In this document: positions 1 to 47,108 of the stretch, piece by piece
Layout: each line of letters begins with the position of its first letter
Position numbering within the stretch: the stretch's first letter is position 1
Source: a virus
Taxonomy: Duplodnaviria > Caudoviricetes
DNA length: 47,108 bases
IMG/VR virus record: IMGVR_UViG_3300037467_000647
Coordinates: 1-47,108 of that record
Reading direction: 5' to 3' (one strand)
Translations under genes and position numbers: made by a program
Notes under the pieces: model-generated
What the model was told of the DNA's origin: nothing
Databases searched by the model: none
The model's input: only the letters and a program-made list of their open reading frames with translations

Positions 1-127
1 TGAAGCGACCTTCATTTCAATTCTATCCGGCCGATTGGAAGAACAACTCCAAACTCCGCCGCTGCTCAGAAGCTGCGCGCGGTGCATGGGTAGATATTCT
101 TTGCCTCCTTCACGACTCTGACGAGTA
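1..127 (+). repeat. Terminal overlap, identical to 46982-47108 (circular assembly overlap)
   Basis: 127 identical bases at both ends; an ORF reads through the junction. Confidence 0.95.
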
Positions 128-1031
128 TGGTGTCTGCCGCTGGCCGTTGGCAGAACTGGCGCGTGCCGCTGGAGTTCCTCTAAAGCTCGCCAAAGAATTG
201 GCAGCAAAAGATGTTCTCAAAGGGGCGGACAAGAGCGCCGCCTCATACATTTACGTACCGCGCCATGCTGGTAAGGATGGCGACCCCGTGACGCTCGTGG
301 AATCCAGTGACGCCCCATGCTGGTATTGCAGTCGGTTCGTGCGGGATGAATGGGTGCGGCAGAGGCGCGGCCAAAGCACTCAATTTACGACCGATAACCA
401 ACCACCAAAGCAGACACCAAAGGCGGGCATTGGTGAGCGGCAAGGTGACGGCCCTACATCTTCTTCTACATCTACATCTACATCTACAACAAACACCAAC
501 CCCGCTGCGGGCGGTGGCTCCGCAGCGTTGCTTTCCATTGCAATGCGCAAAGGCGGCGTTCAGTCGCAACCCGCTGATCCGCGATTGATCGCCCTTGCCG
601 AACAAGGGGTTACTCCGGAAACCGTCGCAGCGGCGTGCGAGGAGGCCAAGCGATCGAAACCGAACGAAACGATCGGCATCGGCTATGTCGCAAAAATCCT
701 TGAGCGGTGGGCGAAAGATGCGGCCGACCTGAAAGCCAGGGGAGCCGCAGCGCCGCAGAAGCAGGGCGCATGGTGGGCGACCGACGCCACGATTCTTGCC
801 AAAGGCGCAGAACTCGGATTGCGCCCCGGCCTTGGCGAGTCGATGCCGACCTTCAAGGGCCGCATCCAGATCGCACTCGACAACGCCGGCAAGCCTCCCG
901 CCGCCCGTGCATCGCCTCCTGCCACTGTCATGGCTGCCGAGCCAAAACGGATAGAGGTTTTGGTGCCGCCTGAGCTGAAGGCGAAACGAAGCGAAGAACT
1001 GAAGGCTGCGATGAGGCCAAAAACAACATGA
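1..1031 (+). CDS. Phage replication initiator (O-like), remainder
   Basis: Open frame from base 3; Ser/Thr-rich linker; DnaD-like YVAKILERW motif; follows rusA. Confidence 0.75.
   Translation, partial: KRPSFQFYPADWKNNSKLRRCSEAARGAWVDILCLLHDSDEYGVCRWPLAELARAAGVPLKLAKELAAKDVLKGADKSAASYIYVPRHAGKDGDPVTLVESSDAPCWYCSRFVRDEWVRQRRGQSTQFTTDNQPPKQTPKAGIGERQGDGPTSSSTSTSTSTTNTNPAAGGGSAALLSIAMRKGGVQSQPADPRLIALAEQGVTPETVAAACEEAKRSKPNETIGIGYVAKILERWAKDAADLKARGAAAPQKQGAWWATDATILAKGAELGLRPGLGESMPTFKGRIQIALDNAGKPPAARASPPATVMAAEPKRIEVLVPPELKAKRSEELKAAMRPKTT
455..490 (+). repeat. Tandem TCTACA repeats inside the initiator gene (Ser/Thr linker, possible origin region)
   Basis: tctacatctacatctacatctaca. Confidence 0.5.
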
Positions 1032-1186
1032 CCATCTTCACCGATCCCCGCGCATTCAACATCCTAATCATTGTGATGTTCCTTGCCGCCTCGATTCGCT
1101 GGGCATGTGCAGGAGGTTGGATGCAGGCTGGTTACTGGCTGTCGGCTGCGGTGCTGAATGTGTTTGTAACGGCAATGGCGAAATGA
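1028..1186 (+). CDS. Small membrane protein (52 aa, MTIFTDPRAFNILIIVMFLAASIRW...)
   Basis: Read by hand; ATGA overlaps with both neighbours; two hydrophobic segments. Confidence 0.7.
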   Translation: MTIFTDPRAFNILIIVMFLAASIRWACAGGWMQAGYWLSAAVLNVFVTAMAK

Positions 1187-1425
1187 ATCTGTCGCCCGAC
1201 ATCGCGTGCCGTCAATGCCAGCTCGCGCTAGGAGGCAACGGGAACGGTTTTGACGAATGGTGTTTTGACTGCTGCATGCGGATGCTGAAGATGCTGCACT
1301 CGGACGCAGGAAGAGAAAGCTTTTTGGATCACATTGAGCGCATCACTGACAAAGCGCATGCAAAGCGCGTTCGAGATGCTTGGAAGGATTTTGTAGTGCA
1401 ACGCAGTTCAACAAAGGAGAAGTGA
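1183..1425 (+). CDS. Hypothetical protein with two CxxC motifs
   Basis: CRQC and CFDC motifs; coupled start. Confidence 0.6.
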   Translation: MNLSPDIACRQCQLALGGNGNGFDEWCFDCCMRMLKMLHSDAGRESFLDHIERITDKAHAKRVRDAWKDFVVQRSSTKEK

Positions 1426-1426
1426 A

Positions 1427-1834
1427 ATGAAAACAACGAGACGCATAGCCGCGATGATTTTTGGGGTGTTCTTGCTGGTCGCTATGTTCGGTGTCGCCGG
1501 CTGCGACAGTGATGCAAGCGTTGCATCTGCCAATCTTTCCAAAGCGGCCGACAACTTCGAGATCACCAGGCGAATCGTTTTTTACAACGGCGTCACCGGG
1601 GAATACATGCTCAGTATTGAGGGTCGGTGCTCACTCGGAAGTGCCACAGAAACTAAGGCTGTTGCAGTCACCTGCAAGACCGGGCCAAGCGAGTACAAGA
1701 AGCATTTCCTCGGACTTTCGGACAACGTGACTTATTTTGCGGAGCAAATCGCGTCTGCGTCTGTGAGTCAGTACCAGTACCGCGTTGTGTTCAAGCCGCT
1801 TTCGATTGTTCCCGATGTCGAGCTGCGCAAGTGA
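1427..1834 (+). CDS. Conserved phage lipoprotein
   Basis: Lipobox VAGC; SKAADNFEITRRIVFYNG motif; GGAG RBS. Confidence 0.8.
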   Translation: MKTTRRIAAMIFGVFLLVAMFGVAGCDSDASVASANLSKAADNFEITRRIVFYNGVTGEYMLSIEGRCSLGSATETKAVAVTCKTGPSEYKKHFLGLSDNVTYFAEQIASASVSQYQYRVVFKPLSIVPDVELRK

Positions 1835-1891
1835 GTGGGGTGCTCTTGCTCCTGTAAGCGCTTGGAAAAACTATGTTGAGGGAGGAAGGAA

Positions 1892-2077
1892 ATGAAAGCA
1901 GCAAAAGCAATTGCAGGGCTTTTGGCGTTGTTCGTAACGCTGCCAATTTGGTTTTTCTTGTTGCATCAAATTCTGGTTTCGGTGAACGCCTCTGAGCTGA
2001 TGTGGTTTCTGTATTGGATATACGTGCCGGTATCGATGTTGGTCGGCGCAATCGCGAAAATTGCCGGAGGGGATTGA
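1892..2077 (+). CDS. Small two-TM membrane protein
   Basis: Strong RBS; hydrophobic. Confidence 0.7.
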   Translation: MKAAKAIAGLLALFVTLPIWFFLLHQILVSVNASELMWFLYWIYVPVSMLVGAIAKIAGGD

Positions 2078-2080
2078 GTG

Positions 2081-2422
2081 ATGAACATCGCAACCACACG
2101 CAACCTAACCGATAGCGCCTTGGCTTATCTGGTGGCGCGACCAGGTGAGAAATTCGGCGTGCAGCAAATGGCTGACTTTTTCAGATGCCATGAAACCACG
2201 ATGCGCATCGCCCTGAATAAATTGGTCTGGAAAAAAGACATCCGGAGCGAGAGGGCGGGTAATGCAGTTTCGTACTGGTTCGAACAAGTAGCGAAACAGG
2301 CCAGAGCCGAGCCGCGCCGCTCCCCGATCACGCACAAGGTCTATGCACTGCCTGCGGTACTGGCTGAGCGGGTCAGGGAGATTCAATCGGATCGGGCTGC
2401 GTTTCCGAGTCGGCATATTTGA
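2081..2422 (+). CDS. Winged-helix DNA-binding protein (putative)
   Basis: VQQMADFFRCHETTMRIALNKL HTH-like pattern. Confidence 0.6.
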   Translation: MNIATTRNLTDSALAYLVARPGEKFGVQQMADFFRCHETTMRIALNKLVWKKDIRSERAGNAVSYWFEQVAKQARAEPRRSPITHKVYALPAVLAERVREIQSDRAAFPSRHI

Positions 2423-2431
2423 GGGGATGGC

Positions 2432-2620
2432 ATGGTTTGGATACTAATTGTGTTTTTCGGCTATAGGGGCGGCGTGGGTGTCGTTGAGTTTAATACCCGT
2501 GAAGCTTGTGAAAACGGAAGGCACGCAATTGAAAAAAACATAGATCCAAAATATGCGAGCGGCTTGGATTTGGGGAGCCTTATTTGTCTTCCGAAGGGCA
2601 AAAAAGCATATGGCGACTGA
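2432..2620 (+). CDS. Hypothetical small protein (EFNTREACE motif)
   Basis: GAGGGG RBS; common phage small-protein pattern. Confidence 0.6.
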   Translation: MVWILIVFFGYRGGVGVVEFNTREACENGRHAIEKNIDPKYASGLDLGSLICLPKGKKAYGD

Positions 2621-2753
2621 CGAAATCAACCTGTTCGCCCTGCACTTCGTCGGCGGCCGGCTGAACCCGGAGCCAAGCAGGGCGAGGGAGGCGAGATATT
2701 ACGGCGATCCGGCAAGGAATGTTCGGTTTGAAAACGAAAGAAGGGGAACGGTA

Positions 2754-3158
2754 ATGACGGGACACGAACTGCACTTGCACTGCGAAGCATGGCGCCAATG
2801 GTGTATTACGCGGCAGTATTTCATCGCGCCGGGAGCAAAGAATATCCTTGCGCGAATGCAGCCGGCCAAAGTCGGACAGCCTCCGGATGCCATCCTGTCT
2901 GATGACATGAGCTTCTTCAACATGGCGGTTCATGCGCTGGCGGACATGCAAGGCGAAGATCCGGAATGCTTTGTCAAGTTCTATTGGTTCCGCGAGAAGA
3001 ACATCAAGAGCATCGCGGCGCGCATGGGCATTCACCGTGACACGTTCTACGCGCGCAAGAATCGATTTGCGGAGAAAGCGTTTTCAATGGCCCAAAGTCT
3101 GAAGCGCGCGCATCTTGCTTCAGTTTCTGTGCCGGTCGATGCTGCTGAGATCGACTGA
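2754..3158 (+). CDS. Q-like late antiterminator/activator (alternative start 2610)
   Basis: Last gene before the late operon; C-terminal HTH IKSIAARMGIHRDTFY; AGGGG RBS. Confidence 0.7.
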   Translation: MTGHELHLHCEAWRQWCITRQYFIAPGAKNILARMQPAKVGQPPDAILSDDMSFFNMAVHALADMQGEDPECFVKFYWFREKNIKSIAARMGIHRDTFYARKNRFAEKAFSMAQSLKRAHLASVSVPVDAAEID

Positions 3159-3159
3159 G

Positions 3160-3208
3160 AGTGTCGGAGTTTATCCCTACAAAATAGTTGTGGATAGCCT
3201 CCGACACT
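3160..3208. promoter_or_regulatory. Imperfect inverted repeat after the Q-like gene, probable late-promoter regulator site
   Basis: AGTGTCGGAG..TATCC ... GGATA..CTCCGACACT. Confidence 0.5.
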
Positions 3209-3257
3209 TTCCCGTAAAATCGGCCTTAATTTGATAGTCTCAAAAACTGTCACCAAG

Positions 3258-3278
3258 GCCGCCTAGAGCGGCTTTTTG
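3258..3278 (+). terminator. Intrinsic terminator (tR'-like)
   Basis: GCCGC-CTAGA-GCGGC followed by a T run. Confidence 0.75.
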
Positions 3279-3294
3279 CATTTTGGAGTCCGCC

Positions 3295-3462
3295 ATGACC
3301 CAGCCAAGCAACGAAGAAATCCGCCGTCAGCTTGGCAGCATGCCCGTCGGCGAAAACGATTTATCCGAGTACGAATTCAAGATCACGCACCGAGCGCCGG
3401 CAGAGACCAAGCCGAACGAGTCGGACTATGACCCGGATGCTTGGGTGGCGCTGCTGAAGTAA
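3295..3462 (+). CDS. Hypothetical 55-aa protein (MTQPSNEEIRRQLG...)
   Basis: Read by hand; GGAG RBS. Confidence 0.6.
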   Translation: MTQPSNEEIRRQLGSMPVGENDLSEYEFKITHRAPAETKPNESDYDPDAWVALLK

Positions 3463-3495
3463 TTCAAGAACTCTCCTCCCATGTTTATGGGATTC

Positions 3496-3526
3496 GCCCG
3501 CATCGAAGGATAGCGGGCTTTTTTAT
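3496..3526 (+). terminator. Intrinsic terminator
   Basis: GCCCGC...GCGGGC followed by TTTTTT. Confidence 0.7.
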
Positions 3527-3529
3527 TTG

Positions 3530-3736
3530 CTACTTGGTGCGATCCAAAATGTAATTGAGGATTTCCCCGTCAACTGCCTTGTAGCACTGACGGTAAAGCG
3601 TAAGGTGGTAATCACGTGTGCGCTCGACATCCTTTTCATAACTCATGATGCGGTGCATAAGGTCATAGGCCACTCGCGCCTTGGAGTCGCTTTGAACAGA
3701 AACTGGGCCGGAAACGGAAACGCTGCTATCTGCCAT
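3530..3736 (-). CDS. Reverse-strand moron, hypothetical 68-aa protein
   Basis: GAGGT RBS before the ATG at 3736; opposite to the late operon. Confidence 0.65.
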   Translation of the reverse strand: MADSSVSVSGPVSVQSDSKARVAYDLMHRIMSYEKDVERTRDYHLTLYRQCYKAVDGEILNYILDRTK

Positions 3737-3793
3737 GGTTTTACCTCTTGTTGATCGTGGGAAGGTCATCGTAGCAGAACTGTTGGTTACAAG

Positions 3794-4114
3794 ATGAAAC
3801 TTCAAACACTAAAGCCAAGAGTGCAAGCGGCAAGCTTGAACAGGGTCAAGACACTCGACACCAAAGCAGGCACAACGGAGATGGAGCGCGGGCGGGCATG
3901 GATGGCAAAGCGTCATCGTGTCGCATTGGCCTACAACTACCGCTGCGCCAAGTGCGGCAAGGCATGGGTATCAAGCCGAGATCACATTGACCACATCATC
4001 CCGCGCGAACAGGGTGGCAGTAACGACGAGTCGAACCTGCAGCCGCTGTGTGATGAGCCATGTCATGCGGAGAAGACCGCGGCAGAGGCAAGGGTTAGGG
4101 CGAGAGGATATTAG
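3794..4114 (+). CDS. Terminase-associated HNH endonuclease (HK97 gp74-like)
   Basis: CxxC, DHIIP..GG..D..NLQPLC..CH; just upstream of cos/terS. Confidence 0.9.
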   Translation: MKLQTLKPRVQAASLNRVKTLDTKAGTTEMERGRAWMAKRHRVALAYNYRCAKCGKAWVSSRDHIDHIIPREQGGSNDESNLQPLCDEPCHAEKTAAEARVRARGY

Positions 4115-4199
4115 TCGATAGGAGCGGCGCAGTTCTGGTTGATGCGGAAAGGTGCGCATGTCCCTGGTCGCCTCTCCTGAGGCCTGTATGGCCGGCTGG

Positions 4200-4300
4200 T
4201 GGCATCGACGGGCAGGGGGGGGGCGTCAATCTCTGGGGCCTTTTGGACGGGAAACCGACTGGTATCTCACGCACAGATTATTCCCCACTATTTCAACAGG
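4200..4300. other. Probable cos packaging region
   Basis: G run then TCAATCTCTG ... CTCACGCACAGA between HNH and terS, the usual place in cos phages; exact cut site not determined. Confidence 0.5.
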
Positions 4301-4309
4301 ATTCAGCAA

Positions 4310-4642
4310 ATGGCAGGCGTCAAAGGAAAGAGCGGAGGTCCGCGAAAGAACGCAGGCGGCGCTCGTCCAGGCGCTGGCCGGAAGCCGAAAGAGAAAGCAC
4401 CGCCACCACTAATCGAGGGCAATGACACATTGAGGCTGCTGCAGGACATCGCATTCGGCCGCATCCCTGATGCCACGAACATTCAGGTTCGGGCTGCCAT
4501 CGCTGCGGTGCAGTACACGCACACGAAGAAGGGCGACGGCGGCAAGAAGGAAGAGAAAGACGCGGCGGCAAAGAAGGTTGCTGGCCGATTCACTACCGCT
4601 GCGCCGCCGAAGTTGGTAGCTGCTGGCGGTAAAAAGGTTTGA
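4310..4642 (+). CDS. terS: Terminase small subunit
   Basis: GGARPGAGRKPK N-terminus; position. Confidence 0.8.
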   Translation: MAGVKGKSGGPRKNAGGARPGAGRKPKEKAPPPLIEGNDTLRLLQDIAFGRIPDATNIQVRAAIAAVQYTHTKKGDGGKKEEKDAAAKKVAGRFTTAAPPKLVAAGGKKV

Positions 4643-4644
4643 CG

Positions 4645-4818
4645 ATGAATGAAGTCGCCGAAGCAATTGACACGCTGGAAAACCTGATCGCTGCGCTCGG
4701 CATGCCAATTCCCGATCGAATTCATGTGGATGCGATGCGTGGTCAGTTGCCGCAGGTGGTGGATCAAATCCGCAGAGGGTATTTGTCCGCTGGCGGCGAG
4801 GACGTTTGGGGTAGCTGA
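4645..4818 (+). CDS. Hypothetical 57-aa protein between terS and terL
   Basis: Read by hand; TGA overlaps the terL ATG (TGATG). Confidence 0.6.
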   Translation: MNEVAEAIDTLENLIAALGMPIPDRIHVDAMRGQLPQVVDQIRRGYLSAGGEDVWGS

Positions 4819-6488
4819 TGGAATGGAGCACGGCCTGCATCGATTGGGAAAGCAGGCTGATTGAGGGCAGATCCATCATTCCGGCCCCGATCTTCCCCGA
4901 TCAAGCAGAGCAGGCGCTGGCGATCTTCAAGGAATTGCGGGTGGTGGACCTGCCGGGCAAGCCGACATTCGGCGAATGCTCTGAGCAGTTTGTGTTCGAC
5001 TATGTCTCAGCGATCTTCGGTGCCTACGACGCGGATACGGGCAAGCAGCTGATCCGCGAGTATGGGCTGCTCATCAGCAAGAAGAACACGAAATCGACCA
5101 TCGCAGCCGGGATTATGCTAACGGCGGTCATTCTGTGCTGGCGAGAGGATGAGGAACATCTGATCCTTGCGCCGACCAAGGAAGTTGCGGACAACTCGTT
5201 TAAGCCGGCCGCTGGAATGATTCGGGCGGACGATGAACTGTCCGCGCTGTTCCATGTGCAGGATCACATTCGAACCATCACGCACAGGGTAACGAAGGCC
5301 AGCCTTAAGGTGGTGGCCGCGGACACGGATACCGTATCGGGCAAGAAGTCAGGCCGAATCTTGGTCGATGAGCTTTGGCTGTTTGGCAAGCAGTCGAAGG
5401 CCGAGGCCATGTTCATGGAGGCGACCGGCGGGCAGGTATCGCGGGAAGAGGGGTGGGTGATCTACCTCACTACCCAGTCTGACGAGCCGCCGGCAGGGGT
5501 ATTCAAAGAAAAACTGAAGTACTGGCGCGATGTGCGAGACGGGAAGATCCATGACCCGAAAACGCTGCCAGTCTTGTACGAGTTTCCGTCGAAGATGGTT
5601 CAGGCGAAAGCCTACCTAAAGGCCGAGAACTTCTACATCACGAACCCAAATATCGGACGCTCTGTTAGTGCTGAATGGCTGAAGGACAACCTCCGCAAGA
5701 ACCAGACGAAGCAGGACGGACCGTTTCAGCAATTCCTTGCGAAGCACCTGAACGTCGAAATCGGCCTGAACCTTCGCTCCGACCGCTGGGCGGGGGCAGA
5801 TTTTTGGGAAGCAGCAGGCTTCGAAGCAGTCACGTTCGACTACTTGCTCGCCCATAGCGAAGTGATTGTTATCGGCATTGACGGCGGCGGTCTGGATGAC
5901 TTGCTCGGCCTTGCATTGGTCGGGAGGCATCGCGAAACGGGGCAGTGGCTCACTTGGACGCACGCATGGGCACACAAGATTGTGCTGGAGCGCCGCAAAG
6001 AGATCGCGCCGTTGCTGCTCGATTTCAAGAAACAGGGCGACTTGACGATCGTAGAGCGTCCGGGTGATGACGTGCAAGAGGTCGCCGACATCATCTGCAA
6101 GGTACGTGATACCGGCCTGCTGCCTGACGAAAAAAGCATAGGCGTGGACGCTGCCGGCATTGGCGACATCGTTGACGAGCTGACGACCGAAGATCGTGGC
6201 ATCACGATGGAGCAGATTATCGCGATCTCGCAGGGTTATCGGCTCAATGGCGCCATCAAGACGACGGAGCGCAAGGTCGCCGGCGGAGAAATGGTGCATG
6301 GCGGGCGCCCGATGATGGCTTGGTGCGTCGGAAATGCCCGCGTCGAGGACAAGGGCAACGCCATTCTCATCACGAAACAAGCGTCCGGCAAGGCAAAAAT
6401 TGACCCCTTGATGGCGGTATTCAACGCTGTTTCGTTGATGGCGCTGAATCCTGCCGGGCAAGGCAAATCATTTTGGGAATCGACATGA
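4818..6488 (+). CDS. terL: Terminase large subunit
   Basis: Walker A variant ISKKNTKST, Walker B ILVDE, nuclease GIDGG and KIDP motifs. Confidence 0.96.
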   Translation: MEWSTACIDWESRLIEGRSIIPAPIFPDQAEQALAIFKELRVVDLPGKPTFGECSEQFVFDYVSAIFGAYDADTGKQLIREYGLLISKKNTKSTIAAGIMLTAVILCWREDEEHLILAPTKEVADNSFKPAAGMIRADDELSALFHVQDHIRTITHRVTKASLKVVAADTDTVSGKKSGRILVDELWLFGKQSKAEAMFMEATGGQVSREEGWVIYLTTQSDEPPAGVFKEKLKYWRDVRDGKIHDPKTLPVLYEFPSKMVQAKAYLKAENFYITNPNIGRSVSAEWLKDNLRKNQTKQDGPFQQFLAKHLNVEIGLNLRSDRWAGADFWEAAGFEAVTFDYLLAHSEVIVIGIDGGGLDDLLGLALVGRHRETGQWLTWTHAWAHKIVLERRKEIAPLLLDFKKQGDLTIVERPGDDVQEVADIICKVRDTGLLPDEKSIGVDAAGIGDIVDELTTEDRGITMEQIIAISQGYRLNGAIKTTERKVAGGEMVHGGRPMMAWCVGNARVEDKGNAILITKQASGKAKIDPLMAVFNAVSLMALNPAGQGKSFWEST

Positions 6489-6673
6489 GCATTACAGAAA
6501 AACTGCAAACCGCTCGCTCGGTCGCGGCCTCCTGGCTGCCTGATGCATTGATGATTGCTGGCGCAGCTGCAATCTCTTGTGGGGTTGGTATGGTTTCTGT
6601 TCCGGCCGGGTGGGTCGTTGCGGGCGCGTTTGCGATTGCTGCTGGCTGGCTGACGGCGCGAGGCGGTAAGTAA
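6485..6673 (+). CDS. Small two-TM protein preceding portal
   Basis: Coupled on both sides; hydrophobic; common at this position. Confidence 0.7.
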   Translation: MSITEKLQTARSVAASWLPDALMIAGAAAISCGVGMVSVPAGWVVAGAFAIAAGWLTARGGK

Positions 6674-7890
6674 TGGGGTTTCTCGCGCGCGCAGTAGCTG
6701 AGCAGAAGTCGGGCGATCCGCTTGCAATATGGGCGGAGATGCTGCGCGCCAACCGTTCGTCCAAGGCTGGGCAGTCGATCACGCTCGAAACCGCGCTGAA
6801 GGTGGCGACGCTATTTGCATGCCTGAAGGTGTTGTCGCAGGGCGTTGCACAGGTGCCGTTCAAACTGTTTCAAGAGAGTGAAATAAACGGGCTGTCGAAC
6901 ATCGCGCCGGCGCGAAAGCATCAGATTTACGACCTGATTACCGCCAAGCCCAACGACTGGACAACCTCTTTTGAGTTCCGTGAGACGTTGACAATTCACG
7001 CGGCGATGGGTAATGCGTATGCGTTCATCAATCGAACCATCAACGGCATCTCCGAGCTGATTCTGCTGAATCCGGGGCGCGTGAAAAAGAAGCAGTTGAA
7101 AGACTACAGCATCACCTATGACGTTACTGGCGATAGCGGCGCAGTGCAGACATTTCCTGCAGAGGCGATCTGGCACGTAAAAGGGCCGTCATGGGATGGC
7201 CTTGTCGGAATGGATCTGATGAATGTAGCGCGTGAAGCGCTGGGTTTAGCGATCGCTACCGAAGAAACGCACGCAAAACTGCACGCAAAGGGCGTGCAAA
7301 CGACCGGAACATATACGGTCGAGGGAAAGCTAAACGCGCAGCAATACAAAGACCTGAAGGCATGGATTCTGGCGGAAATGGCGGGCGCTGACAATGCCGG
7401 CGCGCCAATGATCTTGGACAGTGGGGCGAAATGGATCTCTGGCGCGATGACAGGCGTCGACGCGCAGCACCTTGAGACGCGCAAGTATCAGATCGAGGAA
7501 GTATGCCGATTTACAGGCGTGTCGCCGTTCATGGTTTTCTACAGCGACAAGGCACCCACATACGCAAGCGCTGAGCAGTTCCAAATTCAGCACGTAGTGC
7601 ATACGCTGGCGCCGTGGTACGCGCGCATTGAGCAATCGGCAGACGCCAATTTACTCACAAAAAACGAACGCGCCAAGGGATTCTATTTCAAGTTCATGGC
7701 CGCCGGCCTCCTGCGCGGCGCATCGAAAGACCGCGCGGAATATTACGCAAAAGCGCTTGGCTCAGGCGGTGCGCAAGGATGGATGACGCCAGATGAAGTG
7801 CGCGCTCTTGAGGAGTTGAATCCGATGGGCGGGTCTGCAGGCATGCTGCCGGCGCCATCCAATAAGCCGGCTCCGACCGCAACACCCTGA
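6673..7890 (+). CDS. Portal protein, HK97 family
   Basis: GNAYA, DAQHLETRK, TPDEVRALEEL motifs; position. Confidence 0.95.
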   Translation: MGFLARAVAEQKSGDPLAIWAEMLRANRSSKAGQSITLETALKVATLFACLKVLSQGVAQVPFKLFQESEINGLSNIAPARKHQIYDLITAKPNDWTTSFEFRETLTIHAAMGNAYAFINRTINGISELILLNPGRVKKKQLKDYSITYDVTGDSGAVQTFPAEAIWHVKGPSWDGLVGMDLMNVAREALGLAIATEETHAKLHAKGVQTTGTYTVEGKLNAQQYKDLKAWILAEMAGADNAGAPMILDSGAKWISGAMTGVDAQHLETRKYQIEEVCRFTGVSPFMVFYSDKAPTYASAEQFQIQHVVHTLAPWYARIEQSADANLLTKNERAKGFYFKFMAAGLLRGASKDRAEYYAKALGSGGAQGWMTPDEVRALEELNPMGGSAGMLPAPSNKPAPTATP

Positions 7891-7901
7891 AAAGGCATGA
7901 A

Positions 7902-8654
7902 ATGACGCACTCAAACCACCTAAAGACTCTCTCAAAAAGCCCTAATGAGCTGATCGTAGGAAACTACATGGTGCTTTTCGGCGGACATGATCTTGTCGGA
8001 GAATATTTTACGAAAAGCACTGTTTTCGACAGCAATTACACCGATTTGGGCTTGCTCTACGTCGATTTCGAGCATGGGATGGATCCCGATGGCATCGGAA
8101 ATGACGACAGTAATGTGTTAGGTGTTGTGGATTGGAAGTCCTCTAAGGTGGATGACAAGGGGATTTTCGTGCATCGCGTGCTGAATCGCCGCGCGAAGTA
8201 CATCGATTTCCTTTCGGAGTTGATTGATGCGGGCGTGATTGGCAACTCAAGCGAGGCTGTGCGCGGCAAAACTGCGAAAAAGCCGAATGGAGAGATTGTG
8301 CATTGGCCGCTTAAGCGCGACACGATGACATTGACTCCAATGGAGCCCCGCATGATCTCTGGCAACGTGCTGGAGGCAGCGAAATCCCTTGCCGCAATGT
8401 TCCCGCATAGCAAAGCGCTTGCCGCACTCACTGGCTCTGAAATCGTTGAGCCCGATGCAGCAATAAAGACAGTTGAATCCCTAACAAATTTACGCGATGC
8501 AGAGAAATTCCTGAGAGATTCAGGCGTTTCTCGCACCGTTGCCGTGGCATTCATGTCGCGCGTAAAAAGTCTCGGACAGAGTGATTCTGATGGAGACGAA
8601 ATGCAGCAAATCGCCAAGGCGTTCCAGCGCCGAGGCGCGGTATTCGCCGCATAA
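7902..8654 (+). CDS. Prohead maturation protease
   Basis: Between portal and capsid; DFEH His and SS nucleophile region, TLTPMEPR motif. Confidence 0.75.
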   Translation: MTHSNHLKTLSKSPNELIVGNYMVLFGGHDLVGEYFTKSTVFDSNYTDLGLLYVDFEHGMDPDGIGNDDSNVLGVVDWKSSKVDDKGIFVHRVLNRRAKYIDFLSELIDAGVIGNSSEAVRGKTAKKPNGEIVHWPLKRDTMTLTPMEPRMISGNVLEAAKSLAAMFPHSKALAALTGSEIVEPDAAIKTVESLTNLRDAEKFLRDSGVSRTVAVAFMSRVKSLGQSDSDGDEMQQIAKAFQRRGAVFAA

Positions 8655-8677
8655 GCGAACCATCAATCACCAAGCAA

Positions 8678-8698
8678 GCCGCCTAGAGCGGCTTTTTT
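8678..8698 (+). terminator. Terminator-like hairpin before the capsid gene
   Basis: GCCGCCTAGAGCGGC followed by T6. Confidence 0.65.
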
Positions 8699-8715
8699 AC
8701 GTCCAAAGGAAAATC

Positions 8716-10032
8716 ATGGAACTCAAAGATATTGCGCAAACCTTGGAAGAGCAAGGCCGAGCATTCGAAGCATTCAAGTCCGCCAATGATGCGCTGATCA
8801 AGGCGAAAGCCGAAGGAAAGGCAGTTGCCGATCTCGAAGCCAAGGTTGCGACGCTGTCCGAAGCGCTCGATACGTTGTCGGATGCCAAGGCCGCGATCGA
8901 AGAACTGCAGAAAAAGGCCAATCGGCCGAATGAGCAGGAATCCAAATCGGCCGTCGAACTCGCCGCCGAGACCAAGAGCTTCAACATCGCTCTGCGTGCT
9001 GATTATCAAAGCAAGGGACGCGCCTTCCCCGGCGAACTGTCGCCCGAGGCCTACACGCAGTACAAATCGGCCTTCTTCAAGGTATCGGTCGGCGTCAAGG
9101 AAGACCATCTGACCGCTGACGAGCGCAAGGCGCTGCAGGCCGGTTCCGATCCGGACGGCGGCTACCTGCTGCCGCATTCGACGCAAGGCCGCATGGTGTC
9201 GAAGCTCTACGAGCAGTCGATCATGCGCCAGATTGCATCGGTTCAGACGATTTCTACAGACAAGATCGAAGGCATTGTCGACAACGACGAAGCCGATGCT
9301 GGTTGGGTTTCCGAGCTGGGCGCCCGCACTGACAGCGGCACGCCGCAGGTCGGCAAATGGGAAATCCAGGCATTCGAGATGTACGCCATGCCGAAGGCAA
9401 GCCAGAAGATTCTAGACGATGCCGCTACCGACGTGGAAGCATGGCTCGCCGGCAAGGTGGCGGATAAGTTTGCCCGCGTCGAGGGCGCCGCATTCTGGAT
9501 TGGCACCGGCGCTGGTCAGCCGCGCGGACTTGCCGCGTATGCGACCGCAGCTACTGCTGACGATACACGCGCATGGGGCACCTTCGAGCATGTGAAGACC
9601 GGCACGAATGGCGACTTCAGCTCGACCACCAAGATGGACCCGCTGCAAGACCTGCAGGGCGCATTCAAGGATCAGTACCTGCAGAACGCCAACTGGGTGA
9701 TGCGCCGCGAAGTCCGCACCAAGGCGCGCAAGCTGAAAGAGGCAACGACCGACCGCTACTTGTGGGAGCCGTCGATGCAGATCGGCCAGCCGGAGCGCCT
9801 GAACGGTTATCCCGTGCGCGTCGATCAATACATGCCTGCGTTGGCGACCGATTCGCTGTCGCTCGCATTCGGCGACTTCAAGGAAGCCTATCAGATCGTC
9901 GATCGTATGGGCATCCGCACTCTGCGTGACCCCTACACCGCAAAGCCTTACGTCGTGTTCTACACGACTAAGCGCACCGGTGGTGGCGCGGTCAACTTCG
10001 AGGCTGTGAAGTTCCTGAAGTTCTCGGCCTAA
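8716..10032 (+). CDS. Major capsid protein, HK97 fold with delta domain
   Basis: AAGGA RBS; coiled-coil N-terminus; DGGYLLP, FGDF, RTGG motifs. Confidence 0.96.
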   Translation: MELKDIAQTLEEQGRAFEAFKSANDALIKAKAEGKAVADLEAKVATLSEALDTLSDAKAAIEELQKKANRPNEQESKSAVELAAETKSFNIALRADYQSKGRAFPGELSPEAYTQYKSAFFKVSVGVKEDHLTADERKALQAGSDPDGGYLLPHSTQGRMVSKLYEQSIMRQIASVQTISTDKIEGIVDNDEADAGWVSELGARTDSGTPQVGKWEIQAFEMYAMPKASQKILDDAATDVEAWLAGKVADKFARVEGAAFWIGTGAGQPRGLAAYATAATADDTRAWGTFEHVKTGTNGDFSSTTKMDPLQDLQGAFKDQYLQNANWVMRREVRTKARKLKEATTDRYLWEPSMQIGQPERLNGYPVRVDQYMPALATDSLSLAFGDFKEAYQIVDRMGIRTLRDPYTAKPYVVFYTTKRTGGGAVNFEAVKFLKFSA

Positions 10033-10080
10033 TCAATACCGGCCGGCCTTGTGCCGGCCAACTCCAGAAAGGATCTCGAA

Positions 10081-10506
10081 ATGAACAACGATTTGTTGAA
10101 CAATATTGACGTGAAACGAGTCATCAGTCCGGTTTCTGTCGCCGATACGACCGCCCAAGTCGGCCAGATCATCGACGGTCAGGGCTTTGGTAGCCTGACC
10201 TACCTGATCGCGACCGGCTCGATCGCCGACGCAGACGCCACCTTTGCGGTGCTACTGGAAGAAAGCGACGCGTCCGACATGACCGGTGCCGCGGCAGTTG
10301 CCGATGCCGACCTGATCGGCACCGAGGCATTGGCGGGATTCGTCTTCAGCGACGATGACAAGTGCCGCAAGCTCGGCTACAAGGGCAGCAAGCGTTATAC
10401 GCGCTTGACTATCACCCCTGCCGCCAATGCGTCCGCAGCGCTGTTTGCCGCTGTTGCTGTTCTTGGCAGCCCGTCGCTTGCACCGACCGCCAATCCGCCG
10501 GTCTAA
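10081..10506 (+). CDS. Head-associated (decoration) protein
   Basis: Directly after capsid; GYKGSKRYTRL motif. Confidence 0.65.
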   Translation: MNNDLLNNIDVKRVISPVSVADTTAQVGQIIDGQGFGSLTYLIATGSIADADATFAVLLEESDASDMTGAAAVADADLIGTEALAGFVFSDDDKCRKLGYKGSKRYTRLTITPAANASAALFAAVAVLGSPSLAPTANPPV

Positions 10507-10522
10507 GCAGTAGCAAGCCAAT

Positions 10523-10550
10523 AAAGAGCGTCCTTCGGGGCGCTCTTTTC
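10523..10550 (+). terminator. Intrinsic terminator
   Basis: AAGAGCGTCC-TTCG-GGGCGCTCTTTT. Confidence 0.75.
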
Positions 10551-10563
10551 ATTTGGGGAATCC

Positions 10564-11160
10564 ATGTCGCTGAAACTCATCGCCGCGCCGACCACTGAGC
10601 CGATCGATATAGATACGGCAAAGGCACATCTGCGGGTGGATACAACGGACGATGATGCGCTGATTACCGCTTTGATCGTCGCCGCGCGTGAAGGCGCCGA
10701 GCAGATCACCGGCCGCGCACTGATTTTGCAGACATGGGAACTGGCGCTGGATGGTTTCTGGGATCGAGAAGCGGTGCACGGGCGCCACGCATACCGCATC
10801 ACCCTGCCGAAGCCGCCGCTGGTATCAATCGCCAGCGTGAAGTACCTGGATGAATCCGGCGTGCTGCAGACGATGGCCGAATCCGACTACCTTCTGGACG
10901 ATCACAGCGAACCTGCGCGGCTGATGCCTGCGTATGGGACATGCTGGCCGGTCACGCGCTGCCAAGCAAATTCGGTGCTTATCAGATATGAAGCCGGCTA
11001 TGCCGATGCTGACTCGGTGCCGCAGCAAATCAAGAGTTGGATGCTGTTGCAGATCGGCGCCATGTATGAAAACCGCGAAAACGTCGCAGCGCTGACGAAC
11101 CTCGTGCAAATGCCGTTCGCTGATCGTCTGTTGGATGCCAGTCGCATCTGGAGTATGTAA
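10564..11160 (+). CDS. Head-tail connector (gp6-like)
   Basis: AKAHLRVD, AAREGAE, YENRE motifs. Confidence 0.9.
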   Translation: MSLKLIAAPTTEPIDIDTAKAHLRVDTTDDDALITALIVAAREGAEQITGRALILQTWELALDGFWDREAVHGRHAYRITLPKPPLVSIASVKYLDESGVLQTMAESDYLLDDHSEPARLMPAYGTCWPVTRCQANSVLIRYEAGYADADSVPQQIKSWMLLQIGAMYENRENVAALTNLVQMPFADRLLDASRIWSM

Positions 11161-11480
11161 TGCAAGCCGGAAGACTGCGCAACCGCATCACGATCCAGTC
11201 GCTGCAGAGCGGTCAAGATGAAATCGGCCAGCCGGTAACGACTTGGGCCGATGTCGCGACAGTCTGGGCTGACATTCGCTATCTGTCAGGTGTCGAGTCG
11301 ATCAAGTCGGACGCCGAAGCGTCGATTGTGAAGGTAAGCATCCGAATTCGGCGTCGCACTGACGTCACTGCGGCAATGCGCGTAGTTTTTGGCACGACCA
11401 AGTTTCAAATCAAGGCAGTGCTTCCTGATGAGCAGGCGCGTGAACGGCTGGACTTGTCCTGCGAGGTCGTGAATGGCTGA
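11160..11480 (+). CDS. Head closure protein
   Basis: AGRLRNRITIQ...VWADI motif. Confidence 0.9.
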   Translation: MQAGRLRNRITIQSLQSGQDEIGQPVTTWADVATVWADIRYLSGVESIKSDAEASIVKVSIRIRRRTDVTAAMRVVFGTTKFQIKAVLPDEQARERLDLSCEVVNG

Positions 11481-11943
11481 TGCATTCCGCATGGGCTTTG
11501 ATTTCAGCACAACGGATGACGCGCTAGATCGACTTGTCGATGGGATGAAGGCAGAGACGCGCCCTGGGGCGCAAGCCGCTGCGCAAGTGTTCTACGACGA
11601 AGCAAAGGTACGCGTCCCGGTTTCACTGAAGGGCCACTTTTTCTACGGATCGTCGTTCAAGAAAACAGGCCAGAAATACTATTTCGAGCCGGAGAGTCTG
11701 AAAGGCGCGATTTATCAGGTCTTCAGCAAAGACAACAGCGACGAAAAAAAGAGCACGTATCACATTGCGTGGAACCACCAGAAGGTGCCTTACGGTTTTA
11801 TGGTCGAGTTCGGCACTAGCAGAGCGCCGGCACATCCATTCCTTCGGCCGTCGTTTGATGCGAGAGCGAATGATGCGATTGAGGCGGGGAAGGCGAGATA
11901 TGCGCAAGGCTACCAAGAGGTTGTCGCGGGGCTGAGATCATGA
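11473..11943 (+). CDS. HK97 gp10-family neck/tail protein
   Basis: VEFGTSRAPAHPFLRPSFD. Confidence 0.9.
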   Translation: MADAFRMGFDFSTTDDALDRLVDGMKAETRPGAQAAAQVFYDEAKVRVPVSLKGHFFYGSSFKKTGQKYYFEPESLKGAIYQVFSKDNSDEKKSTYHIAWNHQKVPYGFMVEFGTSRAPAHPFLRPSFDARANDAIEAGKARYAQGYQEVVAGLRS

Positions 11944-12311
11944 CTGTTGAAGCCGATCTGTTTCTGGCACTCAAGTCGCTTGTCACCGCAGACGCGAACG
12001 GTATTTTCTCGATATTCCCGGATGTCGCCCCGGCCGGAACTGCTGTGCCTTATCTGACATTCCAACAAGTGGGCGGGCAGGTGGTTAGCTTCATGGAGTC
12101 CGCTGTAGTAGGCAAGCGCAACGGACGCTTCCAGTTGAATTGCTGGGCCAGCACGCGCGCTGCTGCCGCTGCTTTGTCACGCCAAGTTGAAGATGCGCTC
12201 GTGACCAATACAACGCTGCGCGCAATCCCGATCGGCGCACCGATTGCAACGTATGAAGAAGACACGCTCCTGTACGGAACATCGCAGGATTTCAGCATCT
12301 GGTTCGAATAA
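11940..12311 (+). CDS. Tail terminator (DUF3168-like)
   Basis: PYLTFQQVGG and RFQLNCWA motifs; position. Confidence 0.85.
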   Translation: MTVEADLFLALKSLVTADANGIFSIFPDVAPAGTAVPYLTFQQVGGQVVSFMESAVVGKRNGRFQLNCWASTRAAAAALSRQVEDALVTNTTLRAIPIGAPIATYEEDTLLYGTSQDFSIWFE

Positions 12312-12348
12312 CCTGTGAAAATACAAAAACTAAAAATAGGAGAGGCGC

Positions 12349-12606
12349 ATGAATGACTTCGCGTTGTTTTCTTGGTGGCCGAATGAGGCGGCTGGTGGGT
12401 TCGACGACTTCGTTATGCGCGGAACTCTCGAAGAATGCAAGCGTGCTTATGAGTTGATTTATCAAGAGCAAGGATCGGATCCTGAGGCACACATTGTCGA
12501 CCTGCAGACGATGAAAATAATCTTTGAGACGGATTTCAAGTATTTGAGGAGCCCGCTTGTTGGCGGGGAAGATAAGAGATGGTACGAATGGATCTCCCGT
12601 AAGTAG
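12349..12606 (+). CDS. Moron, hypothetical 85-aa protein inserted in the tail operon
   Basis: AT-rich leader, AGGAG RBS, own terminator. Confidence 0.7.
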   Translation: MNDFALFSWWPNEAAGGFDDFVMRGTLEECKRAYELIYQEQGSDPEAHIVDLQTMKIIFETDFKYLRSPLVGGEDKRWYEWISRK

Positions 12607-12626
12607 TTTCAAGACGATTTTTCAAA

Positions 12627-12653
12627 GGCTCGCTTCGGCGGGCCTTTTTATTT
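12627..12653 (+). terminator. Intrinsic terminator after the moron
   Basis: GGCTCGC-TTCG-GCGGGCC followed by T runs. Confidence 0.75.
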
Positions 12654-12738
12654 TCTAACCGCCATTTCCGGCGACCACCAAGCGAGCCGCCTAGAGCGGC
12701 CTTCTTTATGCAGCCTCACTCCATGGAGTCTCGTTGAC

Positions 12739-12831
12739 GTGAATAGCACAACCAAAGAACTGCACGAAACACTTATTCGTCTGCTCAAGGGCTGCTTGAG
12801 CGCGTGGGAGAAGTGGCTCACAAAACAGTAA
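12739..12831 (+). CDS. 30-aa amphipathic peptide MNSTTKELHETLIRLLKGCLSAWEKWLTKQ
   Basis: GTG start with GGAG upstream inside palindrome ACTCCATGGAGT; helical periodicity. Confidence 0.55.
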   Translation: MNSTTKELHETLIRLLKGCLSAWEKWLTKQ

Positions 12832-12937
12832 CAACGCAACACTGCCTCGCGGCGCGCAATGTAAAGCGCGCGCCAAATGCCTCGCAGAAATCAATCGCCG
12901 CCTACGGGCGGTTTTTCATTTCTGAAAGGTATTAATC

Positions 12938-13585
12938 ATGTCCGTGAAACTCCCGAACGGCGGCACATTCGCCATTGCATCTGCATACGGCTCGGCAATT
13001 ACTGTCTCGGCCATCACCAACGCCAACCCCGGCGTGGTCACCGCAACGGCGCACGGCCTTGTTGATGGCGACATCGTTGAGGTGACTTCTGGCTGGGCAA
13101 AACTGAACAATCGCATTGTTCGAGTTGCAGCATCCGATACGAACACGTTCCAAATTGAGGGCGTCGACACATCGGACACCACGTCTTACCCGCCTGGCGC
13201 AGGAACGGGCAGCGTTCGCAAGGTAACGACCTTTGTACAGATGGCTCAGATCCTCAATACCGCAACCAGCGGCGGCGAACAGCAATTCGCAACCTACCAA
13301 TTCTTGGAAAGCGATGAGCAATCCGAAATCCCGACCAACAAAAGCCCGCGCCGGCTCACGCTTACCCTGGCTGATGATCCTACTTTGCCGGGCTACGTGG
13401 AAGCCGCGAAGGCAAACGAAGATCGTCTTGTGCGCGCAATTCGTTTCTCTCTGGCTGGCGGCAGCTTCATCTATTACAACGGCTTTGTCTCGATAAACGA
13501 GACGCCAAGCACCACGCAAAATGAAGTGATGGCGGTGGTCGCAACCATTGCTGTGCAAGGCCGCGCAACTCGTTACGCATCCTGA
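12938..13585 (+). CDS. Major tail tube protein
   Basis: Phage_tail_3-like pattern (LPNG, TSGWAKLNNR, SGGEQQF, DDPTLPGY). Confidence 0.9.
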   Translation: MSVKLPNGGTFAIASAYGSAITVSAITNANPGVVTATAHGLVDGDIVEVTSGWAKLNNRIVRVAASDTNTFQIEGVDTSDTTSYPPGAGTGSVRKVTTFVQMAQILNTATSGGEQQFATYQFLESDEQSEIPTNKSPRRLTLTLADDPTLPGYVEAAKANEDRLVRAIRFSLAGGSFIYYNGFVSINETPSTTQNEVMAVVATIAVQGRATRYAS

Positions 13586-13587
13586 TC

Positions 13588-13899
13588 ATGGCAAAACTCA
13601 AGTTGAACCCCGATCCCACCTTCAAAGCGAAGGTGACGATTGCTGCTGCTGGCAGCGATGTCGATCCAGTCGAATTCACCTTCAAGCACCGGACGCGCGA
13701 CGAGATGGATGCGTTCTTCAAGTCGTCGGAGGATTTGCGCGACGCAAAGCTCATTCTCGAAATGGCGACCGGCTGGGAACTGGTAGATGCGTTCACCGAA
13801 GAAAATCTGAACAAGCTTGCGCAGAACTACATCACCGCGCCGCAGGCGATTTTCGAGGCCTATGTCACTGAACTGGTAAAGGCCCGCGAAAAAAACTGA
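13588..13899 (+). CDS. Tail assembly chaperone (G-like)
   Basis: PTFKAKVTI..VEFTFKHR; ends at a slippery site. Confidence 0.9.
   Translation: MAKLKLNPDPTFKAKVTIAAAGSDVDPVEFTFKHRTRDEMDAFFKSSEDLRDAKLILEMATGWELVDAFTEENLNKLAQNYITAPQAIFEAYVTELVKAREKN
13890..13896 (+). other. Programmed -1 frameshift site A AAA AAC
   Basis: X XXY YYZ heptamer before the stop; the downstream ORF is in the -1 frame. Confidence 0.85.
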
Positions 13900-14213
13900 T
13901 GGAGGCGGGCGCTGCTCTTTACGCCGAAGGCCCAACCGCTGCGGAGGCTGCGGAATGGGGCTTGACGGTTGAAGAAGCGAGCGGCCCGCCTGTCGATGTT
14001 TGGCCCGACAACCTGCCTGCAGTGAATATGTTCATCGCAATGGGCACCCAATGGCGCCATGCAGGCATGGATGGCTTTCGTACTGGTCTGGACTACAACG
14101 TTCTTTACCGACGTATGGACAGGTTGGGACTTTCGCCAGAACGGTATGACCAGATGGAAGACGACATACGCATTCTTGAGGATGCGGCGTTGGCAAAGAT
14201 GCGCGAAAAATGA
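13899..14213 (+). CDS. Tail chaperone GT extension (DUF1799-like)
   Basis: VWPDN..TQWR..GLDY motif. Confidence 0.85.
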   Translation: MEAGAALYAEGPTAAEAAEWGLTVEEASGPPVDVWPDNLPAVNMFIAMGTQWRHAGMDGFRTGLDYNVLYRRMDRLGLSPERYDQMEDDIRILEDAALAKMREK

Positions 14214-14226
14214 CTAAGGGAGCGAC

Positions 14227-17103
14227 ATGTCGGATGTAATCGGTACAGCCAAGATCGTCGCGGAGCTTGATAGCTCCGGCGTTGAGGTTGGCGCTGCCAA
14301 GGGTAAGCGTGCCCTTGCTGACCTTGGCGTCAGTGCATCCAAGGCTGGAAAGCAGGCATCGGACGGAATCGCGGTTATCGGGAAAGGCGGCGACCAGGCC
14401 GCGCAGAAGGTCGATGCTGCCACCCGCAATATGATCGGCTCCATCCAGCGGCAAATCGCCGCGATGGAGGCTGGCTCCAAAAGCGGTTCCGAGTATTACA
14501 AGGTACTGGCCGGGCAGCGCGGGGTTGATACGACTGCGCTCAAGCCGTACCTGGACCAGTTGGATGCGGCGGCTAACAAGCAGGGCAAAGCCGGTGTTTC
14601 TGCCGCGCAGATGGCAAACAATCTGCGCATGGTCGGCCCGCAGGTCACAGACATCGTAACCAGCCTGCAGGCTGGACAGAAGCCGCTCACTGTATTCATT
14701 CAGCAGGGTGGGCAGTTGAAGGATGTGTTCGGCGGCATTGGCCCTGCTGCGAAGGCGTTAGGCGGATATGTGCTTGGATTGGTCAATCCCTATACCCTTG
14801 CGGCCGGTGCCGCCGCCGCCTTGGGCTACGCCTTCTATGAGGGGTCTAAGCAGAGCAAGGAGTTCGCTGAAGCGCTTGCAAAAACCGGCGACTATGCCGG
14901 GAAGACGGAAGGGCAATTCAATGACCTGGTAAAGCAAATCAGCGCCGGTAGCATGGCGACGGTTGGCACGGCCCGCGAGCTCGCACAAGCACTCATCAGC
15001 ACCGGGCAAATCAGCGCACAAACGTTCAATAGCGCAGCAGCAGCCGCAGCAAGCTACACACAAATCACTGGAAAAACTGCGGAGGACGTTGCTAAAGATT
15101 TCGCGAAAATGGCGAGCGAGCCGGCGAAATTTGCGGTGGAGATCAACCGGTCCATGAACCTTATTACCGCAAAACAGTATGAGGCAATCAAAGCGTTCGA
15201 GGAAAATGGACGCGCTGCAGATGCGCAAGGGATCATTTATGACGCGCTGAACCAGCGTGCGGCCCGGTTGGAAAGCGGTCTTGGATCGATCGAGAAGGCG
15301 CTTATCAGTGGAAAGAAGGCTTGGTCCGAATATTGGGATAAAGCTTTCAACGTTGGACGCGAAGAGACTTCCGAGGAAAAGCTGGCAAAGCTTGATCGAC
15401 AGATAGAGAACGCTAAGAAGCTCGTCAGCTCTGGCGGCCGCGCATCTCTCGGAATGACCAAGGAACAGCAGGATGAGTTTCTAAATGCCGGCACTGTTCA
15501 GAAGCGTGCCGCACTCGTAAAGCAGATTTTCCGAGAGCAGGAAAACGCTTATGCAGAATCTCTGAACGCCGAAATCAATAAGCAAGGAATTGCCGCAAGC
15601 TCGGTGGTTGATGGCTATCTGAAGCGGGCAAAAAGCGTTGACGAATACAAGAAAAAGCTCGACGAGCTGAATCAAAGCTTTCGTTCCAAGGAGATGTCCG
15701 GCACGCCTGTAAGCGACGCAGATAAGAAATTGGCGCTCGACCAGCTAAAGAAGGATTTCACAAACAAAAGCGCAATCAATGCGAGCTTGCAGATTGACAA
15801 GGCAAAATCCGGTCTTGACGTTGCTACGATCAAAGCCGCGAACGACCAACTGGTTGCCAGCTATACCAATACCGAGAAAATTCTTGAGGCGCAACATGCC
15901 GCAGGATTGATCAGTGACCGCGACTACTACGACCAAAAGCGCGATCTAATCAGCAAAGAATCTGTGGCCGAAGCCGACGCGATGCAGCGGGAAATTGATC
16001 GCTTAAAGCAGCGTAAATTGAGCGGAGCAGACGCGCTCAATAACGAAAAAGACATCGTAGAGAAAGAGGCGAAACTTGCGATATTGCGCGGGAACACCGC
16101 AACGAATATCAGGCTCCTGAATGAACAGCAGGCGGACTCCGTTAAAAGGCTCAGTCTGTCGTATTTGACGGCGCGCCAAGCAGCACAAGACTATTTCGAT
16201 ACGCTCAACCGACAGCAGCAGCGCGCCCTTGCGGGACTTGGGCAAGGTGCACAGAAGCGTAATTTTGACTCTGGCGTTAGCCAGATCGAAGACCGCTATG
16301 CCGGTCAGCGCCGCGATTTGGAGAACCAAAAGGCGCAGCTGGAACTGGAAGGTAAGTTCACCGAAGATGCGCGCGCACAGTACGACAAACGCCTGTCAAT
16401 TATTGATGAGTTCCAGAAAAAGTCCATCGCATCATATGCCGATTATTACTCGGAGCTGATGAAGAAGCAGGGCGACTGGGCGCTCGGCGCATCGGAAGGG
16501 CTGAACAACTATCTGGACGACGCGCGCAATGTCTTCAAGCAGACGGAAAACCTTGTCGGCGATGCGTTCGGCGGCATGGAAGACGCGCTGGTGAATTTTG
16601 TCCAGACGGGGAAATTGTCGTTCGGCGATCTCACGAAAACCATTATTGCCGATCTGGCGCGCATGGAAATCAAAGCGCTTGCATCGAAGATATTTGGTGG
16701 CGGAGGCAGTAGCGGCGGGAGCGGGAGTTACCTTAGTTCGATCGGAGGCGCGCTATTCAGCGGGTATTCCGCTGGGTCGGGTGGTGGAGTCGGTCTGACG
16801 ACTGGCGGTATGAGCCTCGCCGACTATGGGCTTGCTGGTGGATACGCCGATGGCGGCGACCCTCCGGTCGGAAAAGTCTCGCTGGTCGGTGAGCGCGGCC
16901 CTGAGTTGTTTATTCCAAAGACGGCAGGCACCATCATCCCCAACGATAAGTTGGGAGGTAAGGCGACGACCATTACCTATGCGCCAGTCATCAATATCGA
17001 CAGCCGCACGGATCGCGCTCAAATACAACAAGATGTGCAGCGCCAAATTCAGGCAGGGCATGCGCAACTAGTTGACCAACTTCAGCGGGCGAGGGTGCTA
17101 TGA
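14227..17103 (+). CDS. Tape measure protein, lambda family
   Basis: QQGGQLKDVFGG, long coiled coil, VGERGPELFIP C-terminus. Confidence 0.95.
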   Translation: MSDVIGTAKIVAELDSSGVEVGAAKGKRALADLGVSASKAGKQASDGIAVIGKGGDQAAQKVDAATRNMIGSIQRQIAAMEAGSKSGSEYYKVLAGQRGVDTTALKPYLDQLDAAANKQGKAGVSAAQMANNLRMVGPQVTDIVTSLQAGQKPLTVFIQQGGQLKDVFGGIGPAAKALGGYVLGLVNPYTLAAGAAAALGYAFYEGSKQSKEFAEALAKTGDYAGKTEGQFNDLVKQISAGSMATVGTARELAQALISTGQISAQTFNSAAAAAASYTQITGKTAEDVAKDFAKMASEPAKFAVEINRSMNLITAKQYEAIKAFEENGRAADAQGIIYDALNQRAARLESGLGSIEKALISGKKAWSEYWDKAFNVGREETSEEKLAKLDRQIENAKKLVSSGGRASLGMTKEQQDEFLNAGTVQKRAALVKQIFREQENAYAESLNAEINKQGIAASSVVDGYLKRAKSVDEYKKKLDELNQSFRSKEMSGTPVSDADKKLALDQLKKDFTNKSAINASLQIDKAKSGLDVATIKAANDQLVASYTNTEKILEAQHAAGLISDRDYYDQKRDLISKESVAEADAMQREIDRLKQRKLSGADALNNEKDIVEKEAKLAILRGNTATNIRLLNEQQADSVKRLSLSYLTARQAAQDYFDTLNRQQQRALAGLGQGAQKRNFDSGVSQIEDRYAGQRRDLENQKAQLELEGKFTEDARAQYDKRLSIIDEFQKKSIASYADYYSELMKKQGDWALGASEGLNNYLDDARNVFKQTENLVGDAFGGMEDALVNFVQTGKLSFGDLTKTIIADLARMEIKALASKIFGGGGSSGGSGSYLSSIGGALFSGYSAGSGGGVGLTTGGMSLADYGLAGGYADGGDPPVGKVSLVGERGPELFIPKTAGTIIPNDKLGGKATTITYAPVINIDSRTDRAQIQQDVQRQIQAGHAQLVDQLQRARVL

Positions 17104-17711
17104 GCGTCATCATATGGCCCGGCCTGAAGGTTTCCTCGTTCCGCTGGAAGAAGACAAATCAGGCAATTTCTTTCGGAAGCGCGTTCGGCTCGCAATCAGT
17201 TGATGTTTCTCCTGCTGTATGGACTGTTGAGCTTTCCGGTACCCCGCAATATTGGGCTGAAGCAGTATCCACGGAAGTATTTCTTGAGTCACTCAATGGC
17301 TACACGAATCAATTGGAACTCTGGAATCTCATTCGCCAAGTTCCGACCGGGACCATGCGCGGCACGATGGTTTTTGCTGCCGACGTCGCCCAAGGCGATG
17401 TTTCGATCCAGATCAGTGCTGGTGCCGGTGAGGCTGGAAAGACGCTTCTCAAAGGCGACCTGATTGGGTTTGGTAATGGCGTGACGCAACAGGTGGTTCG
17501 GATCGACGCGGACGCCGAGGCTGATGTCTCGGGGAATATCACCGTCAGCGTCAGCACGCCAGTGCGCAACGCTTTCGCCACCGGAGATTCCATCACATGG
17601 AATAAGCCAAAAGCGCTTTTCCGGCAGAAGAGCCTGAACGACGGTATCGAATATGGCGCAGTCATCGGGCAGCCGTGGAGTTTATCGATAATCGAAGACT
17701 GGCGCCCATAG
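17100..17711 (+). CDS. Distal tail protein (putative)
   Basis: Immediately after the tape measure gene; beta-rich. Confidence 0.65.
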   Translation: MSVIIWPGLKVSSFRWKKTNQAISFGSAFGSQSVDVSPAVWTVELSGTPQYWAEAVSTEVFLESLNGYTNQLELWNLIRQVPTGTMRGTMVFAADVAQGDVSIQISAGAGEAGKTLLKGDLIGFGNGVTQQVVRIDADAEADVSGNITVSVSTPVRNAFATGDSITWNKPKALFRQKSLNDGIEYGAVIGQPWSLSIIEDWRP

Positions 17712-17725
17712 ATTAAGGAAAGAGC

Positions 17726-18343
17726 ATGACAACGATCACCACATATGCAGGCAAGGGTTCGCAGCTAACAACTGCAGAGGTGGATGCAAACTTCAACAAT
17801 CTGAACGCCGACAAAGCTGAGGCAGCCGATCTCGCAGGCAAAGCCGAAGCGGGGGCGAATAGCGACATTACCAGTCTAACCGCACTTACGCCAGGCGGGC
17901 TTCCAAGCGGGTCTATCACCCAATCTACGTTAGCGGCAAACGTATCTGGAACCGGGCCGGTATTTATTGTTTCTGCTCCATCGCAGACAATTCCAACTTC
18001 CACTTATACAAAATTTCTATACTCAGTAAATACCGGCGGAACGAGCTATTTCGATACAGCGAACGCCAAATTTCTCGCCGGCGTTGCAGGATGGTATCAG
18101 TTCAATGTATCGGTAAATATCAGTGGTGGCGCGTCGTCTGAATGCGTAATAGAAGTACTAAAAAATGGCGCGCATTACGACTATATCTACGACTGCGCGA
18201 TCGCCAGTGCCCTATCGTTTTCGGTTCCATTCTTCATGCCTCTTTTGGCGACTGACTATATCGAAATTAAATTCTATCAAGGGTCAGGATCAAATAAATC
18301 ATGCACATCAACGTTGTCCGGCTTTTTAGCGCGGGCTGCGTGA
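17726..18343 (+). CDS. Short fibre/receptor-binding protein with C1q/TNF-like C-terminal domain
   Basis: KGSQLTTAEVDANF N-terminus; FDTANAKF...GWYQFNVSV C1q-like strands. Confidence 0.6.
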   Translation: MTTITTYAGKGSQLTTAEVDANFNNLNADKAEAADLAGKAEAGANSDITSLTALTPGGLPSGSITQSTLAANVSGTGPVFIVSAPSQTIPTSTYTKFLYSVNTGGTSYFDTANAKFLAGVAGWYQFNVSVNISGGASSECVIEVLKNGAHYDYIYDCAIASALSFSVPFFMPLLATDYIEIKFYQGSGSNKSCTSTLSGFLARAA

Positions 18344-18374
18344 TGTCGAAGACGGCATTTACTGGGGATGATCA

Positions 18375-18953
18375 ATGACCATCACCACCGACCAGCAAAC
18401 CGAACTCGAAAAGTCGGTGACGCGCGTCGTCTATTTCGCCGAATTCCACTTCGCAAGCGGCACGCTTTACCTGTCTTCCGCGATGCAGACGATCACATGG
18501 GGCGGGCACGACTGGATTGGATTGGGTTCGATCGGTGCGATCGGCGCCGTGGAAGAAGCCGATTCGCTCGATGCAAAGTCTCTCGATTTCACGCTGAATG
18601 TCGCGCAGACATCGCTGCTTGCAGAGGCTGTTGGAAACGTCGATGACTATCGCGGCCGCACTGCGAAGCTGTACATGTGCCCGCTCGACGAGCAGTTCCG
18701 CTTGATCGATACGCCGCAGCGTTGCTGGAGCGGCAGCATGGATCAGATGAGCGTCGGCATCGATGCGGACGGAAAAGGGCAGATCGCGCTTCGGTGCGAA
18801 ACGGCCGCTTATGGAATGAAGCGCCGTCCGGCACTACGGATAAACGCGGCGCAGCAGGGGAAAAAATATCCGAACGATACCAGCTTTAACTATCAGAACG
18901 ACTTGATCGCACGGCCGCAACTATGGCTCAGCAAGAATTTCCAGCGAATCTGA
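18375..18953 (+). CDS. Minor tail/hub protein
   Basis: WGGHDWIGLGSIG motif; position. Confidence 0.7.
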   Translation: MTITTDQQTELEKSVTRVVYFAEFHFASGTLYLSSAMQTITWGGHDWIGLGSIGAIGAVEEADSLDAKSLDFTLNVAQTSLLAEAVGNVDDYRGRTAKLYMCPLDEQFRLIDTPQRCWSGSMDQMSVGIDADGKGQIALRCETAAYGMKRRPALRINAAQQGKKYPNDTSFNYQNDLIARPQLWLSKNFQRI

Positions 18954-18954
18954 C

Positions 18955-19314
18955 ATGACTTTGGCCGAATACATCGCAAGGCACCTTCTGGTGCCTTTTT
19001 TTTGGGGTGAGCATGACTGTGTGCTTTTCGCGCTTGGTTGGGTGCGCGCGAAAACTGGCATCGATCACTTGTCAGGCTATCCAGTATGGCATACAGAAAA
19101 AGAGGCGCGTCGAATCATGCGTGATCTTGGGGGGCTGGAGGCGTGTCTAGATAAGCATTTTGATCGTATCAATCCAAGCCTTGCGGTAGATGGCGCGCTT
19201 GCGTTGCATAACGGTTGCCTGTGTCTATTCAGTGGGCCGCATATCGTCGGACCCGGCCCGGACGGCCTTACTTTCATAAATCGGACGGAAGCGACATGCG
19301 CTTGGCACTACTGA
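18955..19314 (+). CDS. NlpC/P60-like tail tip protein (DUF6950-like)
   Basis: PFFWGEHDCVLFA motif. Confidence 0.75.
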   Translation: MTLAEYIARHLLVPFFWGEHDCVLFALGWVRAKTGIDHLSGYPVWHTEKEARRIMRDLGGLEACLDKHFDRINPSLAVDGALALHNGCLCLFSGPHIVGPGPDGLTFINRTEATCAWHY

Positions 19315-22300
19315 TATTGCTGTTGCTGCCGCTGACGGCGCATGCCGCGCCGGTGGTGGCTGCTGTCATCATTTATGCATCCGAATCGGCAATTGTTGCT
19401 CAGCTGCTGCTGCTGGCAGTCGCAACAGTGTACGGGAACATCCAGAAGCGCAGACAGGAGCGTGAGGCACGCGACAAATTCAATAGCAGCCTGCAGGACC
19501 GCACTGTTACCAACGTAGCGACAGAGACGCCGTATCTCTATGTATATGGTCGCGCGCGCGTCGGCTCGTCAATCATCGCGATCTTCACGAGCGGCGACAA
19601 GGACCAGTATAAGCACCTTGTGTGCGTCCACGCGGCGCATGAGTGCGACGCGATTGAGGAAATTTACATCAATGGTAAGGCGCTCGGCACACTCGATGCA
19701 GATGGCTATGTCACTTCCGGTGATTACTTTGATACATCAACCGAGTGGTTCGCCGCCGATGTAAGCGACCTCGTATATGTGTTGCCGTACACGCCGATGG
19801 ACCCGAGCAACATCAGCGTTACGCTCACAACAGCATCTGATTCGGGATATGAATCTGTGCCATACACCTACGATGCAGGCACCAATTCCATAAGCATCAC
19901 GCCGCCGTTTTATGCCGTAGCGCCTTATAGGGTTGGGTTCTGGTGGGTGCAAAGCCATCCCCGTGTATCGGTGCATAAGCATCTCGGTACTGCTGGCGAT
20001 CCTGTCGACGCTTATCTGCACAGCATCTTGCCTACGCAATGGCCGACGACCGCCACGGTGCATGGATTTTGCTACACCGTTGTGACGCTCGATCTCAACA
20101 AGCCTGAATTCCAAACAGGAATTCCGCCGATCGAGGTTCTGCTGCGCGGGAAAAAATTGTATGACCCGCGCTCTGATACGGCAGCGTGGATCCAAAATCC
20201 GGCGCTTGCAATTTATGATTACCTGACCAGCGAACTCTGCGGCGTCGATGCTGCCGACATTCCAGTGGATTATTTGATCGCTGCGGCAAATACCTGCGAT
20301 GAGTCTGTAGCTTCGGCAGAGGTCTACGGAGAACTGGGGCCGCGCTACACACTGAACGGCACAGTCACCAGCGACCAGGCGCAGCAGGACGTTCTGGAAA
20401 AGATGGCGCAGGCGATGGCCGGTGGCATTGCGTCAACGACTTGGGAAATGTGGGCGGGAACCTATGTGGCGCCGGTAATGGCGCTATATGTCGACCGCCC
20501 CGGTGATATGGGTGATGTGGTTGGCCAGATCGCGATCACGCCCGGCGTTTCGGACGCGGATCTGTACAACGGCGTCAAGGGCCAGTACATCAGCGGCGAC
20601 AACAGTTATGTCGCTACCGACTTCGAGCCCTACCAGAACAGCACCTACCTTGCCGCCGACGAGGGTGTCGAGAAATGGACGAATATCGACTTTCCGTTCA
20701 CCGATAAAAAGCAGCGGGTCTGGAACCTCGCGCGCATCTTCACCGAAGACCAGCGCAACGGCTACACGGTGCGCGCCGAGTTTTCGCTGAAGGCATGGTC
20801 ATTGAAAATAGGCCAGCGCATCACACTGACGAGCACCATCTTCGGATGGGATGCGAAAGTGTTTCGGGTGATCGGGAAGAAGTTCTCGCCGACGATGCCG
20901 GTCGAACTGACCTTGAAAGAAGATGCATCATCGATTTGGGATTTTACCGATGAGGCGCTCCCGGATGCCACGCCGAACACGAATCTGCCGAATCCATTTG
21001 CGATCGATATGCTCGCATCGCTGACCTGCGTCTCAGGCAATGACACGCTCGCAGCACTGCAGGACGGCACCATTCTCGCGCGCATCAAGACGTCATGGCC
21101 GCAAACGACCACGCAGGCAGTTTTTACAAACGGACTGATAGAAGTCGAATACCAGCGCGCAGGTGACACCACATGGCAGAAGACCACCGTTACCGGAAGC
21201 GATACTGAATCTTTTCTTTCGCCTGTCGAAGAAAACAGAGTCTATGTAGTTCGCGCTCGCGCTGTAAATCCATACTTCAACGTGAAATCAGATTGGGTTT
21301 ATGAATTCCATCGAGTCGTTGGAAAGAGCGCACGCCCGCCAGATGTGACCGGGTTCGGTGTTTCGCAATTGCCGGATGCGACACGGCAGTTTTCATGGAA
21401 TGTAGGTGATCAGCCGGTTGACGTGCTGCACGGCGGCGGCTACCTGATCAAGTACCGTACCGCTGGCGACACGACGGCGTGGGCGGACATGACGCCGCTG
21501 CATACTGGCCTGATCACACAGTCGCCGTTCGAAACCGGCAATCCTGCTGCGGGGTCTTACGATTTCGCGATTTCGTCGATTGACGGATCGGGCAATGAAT
21601 CGTTGGATGCCGCTCTTGTGCTGGACGTGGTCATTACCGATTCCGGCTCTGCGGCGGATGCTTTGGCAGCTGCGGAGGCCGCTCAGGCGTCGGCCGACGC
21701 GGCGAATAACGCGCTTGCCAACATCAATTCCGATAGCGTTCTATCCGCAGGAGAAAAGCCTGCAGTCGTGGTTGACCTCGCGGAAATCGTCAACTCGCAG
21801 GCAAACATCGATGCACAAGCTGACGCATTCGCGCAAGATCGGACAGCCTACGATGCCTCGGTTCTCAGTCTCAAGACCTACCTCGCGGGGCTCACGCCAG
21901 CATACGACGACTTCACGCAAGACACGCCGATACCGCAGGCAAACTATGTCGATCCTGCCTACTGGCCGACGTATTACGCCGGCGACAATCTGCGCACACG
22001 GTTTAACGACGTTTATCTCAAGCGGCAGGAACTGCTGAACGCGATTGCCACAGAAACGGCAAAGCGGGCGACGTGGGATGGCGTGGTCGCCGCCTCCGGC
22101 AAACTGACGACTGCCGGCGACGTGTTCAACAGCGGCGCAGTGGGCACTGGTGATCTGGCCGATGATGCGGCGACGGATGTAATCAAGGTGACTGCTACCG
22201 GCGTGCCAGTCGCCTTTAATTCATCGTCCTACACTGCTGTTGCATCGATCAGCTATACCGCAGGGGTCAGTGCGTTTGCAGTGCTCAAGGCAAAGGGTAC

Positions 22301-22583
22301 ATCAACGTCTGCATCGGTTGCGTCTCCCGCATCTGTCGCTGTGGCGTCGCCGATGATGAAGATTATCGGCTCAACCGGATTTGTGTCTCAGGCGGTTATT
22401 CCGCCGCCAAGCTTTGGAGCAACCTCATCGACGCCTTATAACTTGGACTTATCCATGTATACCGCGTTTCAACTGACGGCTGGCGTGACGTATACATTCG
22501 ATTTCGAATTGGTGGCGAACTCGAACAAGTACCAATGCACTGTCGACTCAATCGAGTTTGTTCTGGAGGCGGTAAAGCGATGA
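19296..22583 (+). CDS. Central tail tip / host-specificity protein (J-like, with FN3 domains)
   Basis: YVYGRARVG, GKKLYDPR, NPALAIYDYL, VRARAVN motifs; likely start 19296. Confidence 0.9.
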   Translation: MRLALLILLLLPLTAHAAPVVAAVIIYASESAIVAQLLLLAVATVYGNIQKRRQEREARDKFNSSLQDRTVTNVATETPYLYVYGRARVGSSIIAIFTSGDKDQYKHLVCVHAAHECDAIEEIYINGKALGTLDADGYVTSGDYFDTSTEWFAADVSDLVYVLPYTPMDPSNISVTLTTASDSGYESVPYTYDAGTNSISITPPFYAVAPYRVGFWWVQSHPRVSVHKHLGTAGDPVDAYLHSILPTQWPTTATVHGFCYTVVTLDLNKPEFQTGIPPIEVLLRGKKLYDPRSDTAAWIQNPALAIYDYLTSELCGVDAADIPVDYLIAAANTCDESVASAEVYGELGPRYTLNGTVTSDQAQQDVLEKMAQAMAGGIASTTWEMWAGTYVAPVMALYVDRPGDMGDVVGQIAITPGVSDADLYNGVKGQYISGDNSYVATDFEPYQNSTYLAADEGVEKWTNIDFPFTDKKQRVWNLARIFTEDQRNGYTVRAEFSLKAWSLKIGQRITLTSTIFGWDAKVFRVIGKKFSPTMPVELTLKEDASSIWDFTDEALPDATPNTNLPNPFAIDMLASLTCVSGNDTLAALQDGTILARIKTSWPQTTTQAVFTNGLIEVEYQRAGDTTWQKTTVTGSDTESFLSPVEENRVYVVRARAVNPYFNVKSDWVYEFHRVVGKSARPPDVTGFGVSQLPDATRQFSWNVGDQPVDVLHGGGYLIKYRTAGDTTAWADMTPLHTGLITQSPFETGNPAAGSYDFAISSIDGSGNESLDAALVLDVVITDSGSAADALAAAEAAQASADAANNALANINSDSVLSAGEKPAVVVDLAEIVNSQANIDAQADAFAQDRTAYDASVLSLKTYLAGLTPAYDDFTQDTPIPQANYVDPAYWPTYYAGDNLRTRFNDVYLKRQELLNAIATETAKRATWDGVVAASGKLTTAGDVFNSGAVGTGDLADDAATDVIKVTATGVPVAFNSSSYTAVASISYTAGVSAFAVLKAKGTSTSASVASPASVAVASPMMKIIGSTGFVSQAVIPPPSFGATSSTPYNLDLSMYTAFQLTAGVTYTFDFELVANSNKYQCTVDSIEFVLEAVKR

Positions 22584-22978
22584 CTGTTTACAGCATTTAC
22601 CGCGCCGATACTGGATATTTCACTGGCGCCCTAATCACATGTTCTGGTGCGCACTTGTCAGCCAACGTTCCTGAAGGATGTAGCTGCCTGCTCGGCACTT
22701 ATGATCACCTATCGCAGCGCGTTGACCTCGAAACCGGTGCTGTGATCTATTACCAGCCGCCACAGCCATCCGAGCAACACGAGTGGAATGATGATCTCAG
22801 GCGCTGGGTTTATGTGCCGACCGCACTGGAAACCTGCCTCGCAAACCGGCGAGATGCATATCCGCCATTGCAGGATCTAGCGGATGCTCTGTACTGGCAG
22901 GCGCAAGGTAACGACGGACCCATGCAAGCGTACCTTGCGCGCTGCAAGGATGTGAAAACCAAATTTCCCAAGCCGTAA
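22580..22978 (+). CDS. Tail fibre assembly/chaperone-like protein
   Basis: RRDAYPPLQDLADALY...VKTKFPKP motif; follows the tip gene. Confidence 0.65.
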   Translation: MTVYSIYRADTGYFTGALITCSGAHLSANVPEGCSCLLGTYDHLSQRVDLETGAVIYYQPPQPSEQHEWNDDLRRWVYVPTALETCLANRRDAYPPLQDLADALYWQAQGNDGPMQAYLARCKDVKTKFPKP

Positions 22979-22994
22979 CGGGCAACATTGCAGC

Positions 22995-23018
22995 AACCCG
23001 CTTCGGCGGGTTTTTTTA
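22995..23018 (+). terminator. Intrinsic terminator
   Basis: ACCCGC-TTCG-GCGGGT followed by a T run. Confidence 0.8.
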
Positions 23019-23034
23019 CGCCCAAAGGAAGCGC

Positions 23035-23235
23035 ATGACCACCGATCGCGAAAACGCAGCACGAATCCTGACCGATGAAGACGTGAAGGCACTTGCCGAC
23101 GAAATGGAAATGCGCTTGGTATCGCGCTTTTACGGAAACCTTGGCCGCGGCGTTTGGGATCTTGCGTGGAAGGCGATCGTTATCTGCATCGTGGCTATTG
23201 CGGTGTATGGCCTGTTTCAGGAAATGAAGCACTGA
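23035..23235 (+). CDS. Small single-TM protein (holin/antiholin-like)
   Basis: C-terminal TM segment; first gene of the lysis cassette. Confidence 0.55.
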   Translation: MTTDRENAARILTDEDVKALADEMEMRLVSRFYGNLGRGVWDLAWKAIVICIVAIAVYGLFQEMKH

Positions 23236-23236
23236 T

Positions 23237-23668
23237 ATGAACGCTCCACTGCACGAACACGAGTTGCGCGAAACGATCGTGGTTGATGTTTTCTATCCAG
23301 ATCACCCGCCGCGCACCGAAAGCCATGTTTTTGTGGCGACAAAGAAGCATTGGCATGCGCTCGGATGCCGGTGCGGCGTTTGCGGGACAGATAAAAAGGT
23401 CGAGATTCATCACCACTTCATCGAATGGGCCGACACAGAAGGGATCGACTGGGACAAGGTGAAGGCCAAACACCCCGGCTTTGACTGGTCGTCATTCAAA
23501 GAGCCCGCCGATTTCATCGATAGCGTCTACAACACCGAGCCGTTGTGTCAGTTGCACCATCGCGGGCCGGCGCCATTCGGCAAGCATTTCACGCCCGAGC
23601 CGATCTGGAACATGCAGACGTATATGCGCGACGATTTTGTGTATGCAGCTGAGGATGCGAAGAAATGA
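23237..23668 (+). CDS. HNH-like Zn-binding protein in the lysis cassette
   Basis: CGVCG..VEIHH ... N..PLCQLHH. Confidence 0.6.
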   Translation: MNAPLHEHELRETIVVDVFYPDHPPRTESHVFVATKKHWHALGCRCGVCGTDKKVEIHHHFIEWADTEGIDWDKVKAKHPGFDWSSFKEPADFIDSVYNTEPLCQLHHRGPAPFGKHFTPEPIWNMQTYMRDDFVYAAEDAKK

Positions 23669-24141
23669 CGCCCGCCGACTTCATCGCCGCCATCGCCGCC
23701 GGCGCGTGCGCCTGTATGGCTAAGACCCGAATTCCCGCCAGTTTCACCATTGCCCAGGCCGCGCTGGAGTCCGGATGGTGCCACTCAGCGCTGGCTTTCG
23801 AAGCGCGCAACCTGTTTGGCGTGAAGGCAGACGCATCCTGGCACGGGGAGACGATCGACATGCCCACCCGCGAATACCTGCGCGGCCAGTGGGTGACGGT
23901 GCCGGCCAAGTGGCGCAAGTACCTAACTTGGGAAACCTGCATTGAAGATCATGCCGGTTTCCTGCTCTACAACCCGCGCTATCACGCCGCGTTCGAGCAC
24001 TGCGACGACGTGGAGGCATTCGTGAAAGCGATTGCCAAGGCAGGCTATGCGACCGATCCGGATTATCCGGCCAAGGTTATTTCAATCATCCAGTCGCACG
24101 ATTTGAAACGGTTCGACCAAGGAGGAAGCAGTAATGGATAA
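23665..24141 (+). CDS. Endolysin, GH73 glucosaminidase (FlgJ-like)
   Basis: AQAALESGW, NLFGVKA, GYATDPDY motifs. Confidence 0.92.
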   Translation: MTPADFIAAIAAGACACMAKTRIPASFTIAQAALESGWCHSALAFEARNLFGVKADASWHGETIDMPTREYLRGQWVTVPAKWRKYLTWETCIEDHAGFLLYNPRYHAAFEHCDDVEAFVKAIAKAGYATDPDYPAKVISIIQSHDLKRFDQGGSSNG

Positions 24142-24310
24142 CGCAACAAAAATCAAACTCGGTGTCGGCGCTGTGCTGTTCGCCACATGGGCTGCAATCC
24201 GCTTTGCCCATGTTCAGGGAGCCGACGACCTGATCGCATTCATTCAGCCGGCACTGGCGGGCCTTGGTGCCCACGTTCTTACGACTGTCAATTCACAGGT
24301 GACGAAATGA
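24134..24310 (+). CDS. 58-aa two-TM protein, holin candidate (MDNATKIKLGVGAVLFATW...)
   Basis: Read by hand; GGAGG RBS; overlaps both neighbours. Confidence 0.6.
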   Translation: MDNATKIKLGVGAVLFATWAAIRFAHVQGADDLIAFIQPALAGLGAHVLTTVNSQVTK

Positions 24311-24606
24311 AGAAACTCGCAATCCTCGCAATGCTGGTGCTCGCCGGCTGCGCAACGACACAGAGCGCTCAGACCGGCTACACGCAAGCCTGCGCGGCCT
24401 ATGGCGCCGCATTCTCGGCGGCCTTGCAACTCCGCATCGCCGGCAAGCTGAACAAAGCACAGATCGACCAAGTGACGCTGCTCGACGGTCAGATCACGCC
24501 GATCTGCACCGGCCCTCTGCCGGCCGATCCGACCGCGGCGACTACGCAAATCACGGCTGCCGTCACGACGCTGACCATTCTCGAAGCCACCAAGGGAGCA
24601 AAATAA
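24307..24606 (+). CDS. Lipoprotein (spanin-like candidate)
   Basis: MKKLAILAMLVLAGC lipobox; in the lysis cassette. Confidence 0.7.
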   Translation: MKKLAILAMLVLAGCATTQSAQTGYTQACAAYGAAFSAALQLRIAGKLNKAQIDQVTLLDGQITPICTGPLPADPTAATTQITAAVTTLTILEATKGAK

Positions 24607-24881
24607 TGGACACTCAAGCACAAGCCATCGCCGCGGGTGTTGCACAATCGATCGCCGCTGCCGCGCCCGTCCTAGCCGCCGGCACCGGCGCGGCCACGAT
24701 CATTGCGCTGGCACCGATCGCATTGCAGTTCCTCGATGCTGCGACCAAGCTGCAGCAGTCCGGCGTACTGCCGCCGGATCAGCTCGCCGCACTGTTCGCC
24801 AAAGTGGGAGAGGGCATCCAGTCGACGCATGCTCGCTGGGCCGCGATGAACGCGGCAGACGCAGCCAAGGCGGCATCGTGA
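24606..24881 (+). CDS. Ala-rich hydrophobic protein
   Basis: GGGAG RBS; coupled start. Confidence 0.65.
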   Translation: MDTQAQAIAAGVAQSIAAAAPVLAAGTGAATIIALAPIALQFLDAATKLQQSGVLPPDQLAALFAKVGEGIQSTHARWAAMNAADAAKAAS

Positions 24882-25177
24882 GACTGATCGATCTCAATCC
24901 GCGCTGGCTGTCGAAAGACGTGCTGTTGTTCCGAAGTCCGTCTGGAGCCGGGAATTGGATCACGTGTAAGCGCGTTCGCATGTCGAGCGAGGATCAATAT
25001 AAGTTGATCTATGAAGCCAATCCGGATCTCAAGGGGCAATGCGTCGTGATGACCGTTCCCGATATGGCTTGGAAATTCAGCGGGGACGACTTGGAGACGA
25101 TGACAATCACCCCGTCAATTGACGCTAGCCGGTCCGGGAATTGGCACGGCTTCATCACCAACGGCGAAGTACGATGA
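24878..25177 (+). CDS. DUF6527-like protein
   Basis: W..SG......TITPSI......WHGFITNGE motif. Confidence 0.6.
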   Translation: MRLIDLNPRWLSKDVLLFRSPSGAGNWITCKRVRMSSEDQYKLIYEANPDLKGQCVVMTVPDMAWKFSGDDLETMTITPSIDASRSGNWHGFITNGEVR

Positions 25178-25560
25178 GTCAGTTTCTCACCAAGCTCTGC
25201 TTGGAAGTCGCTGACAACCAGGACGATGGCCAATGGATCGTGCATTCCGCACTCGTCTACCAGTCTGATGTGGCGCGGCAGACATTCATCGTACCGCGCG
25301 GCTTCCGGACCGATCTTGCATCAGTGCCGCGGCTTCCGATCGTGTATTGGCTGACGGGCGGAACCTCGAACGAGGCAGCCGCAATACATGACTTCCTTTA
25401 TTCAACACATGAGGTCGACCGGGCGACAGCAGATGCCGTGCTGCGCGAGGCGTCGGCGGCGACCGGCGTGCCGGCGTGGCGGCGATGGCTCATGTGGGCT
25501 GGGGTTCGATGCTTTGGTGGTTCGCACTGGGAGCCAACAACATCATCGGCGAGAGTATAG
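25174..25560 (+). CDS. DUF1353-family protein
   Basis: VPRGFRTDLASVPR, AAAIHDFLY, ADAVLREA motifs. Confidence 0.85.
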   Translation: MSQFLTKLCLEVADNQDDGQWIVHSALVYQSDVARQTFIVPRGFRTDLASVPRLPIVYWLTGGTSNEAAAIHDFLYSTHEVDRATADAVLREASAATGVPAWRRWLMWAGVRCFGGSHWEPTTSSARV

Positions 25561-25598
25561 GTCCGCATTGTCAATTTCACATAGAGTCGGAAGAAAAA

Positions 25599-26603
25599 TC
25601 ATTTTTCCAGGTAGTTGACCATCCGCCTCGCAAGGAACTCGGTAAAGTGTTTTGCCCCATTTGCATTTAAATGCACCGGGTCGCCGAAGCCACTATCAGG
25701 TACGCCGCAATTCGTCGGATCATCCGCGCAAGTGATAAAGATGGCTCCGTGGGAGCGAGCGAGCCGGCGAAATTCATCGCGGTTTTGAGTCACCAACAAC
25801 GAATATTTTTCCCTGACTATTGCCTTGTAATGAGAGTGACTTGGCATATCAACCAATATCATTTTTATGTGATGCTGCTCGCCTATCTTTAGAAGTTCAT
25901 CAAATGGGGCGGCAAGCGATGGACTATATTGCTTGGCGCTAAAATAGTCTCTTGTGGTTTCCGTAAACATGTGCGCGTCTGCGACTTCATCAACGACCCT
26001 TCCAGTAAGGCGGCTGTCTGTCCATGAGCCGTGTTTGCTCATTTTCCAGATATTGAAAGAGTAGACAGGTCCCCATCCCGTTTTAGACCTTACGTTTGTT
26101 AGCAACTGCCTGCCCTTTCTATTAATCTCGATCGCCGGCTGCAGCCAATTTCGGATGGTGTCGTCCGTTCGATCGGCCAGAGGTTTTATTTCAGAGGGCA
26201 TTGGCAATGGCGCGAGAGCGTAGTAGTCATCTACACCGATAACCCATATTTTGGCTCCTGTAATATCCGCATAACGCATTTGAATTTGCGTAAGAATCGA
26301 GCTTCCGCCGAAGCTTGGGAAAGCGATGTTTTTCGCTTGCGCCGGCATCATTCCAAAGGCGCTGGCTAGGTCTGCGGCGCGGATTCCGAATGCGGGGCGT
26401 GACGACCCCATGACGATCAGCTGAGGCTTATCCTTTTGGGCAAATTGAATCTTATCGACGTACTCGATTCTCATCGCGCCAGATACGGGATCTTGCAGCC
26501 ACCGCGACGATGAGAAGTGATCTAGGGTGGCCCATGCAATCGCCACGACAACAGCGGCCATGATGGCGATGGTTATATATTGGGCGGACGGAGCGGAGCG
26601 CAT
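25599..26603 (-). CDS. Membrane-anchored SGNH-like acyltransferase/esterase (DltD/AlgJ/PatB-type partner)
   Basis: N-terminal TM segment, MGSSR block I, FGDPVHLN DxxH block V; start 5 nt after the MBOAT stop. Confidence 0.8.
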   Translation of the reverse strand: MRSAPSAQYITIAIMAAVVVAIAWATLDHFSSSRWLQDPVSGAMRIEYVDKIQFAQKDKPQLIVMGSSRPAFGIRAADLASAFGMMPAQAKNIAFPSFGGSSILTQIQMRYADITGAKIWVIGVDDYYALAPLPMPSEIKPLADRTDDTIRNWLQPAIEINRKGRQLLTNVRSKTGWGPVYSFNIWKMSKHGSWTDSRLTGRVVDEVADAHMFTETTRDYFSAKQYSPSLAAPFDELLKIGEQHHIKMILVDMPSHSHYKAIVREKYSLLVTQNRDEFRRLARSHGAIFITCADDPTNCGVPDSGFGDPVHLNANGAKHFTEFLARRMVNYLEK

Positions 26604-26608
26604 ACTTA

Positions 26609-28027
26609 TCAAAACTGGAAATACAGAAATCCGGCCGGCTTGCCGACGAATAATGTGATAGTCGAAACAAGCAATCCGAGTGCAATGCCAGTTACCCAAG
26701 CTGAAGATTTTTGAAAAAGTATTTCTGCGGTTGTGTTGCGAAACGTAAGATGCCACGCCATTAGTATGACCACCGAGCCAATCGTAAAGATGGTTTGCGA
26801 AAATTCTATATTTGGAACCAATAATTTGACAGGATGGACGTGCATAGCGACCACAATTCTCCACGCCTGCCCAAGCGATGTTGCGCGAAACACGACCCAA
26901 CTGATAACGACGCCGTACATCGTCACAAGCCAGCCTAGTAGCGTCGATACCGGACCGAGCCGTTTGCATGTGGCTATAACAGATGCAAGCTGTCGCTCGG
27001 CAATCAATAATGCGCCGTGATAGGCGCCCCATGCAATGAAATGCCAAGCTGCTCCATGCCACAGGCCGCCCAACAGCATGGTGATTGCGAGATTTATTCG
27101 AGTTCTGATCTTTCCGCTTCTGTTTCCGCCGAGCGGTATATAGAGATAGTCGCGTAGCCATGACGACAGGGAGATATGCCAGCGCCGCCAAAAGTCCGAG
27201 AACCCGAGCGAGCCGTAAGGAAAACGAAAATTGTCAGGAATGTGAAACCCGAGACAGAGCGCTGCGCCGATCGCACATGTTGAGTAGCCGGCAAAATCAA
27301 AAAATATCTGCCCTGTAAAGGCGAGGGCTGCCGCCCATGCCTCCAGCATTGTCAACACAATATTTGGCGCGAAAAGCTTGTCGGCCACGGGCGCGAAGAT
27401 TTGATCCGCCAGAATCACCTTTTGGAATAGACCCCAAACGAAGAGATTCAAGCCCCAGGCGAATTCCGGCCATGTCGCTTTGTGGAATTGACGGCACTGC
27501 GGCAGTATGTCTCGCGCACGAAGGATGGGTCCGGCAACCAAGTGCGGGAAGAATGACACGAACATTGCAAAGTTCGCCAGTGATGGCTCTGGCTTGATGC
27601 GCTTATAGTAAATGTCGATCGTATAGGACAGTGCTTGGAAGGTGTAGAACGAGATCCCGACTGGCAGAATCAAGCCAAGCTTTGGCGGCTGATATAGCAC
27701 ACCGAACGAATGCAGTAGGAGCCTGAAATTCTCGAGCGCGAAGTCAGCATATTTGAAAAAGCACAGCACGCCGACATTGAGCAAGATGCTTCCGAAAAGC
27801 CAGAACTTGCGACGTGGGCCCTCGGCCTCTTCTATACGCTTCGCCAGCAGCCAATCAATAACGGTTGATGCCGCCAGCAGCAGGACGTATGGTGGGTGGT
27901 ATGAGGCAAAAAATAGGAAATTCGCTGTCAGCAAACTGCCTTTTCTGATCGCCATTGGCAGCGGACTGTAATGTACCGCCAGCACCACGAAAAAAAAGGC
28001 AACGAAGACTAGAGAGTTAAAAATCAT
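26609..28027 (-). CDS. MBOAT O-acyltransferase (AlgI/PatA/DltB family)
   Basis: LPVGISFYTFQ, FFPHLVAGPI, DFAGYS, FWRRWHISLSSWLRDYLYIPLGG, GLWHGA, C-terminal FLYFQF. Confidence 0.95.
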   Translation of the reverse strand: MIFNSLVFVAFFFVVLAVHYSPLPMAIRKGSLLTANFLFFASYHPPYVLLLAASTVIDWLLAKRIEEAEGPRRKFWLFGSILLNVGVLCFFKYADFALENFRLLLHSFGVLYQPPKLGLILPVGISFYTFQALSYTIDIYYKRIKPEPSLANFAMFVSFFPHLVAGPILRARDILPQCRQFHKATWPEFAWGLNLFVWGLFQKVILADQIFAPVADKLFAPNIVLTMLEAWAAALAFTGQIFFDFAGYSTCAIGAALCLGFHIPDNFRFPYGSLGFSDFWRRWHISLSSWLRDYLYIPLGGNRSGKIRTRINLAITMLLGGLWHGAAWHFIAWGAYHGALLIAERQLASVIATCKRLGPVSTLLGWLVTMYGVVISWVVFRATSLGQAWRIVVAMHVHPVKLLVPNIEFSQTIFTIGSVVILMAWHLTFRNTTAEILFQKSSAWVTGIALGLLVSTITLFVGKPAGFLYFQF

Positions 28028-28133
28028 TGAGTGAATTTTTTTGGAAGAAGGTTAATTTTAACCAACTTTCACAAGGCGCAGGAATGTCGCACCGGGGATG
28101 TGATGCTATTGCAGGAGGCTTGGCCGAGGTAGG

Positions 28134-29153
28134 CTATCGGTGCAAATCCTTGGCGCGTATCTGCGTGTAGCGCGCCAACATCTTCCAGTCGCGATGCCCT
28201 GATATAAGCGAAACCTGCTCGATTGTATATTCCTGCTCGAACAGCCGAGAAACTCCTTCGTGTCGGAAGTCATGGAAGTGCAGGTCTTCTATCTTAAGCG
28301 CATTGCAGGCACGCGGGAATATCGTGCTGATCGTGTCGGCCTTATGCGGAAATATCAGAGTCGATGCATCAATCTTTTCCGGTTTTGGCTGGCGCAGCAC
28401 AATATCGAACGTGTCGCCAAGCAGCGGCACCTCCTGATCATTTCCTTCCTTTTGCGTCGGATGCTTACGGTTTCTGATGGTGATCGTCTTGTCATCCACA
28501 TTAAGATCGATCCACCGCAATCCGACAATCTCCCCTAAGCGCATCGCGGTCCCGATGGCGAAGTTGATAATGTCGCGCATTGGCAGCTTTGATCGCACAT
28601 CAAAATAAGCGCAGAGCCGGTCTATCTCGTCCTGAGTCGGGCGCCGATCGCGCTCCTTTGATTTCGTCTGAATCTTCAGGTGCGTCATGTTCGCCCGGGC
28701 GATTCGGATCGGCTCAAGGCTAACCGGGATCTTCCACAGCTCGCGCGCGGTCTTGAATATTGTTGACAGATAAGTGAGTTCGATTGCGATCGTCACGCCT
28801 CCAGCGCCAGACTTTCGGCGGTTTTGGATGTGTCGAGTCAGCATTTCATCCGTTATCTCGGAAAGTTTTACATCGCCATGCTCACGTTTCCAGAACGCAA
28901 GAACCGCAACCTTGTTCTTTCCGAATGCCTTTTCCGCGCCTATTTCTTCCGTGTACTTGTCGATAATTTCCGACAATGCAATCTTGTCCAGGCCTCGCCC
29001 ATCTTGATATTTTTTCGAGTCAATTTCCGCCTCGATCTTTCGCGCCCACTGCTGCGCTGACGCCTTTGTCGAAAAGGTTTCCGTGATAGGCTTATGCCCC
29101 TTGCGACGGATTTGCGCGCGCCAAGATGCGCCGATTTTCAGAATGGAAGCCAT
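28134..29153 (-). CDS. int: Tyrosine integrase, dusA-associated type
   Basis: TAMRLGEI, HDFRH, SGHRDWKMLARY; likely start MASILK at 29153; adjacent dusA-like attP. Confidence 0.95.
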   Translation of the reverse strand: MASILKIGASWRAQIRRKGHKPITETFSTKASAQQWARKIEAEIDSKKYQDGRGLDKIALSEIIDKYTEEIGAEKAFGKNKVAVLAFWKREHGDVKLSEITDEMLTRHIQNRRKSGAGGVTIAIELTYLSTIFKTARELWKIPVSLEPIRIARANMTHLKIQTKSKERDRRPTQDEIDRLCAYFDVRSKLPMRDIINFAIGTAMRLGEIVGLRWIDLNVDDKTITIRNRKHPTQKEGNDQEVPLLGDTFDIVLRQPKPEKIDASTLIFPHKADTISTIFPRACNALKIEDLHFHDFRHEGVSRLFEQEYTIEQVSLISGHRDWKMLARYTQIRAKDLHR

Positions 29154-29173
29154 GTAGCAAATCCGTAGCACTG
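29153..29173 (+). repeat. Integrase arm-type site, copy 1 (TGTAGCAAATCCGTAGCACTG)
   Basis: 19/21 identical to 29373-29393; the two copies flank the att core. Confidence 0.7.
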
Positions 29174-29254
29174 AGTTTAAGAAAGAGCGGTATTGTGCGG
29201 GATAGTGCGGGAATTGACAAATCGCGGCGCTCATAGGGAAAGTAAACAGATTCA

Positions 29255-29329
29255 ATGACTTACGGAAAGCGCAAAATTAGTGTTGCTCCGATGATGGATT
29301 GGACGGAGGAAAGCAAGCATCGCCTTTGA
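29255..29329 (+). other. dusA: attP carrying a replacement 5' end of dusA (MTYGKRKISVAPMMDWT)
   Basis: VAPMMDWT is the conserved DusA N-terminal motif; the frame stops soon after; lies between int and xis. Confidence 0.88.
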
Positions 29330-29372
29330 AACCCGCATGAAATAAGGCGATGCCGGAATTCCGACGTCGTGC

Positions 29373-29393
29373 TGTAGCAAATTCATAGCACTG
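29373..29393 (+). repeat. Integrase arm-type site, copy 2 (TGTAGCAAATTCATAGCACTG)
   Basis: Direct repeat of 29153-29173. Confidence 0.7.
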
Positions 29394-29601
29394 CGTTTTC
29401 ATCTTTGCGCAAAGAGTCGAGGTATTTTGCTACGTCGCGCACGTCAGCCGTCAGCGGATCGCCGGCCATCGGAACCGGGAAGGTGTGGGACGATCGTTTG
29501 TTGTACGCGGTCTTGATTGACATGCCGATTGCACTGCAAACCTCTTTGAGTGACAGGCGCGGTTTGTTGTAGACCGCGAGCAGCATAAATTCCGTGTTCA
29601 T
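29383..29601 (-). CDS. Excisionase / recombination directionality factor (AlpA/PrtN-like HTH)
   Basis: LSLKEVCSAIGMSIKTAYNK..FPVP; next to attP. Confidence 0.8.
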   Translation of the reverse strand: MNTEFMLLAVYNKPRLSLKEVCSAIGMSIKTAYNKRSSHTFPVPMAGDPLTADVRDVAKYLDSLRKDENAVL

Positions 29602-29603
29602 CT

Positions 29604-29789
29604 CTATTCACTCCTTAGGCGCCACGCGACAACATCATCAGCAGGGTAAATCGCATTTTGCGCGGGATAGGTGCAGTCCGTTAGCCGCATATACGCGATG
29701 TCTCTTGTTGCTTCCCGCACTTGACCGTAGTGGTCGAATATCTCGACGGGCAGGGCATAGGGCGGCTTGGTGTGCGTCCAGTCTTCCAT
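29604..29789 (-). CDS. Hypothetical protein
   Basis: AGGAG RBS; ends with a VVAWR motif. Confidence 0.6.
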   Translation of the reverse strand: MEDWTHTKPPYALPVEIFDHYGQVREATRDIAYMRLTDCTYPAQNAIYPADDVVAWRLRSE

Positions 29790-29951
29790 CTATTCACTCC
29801 TGTTCATGCCGCGCGCCGGCTCAAACGCACTCTGCGCCAGCTGCCGGCAGCGCGGGCATTGCCATGTGTGTATGCCATCGCGCGAGTCGTAAAATGAGGT
29901 AACGCGACCATCCGGCTTTGCATGGCCGAACCACTTACAGATTAGGCGCAT
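29790..29951 (-). CDS. 53-aa Zn-ribbon protein (DUF1660-like, MRLICKWFGH...CPRC)
   Basis: Read by hand; coupled to neighbours. Confidence 0.6.
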   Translation of the reverse strand: MRLICKWFGHAKPDGRVTSFYDSRDGIHTWQCPRCRQLAQSAFEPARGMNRSE

Positions 29952-30439
29952 CATCCCTCCCTCCCGCTGTCTGAAGGGGCGCTATGCTTACCGATCTCGG
30001 CGGCAGCGCGGGCTGATCGAAAAAAATCCAGAGCCTGCGGCCAGTGATAGCCGTCAATGAAGCGCAGCAGGGTTCCGGCGAAGCGTTCGCAGTTCGCCTT
30101 GTGTGGTCTGTCATCACACAGATAATCGCCTGCATCGCCAAGCAATCCCTTATCGTGCGTTACGATGATCCTGCGCTTCAGCTCTGGTAGTTCGCGCAGC
30201 ACCCATGCTGCTTTATCGCTGTAAGCATACGGAATACCGGTCGGTGGTTTGGTAGCAATCCAGACTTCAAAGCCCATTCCAATTACGCTGCGGACGGCTG
30301 ACACAGCACCGGGGATAGCAGGCATTTCAAGATATGCGCCCGGCTTGCGCTTCACCTCATCACCAGTCAGCCTATGTGCTGATCTGTAGGCATCGAAGTC
30401 AACGATAACGCCATCCATATCAACGAAAACTCTGTTCAT
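29951..30439 (-). CDS. HAD-family 5'(3')-deoxyribonucleotidase (NT5C-like)
   Basis: DMDGVIVDF, K..W, LCDD motifs. Confidence 0.85.
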   Translation of the reverse strand: MNRVFVDMDGVIVDFDAYRSAHRLTGDEVKRKPGAYLEMPAIPGAVSAVRSVIGMGFEVWIATKPPTGIPYAYSDKAAWVLRELPELKRRIIVTHDKGLLGDAGDYLCDDRPHKANCERFAGTLLRFIDGYHWPQALDFFRSARAAAEIGKHSAPSDSGREG

Positions 30440-30771
30440 GATTTCCTTTCAGTGGCGCTATCTGTGCAGATAGGCTCGTTGGAAATTCCAAGTTGGTTCA
30501 ATATGATGGACCCGTGACCGTGCTCGCGCGCATGTCGCATAATGGCGAACATGAAGCTGTCAATATTGCCGTTGGCCTTCACTACGGCATCGGCCATGCG
30601 CATCCCAATGCTGGCGTCGGGCTGCAGTAACCGCGTGCTGCCTGTCTTCAGCGCCTCCCACTCGCATACGGCCAGAAGAGAAAGTCCTTTTTCCCTGCAC
30701 TTTTCGGCCAGTGCAATCAGTTCGGGCGAGATTTGCTCATCGTAAAACTGTTCTTTCGTTTGCTCGTTCAT
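30436..30771 (-). CDS. Hypothetical protein
   Basis: ORF with GGAG RBS in the early-left operon. Confidence 0.65.
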   Translation of the reverse strand: MNEQTKEQFYDEQISPELIALAEKCREKGLSLLAVCEWEALKTGSTRLLQPDASIGMRMADAVVKANGNIDSFMFAIMRHAREHGHGSIILNQLGISNEPICTDSATERKS

Positions 30772-30782
30772 CCATTCGCTCC

Positions 30783-31169
30783 TTAGCTATCCGCTCTGAA
30801 AATGGCTCGCCGCTTGCCGAGATGGGCATGCGGTTTCGGAATGTGAGTTCGGCCATCTTCCAGCGATGCTGCGATCAGACGATTCCATTTTTTCCGCGTG
30901 TTGTCTACGACCGGGCCGCGCTGGTCGTAGAAGCGTGCGCCGGGTTTCCAATATGGCTCTGGGCTGGTGAGTTCCTTGACTGCCTCGACGGGCACGGCAA
31001 TGTAGTCTTTGCCGTCATTGAGCGTCTTTGCCTGGTCGATCGCGTACTCTCCGGCGTATGCGCCGATGACCGCGGTATATCCGCAATGGTCACGACCATA
31101 CCAAACAATATGTTCGCGACAACTGTTAGTGTGCTTCAGGCTGGCGATGTAGTAGCGTTGTTCGTTCAT
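30783..31169 (-). CDS. Hypothetical conserved phage protein
   Basis: SLKHT...GY......AGEY pattern; coupled start. Confidence 0.65.
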   Translation of the reverse strand: MNEQRYYIASLKHTNSCREHIVWYGRDHCGYTAVIGAYAGEYAIDQAKTLNDGKDYIAVPVEAVKELTSPEPYWKPGARFYDQRGPVVDNTRKKWNRLIAASLEDGRTHIPKPHAHLGKRRAIFRADS

Positions 31170-31735
31170 GGCGCGTCCTTGTTATCTGCGCTGTCAGTAG
31201 GCGTGCTGTCAGGGGCGGCGGCGAGTGCTGCTTTGAATGCGGACCTCAGAGCCGTGTGCGTCTTGTTCTCTCCACTGAAGTCAATCAAATCCATCAGCAC
31301 TGGAAATTCGCCTTCGTCGTCTCGCGCCTTACTGCATGCCATTGCTGAGAGCATTTCCGTCGTCGGCTCTACCGGCGCCAGCTTCCATCCCTCCCGCGCC
31401 GCCTCTGCCTTGCGCAGCCTGTCGATGATGGCGCGGCAAGTCTGCGGATTGAAGGCGGCCACAAACTCAGCAACCTTGCGGGCTGGCTCATCCCATGCAC
31501 GGAAATAGTCTTCGTCGTATTCTTCGTGGATGTCGCTTTGATCGAAGTTCAGTGTGTCGAGCAACGTATTCCCTTTGGAATCGATCACGCAATACGAATC
31601 AAATCCTGAAACTGCATCTTCTCCGGGGCCGTACTCGCCTTCGTTTTTGACGGTATCAGCTCCCCATTCATCGACGCCGACTGCATCAATCAGCTTATCC
31701 AGAGCATCAAGGTCAAGGTGTGTGGGTTTGTTCAT
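31166..31735 (-). CDS. Ead/Ea22-like modular protein
   Basis: AEFVAAFNPQTCRAII and GWKLAPVEPTTEM modules. Confidence 0.65.
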   Translation of the reverse strand: MNKPTHLDLDALDKLIDAVGVDEWGADTVKNEGEYGPGEDAVSGFDSYCVIDSKGNTLLDTLNFDQSDIHEEYDEDYFRAWDEPARKVAEFVAAFNPQTCRAIIDRLRKAEAAREGWKLAPVEPTTEMLSAMACSKARDDEGEFPVLMDLIDFSGENKTHTALRSAFKAALAAAPDSTPTDSADNKDAP

Positions 31736-31977
31736 GGTGCTACCTTAAAATTTTCATCAAAATGCGCGTGAATCCAACGCGAAGCAGTTTCCTCGCGGGC
31801 CTCACGCGGCGTGGTATGGATGCGCTGTTCCGTGATCGGCGCAACGTGCATCCAAGGTCCGGCCCGGTCAGAAAACAGCACCTTGTCACGTACTGCGATC
31901 ACTTCCCATCGGTCGCCGTGCTGCTTGATGATCTGCTTGGCTCGCTTCGATTGCGGGATAAGGGTCACGATCCGCAC
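31732..31977 (-). CDS. Hypothetical protein
   Basis: SKRAKQIIKQHG..W motif; GGAG RBS. Confidence 0.6.
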   Translation of the reverse strand: MRIVTLIPQSKRAKQIIKQHGDRWEVIAVRDKVLFSDRAGPWMHVAPITEQRIHTTPREAREETASRWIHAHFDENFKVAP

Positions 31978-32088
31978 GGCTTCTCCCCTTCACTGGATTG
32001 CGCGAGACTGAGCAGGGCGCGAGCGGCGCTTAGCTATGTCTGGCATCAACTGCCGCCATCAATGTCTCCAGCGCCGGTTCAGTCTTGT

Positions 32089-32334
32089 TCATGGCTTTCC
32101 TTCGGTTGGGGCGGCAGCTTTCTCCACCTTCGCTAAAGCGGCGTCGTATTTTTTCAGTTGGCGCTGCATTTCTTCGTTGCAGATTTTGGTGATCCGGCGA
32201 GCTGCTGGCACGTCGCCGTACATGCTTCCGCCTTCCATCATCATCACTACCTGACCAAACGTAGTCAGGTTTGATTGTGCTGCCGCCGCTTCTCTCACCG
32301 CTTCCGCGATGCGCTTTGCGTAATCGTTATTCAT
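32089..32334 (-). CDS. Hypothetical protein
   Basis: GGAG RBS; operon context. Confidence 0.6.
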   Translation of the reverse strand: MNNDYAKRIAEAVREAAAAQSNLTTFGQVVMMMEGGSMYGDVPAARRITKICNEEMQRQLKKYDAALAKVEKAAAPTEGKP

Positions 32335-32706
32335 TTAATCTCCCATCAGGCCGTCACCCATGCACTCACCGTTACAACCGGACTGAAAACATTCAGGGCA
32401 GTAATCGTCGCTGTCGCCATGCTTGTTGTGTAGTTGCTCCTTCCCGGCTTGCGCGAGAGCGGCGTCTATTTTTGGCAGAAATCGCTTTGCTTCCTTGTGG
32501 GCATGGCCGTCGTCGTTTGCCAAAAGATCGTCTATGCGATGCTTTGCAGTCACAAGTAATCTGGCAAGCTCCGCATTCCGGCGTTCGAGTTCGGCGATGC
32601 TGGTTCGCAGCCTTTGCCAGTCTTCGCAGTTCTGAAGTGACCCAGCTTCACACTCAAAGCCATACGCTTCGATCTTTTTTAGTAAGGTTTCCATTCGATC
32701 TCCCAA
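32335..32706 (-). CDS. Hypothetical modular protein (coiled coil, Cys-rich tail)
   Basis: FECEAGSLQNCEDW; likely start 32694. Confidence 0.6.
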   Translation of the reverse strand: MGDRMETLLKKIEAYGFECEAGSLQNCEDWQRLRTSIAELERRNAELARLLVTAKHRIDDLLANDDGHAHKEAKRFLPKIDAALAQAGKEQLHNKHGDSDDYCPECFQSGCNGECMGDGLMGD

Positions 32707-32855
32707 TGGTCAACTACTACGCCGCCAGTCGTGTCTCCGTTCCATCGGCCCATACGAACAAGCTGCTCTGTTTCATAAGTGCAGTAACCGAAGCGCCATT
32801 CCAAAGAGCCTTTTGCGCGCCAGTAGCACATACTTCCGGGAGGTGGTCGTCTCAT
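32679..32855 (-). CDS. Hypothetical protein
   Basis: GGAGG RBS; coupled. Confidence 0.55.
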   Translation of the reverse strand: MRRPPPGSMCYWRAKGSLEWRFGYCTYETEQLVRMGRWNGDTTGGVVVDHWEIEWKPY

Positions 32856-33022
32856 GGCTTGTCGCCTCCCTGAGATTTGTCTTTGCAAGACTGATTGGAA
32901 TGGGCGGCGAAGCGTTCGAGTGCGTCGTGACTGATAAATGTCACCTCGCCCTTATATCGTTGGTCAAGCGCGCATCCGGCTTCCTTCGCCAGTTCCAGCA
33001 GCTTGTTGCGGTCAGTGGTCAT
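32852..33022 (-). CDS. Hypothetical protein (LLELAKEAG...LERFA family)
   Basis: AGGAG RBS; recurrent phage motif. Confidence 0.6.
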   Translation of the reverse strand: MTTDRNKLLELAKEAGCALDQRYKGEVTFISHDALERFAAHSNQSCKDKSQGGDKP

Positions 33023-33032
33023 TGCGCGTCTC

Positions 33033-33296
33033 CTAGTCCAGTCCTGTTTCCAGCTTTGCGGCGCGCACGGCTTTCGCCATCCTTTCAAACGTCTTCGCCA
33101 GCTCCTCGCGTCGATGCGTCGATTTCGGAAGCCAGAATGTAACGGCGCTTCGATCGTCATCTTGCGGTGGATGGTGCAATCGCTCGGTTGAGTGCAGAAT
33201 CATCTGCACGGCTGAGTATGTAAGCCCGGTATTGGAAACCTTCTCAACTGTAGTTATCTCGTCGGTCAATTCTTGGCTATAGACGTTAATTCTCAC
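33033..33296 (-). CDS. Conserved hypothetical phage protein
   Basis: MRINVYSQELT...DDDRSAVTFW. Confidence 0.7.
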   Translation of the reverse strand: MRINVYSQELTDEITTVEKVSNTGLTYSAVQMILHSTERLHHPPQDDDRSAVTFWLPKSTHRREELAKTFERMAKAVRAAKLETGLD

Positions 33297-33331
33297 TTCT
33301 TCTCTCCCCGCGCAATCACGCGCTTAGTAAA

Positions 33332-33838
33332 TCACTTAATCGCCAGTCGAACCGACGGCACCAACTTTGCACCAGTGACGATCACGCCGGCTTTCATGTC
33401 GTCGGCGATCTTCTTCTTGTCTGGCGCTGTCGATGCCGGAACTGGCGGTATCTCGCGCAAGTATTCAGGCGGCAGCGCTTTCTCATCTTCGATCACGACC
33501 TTCGGCTGATTCGGCACCACGGAAAGCGTCAGCGCTTGACCGCCCGCCTTCTTGTGGCCGGTAGCCGTCAGGAGATCAACGGCCAGTTTCTTGAGGCGCT
33601 CGATTTCCTTCTCGATGCTGATTGCGCTGTTTTCCATCGCCTTGATTGCATCCTGCTTCCCGGCCAAGATCGCCTCACGATTGCGAATCGCAAAGCCGAT
33701 GTTTTCCATCTTCTGATTTAGGTCGCCTTCGGTCTTCAGCCAGTGGGCGAGCAACTCATCTTCCGGCACATCGTCGCGGTCGGCATCGACCAGGGCTTCC
33801 AGTTGGCGGTATTGGCCTGCGAGTTCAAATACATTCAT
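33332..33838 (-). CDS. Siphovirus Gp157-family protein
   Basis: Coiled coil; LPPEY...PDKKKI...GAKL motif. Confidence 0.85.
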   Translation of the reverse strand: MNVFELAGQYRQLEALVDADRDDVPEDELLAHWLKTEGDLNQKMENIGFAIRNREAILAGKQDAIKAMENSAISIEKEIERLKKLAVDLLTATGHKKAGGQALTLSVVPNQPKVVIEDEKALPPEYLREIPPVPASTAPDKKKIADDMKAGVIVTGAKLVPSVRLAIK

Positions 33839-34326
33839 GCTGCTTCCTTTCGTTCGTTGTTTGCCACTAACGCATGTGCTGCTCGGTGATGTCTATTGCA
33901 TAGCCACATAACATCTAGTGGGCGATCATAGTCAGGATGGTGTCCTTCTACTTTTTCCGCTCCGCATACCAAGCACGGCAACTTCATGATTCTTCCATCT
34001 CGCAGTGCATTGCCAACTGCGATCCTTGCTTTGTCTTGCTTTGGCCGAAGCTCTCGCTGTTTTGTAAGCGCTCGTTTGTGTGCAAGCTTTCCTGCCTCCG
34101 TCTTCGCATACTCTTTACGAGCAGCTACCCTGTGCGACATCGATCCGCGCAATTTGTCGTATGCGCGTATTCGTTCAAGGTTGGCTTTTCGGTGCTCTTT
34201 TACATTTGCCTTCGTGCACTCAATGCACTTATTCAGGCGTCCATCACCCATCTTTGAGTGCTTATAAAATGCCTCCAGTGGTTTAATTTGAAGGCATCTG
34301 AAGCAGCGTTTAGATGGCGAGTCCAT
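33835..34326 (-). CDS. HNH-like Zn-finger endonuclease
   Basis: CFRC..KPLEAFY, CLVCG..VEGHHPDYDRPLDVMWLC..HH. Confidence 0.8.
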   Translation of the reverse strand: MDSPSKRCFRCLQIKPLEAFYKHSKMGDGRLNKCIECTKANVKEHRKANLERIRAYDKLRGSMSHRVAARKEYAKTEAGKLAHKRALTKQRELRPKQDKARIAVGNALRDGRIMKLPCLVCGAEKVEGHHPDYDRPLDVMWLCNRHHRAAHALVANNERKEAA

Positions 34327-34981
34327 TCTTGCCGCCCATGAACGGAGCAAATGGGATCGAATCATCGAATGCAGGACCGCCACTTGAATGAACGTCTGTG
34401 GTTTGCGATGTTGCGCCTGTGCGCACCCCTTTAAGGCGCTTAATGGGAACGAGTTGCGCAACCATCTTTTCCAAGTTGTGCGCCTCGGACTTATCAAGAA
34501 TCTCCGAAGCGATTTGCTCGGTCTGCGGGTCAAAGAAGCCGGCGAACGCAGCCTTTTCACTGATGCTGCCGTCCTTCTTTTGGTATTCCTCCATCTGAAG
34601 CAGCACGCCGATGGATTTGCCCATAAGGGCGGGATATACCTCTGCCTCGCGCTTGACCATGCCGTTGCTGGCATTGTCGTATTCTTCGACCGTTGCACGC
34701 TGCGTGTCGATAGTGTGCGTCTTCAGGCAAGTCATTAAGGCCATCAATTGCTTGAAGCCAAAGATGTGATCGCCGTCCGCATTGATCGTCCACATGCTGA
34801 GATAGTCGGCGGTCATGCCATTGTTGGCCTGAAATGTGAACTCGATTCCCTGCGTTCCTTTGGTGCTGAGAACCTTTTTCGCCTTCGTGAACTGGCCGAT
34901 ATATTTGCCGGTTTCAGAAATGCGGCCGTTGCCGGAATCAGCCTGCTTCGCTGCGTCGGTGTCGAGTGTGTATGCGCTCAT
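34310..34981 (-). CDS. Phage single-stranded DNA-binding protein
   Basis: Follows Sak4; acidic DDSIPF tail. Confidence 0.7.
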   Translation of the reverse strand: MSAYTLDTDAAKQADSGNGRISETGKYIGQFTKAKKVLSTKGTQGIEFTFQANNGMTADYLSMWTINADGDHIFGFKQLMALMTCLKTHTIDTQRATVEEYDNASNGMVKREAEVYPALMGKSIGVLLQMEEYQKKDGSISEKAAFAGFFDPQTEQIASEILDKSEAHNLEKMVAQLVPIKRLKGVRTGATSQTTDVHSSGGPAFDDSIPFAPFMGGKNGLAI

Positions 34982-34986
34982 TGCTC

Positions 34987-35637
34987 TTATGCTCCTGTCA
35001 GTTCGTAGTAGTTGGAAATTGCGGCATCAACTGCTGCCAAGTCATTCGGGATACGCTCCGAATCAAACAAGCCAATCGGCGTTTTCACCGTGTCATGGCC
35101 GTTATTGCGCGTGCTGAAGAAGTAGTCTTTGTCAGTGACTACAGTTCGCAGAACGATTGTGAAGAGACCCTCCGGCGTGATCTTCTCGTCCAGCATCTTC
35201 CCAATCGTTTTGATCTTTGTGTTGCCATGTTCGTCGGTGGCCGTATGGCTGAGCAGATAAACGCGCACATCGTCCGGCAGGCCGTTGGCGGCGTTGAATA
35301 CTTCCCATGCGTGCTTTGCGATCTCGGTGAACTTGTCATAGCCGCGCTCATCAGAGCGACGCATGAATTCGTTCGCGAGCAGGTATTGGAAGTCATCTAC
35401 AACAACCACTTTCCGCTTTGTCTTTCGCATCAATGCGCCAATCACCTGCCAGTCGTCGGCAACAAAAATATTGCCGGTCTTGTTCGTTTCTGGATTGAAG
35501 TAAGACCAGCCCTTAGAACGGAAGGGGAGAGGCTTCTTGACTACTTGAATCAAGAGTGTGTTTGTTGGGTCCAGGTTGCGCATTGCCGCACTCTTGCCCG
35601 TTCCGCTCTCGCCTAGTACCACTGTGCTTATGCTCAT
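34987..35637 (-). CDS. Sak4-like recombination ATPase (AAA_24)
   Basis: GESGTGKS Walker A, VVVDDFQY Walker B, KTIGKMLD. Confidence 0.88.
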   Translation of the reverse strand: MSISTVVLGESGTGKSAAMRNLDPTNTLLIQVVKKPLPFRSKGWSYFNPETNKTGNIFVADDWQVIGALMRKTKRKVVVVDDFQYLLANEFMRRSDERGYDKFTEIAKHAWEVFNAANGLPDDVRVYLLSHTATDEHGNTKIKTIGKMLDEKITPEGLFTIVLRTVVTDKDYFFSTRNNGHDTVKTPIGLFDSERIPNDLAAVDAAISNYYELTGA

Positions 35638-35810
35638 GTTCTCGCTCGCTCTGTTTAATGTTTCTCTCGAATTGCTCTTTGCGTTCTCTGTACTCTTGCT
35701 GCTCTACGTACTCGGTAAAATCTCGCTTCGCCCCGCTCATAGCCGCCACCTGCGCACAATCAACCGCACAACACGCAGCAGTCTTCCGGCGCGGCATGTG
35801 GGAATATGGG

Positions 35811-35984
35811 TCATTGCAATTTCCCGACCGGCTGATCCAGAATCCACTTGCTGCCACCTGGGGCGCAGCGCAGTAACACAACAGAGCGCAACCACTGCCG
35901 GCGGGCGTGACGAACTGCCGCATGATCCAGATACGCGGCACGAGGAAACAAAACGACCGCACGCTTCAAGAGTTGGGTATTCAT
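35811..35984 (-). CDS. Hypothetical protein
   Basis: GAGGT RBS; RRQWLRSV..L...WIL motif. Confidence 0.6.
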   Translation of the reverse strand: MNTQLLKRAVVLFPRAAYLDHAAVRHARRQWLRSVVLLRCAPGGSKWILDQPVGKLQ

Positions 35985-35986
35985 GA

Positions 35987-36295
35987 TTACCTCGCTTTCA
36001 GCATGGCGTCTGCCATGCGCATCTTGTACCCCGCACGCCAGTCGAATTCCCACTGGATGCGGTCTTGGGTGCTACCATCTTGCGGAAACGCACGACCGGC
36101 TAATTCGCATTGCATTTTGCTGCTGACATCCTCATCGCGAGGAACATCGACATGCGCCGCGAACTTGTCCCGCAGCGTTTCCTGCGGCGACATCAGATCA
36201 ATAATTGCGGCGCGGACATCTGCTTCATTTTGCGTTTCAAGCCACGCATCCAACTCGCCTTTACCGCCATTCAGCGCTTTCAGTAGATCGCTCAT
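35987..36295 (-). CDS. Hypothetical protein (TLRDKFAA...ADAMLKAR family)
   Basis: Recurrent phage motif; GGAG RBS. Confidence 0.7.
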   Translation of the reverse strand: MSDLLKALNGGKGELDAWLETQNEADVRAAIIDLMSPQETLRDKFAAHVDVPRDEDVSSKMQCELAGRAFPQDGSTQDRIQWEFDWRAGYKMRMADAMLKAR

Positions 36296-36390
36296 CGCGC
36301 AAACACTCCCGTAAGAAAATCAGCATTAGCCATGATCAAAACGCCAGCCATGAACAGGGCGCACCAGAAGAAGAGTTCGCAGCGGCTCAT
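36292..36390 (-). CDS. 32-aa hydrophobic peptide
   Basis: Read by hand; ATGA overlaps on both sides. Confidence 0.45.
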   Translation of the reverse strand: MSRCELFFWCALFMAGVLIMANADFLTGVFAR

Positions 36391-36683
36391 GCGATGCCTG
36401 CCTTGGTTAGCGCAGTGCGAACAATTTCAACGTCACCAAACGTTTTTCCTCCCGCGTAGCCGTGCGAGGCGCACCATTGCAAGGCGTCCAGAAGATCGGC
36501 GGCGGCCGCCCATAGCTTTGCATTTGCAAGCGCTTCATCGGATGACTGTGGTTTGTTCGCAAGCTTTCCTTCGGCGTCGTATTCGAACTCGCGATCCCAG
36601 CCATAGGCGGCGCCAATGCACTCACCATCATCAGAGTGAACGGTTGCTCCTATTGCTTTCAAATTCTTGGTATGCATGCTCAC
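36387..36683 (-). CDS. Hypothetical protein (ANAKLWAAAADLLDAL module)
   Basis: AGGAG RBS; Gp38-like modular motif. Confidence 0.7.
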   Translation of the reverse strand: MSMHTKNLKAIGATVHSDDGECIGAAYGWDREFEYDAEGKLANKPQSSDEALANAKLWAAAADLLDALQWCASHGYAGGKTFGDVEIVRTALTKAGIA

Positions 36684-36803
36684 TCTCCTGAGTTAATGGG
36701 TGTCGGCAAAACCGGGCTACTTTCACAGCTACGCACTGATTCAGCCTTCGGCTTGTCCTTTAGCGGTTCGGGTACTAGCCGAACAGATCCAGTCATGCGG
36801 CTT

Positions 36804-36960
36804 GCCAACACAGAAGCGGGCCGGGCTTGATTCCGACTGCAATCGGCTCAGGTACTGCGCCCTGAGTTTCTCCTTGGCTCGCCGGCTTACATGGCCGGTG
36901 CCTGATTGCTATGCTCTTGCTGCATTGCGCGTCCTTCCACGCCGCCGCTTCTGTGTTAGC
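36804..36960 (-). ncRNA. tRNA-elbow-like structured RNA (putative)
   Basis: Long closing stem with D-arm-like and T-arm-like hairpins at tRNA-like positions; see findings. Confidence 0.5.
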
Positions 36961-37014
36961 TCCGCGTTTCGTGCGGAATACGGCGCAACGGGTGCGCACC
37001 AAGGAGGCTAAAAA

Positions 37015-37458
37015 TCAATTAATAAGCAGCTTCACAACTTCGTCTTTCAGCATTCCCTGCTCGTTGAGCTTCACCACAATTCTGTTTGCGAATGCAGCAT
37101 CAAATCTGGCTTTCAAATCCTTTCCGAAGGCTTCGGCCAAACGCGCAATTTGATCGTGCGGGCTACTCCAGCCCATATTCCGCTCAAAAATGCCGCGAAC
37201 GTGATCAACGATTTTCTTCTCTTGCTTGTCCACCAAAATGACGCCGCTATTCACAAGCTCGGTCAGCTTCTCGTCGATGATTTTTGCGATCTTTTCGTTG
37301 ACCACCGCATTTACCCGAGTCGTTATTGCTGTTTGCACTCGCTGCTCTATGCTTTGGGAAATTTGCGCAACCACGCTCTTTGTGATGTGGTCCTTAAGGG
37401 CCGCGCTTAGCTCTTCTTCATCAAGCCAAAAATCATCGACTTCAATTTTGAAATTCAC
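37015..37458 (-). CDS. Hypothetical helical protein
   Basis: AAGGAG RBS before the GTG at 37458. Confidence 0.7.
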   Translation of the reverse strand: MNFKIEVDDFWLDEEELSAALKDHITKSVVAQISQSIEQRVQTAITTRVNAVVNEKIAKIIDEKLTELVNSGVILVDKQEKKIVDHVRGIFERNMGWSSPHDQIARLAEAFGKDLKARFDAAFANRIVVKLNEQGMLKDEVVKLLIN

Positions 37459-37680
37459 TTTTCTCTCCTTGGTTGAATTAGTGCCGGCCTCCCACCGGCA
37501 TGACCTGTAAAGCGGGTTCGCTCTCAAACATCGGCGACTAACGAAGACGGCACTTAAGCGCTACTATCAGTGCCGCCGACTACTCGCTGATTACGGTTTC
37601 AGCTCCCATCCACTTTCCCCGCGATCTCGACCTCCCTTTTGTTCGCTGCTGGACGAGGGGTGCGGGTGGGTGATGGTCGG

Positions 37681-38040
37681 TTAGGGTGTGGCGCCTGCTT
37701 TGGCGAGGGCGGTGCGTATCGCGCCGATCGATCCCTGTGCGTTGAATTTGTTCTGCTTGGCGGCTTCGCTCTCACCGGCAAACTGGCCTTCGCGCAGCGC
37801 GGTTGAGATGATGCGTTCGGCGTCTGTGAGCGCTTTCACCAGATCGTCGAAATGCGCTCGCGCGTGGAGGATAAAGGCAAGACCCGCTTTCTGTTCGTCG
37901 CCAATTTCGCCCTCGTAATCGACATCGATTTCAAAGAGCGGGACTTGGCTATTGTTGATACGGGCTTGCGTGGTCACTGCAACCTCGCGCATATCCCCGT
38001 CGACTTTTATCCACGGCGTCGCTGTATGTTTCGCTTCCAT
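37681..38040 (-). CDS. First pL gene, hypothetical (KHTATPW module)
   Basis: GGGAG RBS; directly downstream of pL. Confidence 0.7.
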   Translation of the reverse strand: MEAKHTATPWIKVDGDMREVAVTTQARINNSQVPLFEIDVDYEGEIGDEQKAGLAFILHARAHFDDLVKALTDAERIISTALREGQFAGESEAAKQNKFNAQGSIGAIRTALAKAGATP

Positions 38041-38084
38041 CTCTTCTCTCCCGTTGTTGCTGCGATGTGTTGTTCGATGGAAGA

Positions 38085-38136
38085 ATATTAGCCTAAAGCT
38101 AAATTAGATGCAAGTAGAATTTAAGCATAAAGCTAA
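38085..38136 (-). promoter_or_regulatory. pL promoter with OL operators
   Basis: TTGCAT-17-TAATAT on the minus strand; operators TTAGC-CTAAA-GCTAA (38088-38102) and TAAGC-ATAAA-GCTAA (38122-38136). Confidence 0.85.
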
Positions 38137-38176
38137 AATATGCGAAAATATTTCCACCGCCCGATTTCCGGGCAAC

Positions 38177-38199
38177 AAAAAACCGGCGCTGGGCCGGTT
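38177..38199 (-). terminator. Terminator for accessory genes upstream of pL
   Basis: ACCGGC hairpin with an A run on the plus strand. Confidence 0.65.
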
Positions 38200-38232
38200 A
38201 GTGAGGGTAGGGCTATGAAAAAGATTGCAGTG

Positions 38233-38622
38233 CTATCGCTCTTCCGTAAAGGCGAGCAGTTTCTTGAGGGACGCAGCAACAGCGTCGGGATTTCGCGGTG
38301 TTCGCCCTCCGGCCGCATCGGTTATGCAATCAGCGCATTGCTGCTTGTATTCGGCTGCAGCCCGGCGGAAGCGCTCGGCCCGCCACTTGGGGAGCATACG
38401 GAACAATCGATCCTCATCCGCCGCGGGGAGGCCGTGCCCCTTCATGAGCCGCTCTCGAACTCGGTCCATCACCTCAATGCGCTCCCGCCTGCGGTCGCGA
38501 CCAATGGCAAGATGGTTGCTGACAAGGTGGCCGGCCCAGCCGCACACGATGCCGAAAGCGGACATGATGCCGGGATTGTCGACAAAGAGGCGAGAAGTGG
38601 AAGCTATCCAATTTGGTGGCAT
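38233..38622 (-). CDS. Single-TM accessory protein (superinfection-exclusion-like, unproven)
   Basis: Hydrophobic N-terminus then HLAIGRDRRRE; start uncertain. Confidence 0.5.
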   Translation of the reverse strand: MPPNWIASTSRLFVDNPGIMSAFGIVCGWAGHLVSNHLAIGRDRRRERIEVMDRVRERLMKGHGLPAADEDRLFRMLPKWRAERFRRAAAEYKQQCADCITDAAGGRTPRNPDAVAASLKKLLAFTEER

Positions 38623-38778
38623 TTGGCTTGCATCCTTGCTTTTGGTTTGACCTGCGTCTTGGCTGGCTTCTTTTTCTCGTACCCCTATTCCCTCAGAACT
38701 CGGCAAGACTGGACCGAGTTGTGGCGAGACGTGAAGTACTGCATAGGAATCTAGATTATATCCTCGCCGCAACAGACG

Positions 38779-38872
38779 TAAAAAAACCGCCGAAGCGGTT
38801 GGGAGGGGCAGCCTTTTACTAATATTGGTAAAAGGGTGAGGAGGGCGTTAAAAAGCCCGCTCGGGGCGGGCT
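38779..38872 (-). terminator. Two tandem terminators downstream of the IrrE-like gene
   Basis: AAAAAAACCGCCGAAGCGGTT and AAAAAGCCCGCTCGGGGCGGGCT. Confidence 0.7.
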
Positions 38873-39449
38873 ATCTAAGGAGGGAGGCAATAATATCTGT
38901 GTAGTTCGGCCTAAATAGTTGCCGAACATGCTGCTCAGGAATTTTTAACTTCAACGCAATCCCGTAGTGGTCAATATGGCCCTTATTAAACTGCTCAATA
39001 AATTCTAGGCGATACTTTTCAGGGCAAAGACAGGCCAGCGCCATCCAGAACCCGTTTAGCTCTGAAACGAATTGCGCGGTCCTTTCTTTACTTGGATCAA
39101 GGGCCTCGAACTCGCCCAATAGTACCCTGAACTGCTCCGGGTCTCTGGTCGCCACGTCGGGCGCGTCAAAAAGATGCATCAATTCTTTGGCGAGAATGAA
39201 TCTGTCCCAGCAGTCGTTCATGCCGCGAGCAAGCACAACAACGTTGCAATCGTACTTTTGGACAATCCACGAATCAGTGTTACTTGCGGATATAAAATAC
39301 CCTCGCAACGTTTCCGTATCGAGGGCATCCTTTACTTCTCTGACATTCTTAGAGCCGGTTATTTCTACTGCTTTCCGCTTTATCTCTTTTGTGCTTACTT
39401 TGGGTTGAAGTGTTTGGCAGTGCTGGTATAGCTCTTTGAATGCTGTCAT
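38871..39449 (-). CDS. ImmA/IrrE-fold protein with degenerate Zn motif (KELMH)
   Basis: RFILAKELMHLF, E.....A..CLCP, C-terminal HTH-like YGIALKLKIP. Confidence 0.75.
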   Translation of the reverse strand: MTAFKELYQHCQTLQPKVSTKEIKRKAVEITGSKNVREVKDALDTETLRGYFISASNTDSWIVQKYDCNVVVLARGMNDCWDRFILAKELMHLFDAPDVATRDPEQFRVLLGEFEALDPSKERTAQFVSELNGFWMALACLCPEKYRLEFIEQFNKGHIDHYGIALKLKIPEQHVRQLFRPNYTDIIASLLR

Positions 39450-39472
39450 AAAAAATTACGACCAGGGGCCGT

Positions 39473-39655
39473 CTAGTCAATCTCCACAAGTTCAGCATTC
39501 CCAGCCTCAAGCTGGGAAAGTGATTTATTGAGTTGCTCCGCGAAATCCTCTGCGCTCAGGTCGCGCTTGGTGCCTGGATAAAACTTGATATTTACCACAC
39601 CTAGAGCGTCTTTGTCGAACAGCCTTTTTGCTGCTAATTCAACTTGCGTGCCCAT
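39473..39655 (-). CDS. 60-aa hypothetical protein, partner of the IrrE-like gene
   Basis: AGGAG RBS; 23 nt upstream of the IrrE-like gene. Confidence 0.7.
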   Translation of the reverse strand: MGTQVELAAKRLFDKDALGVVNIKFYPGTKRDLSAEDFAEQLNKSLSQLEAGNAELVEID

Positions 39656-40050
39656 TTCTTTCTCCTAATATCCAATGTGGATGAGTTAATGCAAAAACTG
39701 GAAAACCTGCAATTTTAGCGCACTTGCTTGCAAGATGCAAAAAAACAGAGGAACTTCTTGTTAGTAGATGTGGTGAGCATATAGTTTCCTTGGTCGGTAA
39801 AGAACTGCTCTAGAAGCACAATATATCACATGAGTGATTAAGATATTGCGTAACGCGCAAATGTGTGCTTTGTGTTGTTTTTGATCAGATTGCAACTTAC
39901 CTCCCGCACTCCCTCCGCTCCAGCCGATCCCTAAAGCCTCACACTCGCCGGCCACCACTCATAGACATCTAATGCCAGCACGTAGCCAGCGCCTTTGCCG
40001 GCTTCCGCTCTCTCGGTGTGACCTAGAGTTGGTTCCTACGACAATGGGCG

Positions 40051-40179
40051 CTACGGCTTGACTACACTCACTGGCGCCGCCGTATGAAAGGATTGGTCGC
40101 CGCCATCGTCAGCGCCACCGCCACCGCAGCCGATCAATGCCAATAAGACCACCCCAATCAAGATCGATGTTCGCATCAT
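40051..40179 (-). CDS. 42-aa lipoprotein
   Basis: LIGC lipobox; GGGAGG RBS. Confidence 0.6.
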   Translation of the reverse strand: MMRTSILIGVVLLALIGCGGGGADDGGDQSFHTAAPVSVVKP

Positions 40180-40317
40180 GCCCTCCCAGGCTGTTGTTAT
40201 ATATGAATTCTGGAGGGCAATTTTACGCCGAGCGAGCGCCCGGTGTATCCCATGTCTATGGGGGCTAGCAAGAACTCGATCCGTCAACGGCATTCCGCAG
40301 TATGGTCGGTCGCCACC

Positions 40318-40938
40318 TTACAATTTGGACGCGGCGCTCTTTTGATCCGCTTCTTTTGTCGCCGAGGCTCTGGCAGTCGCAGCGTTGTCGCTAAAGATAA
40401 CCGCCGACTGGTCGATGCTCTCAAACCGCTCCGAGGCCACTATCGTGATCTTTTTGCCGCTCCAAACATATGACTGGTTCGGATAGGTCGGGCCGCCCCG
40501 GCTCTGCGCCTCGCTCATTACTTGCGACGTTGGCTGCCCGTATCGCTCCTTCAACACGTTGCAAAATTCGGCAAAGCGATCATGGTTCATTCGTGCGGTT
40601 ATCTTCGACAAAACACCTGAATCGTCCACGCTTACGGAGAAGGCGGCGTATGTGAAGGGGTGTCCCTCAATTGTAAGGAGCGGCTTGTACCCGGGCAGTG
40701 GATTGGCGACGGTAGAAAGACATGGCGAGGCCGGATGGGACACGCCTTCTTGGCACGATGGAAGGCCGCCATCTTCAGGTGGAACGCCAAGCCGCAGGCC
40801 AAGAACGGTGCTCGGTTCTTTTGTCCATGCCTGCGCTTGATCTCGCGAAGGCGCGGATTGACTCTTCGGCTGCGCAAAGGTGAATGCTGGAACAGCGAGA
40901 CAAACTGCCAACCAGACTGCGAATCGCATTACCCTCAT
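40318..40938 (-). CDS. Secreted/periplasmic protein downstream of cI
   Basis: Signal peptide ending AFTFA; LKERYGQP motif; GGAG RBS. Confidence 0.75.
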   Translation of the reverse strand: MRVMRFAVWLAVCLAVPAFTFAQPKSQSAPSRDQAQAWTKEPSTVLGLRLGVPPEDGGLPSCQEGVSHPASPCLSTVANPLPGYKPLLTIEGHPFTYAAFSVSVDDSGVLSKITARMNHDRFAEFCNVLKERYGQPTSQVMSEAQSRGGPTYPNQSYVWSGKKITIVASERFESIDQSAVIFSDNAATARASATKEADQKSAASKL

Positions 40939-40992
40939 TTGGCTCCCCTATCAGCCCAGGCACCCACACGCGCATTCCCATAATCATGGGAG

Positions 40993-41035
40993 ATGCAAAA
41001 CTTGCCGCTTCGACTTATACTGTATGAACATACAG
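40993..41035 (+). promoter_or_regulatory. SOS promoter with LexA box CTGTATGAACATACAG (41020-41035) overlapping the -10
   Basis: ATGCAA-17-TATACT; exact CTGT-N8-ACAG. Confidence 0.85.
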
Positions 41036-41118
41036 TGCTTTCTGTTCCCCGCAGACCAGGCAAGGCCAGAACCACATGAGGCACCTGTTTTTCTTACCTT
41101 AGGTTAGCGGAGGAGAGC

Positions 41119-41256
41119 ATGTCAAAACAGGAGGAGGCAGCATTGTTGGCGGCATTCAAACAATTGAGAAAGCCGGATCGAATTTTTGTGCTATCCGTCA
41201 CTGAAGCGCTTAAAAGGCCGACACCGAGTACGCCACCGGACACAAAAAAACTATAA
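41119..41256 (+). CDS. 45-aa SOS-controlled protein, putative antirepressor (MSKQEEAALLAAFKQLRKPDRIFVLSVTEALKR...)
   Basis: Read by hand; GGAGGAG RBS; downstream of the LexA box; converges on cI. Confidence 0.7.
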   Translation: MSKQEEAALLAAFKQLRKPDRIFVLSVTEALKRPTPSTPPDTKKL

Positions 41257-41601
41257 TTTTGGTAATTTTTCAGCCATCTCGGCCAGCTTCAGGATTTGAT
41301 TTTGACCGTTTTCGGTTGAGCGTAAGTAAAGTCCAATTAACTGCACTATCTCCGCAGCATCGACCCTGTCTGGATCGGAATCCATCCAACCGCGCGGCTT
41401 ATCGAATTTTTCCTCTATCTTGCGGCATTCGTCGCTCGAAATCCCTCTGGCCTTACCAGTGCCTGAATTGGTAGACGCATTCAGCCACTGACTTACTTGC
41501 GGGCCAGACTTGTCTAGACGCTCCGCGAGTGCGCCCAGCGTGCCGCACTCTGCGCGCAACATCGCCAACCTTTCCCTGCGAATCTCTTCCACGGTTTTCA
41601 T
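41251..41601 (-). CDS. cI: CI-like repressor (116 aa, HTH, no S24 peptidase domain)
   Basis: LGALAERLDKSGPQVSQWL HTH, CRKIEEKFDKPRGWMD; divergent from cro. Confidence 0.85.
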   Translation of the reverse strand: MKTVEEIRRERLAMLRAECGTLGALAERLDKSGPQVSQWLNASTNSGTGKARGISSDECRKIEEKFDKPRGWMDSDPDRVDAAEIVQLIGLYLRSTENGQNQILKLAEMAEKLPKL

Positions 41602-41612
41602 GCGCGTATTAG

Positions 41613-41698
41613 ATAGCCAACCGCTAAAAAGCGGAATTCGCATAAGGCTAATATTTTTCACGAGTAACCTTGTATAGTGTTTAGCTTTAGGCTAATAT
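41613..41698. promoter_or_regulatory. OR operators and pR promoter
   Basis: Three TTAGC-N5-GCTAA-like sites near 41613, 41637 and 41681; TTGTAT-17-TAATAT; 41680-41698 is the exact reverse complement of 38085-38103. Confidence 0.85.
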
Positions 41699-41703
41699 AA
41701 GGC

Positions 41704-41964
41704 ATGCGCTTACGAGAATACCTATCCCAAGAACGAGGACGGCAAGCCGCCTTAGCCAAGGCCATTAATGCCCACGCCCCTGATTTGAGCAGGTGGGCGG
41801 ACGGCTCTCGCCCAATCCCAATCCAATACGGCCCTGTCATTGAGCGAGAGACAGGAGGCGCCGTAACTAGGAAGGAGATGTTCCCCGACGATTGGGAGCG
41901 CATCTGGCCCGAACTCGCCGAGCCAAAGGAAAACCGCCGCTCCACCGACAAGAAATCTCCCTGA
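41704..41964 (+). CDS. cro: Cro-like repressor (YdaS family)
   Basis: QAALAKAI....DLSRW, IERETGGAVTRKEMFPDDW. Confidence 0.9.
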   Translation: MRLREYLSQERGRQAALAKAINAHAPDLSRWADGSRPIPIQYGPVIERETGGAVTRKEMFPDDWERIWPELAEPKENRRSTDKKSP

Positions 41965-41973
41965 AGCACTTAA

Positions 41974-42006
41974 GCCGTCGCCTGTAACGGGTGACGGCAT
42001 TTTTTT
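41974..42006 (+). terminator. tR1-like terminator
   Basis: GCCGTCGCC...GGTGACGGC followed by a T run. Confidence 0.75.
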
Positions 42007-42101
42007 GCCCGGATTGAAGTTGACGTTTGGCATCTGTTTTCTAGTTGGAATTTTTACCGTATCACTTTTTAAATCCTGAAACCTTTTTACGAGGATGAAT
42101 C

Positions 42102-42356
42102 ATGAAAGCAACACGCAACATCGTTATCAAGACCCTGTTCAACGCTGACGAATATTCCGCTTTCCGAGATGCCTGCAACGACGCGGACATCACGCAAAGC
42201 AAGCAGCTCCGGGACATGGCTAACGGATGGGTGGCGCAACGAAATGATAGACGCAGGGCGGTGCGCGGGGAATGTCCCGGCGCTGTCCAGAAGCAGGCCA
42301 TGTTCTTGCCCGGCCGCGTTCGTTTCTCGGGTCGCACGATGAGCATGCGCATGTGA
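42102..42356 (+). CDS. Small DNA-binding protein at the cII position (RHH-like)
   Basis: GAGGA RBS; beta-alpha-alpha pattern. Confidence 0.5.
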   Translation: MKATRNIVIKTLFNADEYSAFRDACNDADITQSKQLRDMANGWVAQRNDRRRAVRGECPGAVQKQAMFLPGRVRFSGRTMSMRM

Positions 42357-42405
42357 GCTACCCGGCAGTACCAAGCGCAGATAACGACAAATACACGAGG
42401 CATGA

Positions 42406-42618
42406 ATGAGCAAACCAACACCGAATGATTACATCGTCTACCACGCCCACCAGTGGCGCAAATCCGATCAGTCAGTGATTGGAGCGGACGAAGGCGGGAA
42501 GACCGTGGCGAAGCAGGCGCACCGTCAAGACATCCGGAATTTGCGCAACGCTGTCGATATGGCGATTCGCAATGGTGCGCCCGTTATGCAACCGGAATCG
42601 GGGAAGGGTGAGCCATGA
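42406..42618 (+). CDS. Hypothetical protein
   Basis: GAGG RBS. Confidence 0.6.
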   Translation: MSKPTPNDYIVYHAHQWRKSDQSVIGADEGGKTVAKQAHRQDIRNLRNAVDMAIRNGAPVMQPESGKGEP

Positions 42619-42785
42619 GCGAACTCCGCAAACTCAACGACCTGAAGGCCGATGCCCACCGCTGCGCCGACAAAGGTCTTGATCCGCACATCGAGCAAAT
42701 GAAATACGAGCCGATGCATCGCGTTATCTGGATGACGCATTACGCGTATCGGATGGAAGAGAACGAGAGGAGGGTAGCGGCGTGA
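42615..42785 (+). CDS. Hypothetical 56-aa protein
   Basis: Read by hand; coupled overlaps. Confidence 0.55.
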   Translation: MSELRKLNDLKADAHRCADKGLDPHIEQMKYEPMHRVIWMTHYAYRMEENERRVAA

Positions 42786-43054
42786 ACGTTAAAGCTGGCG
42801 ATCTGGCGATATTGATTAAATCTGCCGCCAATAACGAGGGAAAGGTTTGCAAAGTCATTCGCTTTGTTGGCAACTACATTTTCAAAGAGGGTGATTCGTG
42901 CAATGACACTTGGATTGTTGAATTTCCAAGGCCGGTTGCTGCCATGGATGGGTCTGTTTATCTAGATGGCTACATCAGCGATGCATGGCTTCGTCCCATA
43001 TCTGGCCTTCCAATCGAAGAAGACACCAACATCGAAGATCGGGTGCCAGCATGA
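42782..43054 (+). CDS. Hypothetical protein (KAGDLA...DAWLRPI family)
   Basis: Recurrent phage motif. Confidence 0.7.
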   Translation: MNVKAGDLAILIKSAANNEGKVCKVIRFVGNYIFKEGDSCNDTWIVEFPRPVAAMDGSVYLDGYISDAWLRPISGLPIEEDTNIEDRVPA

Positions 43055-43166
43055 CAGTCGCTCTGCACATCCTGCATATCGTTGATGACTACGGCAATCA
43101 GATCGCGCCATGCGATCTGCCACATGAAGTGTTCCTGCGCCGCTGCGCATTCTTCGGGGATCAATC

Positions 43167-43445
43167 ATGACAGTCGCATCCACCAGCCTAGCCGCCTACG
43201 ACGAACTCCGCTCAACCGGAAAGCTCAACGCACGCCAACGGCAAGTCATGGCCGTGATCCAGCCGGGGCGCGATTACTCGCTGCAAGAGCTGGTGATGCT
43301 GTGCGGGTTGCCGATCAACTGTGTGAGTGGCCGCGTGAAGGAACTCAAGGATTCGGGCCAGTTGGAGCACGGGCCGACTCGCGCTTGCTCGCTGACGCAC
43401 AAGACCATTCATCCAGTGCGGCTGCCGGCGAAGCAGGAGGATTGA
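43167..43445 (+). CDS. Winged-HTH protein
   Basis: TSLAAY...LPINCVSGRVKEL. Confidence 0.75.
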   Translation: MTVASTSLAAYDELRSTGKLNARQRQVMAVIQPGRDYSLQELVMLCGLPINCVSGRVKELKDSGQLEHGPTRACSLTHKTIHPVRLPAKQED

Positions 43446-43450
43446 AACTG

Positions 43451-44074
43451 ATGGCTACCTGGACCTCGGCTCATATTTCCACGCTTGCCGCTCGCTATGC
43501 AAACGAGCCTACCGCAAGCATTGCCGCTGCCATCGGACACAGCGCAAGCGCGACATATCAGCGCGCCCGATCAATGGGTCTGCGCAAGTCCGCTGAATAC
43601 CTCGCCGGCCCGGAATCTGGCCGCAGCAATCTTGACCTCGGCGCGGCATGCCGGTTTCGCAAGGGGCATGCGACATGGAACAAAGGCATTCGCTTTGCCT
43701 CTGGCGGCCGATCATCTGAAACGCAATTCAAGCCAGGAAGCAAGCCGCAGACATGGAAGCCGATCGGCAGCGAACGAACTGATAAGGATGGCTTAAAAGT
43801 TCGGAAGGTCAGCGACACCGGCAACCGCCGCAAAGATTGGGTTGGCGTGCATGTGCTGGCTTGGGTTGAGAACTTCGGGCCGGTGCCCGATGGTCATGTC
43901 GTCACATTCAAGGATGGCAACAGTGAGAACGTCGCACCGAACAACCTTGAATGCGTAACACGCGCCGAACTCATGCGCCGCAATTCAGTTCACCGCCTGC
44001 CAAAAGAACTGGCTGAACTTTGCCAGTTGCGCGGCGCCTTGAATCGTCAGATCAGCAAAAGGACATCGAAATGA
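43451..44074 (+). CDS. HNH endonuclease (HNH_3 type) with N-terminal HTH
   Basis: FRKGHATWNKG, HVLAW...GPVPDGHVVTFKDGN..N...NLECV. Confidence 0.85.
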   Translation: MATWTSAHISTLAARYANEPTASIAAAIGHSASATYQRARSMGLRKSAEYLAGPESGRSNLDLGAACRFRKGHATWNKGIRFASGGRSSETQFKPGSKPQTWKPIGSERTDKDGLKVRKVSDTGNRRKDWVGVHVLAWVENFGPVPDGHVVTFKDGNSENVAPNNLECVTRAELMRRNSVHRLPKELAELCQLRGALNRQISKRTSK

Positions 44075-44313
44075 GCAATGACGTTGACACGCTGCGTGGA
44101 CATCTGTTCGATGCAATGAAGGAACTGAAGGCCGGGACGCTAAGCATCGAGAAGGCGAAAGCGATGTCCGAAATCGCGCAGACGATCATCAACAGCGCAA
44201 AGGTCGAGGTTGAGTACGCCAAAGCCACGGGGAAAAGCGGCAGCAAGTTCCTGGAAAAACAAGCCGAGCTTCCAGCTGGGATAACTGGCACCACAGTCCA
44301 CAAGATCAGGTGA
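44071..44313 (+). CDS. Conserved partner of the HNH gene
   Basis: LRGHLF...AKAMSEIAQTIINSAKVE. Confidence 0.75.
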   Translation: MSNDVDTLRGHLFDAMKELKAGTLSIEKAKAMSEIAQTIINSAKVEVEYAKATGKSGSKFLEKQAELPAGITGTTVHKIR

Positions 44314-44400
44314 TTTTATGACTCGCCACCCATCAGCCCACCTCCCACCGAATCCCATGATGCCCGCAGTCGGATCAAGCGTTTTGCGGTCGGTCAAATC

Positions 44401-44847
44401 ATGAGCGCCATCATGGGAACGTTCGTCAAGATCGGCACGATGGCTGACGGTACGCCGCGAATTGTGCTTGACCTGCAATGCGGACTTGCTGACGTTGCCG
44501 CAATGGGCCTGATCCCCGGCGTTCCGTTTGCGATTGCGCGCCTGACCAAAGAAGCCGCAGGCAAGCCTGTTACCGAGCCAGAGGCGCCGAAAGAGAAGCC
44601 CGGCCAACTGTGCGTGATGGCCTGCACCTTCTGCGCTGATCCGATGTTTCGCAAATGGATCAGTGAAACCTACAAATACGAGTGTCAGGACGAAGGCGCG
44701 GCAAAAGAATTTGTTCTGGAAATCTGCGGCATCGAATCTCGCAAGGAATTGGATACCGATTCGCGCGCTGCGTTCGTATTTCACGAGCGGGTCAGAAAGC
44801 CGTTCGTCGCATGGAAGGCGGATCAGGATGCGCGGAGGGCGGCATGA
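44401..44847 (+). CDS. Hypothetical protein
   Basis: C.DPMFRKW...CGIESRKELD motif. Confidence 0.7.
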   Translation: MSAIMGTFVKIGTMADGTPRIVLDLQCGLADVAAMGLIPGVPFAIARLTKEAAGKPVTEPEAPKEKPGQLCVMACTFCADPMFRKWISETYKYECQDEGAAKEFVLEICGIESRKELDTDSRAAFVFHERVRKPFVAWKADQDARRAA

Positions 44848-45431
44848 AAGTTCTGATCGCCTGCGAAGAATCCGGCGCCGTGCGCGATGCCTTCATCCAG
44901 GGGGGGCATGACGCGATGAGCTGCGACCTTCTGCCGACGCGGTCACCCGGGCCGCATTACTGCGGCGACGTGCGCGACGTGCTGCACTACCCGTGGGACA
45001 TGATGATCTTCCACGCTCCATGTACGCATATCTGCGTCAGCGGCGCCAAGCATTTTGCAGCCAAGCGCCTGGATGGTCGACAGCAATCAGGCGTGTCGTT
45101 TTTCATGGAGTTGTGGCGGCACGGCGAGAAGTACATCCAGTACATGGCCGCAGAGCAGCCGATCGGCATCCTTTCGTCACTGTTCCGCAAGCCGGATCAA
45201 GTCATCCAGCCGTGGCAGTTCGGGCACGGCGAAACAAAGGCAACCTGTCTATGGCTGAAGAACCTGCCATTGCTTCAGCCAACGAACATCGTTGACGGGC
45301 GTGACGCGCGTATTCACAAGATGCCGCCCGGCCCGGATCGTGCGCGCGAGCGTAGTGCCACCTACGCCGGTATTGCGCAAGCAATGGCGCAGCAGTGGGG
45401 AAATCGCGGGCAACTGGAGTTTGCCGCATGA
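44844..45431 (+). CDS. Phage DNA cytosine methyltransferase-like protein
   Basis: VLIACEESG, SCD, HAPCT (PC motif), QPWQFGH, KATCLWL. Confidence 0.8.
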   Translation: MKVLIACEESGAVRDAFIQGGHDAMSCDLLPTRSPGPHYCGDVRDVLHYPWDMMIFHAPCTHICVSGAKHFAAKRLDGRQQSGVSFFMELWRHGEKYIQYMAAEQPIGILSSLFRKPDQVIQPWQFGHGETKATCLWLKNLPLLQPTNIVDGRDARIHKMPPGPDRARERSATYAGIAQAMAQQWGNRGQLEFAA

Positions 45432-45835
45432 AACGCACCGCCATTACTCGCCCCAAGCCGCAGCCAGGGATTCTGCGCACCGCCAGCCTGAAGCCGGGAA
45501 AGCTGATGAAATCACGCGGCATGAAAGGCCGTGCGCCTACCGCTGCCGAACGTGCGCTGCATCACGACATGGCCGGCCTTGGTTGCATCGCATGCCTGTT
45601 GGATGGTCGCGTGAATCCGTGGGTATCGATCCATCACATCGACGGCCGCACCAAGCCGGACGCGCATAGCAAGGTTCTCGCCCTGTGTGCCCAGCACCAC
45701 CAGCAAGATGATACCGACCCGCTCGGGCGAATCGCTGTGCATCCGAACAAGGCGCGATTCGAGGCGCAATACGGCTCGCAGGAATCGCTGCTGGCTTTGA
45801 CGATGGAGAAATTGAAGAGCAGTTCCCAACCGTAG
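45428..45835 (+). CDS. Ref-family recombination enhancement nuclease
   Basis: LGCIAC, IHHIDGRTKP, LCAQHH, FEAQYG. Confidence 0.8.
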   Translation: MKRTAITRPKPQPGILRTASLKPGKLMKSRGMKGRAPTAAERALHHDMAGLGCIACLLDGRVNPWVSIHHIDGRTKPDAHSKVLALCAQHHQQDDTDPLGRIAVHPNKARFEAQYGSQESLLALTMEKLKSSSQP

Positions 45836-45854
45836 TTCAAACAGGAGAGAAGAA

Positions 45855-46292
45855 ATGGAAGAAGAAACCGTTGCAGACCAAGAGCAACCGACCGTCAGCG
45901 ATTACGCAAAGGAATTCTTGCTCGGGTCGCTTATCAAGGCAGCGACCAAGCATTTGAAGACATTGGCCGTTCCGTGGATCGACCTGAAAGAAGCCGAGCA
46001 AAAGCGCGTCCTGCAGGCCGTGCATGACGAATGCCGGACTGCTGCGCGCGACGCGATCGACATCATCGCCAGCAATGGCCGCATGACATTCCCGGCTGCT
46101 GTCGACCAAGTTGTTTTCAAAGATGGCGTGAAATGCGTCCTCACCCTGTCGAAGACGCCGGAGGCGCACAGCTTGGCCGATGCGGAAGGCTCCTACGTGA
46201 CGATCGTCATCGAAGAGCGCTCCAAGCTGCTGCAAGAAGGCGATGCGCTGGAAGTTGATGCCGACCAAAAATCATTGCTGGAAGCCGCATAG
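45855..46292 (+). CDS. Conserved hypothetical protein
   Basis: AGGAG RBS; PW..L.E.EQ, VVFKDGVK motifs. Confidence 0.7.
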   Translation: MEEETVADQEQPTVSDYAKEFLLGSLIKAATKHLKTLAVPWIDLKEAEQKRVLQAVHDECRTAARDAIDIIASNGRMTFPAAVDQVVFKDGVKCVLTLSKTPEAHSLADAEGSYVTIVIEERSKLLQEGDALEVDADQKSLLEAA

Positions 46293-46661
46293 ATGATTTC
46301 GCTCACCCTGCCATTGCCGCCCACGATAAACCACTACTACGGTCAGCGGCCACGTGGTGGGCGGTACATCAAGCCGGCAGGGCTGGCATTTCGTCAGGCA
46401 GTAGCCGACGTTGTGGCGCAGGCCGGTTACAAAACGATCGAGGGCCGGGTATCGCTGTTCGTGGCGATTTTCCCGGCCGATCGCCGCCGGCAAGACATCG
46501 ACAACCGCGCCAAATCATTGCAAGACGCGCTCACGCACGCTGGCGTGTGGCTGGACGACGAACAGATCGATGAGTTGCACATGGTGCGCCGCGAAGTCGT
46601 CAAGGGCGGACAGGTCAAAGTCGTGGTGAGGGCGCTGGCTATGGATAAAGGGGTGGAGTGA
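46293..46661 (+). CDS. rusA: RusA Holliday junction resolvase
   Basis: LPLPPTINHYY, DRRRQDIDNRAKSLQDAL, DDEQI. Confidence 0.92.
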   Translation: MISLTLPLPPTINHYYGQRPRGGRYIKPAGLAFRQAVADVVAQAGYKTIEGRVSLFVAIFPADRRRQDIDNRAKSLQDALTHAGVWLDDEQIDELHMVRREVVKGGQVKVVVRALAMDKGVE

Positions 46662-46727
46662 TGGCAGCTATAAAAAGTCTCCCGCCAGAGTGTATGCTAC
46701 TGGTTCATCAAATCACAGGAGAGTGGA

Positions 46728-46937
46728 ATGGCGGATTTCAACTGGCATGGCGAGGACGAAAAGGAAGACATAATCATCCCAAGGGTGGACGCAATTGCAG
46801 TCTATACAAATTCGAATGGCGACGTAGTAATTCGCCAGCAGGACAGCATGGGAGACGAGGACAGCGTAGTCATTATCCCGCGCTTACACGTGCAAACCGT
46901 AATAGCGGCAATAAATCATCAGCTAAACGACGAGTAG
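46728..46937 (+). CDS. Hypothetical acidic 69-aa protein
   Basis: AGGAG RBS; AIAVYTN..GDVVIRQ. Confidence 0.65.
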   Translation: MADFNWHGEDEKEDIIIPRVDAIAVYTNSNGDVVIRQQDSMGDEDSVVIIPRLHVQTVIAAINHQLNDE

Positions 46938-46980
46938 GTTCACAAGATCCTTCATGCCACCTTGAAATGCAAGGGGTGGT

Positions 46981-47108
46981 ATGAAGCGACCTTCATTTCA
47001 ATTCTATCCGGCCGATTGGAAGAACAACTCCAAACTCCGCCGCTGCTCAGAAGCTGCGCGCGGTGCATGGGTAGATATTCTTTGCCTCCTTCACGACTCT
47101 GACGAGTA
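46981..47108 (+). CDS. Replication initiator, 5' part (MKRPSFQFYPADW...), continuing through the junction to 1031
   Basis: ATG at 46981 after a GGGGTGG RBS-like sequence; in frame with 147..1031; N-terminus typical of YdaU/DUF1376-like phage initiators. Confidence 0.8.
   Translation, partial: MKRPSFQFYPADWKNNSKLRRCSEAARGAWVDILCLLHDSDE

Follow-up and report, generated by a model that had tools for sequence, protein, structure and literature searches.

Many prophages carry short repressors that do not cleave themselves, and the route by which these are induced is usually unknown. The closest described systems are the following. In the Bacillus arbitrium phage phi106, the 29-aa peptide AimX is encoded behind a LexA site, its gene overlaps the end of that of the short repressor AimC, and it blocks AimC oligomerisation (10.1101/2025.11.23.689978). 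In the SinI/SinR pair of Bacillus subtilis, the antirepressor and the tail of the repressor share residues, the helix pairs hook together, and the heterodimer so formed loses DNA binding (PMC3163267). GfoA and GftA of the Gifsy prophages, as well as Tum of phage 186, represent a wider class in which a small, LexA-boxed antirepressor is combined with a short, non-cleavable repressor (PMC3121763). Finally, the TF-smORF antirepressors of linear phages of Vibrio and Aeromonas consist of a small ORF whose product inactivates cI without proteolysis (PMC10432266).

Here we describe a phage locus in which a 45-aa ORF, preceded by a LexA box, converges on a short cI gene. An earlier sequence-only reading of this DNA had proposed a LexA-controlled micro-antirepressor mimicking the C-terminus of cI, with Tum and Gifsy as precedents. 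These precedents do apply, but the reading missed AimX/AimC and SinI/SinR, which are closer and make the mechanism less novel.

The immunity region of the phage

The window, i.e., the whole stretch of 47,108 nt that was analysed (IMG/VR record IMGVR_UViG_3300037467_000647), is a complete temperate phage, with direct terminal repeats, a rating of 100% completeness, and annotated genes for an integrase, a terminase, a tape measure protein, RusA and Gp157. Its switch is lambda-like (Table 1), and a terminator-like hairpin (41974-41998) lies downstream of the Cro-like gene. A close relative (L061) is a Noviherbaspirillum MAG, and matching DNA is otherwise found in soil and rhizosphere metagenomes. 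In a related phage contig, both flanks of 39992-41935 match and the whole immunity segment is replaced by 1241 other bases, which reads as an immunity-module swap. Adjoining the integrase there is also an MBOAT O-acyltransferase gene (26609-28027, minus strand), possibly a surface-modifying gene of lysogenic conversion.

Table 1. Coordinates of the switch elements in the window and of the corresponding regions in three known phages
Feature	Position	Strand	Remarks
Putative -10 element TATACT	41016..41021	+	overlaps the left arm of the LexA box; -35 poor
LexA (SOS) box	41018..41037	.	core CTGT-N8-ACAG at 41020-41035; sole strong box in the phage
Conserved 5' leader element	41035..41084	+	outer stem; segments TCCCC and GAACC; inner hairpin variable
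Ribosome-binding site GGAGGAG	41109..41115	+	purine-rich SD also before most homologues
Putative antirepressor, 45 aa	41119..41256	+	convergent with cI, overlaps its end
Short cI repressor	41251..41601	-	116 aa from ATG 41601; XRE-type HTH and predicted C-terminal helices
cI-cro intergenic switch region	41602..41703	.	palindromes 41621-41634 and 41681-41695; putative operators
Cro-like regulator	41704..41964	+	PHROG 35, Pfam YdaS-like; divergent from cI
Switch region, L068 (phiE125)	2893-3200		
Switch region, L069 (KS9)	2870-3190		
Switch region, L070 (BgManors32)	2870-3190		

The start of cI is not settled, because the database gene call begins at an upstream ATG (41643) and gives 130 aa; neither form contains a cleavage domain. 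The in-frame stretch 41602-41661 (minus strand) upstream of the cI ATG has a similar translation in all close relatives, and would be either part of a longer form of cI or else conserved operator DNA. The N-terminal HTH of the repressor corresponds to PHROG 12107 (E 4e-22, residues 1-82 only), and Peptidase_S24 (PF00717) has no match anywhere in the complete phage record, so that the claim of a short cI devoid of the RecA-cleavable S24 domain is borne out. In a model built from a 19-row alignment (mean pLDDT 89), the HTH domain is followed by two C-terminal helices, 82-94 and 97-112. The top fold match of this model, a weak one, is Rep in the Rep-Ant complex (PDB 5D50, E 5e-3, 28% identity), a pair which we take to be that of phage SPC32H; in the fold searches, no match of cI or of the peptide reached E 0.001.

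Short XRE repressors are substrates of ImmA-type proteases, and cI could be cut by an IrrE/ImmA-fold protein of the phage itself (38871-39449), the small ORF being then a side module. This protein of 192 aa has an Atlas model that does align with ImmA/IrrE (PF06114) clusters, with a TM of about 0.6. Nevertheless, it presents KELMH where the fold has HExxH, i.e., the metal motif lacks its first His; it has no PF06114 match, its gene lies 1.8 kb from cI and carries no box, and tblastn did not find it in any of the fetched loci (flanks of 1.5-4 kb). We consider such a route highly improbable. A 60-aa gene (39473-39655, minus strand) precedes this one on the same strand, and the two are perhaps a lysogenic accessory or a toxin-antitoxin-like pair.

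As for the small ORF, its length, strong ribosome-binding site and end overlapping the cI stop were correctly recognized in the sequence-only reading. The overlap comprises 6 nt (41251-41256, CTATAA), the two stops are adjacent, and each of them is the antisense of the last Leu codon of the other gene. Two contigs of the protein collection have the ORF annotated as a gene, and, among the loci for which DNA is available downstream, the three closest have a homologue in the same position, 44-52% identical. Differences by codon position amount to 75/56/122, most of them at the third, and six pairs together show 64 synonymous codon changes, a coding-type conservation which argues that the ORF is a real gene. 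The peptide model presents helices 3-14 and 18-32, followed by a disordered tail.

When 1.8 billion representatives were searched with a profile of the peptide, 19 matches came up, 18 of which were retrieved; nearly all are small proteins in which the matching part is N-terminal or close to it (one 990-aa repeat protein was excluded). Ten of them were checked by name, six being hypothetical and four having no name. Against Pfam, PHROGs, NCBIfam and solved-structure sequences, libraries that may not model every antirepressor, no significant match and no named antirepressor family was obtained. The best score of a search of the ESM Atlas was 0.81, at chance level, and a scan of viral contigs with a four-row peptide alignment produced 157 candidates, of which none was confirmed.

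The bare pattern CTGT-N8-ACAG has two exact matches in the window against 0.43 expected, and is weak evidence alone because two are reached in 9 of 100 shuffles. Scored with a LexA matrix trained on eight boxes, from loci without this peptide, the box reaches 26.2 bits and the next-best site in the 47 kb only 7.1, and the proposal of an exact SOS box overlapping a TATACT -10 holds; about 1.5% of random 300-nt windows score as high as the boxes of the relatives. The same motif is found in tandem upstream of lexA in the three full-length lexA loci of host-family genomes, and the fourth lexA match in these genomes is a 74-aa HTH-only protein without a box. A 74-aa protein with the LexA DNA-binding domain only (L143:1501-1722) is encoded about 4 kb from the module of L083, on the same contig.

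Of 18 leaders that have a box, 13 retain the TATACT element. Its -35 partner matches the consensus at best in three of six positions and a consensus promoter scan reported no promoter at the box or the -10, and for this reason we infer the promoter from the -10 element and its conservation. Four RNA-labelled runs contain 9-13% of the sequence words, and their contigs, which come from relatives, match 40975-41076, touching the box and the leader, and cover neither the ORF nor cI.

The leader constitutes an additional conserved layer. Its outer stem covaries, with five pairs, 93% of cells paired and two-sided changes in three of the pairs, in an alignment of 13 leaders that were selected for having the element (window, L017, L061, L073, L081, L083, L092, L099, L101-L104 and L124). 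Comparison with Rfam 15 yielded no matches, either in the 13 loci at the gathering score or in the window segment 39500-42500 at E up to 5. The leader would then be an undescribed conserved RNA, outside Rfam; its identification as a c4-type or other known RNA was rejected on the same grounds. It may pair with the ribosome-binding site, alternating with its own fold; the predicted probability of pairing with the SD is inconsistent, being at least 0.66 in 5 of the 13 leaders and at most 0.05 in another 5.

Recurrence of the module in relatives

Searches with cI, with the peptide and with DNA brought up 22 relatives that share the layout of a short cI and a convergent peptide gene. The box precedes the peptide in 17 of them (13 of 18 without the four loci that had been selected by the box), and five are without a strong box (L020, L079, L088, L133 and L134); four weaker, box-less candidates (L120, L125, L129 and L130) were excluded from the count. 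The cI-first search contributed ten loci (L017, L020, L029, L030, L061, L112, L124, L132, L133 and L134). The peptide-first search, run on 401 genomes of the family, two times over, and on 43 of the genus, contributed eight (L073, L079, L080, L081, L083, L088, L092 and L099), each adjoining a short XRE cI; the HTH subfamilies of these repressors differ, whereas the C-terminal tail motif is the same. In turn, the box and leader DNA, searched among viral contigs, led in five of five loci to the peptide together with a convergent cI or cI end, four of these loci being new and one repeating L017.

The association was also considered from the side of the repressors, in a biased set of 79 distinct cIs whose downstream DNA extends for 400 nt or more. 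Among short cIs the box is present in 20/60 and the peptide in 17/60, against 0/16 for both among long cIs (at least 200 aa, cleavable-type), three of middle length being uncounted. For the box in cI-first loci only, the difference is 12/48 versus 0/16 (p 0.028); upon removal of the training loci the short cIs fall to 6/40 (p 0.17) and then to 3/36 (p 0.54), and significance is lost. Counter-cases do exist: L117, L119, L123 and L131 have a short cI with a similar tail and no such ORF.

The conserved convergence bears on a second claim of the sequence-only reading, namely that the transcript could act antisense to cI. In its strongest form, an SOS-driven convergent transcript would silence cI by antisense pairing or polymerase collision, the peptide being secondary. 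The overlap is indeed kept in the relatives, from 6 to 72 nt, and read-through into cI is possible because no plus-strand terminator-like site is reported between the ORF stop and cI. However, the coding overlap in the window is of 6 nt only, the ORF is conserved as a protein, and less synthesis would presumably not clear the existing repressor quickly. Moreover, in the phi106 study, recoding the aimX overlap had no effect, while a start-to-stop mutation abolished the response (10.1101/2025.11.23.689978). Given that the protein mattered in a phage of the same geometry, where antisense action was excluded by experiment, we regard it as very unlikely here, and this part of the earlier proposal is not supported.

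Furthermore, the position beyond cI appears to be a general SOS slot, filled by different genes. In phiE125, KS9, BgManors32, L021 and L023, a short cI is followed, 275-310 nt past its stop, by a box, together with an unrelated convergent ORF, and the position therefore does not imply mimicry. In a related short-cI group (L011, L031, L034 and L038) the slot contains a long, common, apparently structured non-coding stretch and no peptide; in L011 and L031 this stretch has no Rfam match. Two other loci (L066 near 7118, L054 near 7883) present a strong SOS box 2.9-3.7 kb downstream of a short cI and none adjacent to it, a Gifsy-like layout.

Box-less homologues of the peptide without an adjacent cI are also found in satellite-like islands (L097:1501-1668, L072:1435-1596, L074:1477-1671 and L082:1369-2223). 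The L097 island has an integrase and AlpA, the context of L072 and L074 was judged by eye, and L082 carries three copies in tandem. These homologues are co-oriented and could be considered as candidate trans-acting antirepressors.

Both the filling of the slot by unrelated ORFs in other Burkholderiales phages and the occurrence of homologues in integrase/AlpA islands devoid of cI or box (L072, L074, L082 and L097) would also suit a LexA-controlled gene with a target other than cI, e.g., a host SOS or defence protein, with induction proceeding by another route. This is distinctly unlikely in our opinion: the peptide accompanies one type of cI tail across HTH subfamilies and never the 16 long cIs, it aligns with that tail, and the phage has no other strong box. 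Very probably, the ORF encodes a protein antirepressor under LexA. The notion of a LexA-controlled micro-antirepressor, already put forward from the bare sequence, is well supported by the conservation of the box, the ORF and the convergent short cI, together with the lack of a cleavable repressor.

Probable kinship with the repressor tail and proposed mode of action

The sequence-only reading attributed to the peptide the same hydrophobic register as the C-terminus of cI. BLASTP of the peptide against cI gives nothing, and hhalign of shallow 4- and 6-row profiles a probability of 0.3%; the register becomes apparent with family profiles. Comparing alignments of 33 rows for the peptide and 19 rows for cI, hhalign aligns peptide 3-36 gaplessly to cI 82-115, at a probability of 40% and E 2.9e-4. 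The profile comparisons used full-length alignments and script-cut cores, and a separate profile figure of 83% corresponds to hand-registered, trimmed cores. In free scans of 652 ORFs of the window, the window's own sequences being omitted from each profile and self-matches left aside, the peptide comes first with the cI-tail profile, and the cI tail comes second with the peptide profile.

In L020 and L102 the peptide could almost pass for a cI tail, and three unrelated HTH proteins (L085, L087 and L098) match the peptide profile at their C-termini. The predicted hairpins are similar, with 12+15 residues in the peptide and 13+16 in the cI tail, although amphipathic helix pairs easily look alike. 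A complex prediction for cI 72-116 and peptide 1-38, given as alignments and run without controls, obtained a score of 0.11 (mark 0.32) and speaks neither for nor against pairing. A recent inverted duplication of the cI end at the DNA level was rejected as the origin of the ORF, since 187 of 500 shuffles score as well; the resemblance is old. Altogether, the peptide family would be a weak, in-register homologue of the C-terminal helices of cI, and a C-terminal domain of this type, copied and set on its own, is the likeliest origin of the gene.

This suggests a simple mechanism. In the lysogen, host LexA would hold the ORF off; upon DNA damage LexA would be cleaved and the peptide made, its helical hairpin substituting for one cI hairpin. 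The mixed pair, having only one DNA-binding head, would come off the operators, and cro and the lytic genes would then be switched on. That cI oligomerises via its hairpin, and that the peptide binds there, we infer from SinR/SinI and AimC/AimX. On this analogy the peptide probably acts by replacing one cI oligomerisation hairpin. The dominant-negative mimic of the sequence-only reading is consequently retained as regards its profile-level homology and matching predicted helices, the interaction itself being a prediction.

Beyond the hairpin, the relatives carry a further signal. The pattern L-x-[LVI]-[VI] follows it in 15 of the 22 convergent relatives and in 3/3 island copies, against a background of 5.6% in 3850 windows; with a preceding Pro the figures are 10/22, 3/3 and 0.4%, and the full [RK]-P-x-L-x-[LVI]-[VI] tail, a post hoc pattern, is present in 7/22. 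Examples are L073:1405-1590, L080:1501-1689, L103 and L072:1435-1596, with P-x-L-x-[LVI]-[VI]. The SspB of PDB 8ET3 ends in RPALRVV (residues 158-164 of 165), and the C-terminus of host-family SspB reads [RK]PTLTR[IV]K in five of five. According to one report, the XB motif of SspB binds ClpX's zinc-binding domain wherever it is placed and, fused to a bait, leads to the degradation of an untagged target (PMC12373786).

The family could consist of phage-made ClpXP adaptors, in which the hairpin would bind cI and the SspB-like tail would tether it for degradation. Nevertheless, the XB-like motif is absent from the window peptide and its three closest relatives; if the family does consist of adaptors, this peptide would have lost its tail and be left with sequestration only, or else use another degron. 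The tail patterns, moreover, were picked post hoc, the relatives are not independent, and the background contains spurious ORFs. Frequently, a Leu in the motif corresponds to the stop of cI read in antisense, although island copies without an overlapping cI still keep it. An adaptor function is, on balance, unlikely.

A broader scheme, speculative but conceivable, would bring these observations together as a bait-and-tether degrader: a freed cI hairpin joined to an SspB-like tail, dropped in this clade, would deliver the repressor to ClpXP, the box-less island copies would wake helper prophages in trans, and the leader RNA would gate translation. For the window peptide itself, replacement of one cI hairpin is the mechanism that we favor.

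Comparison with known switches

What was known already is the logic of LexA and an antirepressor (Gifsy, 186), as well as the layout and proposed mechanism (AimX/AimC, SinI/SinR). The new elements are an unnamed family of Burkholderiales peptides, the leader, the SspB-like tail of the relatives and the satellite-like island copies. A literature search, whose scope left most subscription papers outside, found no description of this Burkholderiales family and no phage-made protease adaptor, which is what the SspB-like tail, if functional, would represent. For a group of Burkholderiales prophages, the module offers a small and concrete candidate for the switch. It would extend the mechanism of SinI and AimX to Proteobacteria, in a form whose sole visible input is LexA, and suggests an origin for antirepressors, i.e., the repressor's own tail set free. 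It also provides a search rule for further cases: a convergent small ORF and, about 190-310 nt past the cI stop, an SOS box.

Applied to described phages, this rule flags gp40 of KS9 and an unannotated ORF of phiE125 as candidate antirepressors. phiE125, KS9 (gp41/gp40) and BgManors32 resemble the window in having a cI of 130-133 aa of the same HTH family, a convergent ORF and an SOS box, here 287-290 nt past the cI stop; they differ in that the cI tail and the slot ORF of about 95 aa are unrelated to this peptide. The slot ORF is annotated as hypothetical in KS9 and BgManors32; in phiE125 it lacks an annotation, the call of gp51 extending across the box. Elsewhere in the window, the kinship of 42782-43054 with the KS9 gp40-type ORF is not significant.

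With the Tum/Gifsy class the locus shares, at the level of sequence, a short cI without S24 and a small gene behind a host-type LexA box. The Gifsy antirepressors, however, are located far from the immunity region, beside dinI (PMC3121763), whereas here the gene is adjacent to cI and convergent with it. The Rep-Ant pair (PDB 5D50) is related through its Rep, which the cI model matches best in fold. The TF-smORF antirepressors are further away: they are SOS-independent, activated by phage transcription factors and not adjacent to cI (PMC10432266).

The likeness to SinI-type mimics lies in the register that the peptide shares with the cI C-terminus, weak but reciprocal, and in the two-helix hairpins predicted for both; the weak fold matches obtained with the cI model include 1B0N (SinI/SinR; E 0.36), and the peptide has no Pfam match to the SinI family. 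That pair, by contrast, is a chromosomal biofilm switch under Spo0A, not LexA (PMC3163267). As in AimX/AimC, the small ORF is convergent with and overlaps a short repressor gene that is divergent from a cro-like gene. The phages of that system are nonetheless those of Firmicutes, and aimX is also under AimR/AimP peptide signalling (10.1101/2025.11.23.689978). An aimR-aimP pair is absent here, judging by ORF size, as no plus-strand ORF of more than 107 aa lies within 1.5 kb upstream. In addition, it is the antirepressor family that aligns with the repressor tail in the present case, and the two systems are likened by layout, not by sequence. The module stands outside the arbitrium module and the named antirepressor families, but would work like them.
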